In this document: one piece after another, positions 1 through 64,000 of the stretch | How the letters are laid out: each line of letters starts with the position of its first letter | How positions within the stretch are numbered: the first letter of the stretch is position 1 | Source: Escherichia coli | GTDB taxonomy: Bacteria > Pseudomonadota > Gammaproteobacteria > Enterobacterales > Enterobacteriaceae | DNA: 64,000 bases | Strand: one strand, 5' to 3' | Assembly: GCF_013315695.1 (NCBI RefSeq) | Contig: NZ_CP054353.1 | The notes under the pieces: model-generated | Database searches by the model: none | What the model saw: the letters and a program-made list of their open reading frames with translations, nothing else | What the model was told of the DNA's origin: nothing | Program-made: the position numbers and the translations under genes

Positions 1-405
1 GTATTAAACCAGCTGGGTCAGGCATTAATTCCTGTAAAACGGGCCAGCCCAACATTGACTTTTACCGATATTAACCGCGTCAGCGAACTGCTCTCTGTTC
101 CCACGAAAGATGCCTCACGAGATAGCTTTCCCGGCGATCACGGTATGATGCTGCTTATTTTTTCGGCATTCATGTGGCGTTATTTCGGCAAAGTTGCAGG
201 CCTTATCGCCCTTATTATTTTTGTGGTTTTTGCATTTCCCAGAGTAATGATTGGCGCACACTGGTTTACTGACATCATTGTTGGTTCGATGACCGTGATA
301 TTGATCGGTTTGCCCTGGGTGTTGCTGACGCCATTAAGTGATCGATTAATCACCTTTTTTGACAAATCACTACCGGGAAAAAACAAACATTTCCAAAACA
401 AATAA
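1..405 (+). CDS. lpxT: Lipid A 1-diphosphate synthase LpxT (PAP2 family), 3' portion; 5' end lies upstream of the window
   Basis: Open frame from window edge to stop at 403-405; PAP2-type motif (SFPGDHG) and hydrophobic C-terminus; position immediately upstream of mepS as in K-12. Confidence 0.8.
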   Translation, partial: VLNQLGQALIPVKRASPTLTFTDINRVSELLSVPTKDASRDSFPGDHGMMLLIFSAFMWRYFGKVAGLIALIIFVVFAFPRVMIGAHWFTDIIVGSMTVILIGLPWVLLTPLSDRLITFFDKSLPGKNKHFQNK

Positions 406-816
406 CTCACAGTAATTAACATCATCAGGGTTATTTTTATAGTGAGGATAATCCTGATGATGCGCACCGTGCTTTCATCTATCGAACGCAAAAATCATTC
501 TCTAAGTAAATGAATGTATTGCATGCGTTTCACTCAATCGTACTTTAATTGACCAATCCCGCTTATTAACTTTCTGTATCACTTTTTCTTATAAAAAATC
601 ATGTAAAACCGCTCGCCAAGACCGCACCAATCGGGTAATCTCGAACTCGTTTTGCCTCGGCGGTAGATTATCCTCACAGCATATAATTTTGTGCGTTAGT
701 CCACAGATTTGGCCTTAAGGAATTGTTTCAACATGCCCAGGTAATTAGTCTCGTGTCGCTTGGCATTTTTTTATAACGATATTTGTCGTTAAGGACTTCA
801 AGGGAAAACAAACAAC

Positions 817-1383
817 ATGGTCAAATCTCAACCGATTTTGAGATATATCTTGCGCGGGATCCCCGCGATTGCAGTAGCGGTTCTGCTTTCTGCATGTAGT
901 GCAAATAACACCGCAAAGAATATGCATCCTGAGACACGTGCAGTGGGTAGTGAAACATCATCACTGCAAGCTTCTCAGGATGAATTTGAAAACCTGGTTC
1001 GTAATGTCGACGTAAAATCGCGAATTATGGATCAGTATGCTGACTGGAAAGGCGTACGCTATCGTCTGGGCGGCAGCACTAAAAAAGGCATCGATTGTTC
1101 TGGTTTCGTACAGCGTACATTCCGTGAGCAATTTGGCTTAGAACTTCCGCGTTCGACTTATGAACAGCAGGAAATGGGTAAATCTGTTTCCCGCAGTAAT
1201 TTGCGTACGGGTGATTTAGTTCTGTTCCGTGCCGGTTCAACGGGACGCCATGTCGGTATTTATATCGGCAACAACCAGTTTGTCCATGCTTCCACCAGCA
1301 GTGGCGTTATTATTTCCAGCATGAATGAACCATACTGGAAGAAGCGTTACAACGAAGCACGCCGGGTTCTCAGCCGCAGCTAA
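817..1383 (+). CDS. mepS: Murein DD-endopeptidase MepS (Spr), NlpC/P60 lipoprotein
   Basis: 188-aa ORF with lipoprotein signal (LSAC) and NlpC/P60 Cys-His catalytic region (GIDCSGFV ... HVGIY); length matches Spr. Confidence 0.93.
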
Positions 1384-1430
1384 TAAACCGTTTGGATGCA
1401 ATCCCTTGGCTATCCTGACGAGTTAACTGA

Positions 1431-1460
1431 AAGCACTGCTTAGGCAGTGCTTTTTTGTTT
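1431..1460 (+). terminator. Rho-independent terminator downstream of mepS
   Basis: Hairpin aagcactgct-tagg-cagtgctt followed by T-run tttttgtttt. Confidence 0.7.
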
Positions 1461-1563
1461 TCATTCATCAGAGAAAATGATGTTTCCGCGTCTTGATCCA
1501 GGCTATAGTCCGGTCATTGTTATCTTTTAAATGTTGTCGTAATTTCAGGAAATTAACGGAATC

Positions 1564-3120
1564 ATGTTCATACGCGCTCCCAATTCTGGACGTAAGCTCC
1601 TGCTTACCTGCATTGTTGCAGGCGTGATGATTGCGATACTGGTGAGCTGCCTTCAGTTTTTAGTGGCCTGGCATAAGCACGAAGTCAAATACGACACACT
1701 GATTACCGACGTACAAAAGTATCTCGATACCTATTTTGCCGACCTGAAATCCACTACTGACCGGCTCCAGCCGCTGACCTTAGATACCTGCCAGCAGGCT
1801 AACCCCGAACTGACCGCTCGCGCGGCGTTTAGCATGAATGTCCGTACGTTTGTGCTGGTGAAAGATAAAAAAACATTCTGTTCATCTGCGACTGGTGAGA
1901 TGGACATTCCACTAAAAGAATTGATTCCGGCGCTCGACATTAATAAAAACGTCGATATGGCGATCTTACCCGGCACGCCGATGGTGCCGAACAAACCCGC
2001 AATCGTCATCTGGTATCGCAACCCTTTGCTGAAAAATAGCGGCGTCTTTGCCGCTCTGAATCTCAATCTGACGCCTTCACTCTTCTATAGCTCACGGCAG
2101 GAAGATTACGATGGTGTCGCCCTCATTATTGGTAATACTGCTCTATCTACCTTTTCGTCACGTTTGATGAATGTTAATGAATTAACCGACATGCCGGTCC
2201 GTGAAACTAAAATTGCGGGCATTCCTCTGACCGTTCGGCTTTATGCGGATGACTGGACATGGAACGATGTGTGGTACGCATTTTTACTGGGTGGCATGAG
2301 TGGAACTTTCGTTGGACTTCTCTGCTATTACCTGATGAGTGTGCGTATGCGCCCAGGCAGAGAAATCATGACCGCCATCAAGCGCGAACAATTTTACGTG
2401 GTATATCAACCGGTGGTTGATACACAAGCTTTGCGGGTAACGGGCCTGGAAGTACTGCTACGCTGGCGGCATCCAGTAGCAGGAGAAATCCCCCCGGATG
2501 CCTTCATTAACTTTGCCGAAGCGCAAAAGATGATTGTGCCACTGACTCAGCACCTGTTTGAGTTGATTGCCCACGATGCCGCAGAATTAGAAAAAGTACT
2601 GCCGGTAGGCGTCAAATTTGGCATTAACATTGCGCCGGCCCACTTGCACAGCGAAAGCTTTAAAGCGGATATCCAGAAACTGCTCACTTCCCTGCCCGCA
2701 CACCATTTCCAGATTGTGCTGGAAATTACCGAGCGCGATATGCTGAAAGAGCGAGAAGCCACACAACTCTTCGCCTGGCTGCATTCGGTCGGCGTAGAAA
2801 TTGCTATTGATGACTTCGGCACCGGGCACAGCGCGCTTATCTATCTTGAGCGTTTTACGCTCGATTATCTGAAAATTGATCGTGGATTTATCAACGCCAT
2901 CGGTACGGAAACGATCACTTCACCCGTACTTGACGCGGTGCTGACGCTGGCGAAACGTCTCAATATGCTGACAGTTGCTGAAGGGGTCGAAACGCCAGAA
3001 CAGGCACGATGGCTAAGCGAACGCGGCGTTAATTTCATGCAAGGCTACTGGATTAGTCGCCCGTTACCGCTGGACGATTTTGTTCGCTGGCTGAAGAAAC
3101 CGTATACGCCGCAGTGGTAA
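1564..3120 (+). CDS. pdeN: Cyclic-di-GMP phosphodiesterase PdeN (Rtn), CSS-motif sensor plus EAL domain
   Basis: 518-aa ORF, N-terminal TM segment, C-terminal EAL domain motifs (EVLLRW, DDFGTG); matches Rtn length and position. Confidence 0.88.
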   Translation: MFIRAPNSGRKLLLTCIVAGVMIAILVSCLQFLVAWHKHEVKYDTLITDVQKYLDTYFADLKSTTDRLQPLTLDTCQQANPELTARAAFSMNVRTFVLVKDKKTFCSSATGEMDIPLKELIPALDINKNVDMAILPGTPMVPNKPAIVIWYRNPLLKNSGVFAALNLNLTPSLFYSSRQEDYDGVALIIGNTALSTFSSRLMNVNELTDMPVRETKIAGIPLTVRLYADDWTWNDVWYAFLLGGMSGTFVGLLCYYLMSVRMRPGREIMTAIKREQFYVVYQPVVDTQALRVTGLEVLLRWRHPVAGEIPPDAFINFAEAQKMIVPLTQHLFELIAHDAAELEKVLPVGVKFGINIAPAHLHSESFKADIQKLLTSLPAHHFQIVLEITERDMLKEREATQLFAWLHSVGVEIAIDDFGTGHSALIYLERFTLDYLKIDRGFINAIGTETITSPVLDAVLTLAKRLNMLTVAEGVETPEQARWLSERGVNFMQGYWISRPLPLDDFVRWLKKPYTPQW

Positions 3121-3201
3121 GGTGTGCTTACGTCCCTTATTATTCATAGTGAAAGCATGCCGGATTGCGGCTAATGATGAGTAAAAGGAAATCCGTTGCA
3201 G

Positions 3202-5016
3202 ATGATTGTGCGCATACTGCTGCTGTTTATCGCTCTGTTCACCTTTGGTGCGCAGGCGCAGGCTATCAAGGAAAGCTATGCCTTTGCCGTACTGGGCGAA
3301 CCCCGGTACGCATTTAATTTCAACCATTTTGATTATGTGAACCCCGCCGCGCCAAAAGGTGGGCAAATAACGTTGTCTGCCCTCGGCACCTTCGATAATT
3401 TCAACCGCTATGCACTGCGCGGCAATCCGGGCGCACGCACCGAGCAGCTGTACGACACGCTATTTACGACTTCCGATGACGAACCAGGCAGTTATTACCC
3501 GCTGATTGCTGAAAGCGCACGCTATGCTGACGATTATTCCTGGGTGGAAGTCGCTATTAATCCACGCGCCCGTTTTCATGATGGTTCGCCCATTACTGCC
3601 CGCGATGTAGAGTTTACTTTTCAAAAATTTATGACCGAAGGCGTGCCGCAATTTCGTCTGGTCTACAAAGGCACCACCGTCAAAGCCATTGCGCCGTTAA
3701 CCGTGCGCATTGAGTTAGCTAAACCCGGCAAAGAAGATATGTTGAGTCTGTTTTCGCTGCCGGTCTTTCCAGAAAAGTACTGGAAAGATCACAAACTTAG
3801 CGACCCGCTCGCCACGCCTCCGCTTGCCAGTGGTCCGTACCGCATTACGTCCTGGAAAATGGGGCAAAATATTGTCTATTCCCGCGTGAAAGATTACTGG
3901 GCAGCAAACTTACCGGTAAACCGTGGACGCTGGAATTTCGACACCATTCGCTACGATTATTACCTCGATGATAATGTCGCCTTTGAAGCGTTTAAAGCAG
4001 GTGCCTTTGATTTGCGTATGGAAAACGACGCCAAAAACTGGGCCACGCGCTATACCGGTAAAAATTTCGATAAAAAATACATCATCAAAGATGAGCAAAA
4101 GAACGAATCAGCCCAGGATACGCGCTGGCTGGCGTTTAATATCCAACGTCCGGTATTCAGCGATCGCCGGGTGCGGGAAGCGATCACTCTCGCCTTTGAC
4201 TTTGAATGGATGAACAAAGCGTTGTTTTACAATGCCTGGAGTCGCACGAACAGTTATTTTCAGAATACCGAATACGCGGCCAGAAATTACCCCGACGCCG
4301 CGGAGCTGGTGCTTCTGGCACCAATGAAAAAAGATCTACCGCCAGAAGTCTTCACGCAAATCTACCAGCCGCCGGTATCCAAAGGCGATGGCTACGATCG
4401 TGACAACCTGTTAAAAGCCGACAAACTTCTCAACGAAGCAGGCTGGGTGCTTAAGGGTCAGCAACGCGTTAATGCCACAACGGGTCAGCCACTCAGCTTT
4501 GAATTATTGCTTCCCGCAAGCAGCAATAGTCAGTGGGTATTGCCGTTCCAGCACAGCCTGCAACGGCTGGGTATCAACATGGACATTCGCAAAGTGGATA
4601 ACTCGCAAATCACCAACCGCATGCGCAGTCGCGACTATGACATGATGCCGCGCGTATGGCGGGCGATGCCGTGGCCCAGTTCCGATTTACAGATTTCCTG
4701 GTCATCGGAATATATCAATTCCACTTATAATGCCCCCGGCGTGCAAAGCCCGGTTATCGACTCTCTGATCAATCAAATTATTGCCGCGCAGGGAAATAAA
4801 GAAAAATTACTGCCGTTAGGGCGAGCACTGGATCGCGTATTAACGTGGAATTATTACATGCTGCCAATGTGGTACATGGCGGAAGACCGTCTCGCCTGGT
4901 GGGATAAATTCTCCCAACCCGCTGTACGCCCTGTTTACAGTTTGGGTATCGATACCTGGTGGTATGACGTTAATAAAGCGGCCAAACTGCCGTCAGCCAG
5001 ACAACAGGGAGAGTAG
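3202..5016 (+). CDS. yejA: Periplasmic oligopeptide/microcin C binding protein of the YejABEF ABC importer
   Basis: 604-aa product from the second in-frame Met (MIVRILLLF...), signal peptide, family 5 solute-binding protein features; first gene of yejABEF. Confidence 0.9.
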   Translation: MIVRILLLFIALFTFGAQAQAIKESYAFAVLGEPRYAFNFNHFDYVNPAAPKGGQITLSALGTFDNFNRYALRGNPGARTEQLYDTLFTTSDDEPGSYYPLIAESARYADDYSWVEVAINPRARFHDGSPITARDVEFTFQKFMTEGVPQFRLVYKGTTVKAIAPLTVRIELAKPGKEDMLSLFSLPVFPEKYWKDHKLSDPLATPPLASGPYRITSWKMGQNIVYSRVKDYWAANLPVNRGRWNFDTIRYDYYLDDNVAFEAFKAGAFDLRMENDAKNWATRYTGKNFDKKYIIKDEQKNESAQDTRWLAFNIQRPVFSDRRVREAITLAFDFEWMNKALFYNAWSRTNSYFQNTEYAARNYPDAAELVLLAPMKKDLPPEVFTQIYQPPVSKGDGYDRDNLLKADKLLNEAGWVLKGQQRVNATTGQPLSFELLLPASSNSQWVLPFQHSLQRLGINMDIRKVDNSQITNRMRSRDYDMMPRVWRAMPWPSSDLQISWSSEYINSTYNAPGVQSPVIDSLINQIIAAQGNKEKLLPLGRALDRVLTWNYYMLPMWYMAEDRLAWWDKFSQPAVRPVYSLGIDTWWYDVNKAAKLPSARQQGE

Positions 5017-6111
5017 ATGGGCGCTTATCTGATTCGCCGTCTGTTGCTGGTGATCCCAACGTTATGGGCGATTATCACTATCAACTTTTTCATCGTGCAA
5101 ATTGCGCCTGGCGGTCCGGTCGACCAGGCCATCGCCGCCATTGAGTTTGGTAATACTGGTGTATTACCCGGTGCAGGCGGTGAAGGTGTTCGCGCTAGCC
5201 ATGCACAAACGGGCGTCGGTAATATCAGCGACAGTAATTACCGTGGCGGACGCGGATTAGATCCAGAAGTGATCGCCGAGATCACTCATCGCTACGGTTT
5301 CGATAAGCCGATCCACGAACGTTACTTCAAAATGCTCTGGGACTACATCCGTTTTGATTTTGGCGACAGCCTTTTTCGCAGCGCCTCGGTGCTGACGCTG
5401 ATTAAAGACAGTCTGCCGGTCTCCATCACCCTCGGATTGTGGAGCACGCTGATTATCTATCTGGTGTCGATTCCGTTAGGCATTCGCAAAGCTGTTTATA
5501 ATGGGAGCCGTTTTGACGTCTGGAGTAGTGCATTTATCATCATCGGCTACGCCATTCCGGCCTTTTTGTTTGCCATCCTGCTGATTGTCTTCTTCGCGGG
5601 CGGCAGCTATTTCGACCTGTTCCCTCTGCGCGGCCTGGTTTCCGCTAACTTTGATTCGCTGCCGTGGTATCAGAAAATCACCGATTATCTGTGGCATATC
5701 ACGCTGCCGGTGCTGGCGACTGTGATTGGTGGCTTTGCAGCGCTGACCATGCTGACAAAAAACTCATTCCTTGATGAAGTGCGTAAGCAATACGTGGTGA
5801 CGGCACGTGCGAAAGGGGTAAGTGAAAAAAATATTCTCTGGAAACATGTGTTCCGCAACGCCATGCTGCTGGTGATTGCCGGTTTTCCGGCGACGTTTAT
5901 CAGCATGTTTTTTACCGGCTCGCTGCTGATTGAGGTGATGTTTTCACTCAATGGTCTTGGCTTACTGGGCTACGAAGCGACCGTCTCGCGCGATTATCCT
6001 GTAATGTTTGGTACCTTGTATATTTTCACCCTGATTGGCCTGCTGCTGAATATTGTCAGTGATATCAGCTATACGCTGGTCGATCCGCGTATAGATTTTG
6101 AGGGACGCTAA
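5017..6111 (+). CDS. yejB: ABC transporter permease YejB
   Basis: 364-aa multi-TM ORF starting directly after the yejA stop; permease signature region. Confidence 0.9.
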
Positions 6112-7135
6112 TGCCGCGACTCAGCCCCGTCAATCAGGCCCGTTGGGCGCGTTTTCGCCATAACCGTCGCGGCTACTGGTCGTTATGGATTTTCCTCGTC
6201 TTGTTTGGTTTGAGTTTGTGTTCTGAACTTATCGCCAACGATAAACCGTTGCTGGTACGTTATGACGGCAGTTGGTATTTCCCGTTGTTGAAAAACTACA
6301 GCGAAAGCGATTTTGGTGGCCCGCTGGCAAGTCAGGCTGATTATCAGGACCCGTGGCTGAAACAACGGCTGAAAATAACGGCTGGGTACTGTGGGCACCG
6401 ATTCGCTTTGGTGCTACCAGTATCAACTTTGCTACCGATAAGCCCTTCCCTGCTCCACCCTCCCGGCAAAACTGGCTGGGAACGGATGCCAATGGCGGCG
6501 ATGTGCTGGCGCGCATTCTCTATGGCACGCGGATCTCAGTTCTGTTTGGCCTGATGCTGACCCTCTGCTCCAGCGTGATGGGCGTGTTGGCGGGGGCGCT
6601 ACAAGGCTATTACGGCGGTAAAGTCGATCTCTGGGGGCAACGTTTTATTGAAGTATGGTCGGGGATGCCGACGCTGTTTTTGATTATTTTACTTTCCAGC
6701 GTCGTACAGCCTAACTTCTGGTGGCTGTTGGCAATTACGGTCTTGTTTGGCTGGATGAGTCTGGTCGGCGTGGTGCGGGCGGAGTTTTTACGTACCCGTA
6801 ATTTCGACTACATCCGTGCGGCGCAGGCGCTTGGCGTCAGCGATCGCAGTATCATCCTGCGTCATATGTTGCCAAATGCCATGGTCGCTACCCTCACCTT
6901 TTTACCGTTTATTTTATGTAGTTCGATAACCACCCTGACCTCACTCGATTTCCTCGGCTTCGGTCTGCCGCTCGGTTCACCGTCACTCGGCGAACTGCTG
7001 TTACAAGGGAAAAATAACCTTCAGGCCCCGTGGCTTGGGATCACCGCCTTCTTGTCGGTGGCGATATTGTTGTCTTTGCTGATCTTTATTGGTGAAGCCG
7101 TCCGCGACGCATTTGATCCTAATAAGGCGGTGTAG
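6111..7135 (+). pseudogene. yejE: ABC transporter permease YejE, disrupted by an apparent 1-bp deletion (frameshift) near 6372-6377
   Basis: Two overlapping ORFs in different frames (6111..6554 and 6353..7135). The first carries the N-terminus then a junk tail; the second carries the permease body from ENNGWVLWAPIRF. 87 + 254 codons = 341 aa, the expected YejE length. Confidence 0.75.
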
Positions 7136-7136
7136 C

Positions 7137-8726
7137 ATGACGCAAACTCTGTTAGCGATTGAAAATTTGTCGGTGGGTTTTCGCCATCAGCAAACCGTAC
7201 GTACAGTAGTCAATGATGTTTCACTTCAGATTGAGGCTGGCGAAACGCTGGCGCTGGTGGGTGAGTCAGGTTCAGGCAAAAGCGTTACCGCGCTGTCAAT
7301 TTTACGCGTGCTCCCTTCCCCGCCGGTTGAATATCTCTCCGGCGATATTCGTTTTCATGGCGAATCGCTGTTTCATGCCAGCGATCAAACGTTGCGCGGT
7401 GTACGCGGTAATAAGATCGCCATGATTTTTCAGGAGCCGATGGTGTCATTAAATCCATTGCATACCTTGGAAAAACAGCTTTATGAAGTGCTTTCACTCC
7501 ACCGCGGGATGCGTCGGGAAGCTGCTCGTGGCGAAATTCTTAACTGCCTTGATCGCGTCGGTATCCGCCAGGCGGCAAAACGGCTGACAGATTATCCGCA
7601 TCAGCTCTCCGGCGGCGAACGCCAGCGGGTGATGATTGCGATGGCGCTGTTAACGCGACCGGAATTATTAATTGCCGATGAACCGACCACCGCGCTGGAC
7701 GTCTCTGTCCAGGCGCAGATTTTACAGCTATTGCGCGAACTGCAAGGCGAGCTGAATATGGGCATGCTGTTTATTACTCATAACCTCAGCATTGTCAGAA
7801 AACTGGCCCACCGCGTGGCGGTAATGCAAAACGGTCGCTGTGTCGAGCAAAATAACGCTGCTACGCTATTTGCCTCACCCACTCATCCTTACACACAAAA
7901 GCTACTCAATAGTGAACCGTCAGGCGATCCAGTGCCGTTGCCAGAACCTGCCTCAACGTTGCTGGATGTTGAACAGCTTCAGGTTGCCTTCCCCATTCGC
8001 AAAGGGATTTTGAAGCGCATTGTGGATCATAATGTGGTGGTGAAAAACATCAGTTTTACGCTACGAGCGGGTGAAACACTGGGTTTAGTGGGCGAGTCCG
8101 GTTCCGGGAAAAGCACGACGGGACTGGCGCTGCTGCGACTGATTAATTCTCAGGGCAGCATCATCTTTGACGGTCAGCCACTGCAAAATTTAAATCGTCG
8201 CCAGCTGTTACCTATTCGTCATCGCATTCAGGTGGTATTTCAGGATCCAAACTCCTCGCTCAACCCACGACTCAACGTTTTGCAGATTATTGAGGAAGGC
8301 TTACGGGTTCACCAGCCGACGCTTTCTGCCGCACAACGCGAACAACAAGTGATAGCCGTGATGCATGAAGTGGGATTAGATCCTGAAACACGCCACCGTT
8401 ATCCGGCGGAGTTCTCTGGTGGTCAGCGGCAACGTATTGCGATTGCCAGGGCATTAATTCTTAAGCCCTCGCTGATCATACTCGATGAACCGACATCATC
8501 ACTCGACAAAACGGTACAGGCGCAAATATTGACGCTATTGAAATCATTGCAACAAAAGCATCAACTGGCCTATTTGTTTATCAGCCACGATTTGCACGTT
8601 GTCCGCGCGTTATGTCATCAGGTTATCGTACTGCGACAAGGGGAAGTAGTGGAACAAGGACCGTGCGCGCGCGTGTTTGCCGCACCGCAGCAGGAGTATA
8701 CGCGTCAGCTACTGGCGTTGAGCTGA
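7137..8726 (+). CDS. yejF: ABC transporter ATP-binding protein YejF (duplicated ATPase domains)
   Basis: 529-aa product from [11 protein letters not shown]; two Walker A motifs (GESGSGKS twice), two LSGG signature motifs; the ORF-track start at 7089 is an upstream extension. Confidence 0.92.
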
Positions 8727-8729
8727 CGC

Positions 8730-9074
8730 TTAAAAAGGATTGTAGTTTGAGAAGGGTTCGGCAATTGCCACACCAAAATTTTTCAATCGGCATGTTGCAG
8801 CAAACTCGTCCTGGCGATTTACAAACAGGCACGGCTCACCTTCACACTCCAGTACCGAGCATGGAACTTCGATGTCGCTTAACGCCTGGCTGAGTTTGTA
8901 CATCACCGACCATGCATTATCACCATCCGGGCTAAGCAATTTAAGCGCCACCAGGCTGTTGTCACCGCACGGTCCATTTTGCGGAATCGGTTCAACCTTC
9001 GAACCTGCGAAACCAGCAGACCAGCGATAGTTCTGCGGCAGTCGATGGACGATTGAGAGTTGTAATGAAGTCAC
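8730..9074 (-). CDS. yejG: Uncharacterized protein YejG
   Basis: 114-aa ORF convergent with yejF, stop codons 3 bp apart; size and position match K-12 yejG. Confidence 0.8.
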
Positions 9075-9407
9075 TTATTTTCCCCGGAAGCATATTTTAA
9101 TTCACAATTTGTTTACATCAATTTTAACACATCATCAACAATCCGTCTTTATACAGATCGTAAAGATTGATGCCTCGCCTGCGTGGCCTCTATGGCTCTG
9201 ATTTAAATAATATCTGCGGGCGTGGTCACGTTTGCGGGGCTATATGTACCCGTTTCTGCGATCTAACTCAACCTTTTTAACTACAATGATGTGACTTTTT
9301 ACATAAATTGATTTTACATAAAATAAACATATATCGGGGGAATGATGGATTTGTGGTTGACATGCATCAACAAAGGAAGCCTTTTAGCTTCCTCGTTGTG
9401 CAATAGA

Positions 9408-10598
9408 TCACCGTTTTTTCGGCCGACTGGCGTACAGACAGAAGAGAATGGAGCTGGTTGCGCAGAATGCAATTGACCAAATCATCGGCCATGCAGAGTT
9501 AAAGGTCGCAAGAGAAAGTAATGCGCCAACAATTGCCCCTATGCCGAAACGGAAGGTTCCTGCCAGCGAAGATGCCGTTCCCGCCATATGGGGAAACTCA
9601 TCAAGAATGACCGCCATCGCATTGGATGACACCATCGACACGCAGCCCACAAACGCCGCAACGCCAACCACCAGCGACCAGAACCCCAGGCCCAGCAGCG
9701 CACTGATGACCATCCACGCCGCCATAATAAACTGTATCCACAACCCCGAGCGGAACATATTTAACGCGCCAATGCGGCGAACGAAGCGGCTGTTAAAGAT
9801 AGTCATCACGAACAGAAAAACAATGTTTAGCGCAAAGTAATAACCAAAGTTTTCCGGCGCGACGTGGTTGATTTCAATGTAGACAAACGGTCCAGCGCTT
9901 AAGAATGAGAACATCCCGGCAAAGCTGAAACCGCTGGCCAGCATATAACTCAGGACACGCTTATGACGGAACAGCGCCGCAAAGTTACCAATAGTGGTAC
10001 GAATGTGAAAAGGCTGGCGACGCTCCGGTGGTAAGGTTTCTTTGATCAGAAAGAAGATCATTGTCGAAGCCAGAATCGCCGCCACGGCGAGGATCCAGAA
10101 GATGTAATGCCAGCTCAGCCACACCAGCACCCAGCCGCCAACTATCGGTGCCATCAGCGGTGCAATGGTCGTCACCAGCATGACAAACGACATCATTCGC
10201 GAGAACTCTTCTTTCGGGTAGATATCACGCATCAAAGCGTTGATAACCACGCTGGCCGCAGCCGCAGCCAGCCCGTGGAAGAAACGCATCACAATCAGCT
10301 GATCGATGGTTTGTGCCAACGCACACGCCACCGCGGCGGCGGCAAACACCAGCGTACCGCCAAGAACCACCGGCTTACGCCCGAAGCTGTCTGCCATCGG
10401 CCCGTAGATTAACTGCCCCAACGCAAAGCCCAGAATATAAGTACTGAGGGTCATCTGCGTACTGCCCGCCGGTACACCAAACTGCGCTGAAATTACCGGT
10501 AGCGCAGGCAGATACATATCAATCGACAGCGGCATCAACATGGCCAGCAGGCCAAGGATAAAAACAATAGCAAACGACGAATGCTGTCGGGTGGTCAC
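9408..10598 (-). CDS. bcr: MFS multidrug efflux pump Bcr (bicyclomycin/sulfonamide resistance)
   Basis: 396-aa 12-TM MFS ORF; length and synteny with rsuA match Bcr. Confidence 0.92.
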
Positions 10599-10625
10599 AA
10601 CGGGCTCCTGAAAGTCATTGAAAAG

Positions 10626-11321
10626 TTAGACGACGCTGGCAATTTCTTCTTCAGTTAACGGACGATATTCACCGGGGGCTAAATCAGCATCTAGCGTAAT
10701 GCCGCCAATACGTTCACGATGCAGCTCAACCACATGGTTACCCACGGCGGCGAACATGCGTTTCACCTGATGATAACGCCCTTCGCTGATGGTCAGACGA
10801 ACCTGCGTTGGGGTAATCACTTCCAGCACCGCCGGCTTAGTGAGATCTTTTTCGTTATGCAGCTGCACGCCTTTAGCAAATTGCTCTGCCGTATCGTCAG
10901 CTACGGGTGATTCCAGCGTCACCAGATAGGTCTTCTCGCAATGATGGCGCGGAGAAGTAATGCGGTGCGACCACTGACCATCATCAGTCATTAGTACCAG
11001 ACCGGTGGTATCGATATCCAGCCGCCCTGCAGCGTGCAGTTTCCACGCTACCGGTTCATCAAGAAAATAGAGCACCGTTGGGTGATCCGGGTCGTCCGTG
11101 GAGCAAACATAGCCCTGAGGCTTATTGAGCATGAAGTAACGTGGACCGTGTTGCTGCGCCAGCGGGTTGCCATCGTAAGCGACATCATGTTCAGGGAGCA
11201 GTTTGAACGCTGCATTACGGACGATTTCGCCATCGACGGTGACACGATTGCCGCGGATTTCACGCCCGGCAATAGCACGGCTAACGCCGAGTTGCTGTGC
11301 GATAAATTTATCAAGTCGCAT
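10626..11321 (-). CDS. rsuA: 16S rRNA pseudouridine516 synthase RsuA
   Basis: 231-aa product from [16 protein letters not shown] (S4-like domain) with pseudouridine synthase core; ORF-track start at 11417 is an upstream extension. Confidence 0.9.
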
Positions 11322-11470
11322 GTGTGTGATTTTGCCTGTAAAAAACGGAGGTCGGGTAATGACCCGAAAATCTGAACTGTTGTCTGCCCAGTATAGCGGT
11401 CTAATAACATCCCTCAAGGGAAAAAGATCCGTGGCATACTATTAGCAGAATAATCTACCTATGCGAGACC

Positions 11471-22354: not shown

Positions 22355-23002
22355 ATGCCTGAAGCAACGCCTTTTCAGGTGATGATTGTGGATGATCATC
22401 CACTTATGCGACGCGGTGTTCGTCAGTTACTGGAGCTTGATCCTGGCTTTGAAGTGGTCGCCGAAGCGGGCGACGGCGCGAGCGCGATCGATCTGGCGAA
22501 TAGACTGGATATCGACGTGATCTTACTGGATCTCAATATGAAAGGTATGAGTGGCCTGGATACCCTCAATGCCTTGCGCAGGGATGGCGTTACCGCGCAA
22601 ATTATTATCCTGACCGTATCAGATGCCTCCAGCGATGTCTTTGCGCTGATAGACGCAGGCGCAGACGGTTATCTGTTGAAAGATAGCGACCCGGAAGTGT
22701 TGCTGGAAGCGATTCGTGCCGGAGCGAAAGGCAGCAAAGTCTTTAGCGAACGCGTCAATCAGTACTTACGTGAACGTGAAATGTTTGGCGCGGAAGAAGA
22801 TCCCTTCAGCGTGCTGACGGAGCGCGAGCTGGATGTTCTGCACGAGCTGGCACAGGGGCTGTCAAATAAACAGATTGCCTCGGTGTTGAATATTTCCGAG
22901 CAGACAGTAAAAGTACACATTCGCAATCTGCTGCGTAAACTCAATGTCCGCTCACGCGTGGCGGCCACCATTCTGTTCCTGCAACAACGCGGGGCACAAT
23001 AA
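22355..23002 (+). CDS. narP: Nitrate/nitrite response regulator NarP (LuxR/FixJ family)
   Basis: 215-aa product from MPEATPFQVMIVDDHP; receiver domain plus C-terminal LuxR-type HTH; ORF-track start at 22325 is an upstream extension. Confidence 0.92.
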   Translation: MPEATPFQVMIVDDHPLMRRGVRQLLELDPGFEVVAEAGDGASAIDLANRLDIDVILLDLNMKGMSGLDTLNALRRDGVTAQIIILTVSDASSDVFALIDAGADGYLLKDSDPEVLLEAIRAGAKGSKVFSERVNQYLREREMFGAEEDPFSVLTERELDVLHELAQGLSNKQIASVLNISEQTVKVHIRNLLRKLNVRSRVAATILFLQQRGAQ

Positions 23003-23004
23003 AA

Positions 23005-23038
23005 ATAGCCCGATGGCATCACCATCGGGCCTCTTTTT
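23005..23038. terminator. Bidirectional rho-independent terminator between convergent narP and ccmH
   Basis: Hairpin agcccgatgg-catca-ccatcgggc flanked by A-run upstream and T-run downstream. Confidence 0.7.
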
Positions 23039-24089
23039 ATTTACTCTCCTGCGGCGACAAATGTTGCATCGCCTGCGCGATACTACGTTCAATCACCGCA
23101 CGGCGAGTATCATTGGCAGGTAAGAGTTTCAACATCATCTCCCACGCGGCAACGGCTTCGCCAAATCGCTGCTGCTCAAAGGCATTAAACGCATACATGC
23201 TTAACACACGGATATTGCTGTGGTCAGTTCTCACCAACTGGCGTAGCAGTTCACCACCCAGGCGGTTGTCGTTGGGATCAGATGAACGTGTCAACGCTTC
23301 AGCGTATCCGAGCGCCGCATCACTGTTCTTCGGATCGAGGCGATATGCAGTAGCGTATGCATCGGTGGCAATACTGGCGTTACCCAGCGCCATGCCAACG
23401 CGGCCCAACATAATCCAGCCTTCTATATCTCCCGGATTTTTTTGCAGTTGAGTACGCATCCCCAGCGCCAGGCGCGACATCTCTTTTTCGTTGAGCGGAT
23501 CGGCTTTCGGATCCAGCGCCCTGTCCAGTAACGCCGGAGCCTGTGCCGTGGCCTGCTGCCAGATTTTCACCTGCTGATAATTGCCCGTCTGGTAGTAGCT
23601 GACGCCAGCCACAATTAACGCCACCACAATACCCGGCAGATAAACAATATATCCGGCACGCTTACCTTCCGGCACGCTTTGTTCAGGAAACTCTTCCGGC
23701 ACCACGCGTACCCGACGCCGCGAACGGGCGTAAATGACCCAACCGCCAATGCCAATAGCCACTACCGGAAGCACCCACAGCAGCACGGTCAGCGGCGTTA
23801 ACGGCGGATCGTAAGTGACGAAGTTGCCGTAACGCGCCACCATATAATCGACAATCTCTTTCTTACTTTTACCTTCCTGCATCAGTTCATACACTTTCTG
23901 GCGCAGGTCGGTGGCAATCATCGAGTTGGAATCGGCAATGCTGTTGTTCTGGCATTTCGGGCAGCGTAGTTCTTCAGTGAGTTGGCGGAACTGCTGCTCC
24001 TGCGCTTCATCCTTAAACTGCAACACGTCGATGGTCGCCAGCGCTGAGCCGGAGATCATCAGCATCAGCACGCCCAATAAAAACCTCAT
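23037..24089 (-). CDS. ccmH: Cytochrome c maturation protein CcmH
   Basis: 350-aa ORF, LRCPKCQN motif, TPR-like C-terminal part; last gene of the ccm operon. Confidence 0.9.
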   Translation of the reverse strand: MRFLLGVLMLMISGSALATIDVLQFKDEAQEQQFRQLTEELRCPKCQNNSIADSNSMIATDLRQKVYELMQEGKSKKEIVDYMVARYGNFVTYDPPLTPLTVLLWVLPVVAIGIGGWVIYARSRRRVRVVPEEFPEQSVPEGKRAGYIVYLPGIVVALIVAGVSYYQTGNYQQVKIWQQATAQAPALLDRALDPKADPLNEKEMSRLALGMRTQLQKNPGDIEGWIMLGRVGMALGNASIATDAYATAYRLDPKNSDAALGYAEALTRSSDPNDNRLGGELLRQLVRTDHSNIRVLSMYAFNAFEQQRFGEAVAAWEMMLKLLPANDTRRAVIERSIAQAMQHLSPQESK

Positions 24090-24643
24090 TGTGCGGCCTC
24101 CTTACTGTATTTCTCCCACAGCGGCTTGATCTCTTCTTCCCAGACGCGAGGATTGAGATCGCCCGCATGGCGATAGCGAATGATGCCGTTGCCGTCGATG
24201 AGGAACGTTTCTGGCGCGCCATAGACACCGAGATCCAGCCCTAACATGCCGTCGCCATCAAACAGGCTTAGTGCGTAAGGATTGCCCAGCTCTTTCAGCC
24301 AGCTGATTGCCTTCTGGCGATCGTCTTTATAGTTCATGCCGACCACGCGAATGCCCTGCGCAGAAAGCTGATTCAGATATTGATGTTCCGCACGGCAGGT
24401 CGGACACCAGGTCGCCCAGACGTTAAGCAGCACTGGTTTGCCCTGAGTCAGCACATCCGCCTGATAAAACTGCCCCGGATTGTCCAGTGATTCGAGGCGA
24501 AACTTCGGCACTGGCTTGCCAATGAGCGCCGATTCCAGATTGGTCGGATCATCCCCTTCGGCATTACGCGCCAGCTGCCACAGTAGCGCCGTGGCAATCG
24601 CCAGGAAGATAATCAACGGAATTAACAATACTTTGCGCTTCAT
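24086..24643 (-). CDS. ccmG: Thiol:disulfide interchange protein CcmG (DsbE)
   Basis: 185-aa ORF with thioredoxin-like WCPTC motif; 4-bp overlap with neighbours. Confidence 0.92.
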   Translation of the reverse strand: MKRKVLLIPLIIFLAIATALLWQLARNAEGDDPTNLESALIGKPVPKFRLESLDNPGQFYQADVLTQGKPVLLNVWATWCPTCRAEHQYLNQLSAQGIRVVGMNYKDDRQKAISWLKELGNPYALSLFDGDGMLGLDLGVYGAPETFLIDGNGIIRYRHAGDLNPRVWEEEIKPLWEKYSKEAAQ

Positions 24644-26583
24644 ACAGCCTCCGGCGCAGTTTTCTGCGGGTTCACGCGCTTACGATAGCGAGGATCAAAC
24701 AGGCACAGCAGCCCGCCCAATGCCATCATCAGCCCGCCCGCCCAAATCCAGCGAACAAACGGTTTGTAGTAAAGACGCACGGCCCACGCGCCGTTTTCCA
24801 GCTCTTCACCGAGCGCGGCGTACAGGTCACGCGTGATGCCGCCGTCAATCGCCGCTTCGGTCATCATCGACCCGGCAGTGTTGTAATAACGTTTTTCCGC
24901 ATACAGCACCGTTTCCGGCTTGCCATCGCGCGTTACGCCGATAGTCGCCACACCGCCACGCCAGTTCGGGCCAGTCACCTCTTTGACATCACGGAAGGTG
25001 AAGCGATATTCATGAATATCGACACTATCGCCGGACTTCATGCGCACATCACGCTCAACGCTATAGTTCTGGCTAAAGGCAATACCAACAATTGTCACTG
25101 CCAGCCCCAGGTGAGCCGCCACCATTCCCCAATAACTGAAGGTGGTTTTCGTACCGCGTGAAATACGCAGCGCAGCTTCCGCAATTGCCAGCACCGCAAT
25201 CCAGCAGGCCATTGCCAGGCCGAGCACCGTCATCGCCACAACTTTGCTTTCGAACAGCCACGGCAGCAGCAGCGACAGCACCAGCGTTGAGATGAAGGCG
25301 ATAATCAATAAATTGCGGATTTTACGTGGGCGATCGCGCCCCCAGCGCACCAGAGGACCGACACCAAGCAGCAGCGCAAACGGCACCATCAGCCAGGTAA
25401 ACATGGTGTTGAAGAACGGTTCGCCAATCGAAATGCTGCCCAGTCCCAGTTGCTTGTGCACCAACGGCAGCAGCGTCCCCAGTAATACCACCAGCATCGC
25501 GGCGACCAGCAAAACGTTGTTCGCTAACAGCAGAGATTCCCGCGACCACAGCGCATTGTTTACGCGTGAGCGAACTTTGTGTCCACGCGCGGCAAAAAGC
25601 AGCAGCGAACCGCCAATCACCAGCACCATAAAGGCGAGGATAAACATACCGCGTGCCGGATCAGAGGCAAACGCGTGTACCGATACCAGCACGCCGGAAC
25701 GCACCAGGAAAGTCCCCAGCAGACACAACGAGAAGGCACTGATTGCCAGCAGTAATGTCCACGCTTTGAAGCTGGCGCGTTGTTCAGTGACCGCCAGTGA
25801 GTGCATCAGCGCAGTCCCCACCAGCCACGGCATAAACGAGGCGTTTTCTACCGGATCCCAGAACCACCAGCCGCCCCAGCCGAGTTCGTAATAGGCCCAT
25901 GCGGAACCGAGCACAATGCCGAGCGTCAAGAAGATCCACGCCGCCAGCGTCCACGGGCGGGTAAAACGCGCATAAGTGCTGTCCAGACGCCCGCTCAACA
26001 AAGAAGCAATGGCAAAAGCAAACGCTACCGAGAAGCCGACGTACCCCATATAAAGCAGAGGCGGATGGAAGATCAGCCCCGGATCCTGTAACAGCGGGTT
26101 AAGATCGCGACCTTCAATCGGGAAGTTCGGCAACGTGCGTGAGAACGGGTTAGAGGTAAAGAGAATGAACAGCAAAAAGCCGACGCTGACCATCCCCATT
26201 ATCGCCAGTACGCGGGCCACAATATCCAGCGGAATACGCTGACTAAAAATCGCTACCGCAAAGGTCCAGCCGCTCATCAGCAGCACCCACAGCAGGAGCG
26301 AGCCTTCATGCGCGCCCCAGGTGGCCGCCACGCGATACCACACCGGAAGCTGGGTATTGGAGTTGCTGGCAACATAGGTGACGGTGAAGTCGTTGACCAC
26401 GAAGGCATTGACCAGTACCAGAAATGCGCCAGCCACAGACATAAACAGCAGCCAGGCAAACAAGCGGGAAGATGCCATCATGCGCGCATCTCCGCGCGCT
26501 ACGCCCCATAGCGGATACACGGACAGCAGCAGCGCAATTCCTAGCGCCAGACACAGCAGCCCGTTACCAATTTCCGGCATCAT
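24640..26583 (-). CDS. ccmF: Cytochrome c heme lyase subunit CcmF
   Basis: 647-aa polytopic membrane ORF in operon position. Confidence 0.92.
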
Positions 26584-27059
26584 GATGCTGGGTCCTTATA
26601 AACACTCGCCGGGCGACGGTGATTGGCTTCCATCGCTTTCTCAACTTCTGGCGGCGTGTAGTTTTCATCGTGTTTCGCCAGCACTTCTTTCGCGAGGATA
26701 TGATTGCCTTCTTCCAGTTCGCCCTGCACCACAACGCCCTGCCCTTCACGGAACAGATCCGGCAAAATGCCTTCGTAAGAGACATCTACTGAACCTTCAG
26801 CGTCGTAAATGGTGAAAGTTACTTTTAGCGAATTGGGATCGCGCTGCACACTACCCGGCATCACCATCCCGCCAACGCGCAGACGCTGACCGACTTCCGG
26901 CATTTGCTGAGTTTCACGCTTGCCGTAGAGAATTTCCCCCGGCGTATAAAAGAGATCGATATTCGAGCGCAGCGCATATAGCACCAGACCGATAGTCAGC
27001 GCCAGCCCCGCCAACACGGCACAGGCAATCCACAAGCGGTTTTTACGGCGAATATTCAT
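26580..27059 (-). CDS. ccmE: Heme chaperone CcmE
   Basis: 159-aa ORF, single N-terminal TM, operon position. Confidence 0.92.
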
Positions 27060-27265
27060 GCAGCCTCCTGCTGTTGCGCAGCACGTAAACGCGCCTCACG
27101 CGCCCGCTGTTGCGCCACGCCACGCAGAATTGCGCGATGCTGCATCACCGAGTGCACGACCAAAACCACCAGCGGAATGACGGTCATCACCACCGCCAGC
27201 CAGACAAAAAAGGCGTAACCGCCCATTGCGAAAAATTCATTCCAGGAAGCAAATGCAGGGGTCAT
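27056..27265 (-). CDS. ccmD: Heme exporter protein CcmD
   Basis: 69-aa small membrane ORF overlapping ccmE and ccmC by 4 bp. Confidence 0.88.
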
Positions 27266-27999
27266 TTACGGCCTCTTTTCAGTATCAGTTCACTCACCCA
27301 CGGACGGCGTTTTTCCATCAGCAAAATCAAATTACGCATCCGCATCAGCGTCAGCGTGGCAGACAGGAGCAGGAAGCCAAAAATCGACCAGCGCAGCGGC
27401 GAACGCATCGCCGGATCGATACTTTGCTGCATCCGCGTTGAGCCCTGGTGCAGGGTGTTCCACCACTCCACGGAGTAATGAATAATCGGCAGATTCACCA
27501 CGCCAATCAGCACCAGGATACCTGCCGCACGGCCCGCCAGACGGCGGTCGTCGAAGGCGTGCCACAGGGCAATCACACCCACATACAAAAACAGCAGCAC
27601 CAGTTCAGAAGTCAGACGTGCATCCCATACCCACCAGGTGCCCCACATCGGTTTTCCCCATGCAGAGCCGGTAACCAGGGCAATAAAGGTAAACACGGCA
27701 CCAATGGGGGCCATCGCCGCCACCGCCAGGTTGGCCATTTTCATCTGCCAGACAAGGCCAATAAACGCCGCCACCGCCATTGATGCATAAATGCCCATCG
27801 ACCAGATCGCCGCAGGCACATGCAGGTAGATAATGCGGTAGCTATTTCCCTGCTGATAATCAGCCGGAGCAAAGCCGAATCCCCAGATCCAGCCGACGGT
27901 AAGCACGACCACACTGGCAATTGCCAGCCACGGTATAAACCAGCCACAGATTTGATACAGCCGTGGTGGGATCGCCAGTTGATGCAGTGTTTTCCACAT
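27262..27999 (-). CDS. ccmC: Heme exporter protein CcmC
   Basis: 245-aa product from MWKTLHQLAIP; W-rich motif (WGTWWVWDARL); ORF-track start at 28023 is an upstream extension. Confidence 0.9.
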   Translation of the reverse strand: MWKTLHQLAIPPRLYQICGWFIPWLAIASVVVLTVGWIWGFGFAPADYQQGNSYRIIYLHVPAAIWSMGIYASMAVAAFIGLVWQMKMANLAVAAMAPIGAVFTFIALVTGSAWGKPMWGTWWVWDARLTSELVLLFLYVGVIALWHAFDDRRLAGRAAGILVLIGVVNLPIIHYSVEWWNTLHQGSTRMQQSIDPAMRSPLRWSIFGFLLLSATLTLMRMRNLILLMEKRRPWVSELILKRGRK

Positions 28000-28040
28000 A
28001 GTTTCGATACCAGACTCGAACAAAAATCAGTAATCCAGCG

Positions 28041-28703
28041 TTATTGAATGCTGATTCGTAACGCTGCCGCCGTCGCAAAAGGACTTAATGTCGCGGTGCC
28101 TGCCAGCAACGCGCCTAAAATTGCCAGATACCCATCAACGGGCAAATGCATAGAAGCCGCGTCCATCGCGGCGGTGGCAAAGATGAGTAATGGGATAGTC
28201 AGCGGTAACACCAGTATGCTGAGCAGCACACCACCGCGCTTAAGTCCCACTGTCAGCGCCACGCCCGGTGCACCGAGAAAGCCAAGCGTAGGCGTTCCCA
28301 GCAGCAGAGTCAGCGCCATCACTTGCCAGCCATAAACATCCATTCCCAGTAGCATTGCTACCAGGGGCGAAAGGATGAGTAACGGCAGACCGGTTACCAT
28401 CCAGTGCGCCATCACCTTCGCCAGCACAACGGCGGGCAAGGGTAACGGCAACAACATCAATTGTTCAAGACTGCCGTCCTGCAAATCGTCACGGAACAGT
28501 CGCTCGAGTGCCAGCAAGGATGAAAGCAGCGCGGCAACCCAGATAATGCCCGGTGCAATACGCGCCAGCAGTTGCGGCTCCGGACCGATACTGAGCGGAA
28601 AAAGGGTAATGACAATCAGGAAGAACCACAGCGGGTTGGCGATTTCGGCGCTATGGCGAAACGCTACGCGCAGCTCAAGACGGAAAATGCGCCAGAACAT
28701 CAT
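28041..28703 (-). CDS. ccmB: Heme exporter permease CcmB
   Basis: 220-aa multi-TM ORF. Confidence 0.9.
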
Positions 28704-29323
28704 GCGGCCCCCGTTTGCGTCAGTGAAATGCGGCGAATTTTACTTTCAGCAACGTTGAGCGGCTGGTGGGTAGTCAGAATCACAGTCCCCCCCTGCTCCG
28801 TATGCTGCGCCATACGCTGGGTCAGACGATCGACGCCGTTAACGTCAATCGCGGTAAAAGGCTCGTCGAGTATCCATAACGTGGCACGGGTCAGCCACAG
28901 ACGCGCTAAAGCGACGCGGCGTTGTTGCCCGGCGGAAAGTTGATTTACCGGAATATCTTCGAATCCGGCAAGCCCGGCCTGCGCCAGGGCTTCCAGACAT
29001 TGTGCGGTATCGCCATCGCGATGATAAAAGTGCAGATTTTCTAACGCCGTCAGCCGGGTTTTGATCCCCGGCTGATGCCCTATCCATAACAGGTTTTGAT
29101 GGTAGCTGTCGCGTACCTGATGCAAGGGCTGCCCTTGCCAGAGAACGTCACCCGCATCAGGGCGAGACAACCCCGTCAGCAAACGGAGAAGCGTTGTCTT
29201 CCCCGCGCCGTTGCTACCGGTGATTTGTACCCACTCTCCTGCGTTCAGCGTAAATGACAAGCCACTAAATAAGGTTCGTTCATCCCGCTCGCAAAGTAAC
29301 TCTCTGGCTTCAAGCATACCCAC
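28700..29323 (-). CDS. ccmA: Heme exporter ATP-binding protein CcmA
   Basis: 207-aa ORF with Walker A (GSNGAGKT) and ABC signature (LSAGQQRR). Confidence 0.92.
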
Positions 29324-29335
29324 GCAATAACCCTG

Positions 29336-29938
29336 TTAAAAACCTGGCTCGACTTCACGCATGTCGGGCAGCTTGTGCGCTATCCCTTTATGGCAATCAA
29401 TACAGGTTTGCCCATCTTTCACCGCCTGGTCATGCATCTTCGCGGCAACCGATTTCTGGGCGGTTGTATCCATATACTCGAAGTTGTGACAGTTACGGCA
29501 CTCCTGCGAGTTGTTGTCCTTCATGCGCCGCCACTCATTCTGTGCCATCGTCAGGCGATGAGCTTCAAATTTCTGCGGCGTGTCAATAACGCCAAAAATT
29601 TTACCATACAGCTCTTTACTTGCTTTGAGCTTGCGTATCATCTTCGGCACAAATTCGTGCGGAACGTGACAATCCGGACAGGTCGCACGAACGCCGCTAC
29701 GGTTGTTGTAGTGCACGGAATCCATGTATTCCTGATACACCGTGTTACGCATTTCGTGGCAGCTAATGCAGAACTCTTCGGTATTGGCTTTTTCCATCCC
29801 GGTGTTAAAGCCGCCCCAGAAGACGATGCCGCCAACAAAGCCGATCAACAGCAGCGTCCCCAGCGCCAGACGGCTGGGGGTACGCCACCATTTCCACAGG
29901 CGCTTAATCAGACCAGGCTTACGGTCAGAATTTCCCAT
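29336..29938 (-). CDS. napC: Tetraheme cytochrome c quinol dehydrogenase NapC
   Basis: 200-aa ORF with four CxxCH heme-binding motifs and an N-terminal TM anchor. Confidence 0.93.
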   Translation of the reverse strand: MGNSDRKPGLIKRLWKWWRTPSRLALGTLLLIGFVGGIVFWGGFNTGMEKANTEEFCISCHEMRNTVYQEYMDSVHYNNRSGVRATCPDCHVPHEFVPKMIRKLKASKELYGKIFGVIDTPQKFEAHRLTMAQNEWRRMKDNNSQECRNCHNFEYMDTTAQKSVAAKMHDQAVKDGQTCIDCHKGIAHKLPDMREVEPGF

Positions 29939-29947
29939 AATAACCTC

Positions 29948-30397
29948 TTATTTCCCGTAACCTTTTGATGGGGTAAAGGTATTCCCTACGATTGGCGCGG
30001 TATCAGCCTGCGGCACGTGACATTGCAGACAGAAGTAACGACGTGGAGCCACTTCCGCGCCCACTTTGCCGTCGCTGTCCATAAAGTGAGTAGGACTGAT
30101 GCGCGGCGCGCCAGTGGTGCGATAGCTTTCGACACCGTGGCACTGCAAGCAGCGGTTGGTATTGGTCGTTACCTGATAACCTTCAACGCTATGCGGGATC
30201 ATTGGCGGCTGATTCACATAGTTCAGCGGCATCCGATCCTGCTCTTTTGGCATCCGAATGGCCCCTTCCTGCGTCCCGGATACTTCCGGCGACTGGCTAA
30301 AATCGACGCCATTAGCCGCCCAAACCGCGCCGCTTACCACCAGGGCCAGCATCGCCGTCCATTGACACAGCGCTTTCTTCAGGTCATGGCTTTTCAT
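29948..30397 (-). CDS. napB: Diheme cytochrome c NapB (periplasmic nitrate reductase small subunit)
   Basis: 149-aa product from [13 protein letters not shown]; two CxxCH motifs; ORF-track start at 30418 is an upstream extension. Confidence 0.9.
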   Translation of the reverse strand: MKSHDLKKALCQWTAMLALVVSGAVWAANGVDFSQSPEVSGTQEGAIRMPKEQDRMPLNYVNQPPMIPHSVEGYQVTTNTNRCLQCHGVESYRTTGAPRISPTHFMDSDGKVGAEVAPRRYFCLQCHVPQADTAPIVGNTFTPSKGYGK

Positions 30398-31257
30398 GAT
30401 TTCGCTCCCGAACTCCATCGTGTAGTTATTGTAAATACATCCTCAGAACAGACATCCACGCAGCGACCGCACGTCATGCAATCGCGGCTGGTGACCTGCA
30501 CCGGGCTTTGTTCATCCAGCACCGGGGCACGTAGCACATGCGGTTCCGGGCAAACATGAAAACAATCCATACAGCGGTTACATTTCTGCCGATCGCTGGC
30601 CGCAACGGTAATCACACCTTTGCTACCCAGCACGCCATACAGCGCGCCAACCGGACAAATGTGCCCGCACCAGCCGTGTTCAACGACCAGTAGATCAAAT
30701 AAAAACAGCGCGAGAATAAGCAGCGCGCCGCTGCCGAATCCCATTACCAGACTGCGCCCCATCAGGGAAACGGGGTTGATCCATTCCCAGATGAGCGTGC
30801 CGGTTAAGGCCGATCCCAGCAGAATGACCACCAACAGCACGTAGCGAATGTGGCGAGGGATCGTCGCAGACTGATTGAGGTCAAAGCGCCTGCGTAACCA
30901 GTTCGCTAAGTCGGTAATCGGGTTCAGCGGGCAGACCCAGCTGCAAAATAATCGCTTTCCTGCCAGGGCGTAGAGCACGGTGATAATTACCGCACCGGTC
31001 AACGCCACCGTGGCAGGCAGATGACCGCTGGCAAGACTTTGCAGCGTCATCAGCGGATCGGTCAGCGGAACGGTGTCGAATAACAGGCTACTGCTGTAGT
31101 TGCCGTGCAAGATCCACACACCAAACCACGGACCGCTCAAAAACATCCCCAGCACGAAGAACTGACAAAGGCGACGTAACACCAGCCAACGGTGGCTGCG
31201 CCACCAGCCTTTTTTCTCCAGCGCCTCGCGCCCGGCGTCACGTTTACGATTTGCCAT
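30394..31257 (-). CDS. napH: Ferredoxin-type membrane protein NapH
   Basis: 287-aa ORF with TM helices and two C-terminal 4Fe-4S cysteine clusters. Confidence 0.9.
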
Positions 31258-31939
31258 TGTTCCCCTCCAGCCAGCCGAAGCGGTAATGGTGACCTAACTC
31301 CCCTTTCGCTAGTGACAGCGGTAACACCTTGATTGCCGGTTGTTCCAGCACGCACACTTTTTCGCACTTACCGCAACCGGTACAGGCGTCGCTGTGAACC
31401 GTCGGCAGAAAGCGGGCGTGCTTACCGGTACGCGTGTTGCGCTCCAGCTCCAGGGTGATGGCCTCATCAATTTTCGGGCATTCGCGATAACAAACATCGC
31501 AGCGCAGCCCCTGAAAGTTGAGACAGTTTTCCTGGTCCACCAGCACCGCCAGCCCCATCCGCGCGTCGTCGATCGATTCGATCTCACGATCCAGCGCACC
31601 GCTCGGGCACACTTTGGCGCACGGAATGTCCTCACACATTTCGCAAGGAATATCCCGCGCAACAAAATATGGCGTGCCCGCCGACAGGCCTGAGGCCAGC
31701 GTCGCCAGTTTTAAGGTGTCGTAAGGGCAAGCCTGAACACACTGACCGCAACGCACACAGGCACTGGCAAAGGCGTTCTCGTTTATGGCTCCGGGCGGGC
31801 GCAACCGCACGCCAGATGCGCGTGCGGTTTGCTGTTGTAACCCCAGCGCCACACCCACGGCAGCCAGCCCGCCTGCTGTGCGAACGACATCGCGCAGAAA
31901 GCGGCGGCGACCATTTTGAGGTTTCGCTGACCGGGACAT
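31244..31939 (-). CDS. napG: Ferredoxin-type protein NapG
   Basis: 231-aa ORF with Tat-like signal (RRRFLRD) and multiple CxxCxxCxxxCP motifs. Confidence 0.9.
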
Positions 31940-31945
31940 AATGGC

Positions 31946-34432
31946 TTACACCTTCTCCAGTTTGACCGCGCACTTCTTGAAGTCCGTCTCTTTCGAGAGC
32001 GGATCGGTCGCGTCCAGCGTCAGTTTGTTAACCAGCTGTGCGGCGTCGAAGAACGGCATGTACACCAGGCCCTGTGGCGGACGGTTACGACCGCGCGTTT
32101 CAACAATCGAGATCACTTCGCCACGGCGAGAAACCACTTTCACTTTGTCGCCACGGCGCAGATCGCGCGCTTTCGCATCCAACGGGTGAATAAACAGGAC
32201 CGCTTCCGGGAAGGCGCGGTGCAGTTCCGGTACACGGCGAGTCATACTGCCGGTATGCCAGTGCTCCAGAACGCGTCCGGTAGAGAGCCACAGGTCGTAC
32301 TCTTCATCCGGTGCCTCCGCCGCCGGTTCGAACGGCAGCGCGAAGATCACCGCTTTGCCATCCGGTTTACCGTAGAACTTGTAGCCTTCGCCCGCTTTCA
32401 CGTACGGGTCGTTACCTTCGCTGTAACGCCACTGCGTTTCTTTACCGTTCACCACCGGCCAGCGCAGACCGCGCGCTTTGTGGTAGTCATCGAACGGTGC
32501 CAGATCGTGACCGTGACCGCGACCAAACCATGCGTACTCTTCGAACAGCCCTTTTTGCAGATAGAAGCCCAGCTCGCGGGATTCATCGTTCAGCTGATCT
32601 TCCGCCAGTTCGGATACCGGGTATTTGCTCACTTCCGGGGTGGCATACAGCACTTCGTACAGCGTTTTGCCACGCAGTTCCGGTTTCTTCGCCAGCAGCT
32701 CTTCCGGCCATACTTCTTCTGTTTTGAAGCGGCGGGAGAACTGGACTAACTGCCAGAGATCCGATTTCGCTTTGCCCGGTGCCTGTACCTGCTGACGCCA
32801 GAACTGAGTACGGCGTTCGGCGTTACCGTAAGCGCCCTCTTTCTCTACCCACATTGCGGTCGGCAGGATCAAGTCGGCGGCCAGCGCACTGACTGTCGGA
32901 TACGGATCGGAGACGATGATGAAGTTGCGCGGATCGCGCCAGCCCGGCATACGCTCTTCATTAATGTTCGGCCCGGCCTGCATGTTGTTGGTACACATGG
33001 TCCAGTAAACATTCAGCTTGCCGTCTTTCAGCGCACGGTCTTGTGCCACCGCGTGCAGACCGATTTTCGCCGGAATGGTGCCGCTCGGGATATTCCACTT
33101 CTTCTCGCAGATATCACGGTGTTTCTCGTTAGTCACCACCATGTCCGCAGGCAGACGGTGAGCAAAGGTGCCCACTTCACGCGCAGTACCACACGCGGAA
33201 GGCTGCCCGGTCAGGGAGAACGGACCGCAACCCGGCTGGGAAATTTTGCCGGTCAGCAGGTGCAGGTTGTAGACCAGGTTGTTGGCCCACACGCCACGAG
33301 TATGCTGGTTGAAGCCCATCGTCCAGTAGGAGATGACTTTCTTGTTCGGATCGGCATACAGCTGCGCCAGTTGTTCTAACTGGTCTTTCGGCACGCCGGT
33401 CATTTCGGCGGTTTTTTCCAGCGTATATTCAGCAACGAAGGCTTTGTAATCTTCAAAGCTCATCGGTTCGGAGGCGTCAGAACCTGGATTCTTCGCTGCT
33501 TTTTCCAGCGGATGGGTCGGACGTAAACCGTAGCCGATGTCCGTCGCCCCTTTGCGCAGGTTAACGTGTTTGCTAAAGAAGTCCTGATTTATCGCATTGT
33601 TTTGAATGATATAGTTGGCGATGTAGTTCAGGATCACCAGGTCTGATTGCGGCGTAAAGATGATGCCGTTATCCGCCAGCTCGAAGCTACGATGCTGGTA
33701 GGTAGAAAGCACCGCCACGGTGACGTTCTGGTTGGAGAGACGACGGTTAGTGATGCGCGACCAGAGGATCGGGTGCATTTCCGCCATGTTCGCGCCCCAC
33801 AGCACAAACGCATCAGCCTGCTCGATGTCGTCATAGCAGCCCATCGGCTCATCCATACCAAAGGTACGCATAAAGCCAACTACCGCCGACGCCATACAGT
33901 GACGCGCGTTCGGGTCGATGTTGTTCGAACGGAATCCCGCTTTAAACAGCTTGGACGCGGCATAACCTTCCCAGATAGTCCACTGACCAGAACCGAACAT
34001 ACCGATCGATTCCGGCCCTTTTTCTTTCAGGGCGGTTTTGAATTTCTCTTCCATCACATCGAAGGCCTGATCCCAGGTGATTGGGGTAAATTCGCCTTCT
34101 TTGTCATATTTACCGTTTTTCATACGCAGAAGCGGCTGCGTCAAACGGTCTTTACCGTACATGATTTTGGGCAGGAAATAGCCCTTAATGCAGTTCAGAC
34201 CACGGTTAACCGGTGCGTCCGGGTCGCCCTGACAGGCCACCACACGCCCCTGCTGCGTTCCGACCAGAACGCCGCAACCAGTACCGCAGAAACGGCACGG
34301 CGCTTTATCCCATTTAATGGCTTCCTGCTGACCAACAACGGCGCGGGCAACGCCCGGCACGCTGAGACCGGCAGCCGCCGCAGCGGCCGCAACGGCGTTA
34401 GCTTTCATAAAGCTACGACGACTGAGTTTCAT
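31946..34432 (-). CDS. napA: Periplasmic nitrate reductase catalytic subunit NapA (molybdopterin)
   Basis: 828-aa ORF with twin-arginine signal (SRRSFMKA) and N-terminal 4Fe-4S cysteine motif (CRFCGTGCG). Confidence 0.95.
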
Positions 34433-34692
34433 GGTGTTTCCTCACCTTGCTCTTCCTGCTGGTGATAAACCAGCGACACCGCCAGCACGCCCTCTACGTT
34501 GCGTACTGACTCAATGGTTTGAATCAGCGTTTCGCTGTCTTCTGCTTCCACCACCACAATCAACTGACCGCTCGGCGCGTCGCTGACAGCAACTTCACAG
34601 CCGGGAAAGGCGTTCAGTTGGGTGCTGATGTCTGAAATTCGTTCGCTTTTGGCCTGCACGACCAGGCTGCAAACTTGCCAGTTAGTGTGCAT
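34429..34692 (-). CDS. napD: NapA chaperone NapD
   Basis: 87-aa ORF overlapping napA start by 4 bp. Confidence 0.9.
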
Positions 34693-35176
34693 GGAGATAC
34701 TCCGCAGTTATGGCTGATACCGGACAACTGGCTGCACATGCTCCACATCCGTTGCAAAGTTGGCTATTAAGTTGCGGCTGGTAGATCCCGGAGAGCGTCG
34801 GGCGAAAGATAATTGCCATTGGCTCACAGCTATCCTGACAGCGGCGGCATTCAACTGTTTGATACGCCAGGCACACCTCCCCGATGGTGAACAGCAAATC
34901 CCAGGCCCTGGTGTGGCGCGGAGAAAATAGCGATTCGGGGCAAGCCTGCGCGCAGGCGTAACAGAAGCTGCACTCGTTATTTTTGAAATTAACGCTCGGA
35001 TAGCCGCCAGCGCCGCGTTGCAGGATGTTGTTTTCACAAGCATTAATACAGGCGTCGCAGCGGGTGCAATGGGTCAGAAAATGAGATTCATCACCGGACC
35101 AGGGCGGACGGATACCGTTACTGGCTTTGCGCCAGCGACCAGTGAGTATGCCCCGACGGGATGCATCAATCTTCAC
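34682..35176 (-). CDS. napF: Ferredoxin-type protein NapF
   Basis: 164-aa ORF with four Cys clusters; first gene of napFDAGHBC. Confidence 0.9.
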   Translation of the reverse strand: MKIDASRRGILTGRWRKASNGIRPPWSGDESHFLTHCTRCDACINACENNILQRGAGGYPSVNFKNNECSFCYACAQACPESLFSPRHTRAWDLLFTIGEVCLAYQTVECRRCQDSCEPMAIIFRPTLSGIYQPQLNSQLCNGCGACAASCPVSAITAEYLHAH

Positions 35177-35300
35177 ATTGACCTTCCATCATTAACGCGC
35201 TCTGAAAATTGAGAGCGACCAAATAAACCGCATAATTAATAAGCCATTTTTATAGCCGCTAAGATATTAAAGGATGTGTCAAAGATGCATACCCCGATCG

Positions 35301-35316
35301 GGGTAAAACCTGTAGC
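35301..35316 (-). promoter_or_regulatory. NarP/NarL 7-2-7 heptamer inverted-repeat site in the napF promoter
   Basis: Perfect palindrome taccccgatcggggta about 125 bp upstream of the napF start. Confidence 0.8.
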
Positions 35317-35321
35317 AGGAT

Positions 35322-35335
35322 CAAAAGAGTGGCGG
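35322..35335 (-). promoter_or_regulatory. Candidate FNR site of napF promoter
   Basis: TTGAT-N4-CTACA on the minus strand, centred about 20 bp upstream of the NarP site; imperfect second half-site. Confidence 0.4.
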
Positions 35336-35387
35336 GAAGCGTGGCAAAAACGGGCTTTTGCTCACATTTCAAATGGTTATAAACATA

Positions 35388-35413
35388 TTTATATAGCGAT
35401 TAATTCGCCAGAG
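35388..35413 (-). promoter_or_regulatory. Candidate ModE (molybdate) operator upstream of napF
   Basis: atcgctatataaatatgtttata on the minus strand resembles the ModE consensus half-site, about 90 bp upstream of the NarP site. Confidence 0.5.
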
Positions 35414-35583
35414 ATATTTCTGCTGGTTTGTTTTCTCATCAGAATTTAACACTAAAAGAGCAGGTAAAATTATCTGAATGTTCTTTAAGTTATTCATAAA
35501 GCAAATTAATAAATCTGATGAATATGTTAACCTTCAGCGACATCATCGGTGAAAACCTATAAATGAAGAAGGAAAGCAAAAAA

Positions 35584-36072
35584 ATGAAGACCATTCTACC
35601 TGCAGTATTGTTTGCCGCTTTCGCCACCACTTCCGCCTGGGCGGCAGAAAGCGTCCAGCCGCTGGAAAAAATCGCACCTTATCCACAAGCTGAAAAAGGC
35701 ATGAAGCGTCAGGTGATTCAGTTAACTCCGCAAGAAGATGAATCTACCCTGAAAGTAGAACTGTTAATCGGTCAGACGCTGGAAGTCGATTGCAATTTGC
35801 ATCGTCTCGGCGGGAAGCTGGAAAGCAAAACGCTGGAAGGCTGGGGCTATGATTATTATGTCTTTGATAAAGTTAGCTCGCCGGTTTCCACGATGATGGC
35901 CTGCCCGGATGGCAAGAAAGAGAAGAAATTTGTCACCGCGTATCTGGGCGATGCCGGAATGCTGCGTTATAACAGCAAGCTGCCGATCGTGGTGTATACG
36001 CCAGACAATGTGGATGTGAAGTACCGCATCTGGAAGGCGGAAGAGAAAATTGACAACGCGGTTGTTCGCTAA
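35584..36072 (+). CDS. eco: Ecotin, periplasmic serine protease inhibitor
   Basis: 162-aa product from [20 protein letters not shown] (signal peptide); ORF-track start at 35563 is an upstream extension. Confidence 0.93.
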
Positions 36073-36084
36073 ACTACTGTGAAG

Positions 36085-36215
36085 TGCTGCAACCCGTAGG
36101 CCGAATAAGGCGGTTACGCTGCATCCGACATCTAACGCCCGAGCCGGTTGCCTGATGCGACGCTGACGCGTCTTATCAGCATACGCCACATCCGGCAAAC
36201 CATGCCGGATGTGGC
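36085..36215. repeat. REP (repetitive extragenic palindromic) elements between eco and mqo
   Basis: Palindromic units gcctgatgcgacgctgacgcgtcttatcag and catccggcaaaccatgccggatg. Confidence 0.75.
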
Positions 36216-36221
36216 ACATCA

Positions 36222-37880
<1,659 letters not shown>

Positions 37881-38085
37881 TTACTTTTAGTCGCTTTATT
37901 GCAGGTGAGATTTGCGCGGCATCAACGGTAACACTTAAGTAACAACATTTAAATAATGTTTATAAATTATATTCTAATTTTAGAAACATTATAATTTCGT
38001 TGATTAATTATAGGGTTATTAGAAATGAAGGGATTTTTAGCATATTGACCTGGCGGCAGCAGTCCGCCAGGTCAGCGTCGAAATA

Positions 38086-39729
38086 TTATGCCGTCCGGGC
38101 AACGGCATCACGCGAAGCAGCATCGCGCTCTTCGCCTGTCAGCTCGCTAAGTTGCCCGTTGCGCATTTCCAGCAGGCGGTCAGCGTGGATAAAGTAATGA
38201 TCATCATGACTGATGGCGAATATGGTTTTACCCATCTCCTGCATCAGCGGCAGCAGCACCTGATAAAACTCACGGCGGAAGTGTGGGTCCTGATCCGCCG
38301 CCCATTCATCCAGCAGGATAATATCGCGTTCTTCTGCCAGCGCCAGCAACAGCGCGACGCGTTTTTTCTGCCCTTTTGATAACTTCAGGTTAACAATACG
38401 CCCGTTACTTAACTCAAGCTTATGAGCCATTTTCAGCTGCGCCAGCCACTTCTCAACCAGTTGCGGGTTAACGGGTTGCCCCTCCGGCCCCAGCAGTTGA
38501 TCAAACAGCCAGACATCGGTAAACACTGCCGAAAACAGTTTGCGATAATCTTCCGGTTGTTCGCCGCTGACAGGTTTGCCATCCAGCAAGATTTCGCCGC
38601 TTTGTGGCTGATACAAGCCCGTCAGCAACATCGCCAGCGTCGATTTTCCGCTACCGTTGCCACCAATCAGAAACAGCAGTTCGCCACGTTTGATGGTGAG
38701 GTTAATCGGCCCAACGGAAAACGCGTTATCCTGATAAGCAAACGTCACGTTACGCAGCTCCAGCGTTTGCCAGTTGGGAAACGCCTGCGGGCGCGGAAAC
38801 TCTGCTTTGAAAGGCGCGAGCGCGAATTTGTTCAGCTTGTTAAACGCCACCTGCGCCGTCAGCAGCGTCGGTAATGCGCCAACCGCCGAAAGCAGCGGCG
38901 TACGCAGGAATAACAGCGTCAACGAATAGGTCGCGGCAACGTTGGTATCAGCCCAACCGAGACTGTTCGCCATCCAGAACACCAGGCCGATAGCGCCCAG
39001 CATCATGATGTTTGACCAGTTCACGGCACTAAGATGGAAGGTGTCTGCGCGGATAATATGATGGCGATACTCTTGCGCATCAGGAATGTAGAGGTTGTTA
39101 AACACATACTCGGCGCGTTCCCGGTTCAGAGTCAGCTCTTTGCGCCCTTCGAGTACGGTTTGAAAATCCGTGTACAGCTTATCTTCGGTTTCACGCAGGG
39201 TCGCCATATGTTTGTACACCCGCGCCACCAGTATAAAACCACCCCAGATGGTGACTGCCATCCAGATAGCCGTTACCAGCAACATTTTGCCCGACAGCAT
39301 CCACAAATACGCCGCTGAACCGATAGTGAGAATGATCCCCTGCACCAGTTCCGGCAGACGCACAAAAGCAATGGTGATATTGCGCACATCGCTGGTTAAC
39401 CCCGCCAGCAACGAGGCGCTACCAAGTTGTTCAATGCGCTCGACATGGGTATCCAGAATCCGCTTGATAAATTCACTACGCAGTCGGTAAACGAAGTGAT
39501 GCCCCAAAGTGGTGAGCGCCAGTTGCGATCCGAGAGTGACTGCCATCAACAGCAACAATAATCCCAGAAACTCCGGCAACACCAGCAGACTGGTATCCGC
39601 CGTTTCGATAAGGCGCTGATTGATAAAAGCAATTAAGCCAATGCCTAATGCCGCACTGGCGAGGCTTAGCGCCATCACACTGATAAATGGCCAGCGATAC
39701 TGCCGCCAGACAAGTACAAGAAGTTCCAT
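38086..39729 (-). CDS. yojI: ABC exporter YojI (microcin J25 efflux), fused TM and ATPase domains
   Basis: 547-aa ORF; N-terminal 6-TM domain, C-terminal Walker A (GGNGSGKST) and Walker B ([11 protein letters not shown]). Confidence 0.9.
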
Positions 39730-39804
39730 GCAGAAAACCCGGACAATGAATTACAGCCCGCAGTTTAAACATCTTCGCGCGCACAGCAATAATAATTCTT
39801 ATTT

Positions 39805-40455
39805 TTATTCTTTTTTACCTGCCTGCCGGAATGTCAGGTTGTAGCGGCAGTCGGTGGTGAGTGGATGCCCCCCCACTTTCAACGGTTGAATGCCATGATA
39901 AAACAGCCGCGACTCACCACCCCATACCACCACATCGCCATGTTCCAACAACAAACGTTTGAGCGGATCATTTCGTTTCAGGCCGCCAAATTGAAAAATC
40001 GCGGGTAAGCCCAGAGAAACAGAAACAATTGGCGCGCGCAGATCCGGTTCGTCTTTATCCTGATGCAGCGACAGTTTCGCGCCAGGAACGTAGCGGTTGA
40101 TCAAACAGGCATCTGGCTGGAAATCTGGATAGCCCGCCGCCGTAGCCGCACGTTGGCATAAATCATGAAAACTCTGCGGCATGGCGGGCCACGGTTTATT
40201 TGTTTGCGGATCAATGGGCGAATAGAGATAACCTTGCCGATGGGTCGTCCAGCCCAGATGCCCACAGTTGGTCATCGCCACCGACATGGTATATCCGCCT
40301 GGAGTGACCATCTGGCGAAACGGCGACTGGCTGGCAACGTCATTAATATCGCGGATTAGTTGCTCCGCAGCGTTAAAAGCAAAACGGTGCAAAATCACCG
40401 CTCCAGCCGCCAGTGGTTCTTGCCACGGTTCAGCATCAGCAAACAGATCCAACAT
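39805..40455 (-). CDS. alkB: Alpha-ketoglutarate/Fe(II)-dependent DNA dealkylase AlkB
   Basis: 216-aa ORF; stop/start overlap with ada. Confidence 0.93.
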   Translation of the reverse strand: MLDLFADAEPWQEPLAAGAVILHRFAFNAAEQLIRDINDVASQSPFRQMVTPGGYTMSVAMTNCGHLGWTTHRQGYLYSPIDPQTNKPWPAMPQSFHDLCQRAATAAGYPDFQPDACLINRYVPGAKLSLHQDKDEPDLRAPIVSVSLGLPAIFQFGGLKRNDPLKRLLLEHGDVVVWGGESRLFYHGIQPLKVGGHPLTTDCRYNLTFRQAGKKE

Positions 40456-41519
40456 TACCTTTCCTCATTTTCAGCTTCGCGGCGCAGCAGTTGCGCTTTG
40501 CGCGACACGCCCCAGCGGTAACCGGAAAGTGTGCCATCACCACGGACCACCCGATGACAGGGTATTATGATAGCCAGCTTGTTGGCGGCACAGGCACTGG
40601 CAACGGCCCGTACCGCTTTCGGTTTGCCGATGGCATTAGCCAGTTGCTGATAACTGACGGTTTCACCGCAAGGTATCGTGCGCAGGGCCTGCCAGACTTG
40701 TTGCTGAAAAGCAGTGCCGCGAATGTCCAGCGGTAACGTCAGCGGCGTATCGCGTTGATTGAGGCTGGCGATCACTTCACGCACATGTTGCTGAAACGTC
40801 AGATCGGCAGGCGCGTTGTCGGCAGCGGGAAACATCTGCTGCAACTCGCTGATTAATGTCGCATCATCATCGCCCAACAATATCGCGCAAATCCCCCGCT
40901 CGCTTTCTGCCACCAGGCAACGGCCCAGCTCACAATCAGCCAGCGCGTAACGCACCGCCAGATTTTCGCCACCGTGACGGAATTGTTTAGCCGTCATGCC
41001 CAGCGTTTCATCGGCTTTACGGTAGTAACTGCTGCCGTCGGGAAATCCGGCATTGAGAATCGCCTGAGTCACGCTCTCCCCTTTTGCCAGAGACTCCCGC
41101 AATCGGCGAGCACGCCAGGCCTGCTGCCAGGCTTTCGGCGTCATTCCGGTAGTCGCTTTAAACAATCTATGCAAATGGAACGGACTCATCGCCACCTGGT
41201 CGGCTAAGGCTTCCAGCGTTACAGGCGTTTCCTGTTCCAGAAGTCGGCAGGCGTGGGTAATTTTATCAAGGCGATGTTGCTGGGCATTGGCTTTGTCTGG
41301 CTGACAACGTTTGCAGGGGCGAAATCCGGCGGCGAGTGCCTCGCTGGCATTTGCGTAGAAGGAGACATTTTCCCGCAAGGCATGTCTGGCGCGGCAAGAC
41401 GGACGGCAAAAGATACCTGTGGTGCGCACGGCGAAAACGAATTCGCCGTCGGCATTCGGGTCGCGGGCTAAGACAGATTGCCAGCGTTGATCGTCTGTTA
41501 AGCATGTGGCGTTTTTCAT
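40455..41519 (-). CDS. ada: Bifunctional Ada regulator / O6-methylguanine-DNA methyltransferase
   Basis: 354-aa ORF; N-terminal Cys-rich zinc methyl-acceptor domain, AraC-type HTH, C-terminal PCHRV active site. Confidence 0.95.
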   Translation of the reverse strand: MKNATCLTDDQRWQSVLARDPNADGEFVFAVRTTGIFCRPSCRARHALRENVSFYANASEALAAGFRPCKRCQPDKANAQQHRLDKITHACRLLEQETPVTLEALADQVAMSPFHLHRLFKATTGMTPKAWQQAWRARRLRESLAKGESVTQAILNAGFPDGSSYYRKADETLGMTAKQFRHGGENLAVRYALADCELGRCLVAESERGICAILLGDDDATLISELQQMFPAADNAPADLTFQQHVREVIASLNQRDTPLTLPLDIRGTAFQQQVWQALRTIPCGETVSYQQLANAIGKPKAVRAVASACAANKLAIIIPCHRVVRGDGTLSGYRWGVSRKAQLLRREAENEER

Positions 41520-41584
41520 AATCTGCTCCCTGGTTAAGGATAGCCTTTAGTCTGCCCGGTCACCATCGCGCAAAAACCAACAAT

Positions 41585-41599
41585 CTTGCGCTTTAATTT
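41585..41599 (-). promoter_or_regulatory. Candidate Ada box in the ada promoter
   Basis: Minus-strand aaattaaagcgcaag contains the AAAGCGCA Ada-box core, about 65-80 bp upstream of the ada start. Confidence 0.5.
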
Positions 41600-42648
41600 T
41601 TTTCGCTGATAAGGAAGCTTTTAAACTGCGGCGACATCCAGGTTTTAAAGCTATCGCCCTCTTTGGTGATCATATAGACCGCCAGCCCTTCCCGGCGAAC
41701 AACTTCTTTGGCTTTATCCGGCCCGAGCACCATCAAACCTGTGTCCCAGGCGTCGGCTTCCAGCGCCGTCGGGGCAATCACCGTCACGGATACCAGATTA
41801 TGTTCAATGGGACGCCCGGTTTGCGGATCGATAACATGAGAAAGACGTTTGCCGTCCAGTTCGTAATAGTTACGGTAGCTGCCAGAGGTGCTAATGCCAT
41901 GACCGTTGATATCCACCACGGCCTGAACCGCGTTTTCTTTATCGGTTGGTTTTTGAATCGCTACCCGCCACGGCTGGCCTTCAACGTTCATACCACGGCT
42001 GTTCAGCGCGCCGCCCACCGACACCAGATAGCGGGAAATCCCTTCCTGCTCCATCAAGCGTGCCAGATGATCCGCCGCATAGCCTTCGCCGACGGTAGAG
42101 AGATCGACATATAAATCCGGCAGGTTTTTTTGCAGATATTGCTGATGCGACTGATTAATGACCGTCAGGTGCTGTAAGCCGGTTTTGGCTTTCATCGCAT
42201 CGATCTGTTCCTGACTCGGAATTTGAACCGGCTGTTGTTCCGGACCGAAACCCCACAGATTCACCAGCGGCCCGACGGTTATATCCATCGCGCCATCGGT
42301 CTTCGCGCCAATGCGTAGCGAGGTGGTGACGATATCGGCCATCGCTTCACTTACCGGCCACGGCGACAAACTTTGCGAGTCGTTAAAGCGCATCAGCGCG
42401 GAATCTTTTTTATAGGTCGAAAGCAGCTGATCGTCGGCGTCCAGCTGGGTCTGAATCTTTTCTTTAAGTTCGGCACTGCGTTTGGCGTCAATGCCCGGGA
42501 TGCTGGCACGCCAGAAGGTACCCATAGTTTTGCCTTCAAGAACGGTAACTTCAGTAGCGTGGGTTTTGGCGGGTTGTGGTTTTTGATCGCAACCAACAAA
42601 GAAGAGCGCGGCAGCCAGCAGTGCCACGCGGGTAAAGCTTATTTCCAT
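41593..42648 (-). CDS. apbE: FAD:protein FMN transferase ApbE lipoprotein
   Basis: 351-aa ORF with lipoprotein signal (FFVGCDQ). Confidence 0.9.
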   Translation of the reverse strand: MEISFTRVALLAAALFFVGCDQKPQPAKTHATEVTVLEGKTMGTFWRASIPGIDAKRSAELKEKIQTQLDADDQLLSTYKKDSALMRFNDSQSLSPWPVSEAMADIVTTSLRIGAKTDGAMDITVGPLVNLWGFGPEQQPVQIPSQEQIDAMKAKTGLQHLTVINQSHQQYLQKNLPDLYVDLSTVGEGYAADHLARLMEQEGISRYLVSVGGALNSRGMNVEGQPWRVAIQKPTDKENAVQAVVDINGHGISTSGSYRNYYELDGKRLSHVIDPQTGRPIEHNLVSVTVIAPTALEADAWDTGLMVLGPDKAKEVVRREGLAVYMITKEGDSFKTWMSPQFKSFLISEKN

Positions 42649-42699
42649 ACGTGATTATCCTCATGCGAACGGTCGCAAGAGTACACCAAAAAACTGTGT

Positions 42700-42726
42700 T
42701 TGTACGCTGAAAACAATGAAAAAAGG
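42700..42726 (-). terminator. Rho-independent terminator of ompC
   Basis: Minus strand reads aacaaagggcctgcgggcccttttt: GC hairpin plus T-run. Confidence 0.75.
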
Positions 42727-42759
42727 GCCCGCAGGCCCTTTGTTCGATATAAATCGAGA

Positions 42760-43878
<1,119 letters not shown>

Positions 43879-43899
43879 TTATATGCCTTTATTTGCTTT

Positions 43900-44060
43900 T
43901 TTATGCCACTGCATACTGATTAACCCTCATTAATCAGTCGGCAGGTCCATTCTCCCCAAAAATGCAGAATAATCCAACACGAATATGATACTAAAACTTT
44001 TAAGATGTTTCATTTATCGCTATAGATGTTTCAAAATGTAAATACAAGGGAACTTTTTAA
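43900..44060 (-). promoter_or_regulatory. ompC promoter region with OmpR-binding sites
   Basis: AT-rich segment with repeated tttacat/gaaacat-like OmpR half-site motifs upstream of ompC and divergent from micF. Confidence 0.5.
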
Positions 44061-44196
44061 GATTATTGCGGAATGGCGAAATAAGCACCTAACATCAAGC
44101 AATAATAATTCAAGGTTAAAATCAATAACTTATTCTTAAGTATTTGACAGCACTGAATGTCAAAACAAAACCTTCACTCGCAACTAGAATAACTCC

Positions 44197-44289
44197 CGCT
44201 ATCATCATTAACTTTATTTATTACCGTCATTCATTTCTGAATGTCTGTTTACCCCTATTTCAACCGGATGCCTCGCATCCGGTTTTTTT
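44197..44289 (+). ncRNA. micF: MicF antisense sRNA (represses ompF)
   Basis: Sequence gctatcatcattaactttatttattaccgtcattcatttctgaatgtctgtttacccctatttcaaccggatgcctcgcatccggtttttttt ending in a terminator hairpin; divergent from ompC. Confidence 0.9.
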
Positions 44290-44601
44290 TACCCTTCTTT
44301 ACACACTTTTCATTATTCTGTGCTACCACAGAAAAACTATAACGCTTGTTAACTATTTCACAAATAATTAACATCAGCATAATTTCCAGCAATCTTCGTT
44401 TATTTGCAATTAATTTCGTTGGGCTTTTTGTAGGTTATTTGTACAGCAAAATGGCGCTTGTACATCTATTTCCCCCAATGCAGGATGATAAATATCACGG
44501 GAGAATAGAAAATCATCAATCAGGTAAGAGTCTGGAATTTCACACTGTACCCTTTATACTGCCCTATCACTTCGCGAAGTTTTAACAGGTCATAAACACG
44601 A

Positions 44602-47274
44602 ATGCGTCAGAAAGAGACAACGGCCACGACCCGCTTTTCACTCCTACCGGGGAGCATTACCCGCTTCTTTTTACTGTTGATCATTGTGTTACTGGTGACG
44701 ATGGGGGTAATGGTACAAAGCGCCGTTAACGCCTGGCTGAAAGATAAAAGTTACCAGATTGTCGACATTACCCACGCTATCCAAAAGCGAGTCGATACCT
44801 GGCGTTACGTGACCTGGCAGATCTACGACAACATTGCCGCGACAACCTCCCCCTCCTCCGGCGAAGGTTTACAAGAGACGCGCCTGAAACAGGATGTCTA
44901 CTATCTGGAGAAACCACGCCGCAAAACGGAAGCGTTAATCTTTGGCTCTCACGACAACTCAACGCTTGAGATGACTCAACGGATGTCCACTTATCTGGAT
45001 ACATTGTGGGGCGCAGAAAATGTACCGTGGTCGATGTATTACCTGAATGGTCAGGATAACAGTCTGGTGCTGATCTCAACCCTACCCCTCAAAGATCTCA
45101 CCTCCGGATTTAAAGAATCGACCGTCAGCGACATTGTTGATTCACGTCGTGCAGAGATGTTGCAACAGGCCAACGCCCTCGATGAACGCGAAAGCTTTTC
45201 TAACATGCGCCGCCTGGCCTGGCAGAACGGTCATTACTTTACCTTGCGTACTACCTTTAACCAGCCAGGACATCTGGCAACGGTCGTGGCTTTTGATCTG
45301 CCGATTAATGATTTGATCCCACCGGGTATGCCGCTGGACAGTTTCCGCCTTGAGCCAGACGCGACGGCAACGGGAAACAATGATAATGAGAAAGAAGGGA
45401 CGGATAGCGTCAGTATCCACTTTAACAGTACGAAGATTGAAATCTCCTCGGCACTCAACTCTACCGATATGCGCCTGGTCTGGCAGGTTCCTTATGGCAC
45501 CTTATTGCTGGATACGTTGCAAAACATTCTGCTGCCACTGCTGCTGAACATCGGTTTGCTGGCGCTGGCGTTATTTGGCTATACCACATTCCGCCATTTC
45601 TCCAGCCGCAGTACAGAAAGCGTCCCCAGCACGGCGGTCAATAACGAATTGCGCATTTTACGGGCAATTAATGAAGAGATAGTCTCACTGCTGCCGCTCG
45701 GCCTGCTGGTTCACGATCAGGAATCGAACCGCACAGTCATAAGTAACAAAATTGCCGATCATTTGCTGCCGCATTTGAATCTGCAAAACATCACCACCAT
45801 GGCGGAACAGCATCAGGGGATTATTCAGGCGACGATCAATAACGAGCTGTATGAGATCCGCATGTTCCGCAGCCAGGTTGCGCCGCGCACACAAATTTTC
45901 ATTATTCGCGATCAGGATCGCGAAGTGCTGGTAAACAAGAAACTCAAGCAGGCGCAGCGTCTGTATGAGAAAAACCAGCAGGGGCGGATGACCTTTATGA
46001 AAAACATTGGCGATGCGCTGAAAGAACCCGCACAGTCCCTGGCGGAGAGCGCGGCTAAACTCAACGCCCCGGAAGGCAAACAACTGGCGAATCAGGCAGA
46101 TGTGCTGGTGCGGCTGGTCGATGAAATACAGTTAGCGAACATGCTTGCGGACGATAGCTGGAAAAGTGAGACGGTGCTGTTCTCCGTGCAGGATTTAATT
46201 GATGAAGTTGTGCCTTCAGTGTTGCCTGCCATCAAGCGTAAAGGTCTGCAACTGCTGATTAACAATCATCTGAAAGCACACGATATGCGCCGCGGCGATC
46301 GCGATGCCTTACGACGTATTTTGCTGCTACTGATGCAATATGCCGTGACCTCAACGCAATTGGGAAAAATCACCCTTGAGGTTGTTCAGGATGAGTCCTC
46401 CGAAGACCGCCTGACGTTCCGCATTCTGGACACCGGAGAAGGCGTAAGCATTCATGAAATGGATAATTTGCACTTCCCGTTTATCAACCAGACCCAAAAC
46501 GATCGCTATGGCAAGGCGGACCCGCTGGCATTCTGGCTGAGCGATCAACTGGCGCGTAAACTGGGCGGTCATTTAAACATCAAAACGCGGGATGGGCTTG
46601 GTACACGCTACTCTGTGCATATCAAAATGCTCGCAGCTGACCCGGAAGTTGAAGAGGAAGAAGAGCGTTTACTGGATGATGTCTGCGTAATGGTGGATGT
46701 TACTTCGGCAGAAATTCGGAATATTGTCACTCGCCAGTTAGAAAATTGGGGTGCAACCTGTATCACACCCGATGAAAGATTAATTAGTCAAGATTATGAT
46801 ATCTTTTTAACGGATAATCCGTCTAATCTTACTGCCTCTGGCTTGCTTTTAAGCGATGATGAGTCTGGCGTACGGGAAATTGGGCCTGGTCAATTGTGCG
46901 TCAACTTCAATATGAGCAACGCTATGCAGGAAGCGGTCTTACAATTAATTGAAGTGCAACTGGCGCAGGAAGAGGTGACAGAATCGCCTCTGGGCGGAGA
47001 TGAAAATGCGCAACTCCATGCCAGCGGCTATTATGCGCTCTTTGTAGACACAGTACCGGATGATGTTAAGAGGCTGTATACTGAAGCAGCAACCAGTGAC
47101 TTTGCTGCGTTAGCCCAAACGGCTCATCGTCTTAAAGGCGTATTTGCCATGCTAAATCTGGTACCCGGCAAGCAGTTATGTGAAACGCTGGAACATCTGA
47201 TTCGTGAGAAGGATGTTCCAGGAATAGAAAAATACATCAGCGACATTGACAGTTATGTCAAGAGCTTGCTGTAG
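44602..47274 (+). CDS. rcsD: Rcs phosphorelay phosphotransfer protein RcsD (YojN)
   Basis: 890-aa ORF with N-terminal TM segments, degenerate kinase-like region and C-terminal HPt domain. Confidence 0.92.
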   Translation: MRQKETTATTRFSLLPGSITRFFLLLIIVLLVTMGVMVQSAVNAWLKDKSYQIVDITHAIQKRVDTWRYVTWQIYDNIAATTSPSSGEGLQETRLKQDVYYLEKPRRKTEALIFGSHDNSTLEMTQRMSTYLDTLWGAENVPWSMYYLNGQDNSLVLISTLPLKDLTSGFKESTVSDIVDSRRAEMLQQANALDERESFSNMRRLAWQNGHYFTLRTTFNQPGHLATVVAFDLPINDLIPPGMPLDSFRLEPDATATGNNDNEKEGTDSVSIHFNSTKIEISSALNSTDMRLVWQVPYGTLLLDTLQNILLPLLLNIGLLALALFGYTTFRHFSSRSTESVPSTAVNNELRILRAINEEIVSLLPLGLLVHDQESNRTVISNKIADHLLPHLNLQNITTMAEQHQGIIQATINNELYEIRMFRSQVAPRTQIFIIRDQDREVLVNKKLKQAQRLYEKNQQGRMTFMKNIGDALKEPAQSLAESAAKLNAPEGKQLANQADVLVRLVDEIQLANMLADDSWKSETVLFSVQDLIDEVVPSVLPAIKRKGLQLLINNHLKAHDMRRGDRDALRRILLLLMQYAVTSTQLGKITLEVVQDESSEDRLTFRILDTGEGVSIHEMDNLHFPFINQTQNDRYGKADPLAFWLSDQLARKLGGHLNIKTRDGLGTRYSVHIKMLAADPEVEEEEERLLDDVCVMVDVTSAEIRNIVTRQLENWGATCITPDERLISQDYDIFLTDNPSNLTASGLLLSDDESGVREIGPGQLCVNFNMSNAMQEAVLQLIEVQLAQEEVTESPLGGDENAQLHASGYYALFVDTVPDDVKRLYTEAATSDFAALAQTAHRLKGVFAMLNLVPGKQLCETLEHLIREKDVPGIEKYISDIDSYVKSLL

Positions 47275-47290
47275 CAAGGTAGCCTATTAC

Positions 47291-47941
47291 ATGAACAATA
47301 TGAACGTAATTATTGCCGATGACCATCCGATAGTCTTGTTCGGTATTCGCAAATCACTTGAGCAAATTGAGTGGGTGAATGTTGTCGGCGAATTTGAAGA
47401 CTCTACAGCACTGATCAACAACCTGCCGAAACTGGATGCGCATGTGTTGATTACCGATCTCTCCATGCCTGGCGATAAGTACGGCGATGGCATTACCTTA
47501 ATCAAGTACATCAAGCGCCATTTCCCAAGCCTGTCGATCATTGTTCTGACTATGAACAACAACCCGGCGATTCTTAGTGCGGTATTGGATCTGGATATCG
47601 AGGGGATCGTGCTGAAACAAGGTGCACCGACCGATCTGCCGAAAGCTCTCGCCGCGCTGCAGAAAGGGAAGAAATTTACCCCGGAAAGCGTTTCTCGCCT
47701 GTTGGAAAAAATCAGTGCTGGTGGTTACGGTGACAAGCGTCTATCGCCAAAAGAGAGTGAAGTTCTGCGCCTGTTTGCGGAAGGCTTCCTGGTGACCGAG
47801 ATCGCTAAAAAGCTGAACCGCAGTATTAAAACCATCAGTAGCCAGAAGAAATCTGCGATGATGAAGCTGGGTGTCGAGAACGATATCGCCCTGCTGAATT
47901 ATCTCTCTTCAGTGACGTTAAGTCCGGCAGATAAAGACTAA
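47291..47941 (+). CDS. rcsB: Rcs response regulator RcsB
   Basis: 216-aa product from MNNMNVIIADDHP; receiver domain plus LuxR-type HTH; ORF-track start at 47246 is an upstream extension. Confidence 0.95.
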   Translation: MNNMNVIIADDHPIVLFGIRKSLEQIEWVNVVGEFEDSTALINNLPKLDAHVLITDLSMPGDKYGDGITLIKYIKRHFPSLSIIVLTMNNNPAILSAVLDLDIEGIVLKQGAPTDLPKALAALQKGKKFTPESVSRLLEKISAGGYGDKRLSPKESEVLRLFAEGFLVTEIAKKLNRSIKTISSQKKSAMMKLGVENDIALLNYLSSVTLSPADKD

Positions 47942-47944
47942 TCA

Positions 47945-48025
47945 CCTGTAGGCCAGATAAGACGCGTTAGTGTCTTATCTGGCATTTGCACTGAATGCCA
48001 GATGCGGCGTAAACGCCTTATCCGT
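47945..48025. repeat. REP elements between convergent rcsB and rcsC
   Basis: Imperfect palindromes ggccagataagacgcg...tcttatctggc and gccagatgcggcgtaaacgccttatccg. Confidence 0.7.
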
Positions 48026-48026
48026 C

Positions 48027-50876
48027 CTACGATTCCCGCGATTTCCTGACCCTCTCGGCATATACCGTCAGCGTCTGTTTTATCACATCCAGCGTTACCG
48101 GCTTCGACAGGCAGCTGTCCATACCGGACTCCAGACACCGCTGCTTCTCTTCAGCCAACGCATTAGCAGTTACTCCGATTACCGGCAACGTCAGTCCCAA
48201 CTGACGAATGCGTTGCGTCAAGCGGTAACCATCCATATTTGGCATGTTGACGTCGCTAAGCACGATATCAATATGATTCTTGCTAAGTACATTAAGCGCA
48301 TCGACGCCATCATTCGCGGTTTTACATTGATAACCCAACGATCCCAACTGATCTGCCAGCAGACGCCGGTTAATCGGATGATCATCCACGACCAGAATCA
48401 TCATATCGTCGTTATCGCTGACCGCTTTGTCCGTCGACGGCAGAGCGTTAGCAGGATCATCGCTCTCCATCTCGATCAAATAAATACGCGCCAACAATGC
48501 CGGTAGCTCATGCGGTGCAGCCACACTGTGTACCCACTCCCCTGGCGCTTTCTCCAGCGGAATACCAATATGGCGACGACAGAAGGTCACTACCGCTCTA
48601 CCCTGCCATTTTTTGCTCACTACCTCGTCAGTGATTAACACATCTTCGGGAGTCGGTTCCTGCCCTTCGTATGTTGTAACGACGATGCCGCTGCGCTGCA
48701 AACTGGTTTCCAGGAACTGACAGAGCGACGCATTGCGGACCGCCAGCCAGCAGCGTTTACCACTCAACCCTTCCACGCCTTTTTTCTGCGGGTACTGAGC
48801 GCCGTACAACGGAATACGCACGGTAAACTGGCTGCCTATTCCCGGTTCTGAATCTACCGAGATGTCGCCGTCCATCATGCTGATCAGTTTTTCACAAATC
48901 GCCAGACCCAGACCGGTCCCCTGGAAGTTTCGCTGTACGCCCGTTCCGACCTGGAAGAAGGGATCAAACAAGCGCACGACTTCTTTCGCCGGAATCCCCA
49001 CGCCGGTATCGCGAACACGGATAGAGAGATAATCGCCATCAGCGCGAACTTGCAAAACTATACAGCCGGTATCGGTGAATTTTATGGCGTTACTCAACAG
49101 GTTGGAGATGACCTGCTGTAAACGCATCGGGTCGCCATTTAAGGCCACTGGCACATCCGGTTCAATAAAGCAGTACAAGCCTAACTGCTTGCGTACCACC
49201 AGCGGTAAATAGTTGGCGGTGATGTGGTTCATCACTTCACGCGGTGAAAACTCACGCGGTTCGATCTTCAACTGTTCTGATTCAATTTTCGAGAAATCGA
49301 GAATATCGCTGATAATTTTCAACAACAGGCTGGAAGAGTTGTTCATTGCCGTCACCAGACGATCGACGCCTTTCGGTAACTCTTTGGTTTGCAACAGATC
49401 CAGGTTACCGATAATGCCATACAGCGGCGTTCGCAGCTCATGACTGACGGTGGCAAGGAACATCGATTTTGACTGGCTCGCCTGTTCCGCTGCTTGTGCC
49501 ATCTCCTGCAACGACTCTTCCATCTTCACGCGCGAAGAAACATCCACCAGCACACAAATGGCCACGTTTTCATTACGATAGCGCGAATGGACGAAGCTGA
49601 TTTGCAGATTGGTATTGTTGCTGGTCAGGACATCAACAAAATTGACCTGCTGCCCACAGATAATTTGTGTCAGCCGTTGGCGATCCTCATGCGTAAGCAT
49701 ATTGAGATAGGTATGCGCCAGTTCGTTACTTAAAATATTGACGCCATCAGCGGTACGCAATATGCAGATACCCACTGGCGCGGAGGCGACAATCTTGCGA
49801 TTAAACTGCTCATGTTCTTCCAGTCGCAGGGCGTCGCTTTCCGCCGGAATGAAAATACGCCGCTCGTACATCCGCGCGAGAGTAAACAATGCAGCTCCGG
49901 CAAGCACATTCAGCAAAATTGCGTTAAGGATCAACATGCGAATGCGTTCCAGCACCTTATCAACCGGCACCGAATACACGATGCTTAGCGATGAGGGTGG
50001 CAGATTTTTCTTCAGCACCAGCTCCCGGAACCCTTCCGTATAGCCAAACCAGGAGCGTTCCTGCATCCAGCGAGGATCGCCCTTAATTTTGCTTTCTGGT
50101 CCGGTAAGCGAAATCAGGGTATGACCATTTTCATCAAGAATGGTAACCCCCATCGGCAACGTACCAGGCAAGAAAAAGTTCTCCATCCGGATGGTCTGCT
50201 CGACACCCAAAAGCGCCTGCAACCGGTTCGCCAGATAAACTGGCGTCAAGGCGTAAAAATACCCGACGCCAGGGCGCGGACCTTCGCTGATCCAGTAGAG
50301 GTTACTGCCGCTATCATCTTGTGGTGCATTTCGATATTTATTAATGCGTTCATGCAACGCTTTTAGCGCGGTATCGCGTTCCACTGGCATATCACGCAGA
50401 CCGAAATTGGCCATGCAGAGGTTATCGCTGCCGATTAAAAATACCCGGTTGAGATCGTAAGCCGCAGAAAAATTATCGCGCCAGTAGCGCATAAACCACG
50501 CCAATGACTCCAGAGAACCTCGCCAGGTGTTACTCATTGCGGAACAATCAGAGTCAGCAAACAGCGGTTCAAACGCAGGCACATCCGTCTGCGTTTCTCG
50601 TCCACGCGGGGAAAGCACACCGTTTTCTGCCGATAAGCGATTTTCGGCGATGTACTTCAGCTCTTTCATCACATCAGAGGTGCGTTGAATAAAGCGCTGA
50701 GCCTGATCGGAACTCAGATTAAATTCCTGACGAATTTCCGATTCTCGCTGATGTAACGCATTAACGATGTAAAAAACGGATGAAAAAGCAATCAACAGCC
50801 AGAGCACTAACGCCAATGCTCTGAACATGTAGCGCGAGGCTTTCAGGGTTGTACGAAAAGAAGCAAGGTATTTCAA
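48027..50876 (-). CDS. rcsC: Hybrid sensor histidine kinase RcsC
   Basis: 949-aa ORF with TM-flanked periplasmic domain, HisKA/HATPase region and C-terminal receiver domain. Confidence 0.93.
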   Translation of the reverse strand: MKYLASFRTTLKASRYMFRALALVLWLLIAFSSVFYIVNALHQRESEIRQEFNLSSDQAQRFIQRTSDVMKELKYIAENRLSAENGVLSPRGRETQTDVPAFEPLFADSDCSAMSNTWRGSLESLAWFMRYWRDNFSAAYDLNRVFLIGSDNLCMANFGLRDMPVERDTALKALHERINKYRNAPQDDSGSNLYWISEGPRPGVGYFYALTPVYLANRLQALLGVEQTIRMENFFLPGTLPMGVTILDENGHTLISLTGPESKIKGDPRWMQERSWFGYTEGFRELVLKKNLPPSSLSIVYSVPVDKVLERIRMLILNAILLNVLAGAALFTLARMYERRIFIPAESDALRLEEHEQFNRKIVASAPVGICILRTADGVNILSNELAHTYLNMLTHEDRQRLTQIICGQQVNFVDVLTSNNTNLQISFVHSRYRNENVAICVLVDVSSRVKMEESLQEMAQAAEQASQSKSMFLATVSHELRTPLYGIIGNLDLLQTKELPKGVDRLVTAMNNSSSLLLKIISDILDFSKIESEQLKIEPREFSPREVMNHITANYLPLVVRKQLGLYCFIEPDVPVALNGDPMRLQQVISNLLSNAIKFTDTGCIVLQVRADGDYLSIRVRDTGVGIPAKEVVRLFDPFFQVGTGVQRNFQGTGLGLAICEKLISMMDGDISVDSEPGIGSQFTVRIPLYGAQYPQKKGVEGLSGKRCWLAVRNASLCQFLETSLQRSGIVVTTYEGQEPTPEDVLITDEVVSKKWQGRAVVTFCRRHIGIPLEKAPGEWVHSVAAPHELPALLARIYLIEMESDDPANALPSTDKAVSDNDDMMILVVDDHPINRRLLADQLGSLGYQCKTANDGVDALNVLSKNHIDIVLSDVNMPNMDGYRLTQRIRQLGLTLPVIGVTANALAEEKQRCLESGMDSCLSKPVTLDVIKQTLTVYAERVRKSRES

Positions 50877-51555
50877 AGGGGCGAAGCTCCGCCTCAGGTG
50901 ACCGATGGAGTGTGGTTAAGGTAGCGGTAAAAGCGTGTTACCGCAATGTTCTCTCTTCTCTGGAATATGATACACCGCCGAGAAATCATCACCTTAACCT
51001 CTGATAATCGTCATATACCGGACAAGACTAGTGGATTTCAGCATGCATTATATGAAGTGGATTTATCCACGCCGCTTACGCAATCAAATGATTCTGATGG
51101 CAATCCTGATGGTCATTGTCCCAACGCTTACTATTGGTTATATCGTAGAAACAGAAGGACGTTCAGCAGTCTTATCTGAAAAAGAGAAAAAACTTTCTGC
51201 CGTGGTCAACCTGCTTAATCAGGCGCTAGGCGATCGCTATGATCTCTACATCGACTTACCGCGTGAGGAGCGTATCCGCGCATTAAATGCAGAACTTGCC
51301 CCCATTACCGAAAATATCACTCACGCCTTCCCTGGCATCGGCGCTGGTTATTACAACAAAACGCTGGATGCGATAATCACCTACGCGCCTTCAGCGCTAT
51401 ATCAGAATAATGTGGGCGTTACCATTGCCGCAGATCACCCTGGTCGCGAAGTCATGCGTACAAATACCCCTTTGGTTTATTCAGGCAGGCAGGTGCGCGG
51501 CGATATTTTGAATTCAATGATCCCCATTGAGCGTAATGGTGAAATCCTCGGCTAT

Positions 51556-51564
51556 ATCTGGGCC
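51556..51564. repeat. 9-bp target-site duplication of IS1 copy 2 (atctgggcc); second copy at 52333..52341
   Basis: Identical 9-mer directly flanks both IS1 ends; the repeat encodes I-W-A of AtoS. Confidence 0.88.
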
Positions 51565-51579
51565 GGTAATGACTCCAAC

Positions 51580-52083
51580 TTATTGATAGTGTTTTATGTT
51601 CAGATAATGCCCGATGACTTTGTCATGCAGCTCCACCGATTTTGAGAACGACAGCGACTTCCGTCCCAGCCGTGCCAGGTGCTGCCTCAGATTCAGGTTA
51701 TGCCGCTCAATTCGCTGCGTATATCGCTTGCTGATTACGTGCAGCTTTCCCTTCAGGCGGGATTCATACAGCGGCCAGCCATCCGTCATCCATATCACCA
51801 CGTCAAAGGGTGACAGCAGGCTCATAAGACGCCCCAGCGTCGCCATAGTGCGTTCACCGAATACGTGCGCAACAACCGTCTTCCGGAGCCTGTCATACGC
51901 GTAAAACAGCCAGCGCTGGCGCGATTTAGCCCCGACATAGCCCCACTGTTCGTCCATTTCCGCGCAGACGATGACGTCACTGCCCGGCTGTATGCGCGAG
52001 GTTACCGACTGCGGCCTGAGTTTTTTAAGTGACGTAAAATCGTGTTGAGGCCAACGCCCATAATGCGGGCTGTTGCCCGGCAT
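51580..52083 (-). CDS. insB: IS1 InsB reading frame (copy 2)
   Basis: 167-aa ORF identical to copy 1 InsB. Confidence 0.88.
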
Positions 52084-52277
52084 CCAACGCCATTCATGGC
52101 CATATCAATGATTTTCTGGTGCGTACCGGGTTGAGAAGCGGTGTAAGTGAACTGCAGTTGCCATGTTTTACGGCAGTGAGAGCAGAGATAGCGCTGATGT
52201 CCGGCGGTGCTTTTGCCGTTACGCACCACCCCGTCAGTAGCTGAACAGGAGGGACAGCTGATAGAAACAGAAGCCAC
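52002..52277 (-). CDS. insA: IS1 InsA protein (copy 2)
   Basis: 91-aa ORF identical to copy 1 InsA. Confidence 0.93.
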
Positions 52278-53642
52278 TGGAGCACCTCAAAAACACCATC
52301 ATACACTAAATCAGTAAGTTGGCAGCATCACCATCTGGGCCAATGAATTAACCGAAGATATTCGCCGCCAGGCCTGGAAAATGGATGTGAGGATTATCAT
52401 TGTGCTCACCGCCGGTTTGCTGATAAGCCTGCTGTTGATTGTCCTTTTCTCCCGTCGCCTGAGCGCCAATATAGATATCATCACCGATGGCCTCTCGACT
52501 CTGGCACAAAATATTCCCACTCGATTACCACAATTGCCCGGTGAAATGGGGCAAATCAGTCAGAGTGTTAACAACCTCGCCCAGGCACTGCGTGAAACGC
52601 GGACACTTAACGATCTGATTATTGAAAACGCTGCCGATGGCGTCATTGCCATTGACCGCCAGGGTGATGTAACCACCATGAACCCGGCAGCAGAAGTCAT
52701 TACTGGCTATCAACGTCATGAACTGGTAGGGCAGCCTTACTCCATGTTGTTCGACAATACTCAGTTCTACAGTCCAGTACTGGATACGCTGGAACATGGC
52801 ACCGAACATGTAGCACTGGAGATCAGTTTTCCAGGCCGTGACCGCACCATTGAACTCAGTGTCACGACCAGTCGTATTCATAACACGCACGGTGAAATGA
52901 TAGGTGCTTTGGTGATTTTCTCTGATTTAACTGCCCGCAAAGAAACCCAGCGCCGCATGGCGCAAGCAGAACGCCTCGCTACACTGGGTGAGCTGATGGC
53001 TGGCGTGGCGCATGAAGTACGTAATCCGCTAACGGCTATTCGTGGTTATGTACAGATCTTGCGCCAACAAACCAGCGACCCAATACATCAGGAATATCTG
53101 TCCGTAGTACTCAAAGAAATCGATTCAATTAACAAAGTTATTCAGCAATTGCTCGAATTTTCACGTCCACGCCACAGTCAATGGCAACAAGTCAGCCTCA
53201 ATGCATTGGTTGAAGAAACTCTGGTACTGGTACAAACCGCCGGCGTACAAGCGCGGGTCGACTTCATAAGCGAACTGGATAATGAATTAAGCCCGATTAA
53301 CGCCGATCGTGAACTGCTCAAACAGGTACTACTGAATATCCTGATCAATGCCGTCCAGGCTATCAGTGCACGAGGGAAAATTCGCATTCGAACCTGGCAA
53401 TACAGCGACTCACAACAGGCCATTTCGATAGAGGACAACGGCTGTGGCATTGATCTCTCGCTGCAAAAAAAGATCTTCGATCCCTTTTTCACCACCAAAG
53501 CCTCAGGAACCGGGCTTGGTCTGGCGTTAAGTCAACGCATCATTAATGCCCATCAGGGTGATATTCGCGTCGCCAGTTTGCCGGGCTACGGCGCAACCTT
53601 CACGCTTATTTTACCGATCAACCCGCAGGGAAATCAGACTGT

Positions 53643-55028
53643 ATGACTGCTATTAATCGCATCCTTATTGTGGATGATGAAGATAATGTTCGCCGTATGC
53701 TGAGCACCGCTTTTGCACTACAAGGATTCGAAACACATTGTGCGAACAACGGACGCACAGCATTACACCTGTTTGCCGATATTCACCCTGACGTGGTGTT
53801 GATGGATATCCGCATGCCAGAGATGGACGGCATCAAGGCACTCAAGGAGATGCGCAGCCATGAGACACGGACACCCGTTATTCTGATGACGGCCTATGCT
53901 GAAGTGGAAACCGCCGTCGAAGCGCTACGCTGCGGGGCCTTCGACTATGTTATTAAACCGTTTGATCTCGATGAGTTGAATTTAATCGTTCAGCGCGCTT
54001 TACAACTCCAGTCAATGAAAAAAGAGATCCGTCATCTGCACCAGGCACTGAGCACCAGCTGGCAATGGGGGCACATTCTCACCAACAGCCCGGCGATGAT
54101 GGACATCTGCAAAGACACCGCCAAAATTGCCCTTTCTCAGGCCAGCGTCTTGATTAGTGGTGAAAGCGGCACCGGGAAAGAGTTGATTGCCAGAGCGATT
54201 CACTACAATTCGCGGCGGGCAAAGGGGCCGTTCATTAAAGTCAACTGCGCGGCACTGCCGGAATCGTTGCTCGAAAGTGAACTGTTTGGTCATGAAAAAG
54301 GTGCATTTACTGGTGCACAAACCTTGCGTCAGGGATTATTTGAACGTGCCAACGAAGGTACTCTGCTCCTCGACGAAATTGGTGAAATGCCGCTGGTACT
54401 GCAAGCCAAATTACTACGCATTCTGCAGGAACGGGAATTTGAGCGGATTGGCGGCCATCAGACCATAAAAGTTGATATCCGCATCATTGCTGCCACCAAC
54501 CGCGACTTGCAGGCAATGGTGAAAGAAGGCACCTTCCGTGAAGATCTCTTTTATCGCCTTAACGTTATTCATTTAATACTGCCGCCTCTGCGCGATCGCC
54601 GGGAAGATATTTCCCTGTTAGCTAATCACTTTTTGCAAAAATTCAGTAGTGAGAATCAGCGCGATATTATCGACATCGATCCGATGGCAATGTCACTGCT
54701 TACCGCCTGGTCATGGCCGGGAAATATTCGAGAGCTTTCCAACGTTATTGAACGCGCCGTCGTGATGAATTCAGGCCCGATCATTTTTTCTGAGGATCTT
54801 CCGCCGCAGATTCGTCAGCCAGTCTGTAATGCTGGTGAAGCAAAAACAGCCCCTGTCGGTGAGCGTAATTTAAAAGAGGAAATTAAACGCGTCGAAAAAC
54901 GCATCATTATGGAAGTGCTGGAACAACAAGAAGGAAACCGAACCCGCACTGCTTTAATGCTGGGCATCAGTCGCCGTGCATTGATGTATAAACTCCAGGA
55001 ATACGGTATCGATCCGGCGGATGTATAA
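53643..55028 (+). CDS. atoC: Sigma-54-dependent response regulator AtoC
   Basis: 461-aa ORF with receiver domain, AAA+ sigma-54 activator core (GESGTGKE, GAFTGA) and C-terminal HTH; 4-bp overlap with atoS stop. Confidence 0.93.
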   Translation: MTAINRILIVDDEDNVRRMLSTAFALQGFETHCANNGRTALHLFADIHPDVVLMDIRMPEMDGIKALKEMRSHETRTPVILMTAYAEVETAVEALRCGAFDYVIKPFDLDELNLIVQRALQLQSMKKEIRHLHQALSTSWQWGHILTNSPAMMDICKDTAKIALSQASVLISGESGTGKELIARAIHYNSRRAKGPFIKVNCAALPESLLESELFGHEKGAFTGAQTLRQGLFERANEGTLLLDEIGEMPLVLQAKLLRILQEREFERIGGHQTIKVDIRIIAATNRDLQAMVKEGTFREDLFYRLNVIHLILPPLRDRREDISLLANHFLQKFSSENQRDIIDIDPMAMSLLTAWSWPGNIRELSNVIERAVVMNSGPIIFSEDLPPQIRQPVCNAGEAKTAPVGERNLKEEIKRVEKRIIMEVLEQQEGNRTRTALMLGISRRALMYKLQEYGIDPADV

Positions 55029-55223
55029 CGCCAAAACTTGCTATGCAGAAATTTGCACAGTGCGCAATTTTCTGCATAGCCGCTCATTCTCCTTATAAAC
55101 CCCCATCTAATTTATCCTTTTCTATTCAATTAGTTAAATAACAACCCCCAATAATCTCATTCTGGCACTCCCCTTGCTATTCCCTGACTGTACCCACAAC
55201 GGTGTATGCAAGAGGGATAAAAA

Positions 55224-55886
55224 ATGAAAACAAAATTGATGACATTACAAGACGCCACCGGCTTCTTTCGTGACGGCATGACCATCATGGTGGGCGGATT
55301 TATGGGGATTGGCACTCCATCCCGCCTGGTTGAAGCATTACTGGAATCTGGTGTTCGCGACCTGACATTGATAGCCAATGATACCGCGTTTGTTGATACC
55401 GGCATCGGTCCGCTCATCGTCAATGGTCGAGTCCGCAAAGTGATTGCTTCACATATCGGTACCAACCCGGAAACAGGTCGGCGCATGATTTCTGGTGAGA
55501 TGGACGTCGTTCTGGTGCCGCAAGGTACGCTAATCGAGCAAATTCGCTGTGGCGGAGCTGGACTTGGTGGTTTTCTCACCCCAACTGGTGTCGGCACCGT
55601 CGTAGAGGAAGGCAAACAGACACTGACACTCGACGGTAAAACCTGGCTGCTCGAACGCCCGCTGCGCGCCGACCTGGCGCTCATTCGCGCTCATCGTTGC
55701 GACACACTTGGCAACCTGACCTATCACCTTAGCGCCCGCAACTTTAACCCCCTGATAGCCCTTGCGGCTGATATCACGCTGGTAGAGCCAGATGAACTGG
55801 TCGAAACCGGCGAGCTGCAACCTGACCATATTGTCACCCCTGGTGCCGTTATCGACCACATCATCGTTTCACAGGAGAGCAAATAA
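55224..55886 (+). CDS. atoD: Acetate CoA-transferase subunit alpha AtoD
   Basis: 220-aa ORF; first gene of atoDAEB. Confidence 0.92.
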
Positions 55887-56536
55887 TGGATGCGAAACAA
55901 CGTATTGCGCGCCGTGTGGCGCAAGAGCTTCGTGATGGTGACATCGTTAACTTAGGGATCGGTTTACCCACAATGGTCGCCAATTATTTACCGGAGGGTA
56001 TTCATATCACTCTGCAATCGGAAAACGGCTTCCTCGGTTTAGGCCTGGTCACGACAGCGCATCCAGATCTGGTGAACGCTGGCGGACAACCGTGCGGCAT
56101 TTTACCCGGCGCAGCCATGTTTGATAGCGCCATGTCATTTGCGCTAATCCGTGGCGGTCATATTGATGCCTGCGTGCTCGGCGGTTTGCAAGTAGACGAA
56201 GAAGCAAACCTCGCGAACTGGGTAGTGCCTGGGAAAATGGTGCCCGGTATGGGTGGCGCGATGGATCTGGTGACCGGGTCGCGCAAAGTGATCATCGCCA
56301 TGGAACATTGCGCCAAAGATGGTTCAGCAAAAATTTTGCGCCGCTGCACCATGCCTCTCACTGCGCAACATGCGGTGCATATGCTGGTTACTGAACTGGC
56401 TGTCTTTCGTTTTATTGACGGCAAAATGTGGCTCACCGAAATTGCCGACGGGTGTGATTTAGCCACCGTGCGTGCCAAAACAGAAGCTCGGTTTGAAGTA
56501 GCTGCCGACCTGAATACGCAACGGGGTGATTTATGA
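55886..56536 (+). CDS. atoA: Acetate CoA-transferase subunit beta AtoA
   Basis: 216-aa ORF directly abutting atoD. Confidence 0.92.
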   Translation: MDAKQRIARRVAQELRDGDIVNLGIGLPTMVANYLPEGIHITLQSENGFLGLGLVTTAHPDLVNAGGQPCGILPGAAMFDSAMSFALIRGGHIDACVLGGLQVDEEANLANWVVPGKMVPGMGGAMDLVTGSRKVIIAMEHCAKDGSAKILRRCTMPLTAQHAVHMLVTELAVFRFIDGKMWLTEIADGCDLATVRAKTEARFEVAADLNTQRGDL

Positions 56537-57855
56537 TTGGTCGCATATCGCGTTTTATGACGCGTTTTGTCAGCCGGTGGCTTCCCGATCCACTGATCTT
56601 TGCCATGTTGCTGACATTGCTAACATTCGTGATCGCGCTTTGGTTAACACCACAAACGCCGATCAGCATGGTGAAAATGTGGGGTGACGGTTTCTGGAAC
56701 TTGCTGGCGTTTGGTATGCAGATGGCGCTTATCATCGTTACCGGTCATGCCCTTGCCAGCTCTGCTCCGGTAAAAAGTTTGCTGCGTACTGCCGCCTCCG
56801 CCGCAAAGACGCCCGTACAGGGCGTCATGCTGGTTACTTTCTTCGGTTCAGTCGCTTGTGTCATCAACTGGGGATTTGGTTTGGTTGTCGGCGCAATGTT
56901 TGCCCGTGAAGTCGCCCGCCGAGTACCCGGTTCTGATTATCCGTTGCTCATTGCCTGCGCCTACATTGGTTTTCTCACCTGGGGTGGCGGTTTCTCTGGC
57001 TCAATGCCTCTGTTGGCTGCAACACCGGGCAACCCGGTTGAGCATATCGCCGGGCTGATCCCGGTGGGCGATACTCTGTTCAGTGGTTTTAACATTTTCA
57101 TCACTGTGGCGTTGATTGTGGTGATGCCATTTATCACCCGCATGATGATGCCAAAACCGTCTGACGTGGTGAGTATCGATCCGAAACTACTCATGGAAGA
57201 GGCTGATTTCCAAAAGCAGCTACCGAAAGATGCCCCACCATCCGAGCGGCTGGAAGAAAGCCGCATTCTGACGTTGATCATCGGCGCACTCGGTATCGCT
57301 TACCTTGCGATGTACTTCAGCGAACATGGCTTCAACATCACCATCAATACCGTCAACCTGATGTTTATGATTGCGGGTCTGCTGCTACATAAAACGCCAA
57401 TGGCTTATATGCGTGCTATCAGCGCGGCAGCACGCAGTACTGCCGGTATTCTGGTGCAATTCCCCTTCTACGCTGGGATCCAACTGATGATGGAGCATTC
57501 CGGTCTGGGCGGACTCATTACCGAATTCTTCATCAATGTTGCGAACAAAGACACCTTCCCGGTAATGACCTTTTTTAGTTCTGCACTGATTAACTTCGCC
57601 GTTCCGTCTGGCGGCGGTCACTGGGTTATTCAGGGACCTTTCGTGATACCCGCAGCCCAGGCGCTGGGCGCTGATCTCGGTAAATCGGTAATGGCGATCG
57701 CCTACGGCGAGCAATGGATGAACATGGCACAACCGTTCTGGGCGCTGCCAGCACTGGCAATCGCCGGACTCGGTGTCCGCGACATCATGGGCTATTGCAT
57801 CACTGCCCTGCTCTTCTCCGGCGTCATTTTCGTCATTGGTTTAACGCTGTTCTGA
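56533..57855 (+). CDS. atoE: Short-chain fatty acid transporter AtoE
   Basis: 440-aa polytopic membrane ORF. Confidence 0.9.
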   Translation: MIGRISRFMTRFVSRWLPDPLIFAMLLTLLTFVIALWLTPQTPISMVKMWGDGFWNLLAFGMQMALIIVTGHALASSAPVKSLLRTAASAAKTPVQGVMLVTFFGSVACVINWGFGLVVGAMFAREVARRVPGSDYPLLIACAYIGFLTWGGGFSGSMPLLAATPGNPVEHIAGLIPVGDTLFSGFNIFITVALIVVMPFITRMMMPKPSDVVSIDPKLLMEEADFQKQLPKDAPPSERLEESRILTLIIGALGIAYLAMYFSEHGFNITINTVNLMFMIAGLLLHKTPMAYMRAISAAARSTAGILVQFPFYAGIQLMMEHSGLGGLITEFFINVANKDTFPVMTFFSSALINFAVPSGGGHWVIQGPFVIPAAQALGADLGKSVMAIAYGEQWMNMAQPFWALPALAIAGLGVRDIMGYCITALLFSGVIFVIGLTLF

Positions 57856-57885
57856 CGGCAACCCTACAGACAGAAGGAATATAAA

Positions 57886-59070
57886 ATGAAAAATTGTGTC
57901 ATCGTCAGTGCGGTACGTACTGCTATCGGTAGTTTTAACGGTTCACTCGCTTCCACCAGCGCCATCGACCTGGGGGCGACAGTAATTAAAGCCGCCATTG
58001 AACGTGCAAAAATCGATTCACTACACATTGATGAAGTGATTATGGGTAACGTGTTGCAAGCCGGGCTGGGGCAAAATCCGGCGCGTCAGGCGCTGCTAAA
58101 AAGCGGACTAGCTGAAACGGTGTGCGGATTCACGATCAACAAAGTGTGCGGTTCAGGTCTGAAAAGCGTGGCGCTTGCTGCACAGGCGATTCAGGCAGGT
58201 CAGGCACAGAGCATTGTGGCGGGGGGTATGGAAAATATGAGTTTAGCACCCTACTTACTCGATGCAAAAGCACGCTCTGGTTATCGTCTTGGAGACGGAC
58301 AGGTTTATGACGTAATCCTGCGCGATGGCCTGATGTGCGCCACCCATGGTTATCATATGGGGATTACCGCCGAAAACGTGGCTAAAGAGTACGGAATTAC
58401 CCGTGAAATGCAGGATGAACTGGCGCTACATTCACAGCGTAAAGCTGCAGCCGCAATTGAGTCCGGTGCTTTTACAGCCGAAATCGTCCCGGTAAATATT
58501 GTCACCCGGAAGAAAACCTTCGTCTTCAGTCAAGACGAATTCCCGAAAGCGAATTCAACGGCTGAAGCGTTAGGTGCATTGCGCCCGGCCTTCGATAAAG
58601 CAGGAACAGTCACCGCCGGGAACGCGTCTGGTATTAACGACGGTGCTGCCGCTCTGGTGATTATGGAAGAATCTGCGGCGCTGGCAGCAGGCCTTACCCC
58701 CCTGGCTCGCATTAAAAGTTATGCCAGCGGTGGCGTGCCCCCCGCATTGATGGGTATGGGGCCAGTACCTGCCACGCAAAAAGCGTTACAACTGGCGGGG
58801 CTGCAACTGGCGGATATTGATCTCATTGAGGCTAATGAAGCATTTGCCGCACAGTTCCTTGCCGTTGGGAAAACCCTGGGCTTTGATTCTGAGAAAGTGA
58901 ATGTCAACGGCGGGGCCATCGCGCTCGGGCATCCTATCGGTGCCAGTGGTGCTCGTATTCTGGTCACACTATTACATGCCATGCAGGCACGCGATAAAAC
59001 GCTGGGGCTGGCAACACTGTGCATTGGTGGTGGCCAGGGAATTGCGATGGTGATTGAACGGTTGAATTAA
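57886..59070 (+). CDS. atoB: Acetyl-CoA acetyltransferase (thiolase II) AtoB
   Basis: 394-aa ORF with thiolase active-site Cys regions (NKVCGSGL, C-terminal CIGGGQG). Confidence 0.95.
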
Positions 59071-59081
59071 CCAATAAAAAC

Positions 59082-59112
59082 ACCCGATAGCGAAAGTTAT
59101 CGGGCGTTTTCT
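59082..59112 (+). terminator. Rho-independent terminator of atoB
   Basis: cccgatagcgaaagttatcggg hairpin followed by cgttttctt. Confidence 0.7.
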
Positions 59113-59143
59113 TGAACATCGACGGCGAAGGTAACTCCATTAA

Positions 59144-59920
59144 TCACCAGTCAAAACTTTTCACCAGCGTCAGCTCGCCAGCATTACGCATCGGTACAAT
59201 AAATGTTTCCTGTTTCTCATTGACCGATCCTTCATCGGTGATCAGCGTCAGTTGGGCGGTGGTTAATTCCGTTTCGCTGCGTCCGCCATAGTAGTTGATA
59301 TACACCTGATAGCGCCCGTGAACTGGCGCTGGCATGGCGAAAATCTCGGGGCCGTACCCCGTCGTGACATCCATATCCAGTGCGCCACTGTTGTTCAGCA
59401 CGGTGTTACCGTACCAGGCGTGTTCGCCATCGGGCGTAACAACGTGAAGGTCGAGGTCGGTATTGTCCGTATCCCACGAGAGAACCAGCCGTAAACGTGC
59501 ACGAATCGTTCCTGTACCCGGCGTTGAGTAAAACTGCATTTTTTGCCGGCTTTGCCCATCCGGGCTGATGACCTGCACGCTGTTGCTGCCTTCAGTGAAA
59601 ATATAAGGGCGTGCAAATGAACCATCGGATTCAATTCTCTGCGGCATACTGGCACCGTTGACCACCAGCCGGCCCTGCTGAACTTTACCCGCCGCAGCAT
59701 AATTCTTTATTTTGCCGCGGATCTGCGCTGAGATATTTTGATCATCTGCCATGTTGACGGACGACGCCGGGTAATTGATCGATTGTGAAAAACTGGCATC
59801 TTCGCCCTCTGCCGGATGCCAGCCAGAGAGCGGTGCATCAATCTCGACTTCCTGCACACCTTCACTGTGAGCGACAGGCGAAAGCGCCACCAGTAACAAC
59901 GGAAGAAAAATCTTTCGCAT
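59144..59920 (-). CDS. yfaP: Uncharacterized exported protein YfaP
   Basis: 258-aa ORF with signal peptide; synteny with yfaQ and yfaS. Confidence 0.8.
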   Translation of the reverse strand: MRKIFLPLLLVALSPVAHSEGVQEVEIDAPLSGWHPAEGEDASFSQSINYPASSVNMADDQNISAQIRGKIKNYAAAGKVQQGRLVVNGASMPQRIESDGSFARPYIFTEGSNSVQVISPDGQSRQKMQFYSTPGTGTIRARLRLVLSWDTDNTDLDLHVVTPDGEHAWYGNTVLNNSGALDMDVTTGYGPEIFAMPAPVHGRYQVYINYYGGRSETELTTAQLTLITDEGSVNEKQETFIVPMRNAGELTLVKSFDW

Positions 59921-59924
59921 AGCA

Positions 59925-61574
59925 TTAGTCCATTAATAATTGTCGGGTCAGCGTTTCGATATAGTTCTCATCAAGCCCGGTGGGATAACCATCAAAGGCC
60001 AGGTGCAGATACTCATGGGTTAAATCCAGCCGATCCTGAAGCGTAAAGAAGTTACGAATAAACAGCCGTTTCTGCTGCCGATCGGTATAGGGGAAACCTG
60101 AGACTAAACGACAGACCGCAAACACGTCTGGTTCGTTGTAGCCCGTCTCGCCTTGCAATATACGCCGCCACTGCGGCATTTTTTTCGCCAGCCAGGCTTT
60201 CGCTTTGGGTAATAACTGACAGGTTGAGCGTGGCGCTCCCCAGCGGCTAAGGCTGTTGTCGGGATAAGCAAACGCGAGTATCTGGTCGTAACGCTCTCCC
60301 TGCCCCGCCTGGGCCGTGGCTTGCCGCCAGGAAAGCGTCCCTTCGGTAGCGCGACTGCCGTGATAATGAACCGGATCGCCCGCATAGATAAGATCCTGCG
60401 TCCAGGCGGTCATCGTTCGCGCCCCCGTGGTAGCTGGCGAAGCCGAAACACGCTGTGTGGCGCTGCTGTCAGGGATGGTCAGGCAATCGCCTTCCCGATT
60501 GGCGTTTTGCTGTAAAAAAGTGCGTATCGCCACGGTCATGGCTTTCGCTGCCTCAGGGGGCGTACTTTTCGCCTCGCGATCCAGAACTCTGGCAACATAC
60601 TCTTCACGATCGAGATGCGACTGCAATTTCAGTTTGCCCTTTTCGCTCAGTAAGGTCGTCTCACCGTGGCTGACAAACGTAATGTGGTTACCATTGGCGA
60701 ACGTCACACGATAGCGCCCATTAAGTACGCCGGGTTTTACTGCCGTCGTACTCTTTTCCGCTGCGATTTTCTTCAGCGGATAGCGGGCAAACAGCTCCAC
60801 CTCTACACATTGCCCACTGGCAACCTGCGTCGGCACTGGCAAAACCCGATTAAGCACCGTCGCATAACGGGTCAGTACCGTTTTGCTGGTGCCACTGCCA
60901 GTCACCCACAGCGGTGTACCATCGGTTAACCAGCCAGCAAAACCACCCTGACGGATTTCCTGTTTATCATCGGCAAACCAGCTCCAGGTTTTCACCCGTA
61001 CCCGACTACCGAGCATAGATGCGACACCGATTTTCGCCTCGTCCAGCACCACATCCAGTAAGACTTCCTGAGCTTTGTTTTGCGCGGGTAACGTCGCTAA
61101 TGAATCAAGCAGTGATTTAACCGTTACCGAGGTTTCTGGCTTCAGCGTAGTAAGAGACGCTAACCACGCAGGTGCCTGACGCTGTTGCCAGTATTGCCCC
61201 CACACATCTGCGCCAATATGCAACCGCTGCGGCGCAAAATAGAGCCCACAGGAACGTACCAGCGCGATATCGCGCGTTATGCTCTCCCCTGCCTGACAAC
61301 AATAAACCTCTTCCGGGGAGTTTCCGCGACACTGGTAGGGCTGCTCCGGTTGATGGGTATCCTCCAGCCAGGCGTAAACATACAGTTTCCATAAACTCCC
61401 TAACGGCGTGGTGAGCGTGTCAGGTAATGCTGAGACTTTGGTCACGCCTGATGACGACAGCTGATACAGTTGATCGTGCTGCGCGCCCCGCAGCGCCAGT
61501 TGTAACGGCGTCTCCTCCGCAAGCGTTGGCAGAGTAACCAACGCTAATAGCCAGACGATTCTGCGCCAGTTCAC
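59925..61574 (-). CDS. yfaQ: Uncharacterized exported protein YfaQ
   Basis: 549-aa ORF with signal peptide; synteny. Confidence 0.8.
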   Translation of the reverse strand: MNWRRIVWLLALVTLPTLAEETPLQLALRGAQHDQLYQLSSSGVTKVSALPDTLTTPLGSLWKLYVYAWLEDTHQPEQPYQCRGNSPEEVYCCQAGESITRDIALVRSCGLYFAPQRLHIGADVWGQYWQQRQAPAWLASLTTLKPETSVTVKSLLDSLATLPAQNKAQEVLLDVVLDEAKIGVASMLGSRVRVKTWSWFADDKQEIRQGGFAGWLTDGTPLWVTGSGTSKTVLTRYATVLNRVLPVPTQVASGQCVEVELFARYPLKKIAAEKSTTAVKPGVLNGRYRVTFANGNHITFVSHGETTLLSEKGKLKLQSHLDREEYVARVLDREAKSTPPEAAKAMTVAIRTFLQQNANREGDCLTIPDSSATQRVSASPATTGARTMTAWTQDLIYAGDPVHYHGSRATEGTLSWRQATAQAGQGERYDQILAFAYPDNSLSRWGAPRSTCQLLPKAKAWLAKKMPQWRRILQGETGYNEPDVFAVCRLVSGFPYTDRQQKRLFIRNFFTLQDRLDLTHEYLHLAFDGYPTGLDENYIETLTRQLLMD

Positions 61575-64000
61575 TTATTTCACCTGCATCCCGGTCCATT
61601 CGCTCCCTGCCGCAACACTTTGCTGTGCAGGTGCATAGGAACGCACATAACGAGCAGGAGGCAGAACGAATTGCCCTTTTTGCGAGAAGCGCAGCAAATG
61701 GCGGAAAGTGGCCGTTCCCGTCAGTTCTTTCACCGGCACCATATAGGCCAGTTCGCCCATTTCATTTCGTGCTTTTTCCAGCAACTGCCCCTGCTGTTTT
61801 CCAGCGTTCGGTTTATTGACCGAAATGCCCCACGTAGTCCTCTCAACGTCAGCCCCTGGCGGGAGCGGTACTTCCACCTGACCGTAGCGCAGAACGGCAT
61901 CCTGCTCGCTGGTAAGCGTAATTTCATCGAGATACAGCGCATCGCTGTCAATCTCATTGCTGGTCACCGGCTGCAGAGTAAAGCTCATCTCTTCTTCACC
62001 GGGGATAAGCCGATACAACTGGCGTTCAACGGTCACCGGAATGTTACTTTGTTGAGCCGTTTTTGCCGGTTCACGCCAGCGGACCTGCACATTTTGCGGC
62101 GATAATTCGTCACCAAAAGAGAGAATGTCCGGCACGCCCTGACCAACCCAACGCCAGTATTCGCCCCCTCCAGTTAACTTATGTTTGGCCCATGCGCCCG
62201 CAGGCGCAGGCAACACAACTGGAGGCATTGTCGCCATATATTTCGCCAGCCAGTTCATGGCCAGCGCGCGCTCAATAGTAGATTGCTCATCGGTCAAACC
62301 ACTTAAAATAGCAGCCGCCTGGGTAGCGTCGCCCCCGCTATTGAGCAGCACAACCGTGTGCGCCAGCGGCTGATTGCTGTTTGCCGCTTTATCCCACGCA
62401 TATTGCTGAACCTGTGGCATCACAGTGGACTTCAACTGCGCTTTTTTCAGCAACGTCATGGTTAAGACGTTTGCCACCGCATCTGCCAGTGGAGATTCCG
62501 GTGTATCGAGGATCAGGCTGTCATTGATATCGCGGGTGTCTTCCTCAGAGAAATCTTCAGTTTTAGTTCCGCGCCGGGCGATAGCTTCATCCAACCCTTT
62601 CAACAACGTTTTGCACGGCAGATTCATCTCCTGCGCCCACGCCAGCACCAGCGCCCGATGCAATAACGGCATGTTATCTGCCTGCTCGGCATAACTGTCG
62701 AGCATATGCTGCCAGTATTCCGGTTGTTGCGTTACGCCGAGCGCCTGGCTGGCCTGCCAGTCGGCGTACCATGCCCATGCCGTAAGGAAGGCGTCACCAT
62801 TGCCATCTTCACCCCACCAGGTAAAGCGCGCTCCGGGCCCCGCCAGTTGCATCAGCCGCAGACGGTTATCCTGAATCATCTGACGAATGTCGTTAGCGGC
62901 GGCACTTTGATGATCGGCAAGCGAACGCCAGGCGAGACTGAGCGGGATCAGACGGCTACCGGTGTTGATCACCCCACCCCACGGTTCATCGACTAACGCA
63001 TCAAGATTGTTGCGGAAAATCTCCTGCGGCGTTTCACTACTTTGAAGCCGGATATTGCTCGCCTGCTCGGGCAACATCAGCGCGTTCTCGCCACCGCCGA
63101 GCATGACATTTTTCTGCTGTTCAACGGGCCAGCTGTTGTCCACAAAAGACAGTTTTGTGCTAATGCTGTCCTGCACTTGCCCATTTTGTTGCAGTTCTGC
63201 ACTTAACAAGCCAGATTGCTGAATATTCTGCGTCAGCGAAATATAATTCGCCCCTTTGTGCAGCGTCAGCGTCTGGCGCATCTCAGCGCCTGCAAATTTA
63301 GTCACCAGCGCCACCGGTTCGTTATCCTGCTGACTGAAGATAAACAGTCCTGCCGCCGGTTTGTCGCCCACGCGATACACCGTTGGCATACTCCACTTCA
63401 TGTAGAGATTTTTTTCCGAACGCAGATAAGCACGCCCCTGCCCGACCAGCCCGTCGCCGTTCATCCCACGCGCGGTGATACGCCAGCGGGTTAACGAATC
63501 AGGCATCAGGAACGTGAAATACGCTTTGCCTTGTTTATCGGTTGTGAGTGACGGCATCCATGCCGCGGTATCCACCTCTTCACGCCGTGGACGTTCAAGC
63601 ATTTTTACTCGCCGCTCGCTGCGGTTAGTTGCGCCAGGCGCAACCGGCTCGCTGGAGAGCGCCTGGTCGTAGCTGATAAATGACAGGATGGAACTGGTGC
63701 GCACATTATTACGCCCCAGCGGATAGAAAAATTTGCCGATATTCGGCGCGATTTCCGGTTGCAGCGCGTAGATCATTTCATCGACCACGCCAACCGTTAG
63801 CTGCGCAGAAACAGGTTTACCTTTCAGCAACGAGGTTAATTCGACATTGACCAGTTCACCAGGCTGGTAATGGGTTTTGTCCGTTTTGACCCGGATATCC
63901 AGCTGAGGAACGGCAACTTTGATCCCGGCGTTCTGAAAACTGTACTGACCGTTACGGGTATACAGCACCGAAAAAGTGATGTTAGGAGAAAAGGAATTGC
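61575..64000 (-). CDS. yfaS: Alpha-2-macroglobulin family protein YfaS, C-terminal part; the reading frame continues past the window end
   Basis: At least 808 codons of open frame on the minus strand running to the window edge with no stop; synteny with yfaQ and yfaP. Confidence 0.7.

Follow-up and report, generated by a model that had tools for sequence, protein, structure and literature searches.

The yejE gene of the window, by which is meant the whole 64 kb stretch of Escherichia coli DNA analysed here, has lost a single G at the junction of codons 87 and 88. Both its sequence and its context place it in the YejE family, but as a coding sequence it is a pseudogene, and the deletion is genuine and vertically inherited rather than an error of assembly. 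The analysis establishes that the lesion is present, that it is inherited and rare, and that a second copy is lacking. A single event would account for the one-base deletion (the G in CTGGAAAAT): it would have occurred in the founder of one sublineage within a human-associated clone of E. coli and have been passed on vertically from there. The ABC importer YejABEF has two membrane subunits, of which YejE is one. The deletion cuts this protein after 87 correct residues, in the loop between hydrophobic segments 1 and 2, and adds 60 junk residues; the loss of YejE would most likely leave the importer non-functional. Taken as a whole, this account of a genuine inherited deletion of single origin and an importer that most likely no longer works is very probably correct.

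Position and effect of the deletion in yejE

The yejE gene was 1025 nt long (6111..7135), compared with 1026 nt in the intact form, and was divided between the following segments.

6111..6371, + strand: yejE codons 1–87 in the original frame, assigned from the translation, from NF011596 profile positions 1–89 and from a hydropathy scan of intact YejE
6371..6372, + strand: deletion site, 1 nt; CTGGAAAAT in the intact form and CTGAAAAT in the window, one G of the GG pair being gone (three-way and MS 21-1/MSB1_4I alignments)
6372..6554, + strand: out-of-frame tail of 60 junk codons (KITAGYCGHRF...SQFCLA) taken from the ORF list, with the stop TGA at 6552-6554 and with no family match past profile position 89
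6371..7135, + strand: yejE codons 88–341 in the −1 frame, from the translation; the permease body with the remaining hydrophobic segments and the stop TAG at 7133-7135

Frame 0, read from the ATG at 6111, encoded YejE residues 1–87, the last of which were ...DPWLKQRL with codon 87 at 6369-6371. This part of the protein comprised hydrophobic segment 1 (about residues 23–43) and the beginning of the long loop that precedes segment 2. The frame starting at 6371 read ENNGWVLWAPIRF... and continued for 254 codons up to the TAG at 7133-7135; its translation was identical to residues 88–341 of the intact YejE of strain MS 21-1. The sum of 87 and 254 codons is thus 341, which is the length of intact YejE and also of the NCBIfam profile NF011596.

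A first interpretation made from the sequence alone (the sequence-only reading) had described yejE as two frames of 87 and 254 codons, separated by the loss of one G from ctggaaaat. The total of 341 codons was borne out by the translations of both frames. Alignment with MS 21-1 agreed with the proposed position and nature of the shift, placing the missing G of ctGGaaaat at 6371/6372, and the whole-gene comparison revealed no other difference between the two yejE sequences: MS 21-1 carries the extra G of CTGGAAAAT, seen as a 1-nt gap in the window, and is otherwise identical. The upstream frame does end in a junk tail as described, but the figure of 87 applies to the genuine codons only, since the ORF continues for a further 60 codons to the TGA at 6552-6554 and specifies 147 aa in total.

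The two halves of the gene matched the YejE family model at positions 1–89 (E=1e-55) and 149–341 (E=1e-129), so the resemblance of the split product to YejE was not due to chance. Scored separately they reached 189 and 432 bits, against a curated NF011596 cutoff of 439. The intact allele, which differs by the single G, scored 779 bits over positions 1–341 and lay above this cutoff, and it is through this allele that the locus has full-length membership of the family. An uninterrupted frame of 341 codons was absent from the window, the premature stop lying at 6552-6554, and the window yejE was therefore classed as a pseudogene.

The identification of the gene as yejE, also proposed in the sequence-only reading, was supported both by the family-model matches and by the gene order. 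The order yejA-yejB-yejE-yejF was canonical, as determined from the ORFs and from the PGAP annotation of the matching public record, and the genomic context was thus that of yejE. The other three genes of the operon were as follows.

3202..5016, + strand: yejA, periplasmic substrate-binding protein of the Yej importer; intact, from the PGAP annotation of the matching record; WP_001329528.1, also present in relatives with intact yejE
5017..6111, + strand: yejB, first permease subunit; intact, 364 aa, its stop overlapping the yejE start; WP_000501617.1, common to relatives
7137..8726, + strand: yejF, double ATPase subunit; intact, 529 aa; WP_000194944.1, common to MS 21-1

The protein accessions of all three were the same as in relatives with an intact yejE. 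That yejA, yejB and yejF were intact and unchanged points to a fairly recent loss of yejE, or to these genes still being of use to the cell.

Distribution of the deletion and relationship of the carriers

The exact 147-aa frameshift product was found on 67 contigs (108 index blocks) originating from NCBI, ENA and Logan, a count in which the same isolates may have entered through more than one archive. The NCBI entries included EQX90963.1 (strain UMEA 3190-1) and STF38046.1. At the DNA level, two of the 67 contigs were checked, namely L007, a metagenome scaffold from ENA, and L008, assembled by Logan from SRR34483767. In both of these the deleted form was present and the intact form was absent, and both carried the same lineage SNPs along with the deletion. 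The close relatives AF3 and MS 21-1 keep the G, and their intact YejE is the same protein in both (WP_001137750.1).

Amongst complete E. coli genomes the deletion was very rare, being found in only one of 5,426, that of strain MSB1_4I (NZ_LR898874.1), which was isolated from a rectal swab in Australia. This genome matched the window yejE with 100 % identity over 1025 nt, and every other match listed aligned over 1026 nt. A 71-nt probe spanning the site was found in exact form in one of the 5,417 complete genomes that it matched, which argues that the deletion is not a recurrent artefact of the sequence context. PGAP marks the yejE of MSB1_4I as a pseudogene, with the comment "frameshifted". 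No other gene within the 64 kb of this record was annotated as frameshifted, indicating that the assembly is not full of indels.

Comparison of the window with MSB1_4I over the 64 kb revealed six differing positions (11795, 15935, 21732, 25340, 41043 and 42817). Five of the differences were SNPs outside IS1 and one lay inside an IS1 copy; in addition, the window possessed a further IS1 copy, inserted in atoS. These differences in SNPs and IS1 identify the window as a second isolate: the window and MSB1_4I are distinct, closely related isolates that share the deletion. In a three-way alignment with AF3, in which yejE is intact, the window and MSB1_4I shared 10 SNP alleles, an IS1 between narP and yejO, and the deletion itself. 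Two SNPs were private to the window (11795 and 41043) and three to MSB1_4I (15935, 25340 and 42817). The ENA scaffold differed from the window solely at the window-private site 11795. Among the variants private to the window was RadD G109S. Neither this RadD variant nor the AtoS truncated by IS1 had an exact counterpart in the indexed collections.

The two IS1 elements were located as follows.

21471..22238: IS1 between narP and yejO, with target duplication GGTTGTAGT; also in MSB1_4I, not in AF3
51565..52332: IS1 inside atoS, the acetoacetate (ato) sensor kinase gene, with the 9-bp target duplication ATCTGGGCC at 51556-51564 and 52333-52341

The first of these is a lineage marker that accompanies the yejE deletion. 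The second was private to the window, being missing from both MSB1_4I and AF3, and the interruption of atoS predicts that induction of the ato operon is lost. For the first 25 kb of the window, each of the two genomes showed 39 matching places, which suggests that IS copies are numerous.

The sequence-only reading had held that the split could equally well be a sequencing or assembly error. According to this explanation the G would be present in the cell and would have been dropped during consensus calling, and the context does offer some grounds for it: the site adjoins the short homopolymers GG and AAAA, and the matching public record is the only complete genome with the deleted form. An artefact would, however, be expected to remain confined to one assembly, whereas the identical deletion was reproduced in assemblies from different laboratories and from three archives (NCBI, ENA and Logan) and in a second, distinct isolate. 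Its distribution also tracks the phylogeny given by the SNPs and IS1, the G is kept in close relatives, and the 64 kb region is otherwise devoid of annotated frameshifted genes. The 67 contigs, the two DNA-level checks and the sharing of the lesion by two distinct isolates favour a real mutation, and an error in consensus calling is very improbable. The occurrence of the lesion in independent assemblies and isolates, in agreement with the lineage markers, is that of an inherited pseudogene.

One of the carriers showed further changes. In the Logan assembly of SRR34483767, which has the yejE deletion, a 16-nt tandem duplication (TCGCAAAGTGGATAAC) frameshifts yejA; it is located in the region 8484..8906 of that contig, equivalent to about position 4586 of the window. 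This single case is consistent with the operon no longer being kept up and may represent secondary decay in a descendant. The pdeN gene was also split in this assembly (5438..6994).

Consequences for the importer and possible residual YejE products

The hydropathy scan of intact YejE placed hydrophobic segments at about residues 23–43, 141–164, 179–227, 253–277 and 304–335. Given these positions, the break at residue 87/88 lies inside the long loop after segment 1, and the truncated product retains only the first of the hydrophobic segments. A second copy of yejE was not found in MSB1_4I, which has a single locus.

Transposon insertion in, or deletion of, any one of yejA, yejB, yejE and yejF leads to microcin C resistance (Novikova et al., 2007, as summarised in PMC10924461). 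Corramycin has been reported to select spontaneous frameshifts in YejE and YejF in E. coli ATCC 25922 (PMC10099666). Since microcin C uptake depends on every one of the four yej genes, the YejABEF importer is most likely non-functional in this lineage. From this we infer that the carriers lack transport through Yej, and resistance is predicted both to microcin C and to any other compound taken up by this route. The inactive importer and the microcin C resistance foreseen in the sequence-only reading are in this respect reasonable predictions.

The DNA downstream of the lesion retains the capacity to encode C-terminal parts of the permease.

6554..7135, + strand: ORF of 193 aa in the true YejE frame, lacking residues 1–148; annotated in public assemblies as a gene of its own; matches NF011596 at 149–341 with 432 bits

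The TGA of the truncated ORF overlaps the in-frame ATG at 6554 (TGATG, 6552-6556), and the 193-aa ORF could thus be a possible reinitiation product. Upstream of the site, a GTG at 6353 with AGGA 3 nt in front of it opens an ORF that covers YejE residues 88–341. As judged from these signals, C-terminal YejE fragments may be made from the GTG at 6353 or the ATG at 6554, which could limit polarity on yejF.

This arrangement raises the possibility that the lesion is real yet incompletely inactivating, with an N-terminal fragment (segment 1 plus the junk tail) and a C-terminal fragment, produced from GTG 6353 or by reinitiation at ATG 6554, assembling into a partly active permease. The AGGA-preceded GTG, whose ORF spans residues 88–341, the in-frame ATG overlapping the stop of the truncated ORF and the continued integrity of yejA, yejB and yejF are all compatible with such a split permease. 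On the other hand, the AGGA is just 3 nt from the GTG, and the fragment starting at 6554 is without hydrophobic segment 1 and without the start of segment 2. The fragment starting at 6353 would have to pass an N-terminal loop of approximately 50 residues, as estimated from the hydropathy scan, across the membrane without segment 1. Moreover, yejA has also been lost in one descendant, and a split YejE is without known precedent. Partial activity of this kind is quite unlikely.

Restoration of full-length YejE by programmed recoding, either −1 ribosomal frameshifting or transcriptional slippage at CUG-AAA-AUA, has a negligible probability. The shift needed is indeed −1, and four consecutive A residues come directly after the site. 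Runs known to support transcriptional slippage are, however, far longer than A4. There is no in-frame X XXY YYZ slippery heptamer at CGG CTG AAA ATA, and the −1 frame substitutes GAA for AAA, so that a slipped tRNA-Lys would be mismatched at the first codon position. The split form was missing from 5,425 of the 5,426 complete genomes and is thus not a conserved feature of yejE. With no heptamer and a split form seen in one of 5,426 complete genomes, yejE was rejected as a candidate programmed −1 frameshift gene.

Sequence repeat at the deletion site and comparison with known systems

The deletion lies within a short direct repeat read from the sequence.

6364..6385, + strand: short direct repeat AACGGCTG(G)-AAAAT-AACGGCTGG, spanning the deletion site

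A 14-nt duplication allele, exactly the period of this repeat (QRLENNGW / KITAGY...), was identified on three other E. coli yejE backgrounds (proteins P0002, P0004 and P0008), suggesting that recurrent slippage may occur at the repeat. A cluster of −1-frame products with 26 members contained at least 10 distinct junctions amongst the 15 members listed; this cluster gathers only events from roughly codons 75–105, and many of its members are single contigs from noisy sources. Because of this ascertainment, no enrichment is claimed for the repeat site. A mutational hotspot in yejE was considered and set aside, as the cluster does not show this part of yejE to be hit more often than other parts.

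It is conceivable that loss of Yej was adaptive. Producers of microcin C-type peptidyl-nucleotide toxins in the gut could have exerted a selection that aided the spread of the sublineage, and the repeat AACGGCTGG-N5-AACGGCTGG at codons 85–93 could be a recurrent target through which lineages repeatedly switch the importer off. This proposal is considered unlikely. Plasmid 2 of MSB1_4I (NZ_LR898875.1, 1..50000) is of the IncF type; its genes include senB, a colicin E1 family microcin immunity gene and those of several iron-uptake systems. In the first 50 kb of this plasmid, which extends for a further 58 kb, neither mcc genes nor a microcin C operon were found.

A literature search retrieved no relevant paper on natural yejE pseudogenes in E. 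coli, on MSB1_4I or on UMEA 3190-1. The yejE frameshift is an ordinary lineage-specific pseudogene, and it is regarded here as already known because RefSeq flags the pseudogene and the event is of an ordinary type. It reveals neither a new mechanism nor a new type of element, and the value of the present work, in which an inherited pseudogene is told apart from an assembly error, is mostly practical. A natural sublineage, represented by many samples in public data, is predicted to lack both the sole route by which microcin C is known to enter across the inner membrane and a secondary route for corramycin. For studies of Trojan-horse peptide antibiotics, its members should be useful as natural controls. 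As MSB1_4I was recovered from a rectal swab, the Yej importer would also appear to be dispensable for human carriage.

Compared with the intact yejE of E. coli (NF011596; WP_001137750.1), the window has the same locus and the same operon order, and its DNA is that of MS 21-1 minus one G; in contrast to the intact gene, its frame is broken at codon 87/88 and neither piece reaches the family cutoff alone. The laboratory yej mutants summarised in PMC10924461 likewise involve the loss of a single yej gene. Those mutants were engineered or selected in K-12, whereas in the window the deletion of 1 nt is spontaneous and has become fixed in a clinical lineage in nature, with a phenotype that is predicted. 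The corramycin-selected frameshifts in YejE and YejF (PMC10099666) demonstrate that frameshifts in yejE arise readily and remove an uptake route for peptide antibiotics. They were obtained under drug pressure, in M9 medium and in an sbmA mutant of ATCC 25922, whereas the lineage of the window is a natural one with no known selecting agent.

Follow-up and report, generated by a model that had tools for sequence, protein, structure and literature searches.

Convergent yejF and yejG genes of Escherichia coli: a 3-bp junction, a yejG transcript that ends inside yejF and a candidate RNA-protective or pausing stem-loop

The window analyzed here is a stretch of 64,000 nucleotides from Escherichia coli (contig NZ_CP054353.1) that shares ∼98.5% identity with most other complete E. 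coli genomes and is not from K-12. Within it, yejF, the last gene of yejABEF, occupies positions 7137–8726 of the plus strand and ends in a TGA stop codon at 8724–8726. Its assignment as an ABC transporter ATPase is based on RefSeq annotation, the sequence and the two Pfam ABC_tran domains found in the protein. On the minus strand, yejG occupies 8730–9074 and encodes a 114-residue protein of the YejG family (Pfam PF13989, E 5.8e-51; also assigned from the ORF list and RefSeq), with a TAA stop codon at 8732–8730 that appears as TTA on the plus strand. Gene names were taken from the RefSeq annotation of a 100%-identical record, NZ_OZ547117.1, from E. coli isolate AF3. Direct reading of the plus strand across the junction gives ...TTG AGC TGA CGC TTA AAA AGG..., in which the two stop codons are separated by a 3-bp spacer, CGC (8727–8729). 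An earlier note on this DNA had claimed that yejF and yejG converge with stop codons 3 bp apart and that the arrangement is probably conserved in K-12. The first claim was confirmed by the sequence, by the RefSeq annotation and by the ORF list, in which a plus-strand frame ends at 8726 and a minus-strand frame spans 8730–9074. The second holds in K-12 MG1655, where the same 3-bp gap is present (yejF end, 2277889; yejG, 2277893–2278237), and the conservation extends far beyond K-12. The seven annotated convergent junctions of the window have gaps of 3, 34, 45, 73, 85, 138 and 149 bp, and yejF-yejG is the sole one with a gap too short for a hairpin. Given that the stop codons lie only 3 bp apart, a complete mRNA of either gene must enter the other.

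Conservation of the gap was assessed by scanning one genome for each species with YejG, which yielded 80 loci, and both stop codons were located in each. Exactly 3 bp separates the stops in 67 of the 79 Enterobacteriaceae species that carry both genes, including members of Escherichia, Salmonella, Citrobacter, Klebsiella, Kluyvera, Kosakonia, Enterobacter and Leclercia. The other species with both genes have gaps of 0–5 bp, overlaps of 12–21 bp or gaps of 9–23 bp (e.g. Serratia and Erwinia), and at one of the 80 loci, from Intestinirhabdus, yejG is present without yejF. On this distribution, the junction is as old as the Enterobacteriaceae. Given that insertions and deletions are rare in three bases held between two reading frames, the constant gap is weak evidence of selection. 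Within E. coli, 5386 of 5426 complete genomes carry a single, identical copy of a 41-nt junction sequence. Strains differ at ∼16 positions per 1.1 kb, so a stretch of 41 nt escapes change about half the time, and invariance in E. coli alone is therefore no evidence of selection.

The end of the yejG-strand transcript can be placed from published K-12 data. In Term-seq data (Adams et al. 2021, PMC7815308, Supplementary file 1), all three growth conditions yielded a 3′ end on the minus strand at 2277685, which that study assigned to the class antisense to yejF. This end was supported by 212,916, 168,450 and 68,386 reads per condition (PMC7815308), where the assignment of sheets to conditions was inferred from the order of the caption. 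Since the read counts of that table are scaled differently for the minus and plus strands (minima of ∼24,774 and ∼750, respectively), comparison was restricted to ends on the same strand. On its own strand, the abundance of the yejG-strand end is substantial but not exceptional, with 68,386 reads in the third sheet against 246,138 for the ompC terminator (PMC7815308). K-12 position 2277685 corresponds to position 8522 of the window, which contains an exact copy of the published 61-mer. With this end, yejG has a 3′ UTR of 208 nt (8522–8729, minus strand), of which 205 nt (8522–8726) run antisense to the final part of the yejF coding sequence, covering its last 67 sense codons and the stop.

The mapped end lies 6 nt past a stem-loop at 8528–8565 of the minus strand, positioned antisense inside yejF and followed by an AUUUGC tail. 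The predicted fold has a free energy of −20.6 kcal/mol (z −3.3). In its hairpin, its tail and the distance from stem to 3′ end, this element resembles a weak canonical intrinsic terminator. It differs from one in lying antisense within a coding sequence, in having a short and interrupted U-tract, and in not being conserved outside Escherichia. The hairpin sequence is conserved within Escherichia only, and a loose scan of 18 species for hairpins with U-rich tails revealed no consistent site. The element would be either an intrinsic-type terminator or an end-protecting hairpin, exonucleolytic trimming and true termination being not distinguishable at this end. Further into yejF, a bicyclomycin-sensitive, Rho-dependent termination region for yejG-strand read-through peaks at 8112 of the minus strand (K-12 2277275; PMC7815308, Supplementary file 2), with a Rho score of 3.76 and p = 2.2e-10 (PMC7815308). 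Coverage upstream and downstream of this region was 128 and 27, respectively, without bicyclomycin, and 343 and 272 with it (PMC7815308). The earlier note had also proposed that the transcripts run antisense into the opposite genes, with mutual interference as a putative consequence. For yejG the antisense extension is borne out by the 3′ end 208 nt past its stop, in yejF, and by the Rho region further in; the contrary case, in which both transcripts end before the junction, is contradicted for yejG by the same K-12 end. In K-12, as the published data show, yejG transcripts cross the junction and mostly end 208 nt on, inside yejF, past a stem-loop with a short U-rich tail, and Rho acts as a back-up that halts yejG-strand read-through further in.

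For the yejF-strand transcript, no yejF-sense 3′ end falls inside yejG among the curated K-12 Term-seq ends of the three conditions (PMC7815308), and the SMRT-Cappable-seq supplements contain no entry for yejF or yejG. The nearest curated plus-strand 3′ end, recorded in three conditions, is at K-12 2278566/7 (PMC7815308). Term-seq and folding place a mapped 3′ end at ∼9404–9405 of the window, where the bcr terminator hairpin is read in the plus direction (9374–9405). This RNA end, 678 nt beyond the yejF stop, is a possible end of yejABEF read-through. Beyond the yejF stop, the plus strand would yield untranslated RNA antisense to yejG that is C-rich and G-poor over 8766–9000, with a C/G ratio of 1.2–1.7 in 78-nt windows. 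From its composition, this RNA is a candidate Rho loading region and a plausible Rho substrate for yejABEF read-through. We infer that yejABEF transcripts pass the yejF stop into this C-rich RNA and that their read-through would be ended by Rho and/or at the bcr hairpin. We consider it likely that yejF-yejG, as a tight convergent junction with 3′-overlapping transcription units, is an ordinary and ancient architecture.

Such overlap is also a feature of excludons, and the pair is among the 165 convergent excludons of MG1655 cataloged with ExcludonFinder (NAR 2025, PMC12288877), for which RNA-seq coverage overlap was required in at least 50% of 58 transcriptomes (PMC12288877). In common with that class, yejF and yejG are tail-to-tail neighbors with overlapping transcripts, the located end being on the yejG strand only, and are separated by the short intergenic distance typical of it. 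The class mean is 95 nt (PMC12288877), however, and the 3-bp gap is much shorter, so that the overlap falls in coding sequence and not in UTRs. Expression of yejG proceeds from its own promoters, validated by primer extension (PMC3798280), and its induction, by acid, is exclusively pH-dependent (PMC10746267). A regulatory excludon could be envisaged, in which, upon induction of yejG (for example by acid), its 208-nt antisense tail or the converging polymerases lower yejF or yejABEF expression through transcriptional interference or cleavage of the duplex by RNase III, and the reverse, the junction having been selected for this coupling. In its favor are the 205 nt of perfect antisense overlap mapped over the yejF coding sequence and the exclusively pH-dependent induction of yejG. 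Membership of the catalog points the same way, although the criterion for entry is coverage overlap alone and in the source paper convergent pairs were not amenable to validation of double-stranded RNA with p19. Adjacency and spacing are kept across the family, and synteny of excludon pairs exceeds that of other convergent pairs (PMC12288877); yet a 3-bp spacing is kept by default where insertions and deletions are rare, and relatives tolerate gaps from −21 to +23 bp. We therefore regard selection for regulatory coupling as rather unlikely, and the overlap probably has little regulatory effect, if any.

With no intergenic space available, structure at the junction is confined to a single stem-loop at 8702–8729, formable in either transcript. 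Its arms, GCGTCAGCT (8702–8710) and AGCTGACGC (8721–8729), flank a 10-nt loop. An inverted-repeat search showed the stem to be a perfect 9 bp built from the last yejF codons and the spacer, with the yejF stop and the whole spacer in the right arm and the spacer contributing to the outer three pairs. The view in the earlier note that the junction leaves no room for an intrinsic terminator thus stands for the 3-bp spacer itself, but a conserved 9-bp stem-loop is nevertheless accommodated there by use of yejF coding sequence together with the spacer. RNA folding gave −16.2 kcal/mol (z −2.2) for the plus strand and −16.6 kcal/mol (z −3.8) for the minus strand. These values were compared with a recoding null in which synonymous codons were drawn for the last 12 yejF residues and combined with a random stop and a random spacer, while the yejG end was held fixed. 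Of 5000 such samples, no more than 0.34% on the plus strand and 0.6% on the minus strand matched the real hairpin in stability. When the real coding sequence was kept, CGC gave the most stable fold on either strand among the 64 possible spacers.

Among 65 distinct enterobacterial orthologous sequences, 90.6% of stem cells are in standard pairs, and pairing falls to 13–36% in slid controls. At the outermost pair, formed between the synonymous third position of a Thr codon and the final base of the spacer, 35 sequences have G-C, 7 have C-G and 6 have A-U, and pair 18–39 is U-A in 46 and C-G in 7; changes on both sides were observed at two pairs only. The covariation score was reached by 0 of 500 shuffles, a statistic that is inflated by related sequences. 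On a neighbor-joining tree of flanking coding sequence, the G-C state is found in Escherichia/Salmonella/Citrobacter and in Enterobacter/Leclercia, the C-G state in Klebsiella and Superficieibacter, and the A-U state in Kosakonia. In Kluyvera the outer pair is broken and an inner C-G pair has been gained. With moderate confidence, these patterns suggest approximately two to three independent compensatory events at one pair and a second pair that is partly compensated.

Not all of this conservation need be attributed to the RNA. The conserved YejF C terminus (Y-T-R-Q-L...S-stop) also places constraints on the majority of stem positions: six of the nine pairs lie wholly within yejF codons and the stop, and the other three have a yejF codon as 5′ partner and the spacer as 3′ partner. 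The hairpin might accordingly have no selected function and be a by-product of conserved C-terminal codons and a slow-evolving spacer, with the overlap as tolerated read-through. Restriction of two-sided changes to two pairs would agree with this, as would weakened stems in some species (e.g. loci L012, L016, L032 and L067), differing gaps in others and the absence of a curated 3′ end at the hairpin. A by-product does not readily account for a noncoding spacer that is conserved or covarying where synonymous loop sites vary freely, nor for that spacer being the optimum of 64. The synonymous-recoding null (p ∼0.003–0.006) argues in the same direction, as do the inner-pair compensation in Kluyvera and the fact that clades differ in which of three Watson-Crick pairs they have at the outer position. 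Absence of any selected function is on balance unlikely, and the sequence comparisons indicate, with moderate confidence, that the stem-loop is under selection.

Several roles for the hairpin were considered and set aside. The plus-strand tail past the stem is UUAAAAAGG and the minus-strand tail is GUAUACUCC; neither contains a U-tract, and both are fixed by coding sequence. Among the curated Term-seq ends of the three conditions, none lies near K-12 2277860–2277900 on either strand, where weaker ends below the curation threshold are possible. A scan of 7000–10800 for consensus promoters and terminators returned nothing at the junction, with counts no higher than in shuffled sequence, and an Rfam search of 7800–9800 at a permissive threshold found no family at the junction and a single chance match elsewhere. 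As an intrinsic terminator the element was rejected: the stem-loop is G+C-rich, but both a U-tract and an adjacent mapped 3′ end are lacking. The K-12 Term-seq data show that yejG-strand polymerases pass the hairpin. A protein-binding DNA palindrome was rejected given that evolution keeps complementarity (G-C, C-G, A-T) and not sequence, and a REP-like or otherwise repeated element given that the junction is single-copy in each genome. A SECIS-like recoding signal was rejected since the UGA lies in the 3′ arm and not upstream of the hairpin, and an RNase III site since a 9-bp stem is too short.

Convergent genes may also be separated by bidirectional terminators, which Ju and colleagues reportedly identified by SEnd-seq in 2019 and ascribed to head-on collision of RNA polymerases. 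Applied to this junction, the hairpin would pause both polymerases and head-on collisions would release them, leaving most 3′ ends beside the hairpin and a short overlap. Hundreds of genes are reportedly controlled by elements of this type, in which a stem-loop is required to position the collisions (bioRxiv 10.1101/2022.10.23.513370). The resemblance to those described by Wang et al. (bioRxiv 10.1101/2022.10.23.513370) is structural: in both cases a palindromic hairpin unlike an intrinsic terminator lies between convergent genes, and the one at yejF-yejG is perfect, formable on both strands, devoid of a U-tract, conserved and covarying. The mapped ends are distributed differently from those expected of a collision terminator, in that curated ends flanking the hairpin are absent from both strands in three conditions, the yejG-strand end is 180 nt beyond it, and no plus-strand end is nearby. 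Furthermore, collision needs comparable traffic from both sides, and there is no curated yejF-sense end near the junction. Collision-type termination is consequently very doubtful here.

The most likely role of the junction stem-loop, held with somewhat less assurance than the architecture itself, is that of an RNA 3′-exonuclease barrier or a pause hairpin, not a terminator. In the former capacity it would shield each coding region from 3′-exonucleolytic decay begun in the overlapped tail; in the latter it would pause polymerase. A close parallel is offered by the Rho-dependent transcripts of E. coli whose 3′ ends are marked by stable stem-loops without U-tracts, located just upstream of rut sites, that protect the transcripts from the exonucleases PNPase and RNase II (Dar & Sorek 2018, PMC6061677). 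The junction hairpin is likewise stable and lacks a U-tract. The RNA downstream of it is C-rich and G-poor and may be rut-like, and Rho dependence is documented further along the minus strand. There, the C/G ratio is 1.2–1.4 over 8729–8612 and the bicyclomycin-sensitive peak lies ∼600 nt downstream of the hairpin. By contrast with the Dar & Sorek stem-loops, no curated 3′ end falls right after the junction hairpin, and the stem, instead of being placed in a 3′ UTR, contains coding sequence and the yejF stop. The barrier model predicts an end at precisely that position; the curated ends include none, in a test that is underpowered if yejABEF transcripts are scarce.

A stronger formulation would have the fixed 3-bp spacing and stem-loop act as a selected bidirectional insulator or pause device that couples acid-induced yejG to the peptide/microcin importer yejABEF, a proposal that we consider highly improbable. 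Equally improbable are the effects such a device would exert, in which the coding regions are shielded from tail decay, the meeting point of the polymerases is set and induction of yejG tunes the supply of the YejF ATPase. If the hairpin is a functional insulator, it would be a small added case for the literature on excludons and bidirectional terminators.

Much of what is described here is already known: the gene arrangement is present in all annotations, the transcript overlap in the excludon catalog and the yejG 3′ end in the Term-seq table. Only the finding that the junction hairpin is conserved and covaries appears to be new, and it would add a further example of an established type of element. 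The yejF-yejG pair provides a clean, conserved example of transcript ending without intergenic space, through a putative terminator antisense in the coding sequence of the neighbor, Rho as back-up, and a stem-loop made from coding sequence and a 3-bp spacer. Its overall importance extends little beyond bookkeeping. In practical terms, the yejABEF mRNA will acquire a different 3′ end when yejG or the junction is edited (by deletions, scars or cassette insertions), and the yejG 3′ UTR will be altered by changes to the final ∼200 bp of yejF, such that phenotypes ascribed to either gene should be interpreted with the shared 3′ ends in mind.

Imperfect pairs in the stem alignment bear on the strand in which the preferred barrier or pause hairpin would act. 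C·A cells, which correspond to G·U in the minus-strand RNA, number 34, versus 19 G·T cells. Pairing is better on the minus strand in 19 sequences and on the plus strand in 6. This bias mildly favors a function of the hairpin in the yejG transcript.

The terminator hairpin of bcr (GGAAGC-N-GCUUCC; window 9374-9405) could, on paper, function bidirectionally. In the K-12 Term-seq study, a plus-strand 3' end was recorded 12 nt past this hairpin in all three growth conditions (PMC7815308). The plus-strand RNA that ends at the bcr hairpin may originate from yejABEF read-through across the whole of yejG. Alternatively, it may arise from a local antisense promoter, for example the promoter-like site at 9053-9081 on the plus strand. 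The read-count scales in Supplementary file 1 of the same study (PMC7815308) differ between strands, the lowest counts in the third sheet being ∼24,774 for the minus strand versus ∼750 for the plus strand, and cross-strand comparison of these values is not valid.

The yejG-bcr intergenic region (window 9075-9407) spans 333 bp, which is unusually long for a leader and promoter region upstream of a gene of 114 amino acids. Two sigma70 start sites for yejG have been validated by primer extension (PMC3798280), and Hfq co-immunoprecipitates a small RNA from this region, named either “yejG-bcr” or “5' UTR-yejG” (PMC4152368, PMC6505713). A search of window 7800-9800 against Rfam at a permissive threshold returned no family match for this small RNA.

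At the convergent junction, the stop codon of yejF lies in a UGA-C context (window 8724-8727) and is buried in the 9-bp junction stem-loop formed by 8702-8710 and 8721-8729, where it belongs to the 3' arm. In E. coli, a stop codon in the UGA-C context terminates translation weakly. The next in-frame TGA is located at 8751-8753, such that translational read-through would extend the protein by 8 codons only. Further upstream within yejF, an alternating purine-pyrimidine run, CGTGCGCGCGCGTG (window 8662-8675), was scored in the repeat search as the overlapping palindromes I4 and I5; this coding tract is prone to Z-DNA formation and slippage.

Among the relatives recovered in the one-genome-per-species scan for YejG, Citrobacter koseri NCTC10786 (locus L082, 2501-2848) carries a yejG broken by frameshifts with internal stops, which points to a pseudogene or, alternatively, to a mistake in the assembly. 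In this genome yejF is still intact, as are the 3-bp spacing between the stop codons and the hairpin at the junction. In Intestinirhabdus alba (locus L036), yejG was found without yejF downstream of position 2845, and the convergent partner has been either lost or moved in this genus. Elsewhere in the window, a tRNA-Pro gene (17050-17126) is followed immediately by an annotated IS4-family transposase (17172-18518), which adjoins the 2.6-kb autotransporter gene yejO (18667-21258), annotated as a complete coding sequence.

Follow-up and report, generated by a model that had tools for sequence, protein, structure and literature searches.

The sensor kinase gene atoS of an Escherichia coli strain (assembly GCF_013315695.1, contig NZ_CP054353.1) is interrupted by an IS1 element, and this simple insertion very probably disables AtoS, with the predicted loss of acetoacetate induction and possibly a polar effect on atoC. 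The stretch analysed, referred to as the window, comprises 64,000 nt of this contig, in which the gene order rcsC, atoS-atoC-atoDAEB is as expected for AtoS. In the window atoS is an IS1-interrupted pseudogene without an uninterrupted coding sequence; the gene starts at position 51043 and IS1 sits after codon 174. The interrupted region comprises the following features.

51043..51564, plus strand: 5' fragment of atoS, codons 1-174 (TM1 and nearly the whole periplasmic sensor region), with the same sequence as nt 1-522 of atoS of strain MS 21-1
51556-51564: left copy of the target-site duplication ATCTGGGCC, atoS codons 172-174 (I-W-A)
51565..52332, minus strand: complete IS1, 768 bp, antisense to atoS, with insA and insB' read on the minus strand
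51565-51587: left IS1 end, IRR, terminal inverted repeat of 23 nt
51580..52083, minus strand: insB' frame, an ORF of 167 aa (NCBIfam NF033558, 145.6 bits, cutoff 100)
52002..52277, minus strand: intact insA, 91 aa, GTG start, matching NCBIfam NF033558 (transpos_IS1) and the IS1/IS1595 zinc-binding domain
52020-52026, minus strand: A6C frameshift motif, AAAAAAC, at IS1 position 307
52298..52325, minus strand: promoter-like site within IRL, CTGCCA-16-TATGAT, reading inward to insA and away from atoC
52310-52332: right IS1 end, IRL, terminal inverted repeat of 23 nt
52333-52341: right copy of the target-site duplication ATCTGGGCC
52342..53646, plus strand: 3' fragment of atoS, codons 175-608 and the stop codon (TM2, HAMP, PAS, HisKA, HATPase_c)
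52381..53646, plus strand: longest restart ORF, Met188-608, 421 aa, in frame and called by gene finders

Deletion of IS1 together with one copy of the repeat yields 1827 nt, comprising 608 codons and a stop with no internal stop codons, and this sequence equals atoS of MS 21-1 at every nucleotide. The reconstructed 608-aa protein is identical to WP_001571674.1 of MS 21-1 and MSB1_4I, and it matches the NCBIfam equivalog NF008468 with 998.7 bits (cutoff 646) over residues 1-607. Pfam assigns to it the HAMP (209-259), PAS (265-369), HisKA (389-451) and HATPase_c (496-600) domains, while the two transmembrane segments N-terminal of HAMP were read by eye from the sequence. The insertion point lies where the periplasmic domain ends, about 15 residues ahead of TM2. 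The N-terminal reading frame continues for 26 codons into IS1, up to a stop at 51643-51645, and encodes a chimeric product of 200 aa.

The element belongs to the IS1 family by its length, end sequences, 9-bp duplication, insA/insB' frameshift arrangement and near-identity to an annotated copy. Its terminal repeats are imperfect (78% complementary over 23 nt each), and the exact IRL and IRR sequences occur within the window only at its two IS1 copies, with 0 occurrences expected by chance. The direct repeats ATCTGGGCC are 100% identical at a spacing of 777. The IS1 ends, the duplication and the restored atoS frame taken together cannot be due to chance. Both the insA and insB' frames are open, and a -1 frameshift at the A6C motif produces the 232-aa transposase InsAB', identical in sequence to InsAB' of the MSB1_4I copy, which is annotated as ‘IS1-like element IS1A family transposase, programmed frameshift’ and differs from the atoS-borne element by 1 mismatch in 768. 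The site at 52298..52325 is positioned where IS1 is known to have its pIRL promoter. In length and terminal repeats (GGTGATGCTGCCAACTTACTGAT and GGTAATGACTCCAACTTATTGAT), as well as in the 9-bp duplication, the 91-aa insA, the insB' frame, the A6C motif and the 232-aa InsAB', the element resembles IS1 of the IS1A/IS1R type (768 bp) from E. coli K-12, Shigella and plasmid R100; the element itself shows no difference from these, and what is novel, within the collections searched, is solely its insertion site. Its open frames and complete ends, together with its being a new copy relative to close relatives, suggest that it is competent for transposition. The initial annotation, which had described a complete 768-bp IS1 at 51565..52332 with a perfect 9-bp target-site duplication after codon 174, and two in-frame halves of atoS totalling 608 aa, is thus borne out in its structural part by the exact span, both ends, the intact insA and insB' frames, the repeats on both sides and the 1827-nt reconstruction.

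The closest complete genome is that of MSB1_4I, with 6 SNPs relative to the window over approximately 63 kb. The window's second IS1, its IS4 and its yejE frameshift are present in MSB1_4I too, yet atoS is intact there. Downstream of the atoS-borne IS1 there are 0 nucleotide differences from MSB1_4I, and the gene order is collinear. The IS1/atoS junction, represented by the k-mers GGCTATATCTGGGCCGGTAATGACTCC and GGCAGCATCACCATCTGGGCCAATGAA, is absent from all 5,426 complete E. coli genomes queried, and the insertion is therefore private and recent. The uninterrupted site is present in 3,926 of these genomes, and about 28% of them lack the atoS segment queried. JGI metagenome contigs scanned for exact 30-mers of the junction yielded 0 matches, and neither of the chimeric N-terminal ORFs (200 aa and 204 aa) was present in the collection searched by exact look-up. 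A literature search on atoS with IS1 or as a pseudogene returned no report of the codon-174 allele, and the matches to atoS in papers on citrate use in the LTEE and on lactate evolution were point substitutions only. The insertion had initially been taken for a clean and probably recent one, with a comparison of close relatives proposed for dating it; this view is upheld by the 0 differences between the restored atoS and that of the relatives and by the intact gene in the nearest of them, only about 1 SNP per 10 kb away. Since relatives at this distance lack it, IS1 is probably active in the lineage at present.

Several candidate identities were rejected in the course of these searches. The only junction-query match covered at 100% in the 5,426 genomes, that of AMSCJX03, belongs to another insertion, which lies at codon 296. 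The 421-aa C-terminal ORF occurs in public assemblies (21-27 contigs), where it results from the nonsense alleles W186* and Q184* and not from IS1 insertions. A Shigella origin, suspected from the two IS1 copies and the frameshifted yejE, is contradicted by the short distance to MSB1_4I, an E. coli isolate of human origin, which amounts to only 6 SNPs per 63 kb, and by near-identity to MS 21-1.

The second IS1 copy of the window is located between yejO and narP, and is common to relatives, including MSB1_4I.

21471..22238, plus strand: second IS1, with its own 9-bp duplication GGTTGTAGT at 21462-21470 and 22239-22247

This copy is 100% identical to the atoS-borne element and could possibly have been its donor. 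Replicative intramolecular transposition from it was considered and rejected, as gene order is collinear with relatives and matched duplications are kept at both copies. Collinearity with MSB1_4I and the matching duplications retained by each copy point to a simple insertion, by which IS1 entered atoS with duplication of 9 bp of the target, in one strain of a human-associated E. coli lineage that includes MSB1_4I and MS 21-1.

All of the components of the ato system downstream of atoS are intact.

53643..55028, plus strand: atoC, intact, 461 aa (NCBIfam AtoC equivalog NF008469, 1004 bits, cutoff 714)
55040..55080: AtoC-binding inverted repeat upstream of atoD, two 20-bp arms, intact
55163..55178, plus strand: sigma-54 -24/-12 element TGGCACTCCCCTTGCT (TGGCAC-N5-TTGCT) of the atoDAEB promoter, intact, the sole match in the window
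55224-55886, plus strand: atoD, intact ORF with NCBIfam match
55886-56536, plus strand: atoA, intact ORF with NCBIfam match
56533-57855, plus strand: atoE, intact ORF with NCBIfam match
57886-59070, plus strand: atoB, intact ORF with NCBIfam match

The start of atoC overlaps the stop of atoS (ATGA), and the atoDAEB genes (55224..59070) are identical to those of MSB1_4I. The inverted repeat upstream of atoD is the target of AtoC (PMC3118216). The initial description of AtoSC as the system activating atoDAEB via sigma-54 agrees with that report and with the intact sigma-54 element and AtoC palindrome found upstream of atoD. The AtoC translation contains the receiver residue D55 and the wild-type residue I129. 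The substitution I129S makes AtoC constitutive (PMC5699524); a bypass of the kinase loss by constitutive AtoC was thus rejected for this known allele.

The gene atoS is almost certainly disabled by IS1. The N-terminal fragment would be unable to signal because it lacks the transmitter domains, and the part carrying HAMP, PAS, HisKA and HATPase has lost the promoter, the start codon and the first membrane anchor. Some truncated kinase might still be made from the restart ORF Met188-608. In the wild type, the kinase activates AtoC in response to acetoacetate; without AtoS, acetoacetate would no longer lead to AtoC phosphorylation, and the intact sigma-54 promoter of atoDAEB would be predicted to stay off. 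The predicted phenotype of the strain is the absence of induction of acetoacetate and short-chain fatty-acid catabolism. Such a failure of induction is expected by analogy with K-12, where a Pato reporter no longer responds to acetoacetate once atoS is knocked out (JW2213), nor does it respond in atoC- and atoSC- strains, with no other two-component system substituting (PMC7618054). The strain shares with the Keio mutant JW2213 (atoS) and with BW28878 (atoSC deletion) the loss of the kinase next to an intact atoDAEB promoter. However, the Keio allele is a designed replacement, whereas the allele in the window arose naturally, keeps both gene halves, may have a polar effect on atoC and might in principle be undone by precise excision of IS1; the strain backgrounds also differ. 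Wild-type K-12 is not known to use butyrate for growth. This substrate would be a poor test of AtoS loss, because the changes cited as broadening the use of fatty acids are constitutive mutations of atoC and fadR (PMC5699524).

The consequences for atoC depend on polarity. Transcripts from the atoS promoter would cross approximately 700 nt of untranslated IS1 RNA, antisense to insAB, and Rho-dependent termination in this RNA would be expected to lower expression of the 3' part of atoS and of the translationally overlapped atoC. The untranslated stretch 51645-51964, which follows the stop at codon 201, is C-rich and G-poor (C 0.31-0.35, G 0.21-0.25). IS1 is strongly polar in both orientations, as known from the classical gal and lac insertion mutants, and a literature search for a citable source on this point gave nothing useful. 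The insertion in atoS resembles those mutations in that IS1 occupies the first gene of a co-transcribed pair and downstream expression would be reduced in either orientation via Rho, but the ato locus differs from gal and lac in having a reported secondary atoC promoter (PMC1784093). A polar effect on atoC, which we infer here, is plausible and may be incomplete, with some AtoC still made, because that separate promoter, described as polyamine-inducible and active in lacZ fusions, has been reported. The insertion might then be kinase-null but non-polar, with atoC transcribed from its own promoter inside the 3' half of atoS, so that acetoacetate signalling alone is lost and unphosphorylated AtoC persists along with its reported antizyme role. 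Reporter fusions labelled patoC showed activity that putrescine induced whether or not atoSC was present (PMC1784093), and the whole 3' part of atoS, 1.3 kb upstream of atoC, is intact. On the other hand, the available text of that report gives no position for the promoter, a consensus scan of 52333-53643 revealed no sigma-70-like site on the plus strand, and the ATGA overlap suggests co-transcription and translational coupling of atoC with atoS. We consider a fully non-polar insertion possible, but on balance doubtful.

Much less probable is a locus that is not null at all, in which a hybrid or IS1-derived outward promoter at IRL drives Met188-608 (TM2-HAMP-PAS-kinase) together with atoC. The product would be a signal-blind and possibly constitutive kinase, with altered regulation of atoDAEB or motility. 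Fusion promoters formed by IS1 have been documented (PMC9330008); the hexamer TTGGCA at 52319-52324 in IRL, 8 bp from the end of the element, matches the -35 consensus at 5/6 positions; the in-frame 421-aa ORF is present and was called by gene finders; and overexpressed cytoplasmic AtoS (232-608) with AtoC raised fliA promoter activity (PMC10963238). Nevertheless, the -10 candidates AATGAA and ATGAAT match at only 3/6 positions, and in each of them the A of position 2 or the T of position 6 is missing. A consensus scan found no outward promoter at the right IS1 junction, where the best fusion candidate, agreeing at 8/12 positions with a poor -10, fell below the scan threshold and was rejected. 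The Shine-Dalgarno sequence before the ATG at 52381 is also weak (AGG at -11..-9), and the membrane topology of a Met188-608 fragment without TM1 is uncertain. The more specific proposal, that the -35 hexamer TTGGCA of IRL combined with flanking atoS sequence drives this fragment and atoC, with constitutive or rewired AtoC phosphorylation, is very improbable indeed; if it were true, selection, and not chance, might lie behind the same-orientation IS1 insertions in the ato loci of other strains. It is just as hard to credit that the insertion is an assembly artefact, or an event of laboratory culture or of a subpopulation rather than of the natural strain. The evidence does come from a single assembly, IS1 is multi-copy (approximately 19 matching places in MS 21-1), such repeats can be misplaced in assemblies, and IS1 also moves in culture. 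However, a misjoin would not leave in-frame atoS codons perfectly duplicated over 9 bp at the exact IS1 ends, with flanks collinear with relatives, and an event acquired in culture would still be a real insertion. The preferred reading therefore remains a simple IS1 insertion that inactivates AtoS.

Independent lesions of the ato locus, caused by IS1 or by nonsense mutation, are found in other E. coli strains. Natural IS1 lesions in the complete genomes of 2018-05-5CC, AMSCJX03, the EC812A1 group, GF31 and the 63-2 group have the same IS1 orientation relative to the ato genes and disrupt atoS, atoC or the atoC-atoD spacer; the shared orientation amounts to an apparent 6-of-6 pattern. Their sites differ, lying in atoS near codon 510, at atoS codon 296, at the 3' end of atoS, in atoC near codon 112 and just past the atoC stop. 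Several of them carry IS1-adjacent deletions removing atoC or atoDAEB, unlike the clean simple insertion at codon 174 found in the window. The lineage of the window is unrelated to these genomes, being about 98.6% identical to them versus about 99.99% to MSB1_4I.

E. coli can do without the ato system, which its strains often lack or carry in a broken form. The event described here is an ordinary, strain-specific one, namely one more IS-mediated loss of an accessory catabolic regulator, and opens no long-standing question. In the annotation of this genome atoS should be labelled as an IS1-interrupted pseudogene, and the insertion provides a clean, datable strain marker. The isolate would be expected not to sense acetoacetate, and the traits reported to be linked to AtoSC in K-12, motility and cPHB, may possibly be altered in it.

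The atoS gene (51043-53646) is interrupted by a complete IS1 in the minus orientation. A repeat search identified a 9-bp direct repeat, ATCTGGGCC, with copies at 51556-51564 and 52333-52341, and imperfect inverted repeats of 23 nt (51565-51587 and 52310-52332) enclosing an element of 768 bp. On the minus strand, the element encodes an intact InsA of 91 aa and an open insB' frame, and an A6C slippery site at 52020-52026 leads to an InsAB' of 232 aa; both the InsA and insB' parts match the IS1 transposase model NCBIfam NF033558. In the 64-kb window, IS1 end sequences occur only at this copy and at an IS1 at 21471-22238, the chance expectation being 0. The repeat search, end-sequence scan and transposase frames thus bear out the initial annotation of a complete 768-bp IS1 with a perfect 9-bp duplication. 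It is very unlikely that the insertion is an assembly artefact, given the perfect target duplication, in frame, at the exact IS1 ends.

With numbering from the start codon (ATG at 51043), the 9-bp duplication covers codons 172-174 (I-W-A), which places the IS1 after codon 174, as first proposed. Excision of the element and one repeat copy restores an ORF of 1827 nt (608 codons) with no internal stops, confirming that the halves are in frame and sum to 608 aa. The restored gene shows no base difference from atoS of the closely related E. coli MS 21-1, and its product reaches 998.7 bits with the AtoS equivalog model (cutoff 646 bits). The following Pfam domains were found in the restored AtoS:

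Residues 209-259, HAMP
Residues 265-369, PAS
Residues 389-451, HisKA
Residues 496-600, HATPase_c

From this layout, the break lies where the periplasmic region ends, immediately ahead of TM2. The kinase gene is physically split: the N-terminal ORF enters IS1 for 26 codons and stops at 51643-51645, and the longest in-frame ORF past the element starts at Met188 (52381..53646, 421 aa).

The window represents the E. coli yej-nap-ccm-ompC-rcsDBC-ato region, and everything downstream of the split atoS is intact. AtoC (461 aa; 1004 bits against its equivalog) carries D55 and the wild-type I129, the AtoC-binding palindrome (55040-55080) and the sigma-54 element TGGCACTCCCCTTGCT (55163-55178) are preserved, and the atoD, atoA, atoE and atoB ORFs are all uninterrupted.

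The split gene would yield no functional AtoS. The atoDAEB genes form a sigma-54 operon induced by acetoacetate (PMC3118216), and in K-12 a Pato reporter did not respond to acetoacetate in atoS, atoC or atoSC knockouts, no other system compensating for AtoS/AtoC (PMC7618054). Since the AtoC encoded here also lacks the known constitutive I129S change, the strain would be expected to have lost acetoacetate induction of atoDAEB. A truncated, signal-blind kinase made from the interrupted gene is possible but improbable; activity has been reported for cytoplasmic AtoS 232-608 when overexpressed with AtoC (PMC10963238).

The element may also affect atoC expression. Past the premature stop, the transcript would run untranslated through the remaining IS1, the first 320 nt of this stretch being rich in C and poor in G. 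Polarity of IS1 insertions in either orientation is a classical finding, and the overlap of the atoS stop and atoC start (ATGA) accompanies an apparent translational coupling of the two genes; together these features make polarity on atoC plausible. An outward fusion promoter at the IRL, the IS1 end facing atoC, is possible, as such IS1 promoters are known (PMC9330008) and the IRL carries TTGGCA 8 bp from the end of the element, but the best -10 candidates match at 3/6 positions only and the site falls below the promoter-scan threshold. AtoC may still be made, because Filippou et al. worked with a fusion to a separate atoC promoter that putrescine induces (PMC1784093). The earlier interpretation is therefore supported overall, with the polar effect on atoC kept as a caveat.

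Two complete IS1 copies are present in the window:

51565-52332, minus strand, within atoS
21471-22238, plus strand, between yejO and narP

The second has its own 9-bp duplication, GGTTGTAGT (21462-22247 including repeats). The copies are identical at 768/768 positions, oppositely oriented and about 29.3 kb apart. The yejO-narP copy is a plausible donor of the atoS element; any identical genomic copy could equally serve. Such an inverted pair could act as a substrate for inverting the nap-ccm-ompC-rcs segment. Matched duplications at each copy indicate that no inversion has occurred between them so far and, together with gene order collinear with that of the close relative MSB1_4I, point to simple insertion.

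Only five complete genomes show about 100% identity to a 25-kb flank query, the rest of E. coli being mostly at 95-99%. Between the window and the best of the five, MSB1_4I (human rectal swab, Australia), there are 6 single-base changes over the ~63 kb compared. MSB1_4I has an intact atoS and has in common with the window the yejO-narP IS1 (with one synonymous base different, at 21732), an IS4 beside tRNA-Pro and a yejE frameshift. A 160-nt atoS-IS1 junction query matched 0/5,426 complete RefSeq E. coli genomes, 3,926 of which carry the uninterrupted empty site; the junction 30-mer was not found in JGI metagenome contigs, nor the chimeric N-terminal ORF in a 15-billion-protein collection. The insertion is thus private to the strain and very recent, in agreement with the initial proposal of a recent event. 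A search of the accessible literature found no report of this allele.

Other features of the window were also noted. The yejE gene, encoding the permease component of YejABEF, a peptide/microcin C importer, consists of overlapping ORFs of 147 aa and 260 aa, which looks like a 1-nt frameshift; as it is annotated 'frameshifted' in MSB1_4I too, it is a pseudogene across the lineage rather than a sequencing error. The yejO autotransporter gene is an intact ORF (863 aa), while K-12 yejO is an IS5-disrupted pseudogene. The Rfam elements are in their expected places.

6111-7135, yejE
13309-13334, L25 leader, before rplY
17050-17126, tRNA-Pro(GGG)
17172-18518, minus strand, IS4 transposase ORF directly adjoining the tRNA gene, also in MSB1_4I
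18667-21258, yejO
44197-44290, MicF, upstream of ompC
47951-48027, naRNA4 (REP-derived element), between rcsB and rcsC

In E. coli, ato is an accessory system: a 200-nt atoS segment was matched in only 3,927 of the 5,426 complete genomes, leaving ~1,500 with no match, so that roughly 28% of them lack the ato regulatory locus. IS1 has also entered the locus independently in five other cases among complete genomes (2018-05-5CC, AMSCJX03, EC812A1, GF31 and 63-2), in several of which neighbouring deletions remove atoC or atoDAEB:

atoS near codon 510
atoS codon 296, with downstream deletion
atoS 3' end, with atoC deletion
atoC, with deletion
Just past the atoC stop, in 63-2 and four similar genomes (4209-4976 of L013, the 63-2 ato locus)

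A few bases separate the atoC stop from the 63-2-type element, and the AtoC-binding palindrome of the atoDAEB promoter follows directly downstream of it; these genomes also have an internal stop in atoC. With the window copy counted, all six elements point the same way with respect to the ato genes (6/6; two-sided p ~0.03), which may reflect chance, insertion bias or selection. Public Logan / ENA contigs carry the nonsense alleles W186* (TGG to TAG) and Q184* (CAG to TAG), at ~2996 in contigs L002-L005 and ~695 in L008, which split atoS into ORFs of 185 aa or 183 aa plus 421 aa. Added to the IS1 lesions, they indicate that natural loss of atoS is recurrent.

The interruption thus combines a known element, a known gene and a known kind of mutation and is not surprising, its interest being lowered by the accessory nature of the ato system and the recurrence of IS1 lesions and nonsense alleles elsewhere. 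Its value lies in annotation, in predicting phenotype and in marking the lineage.
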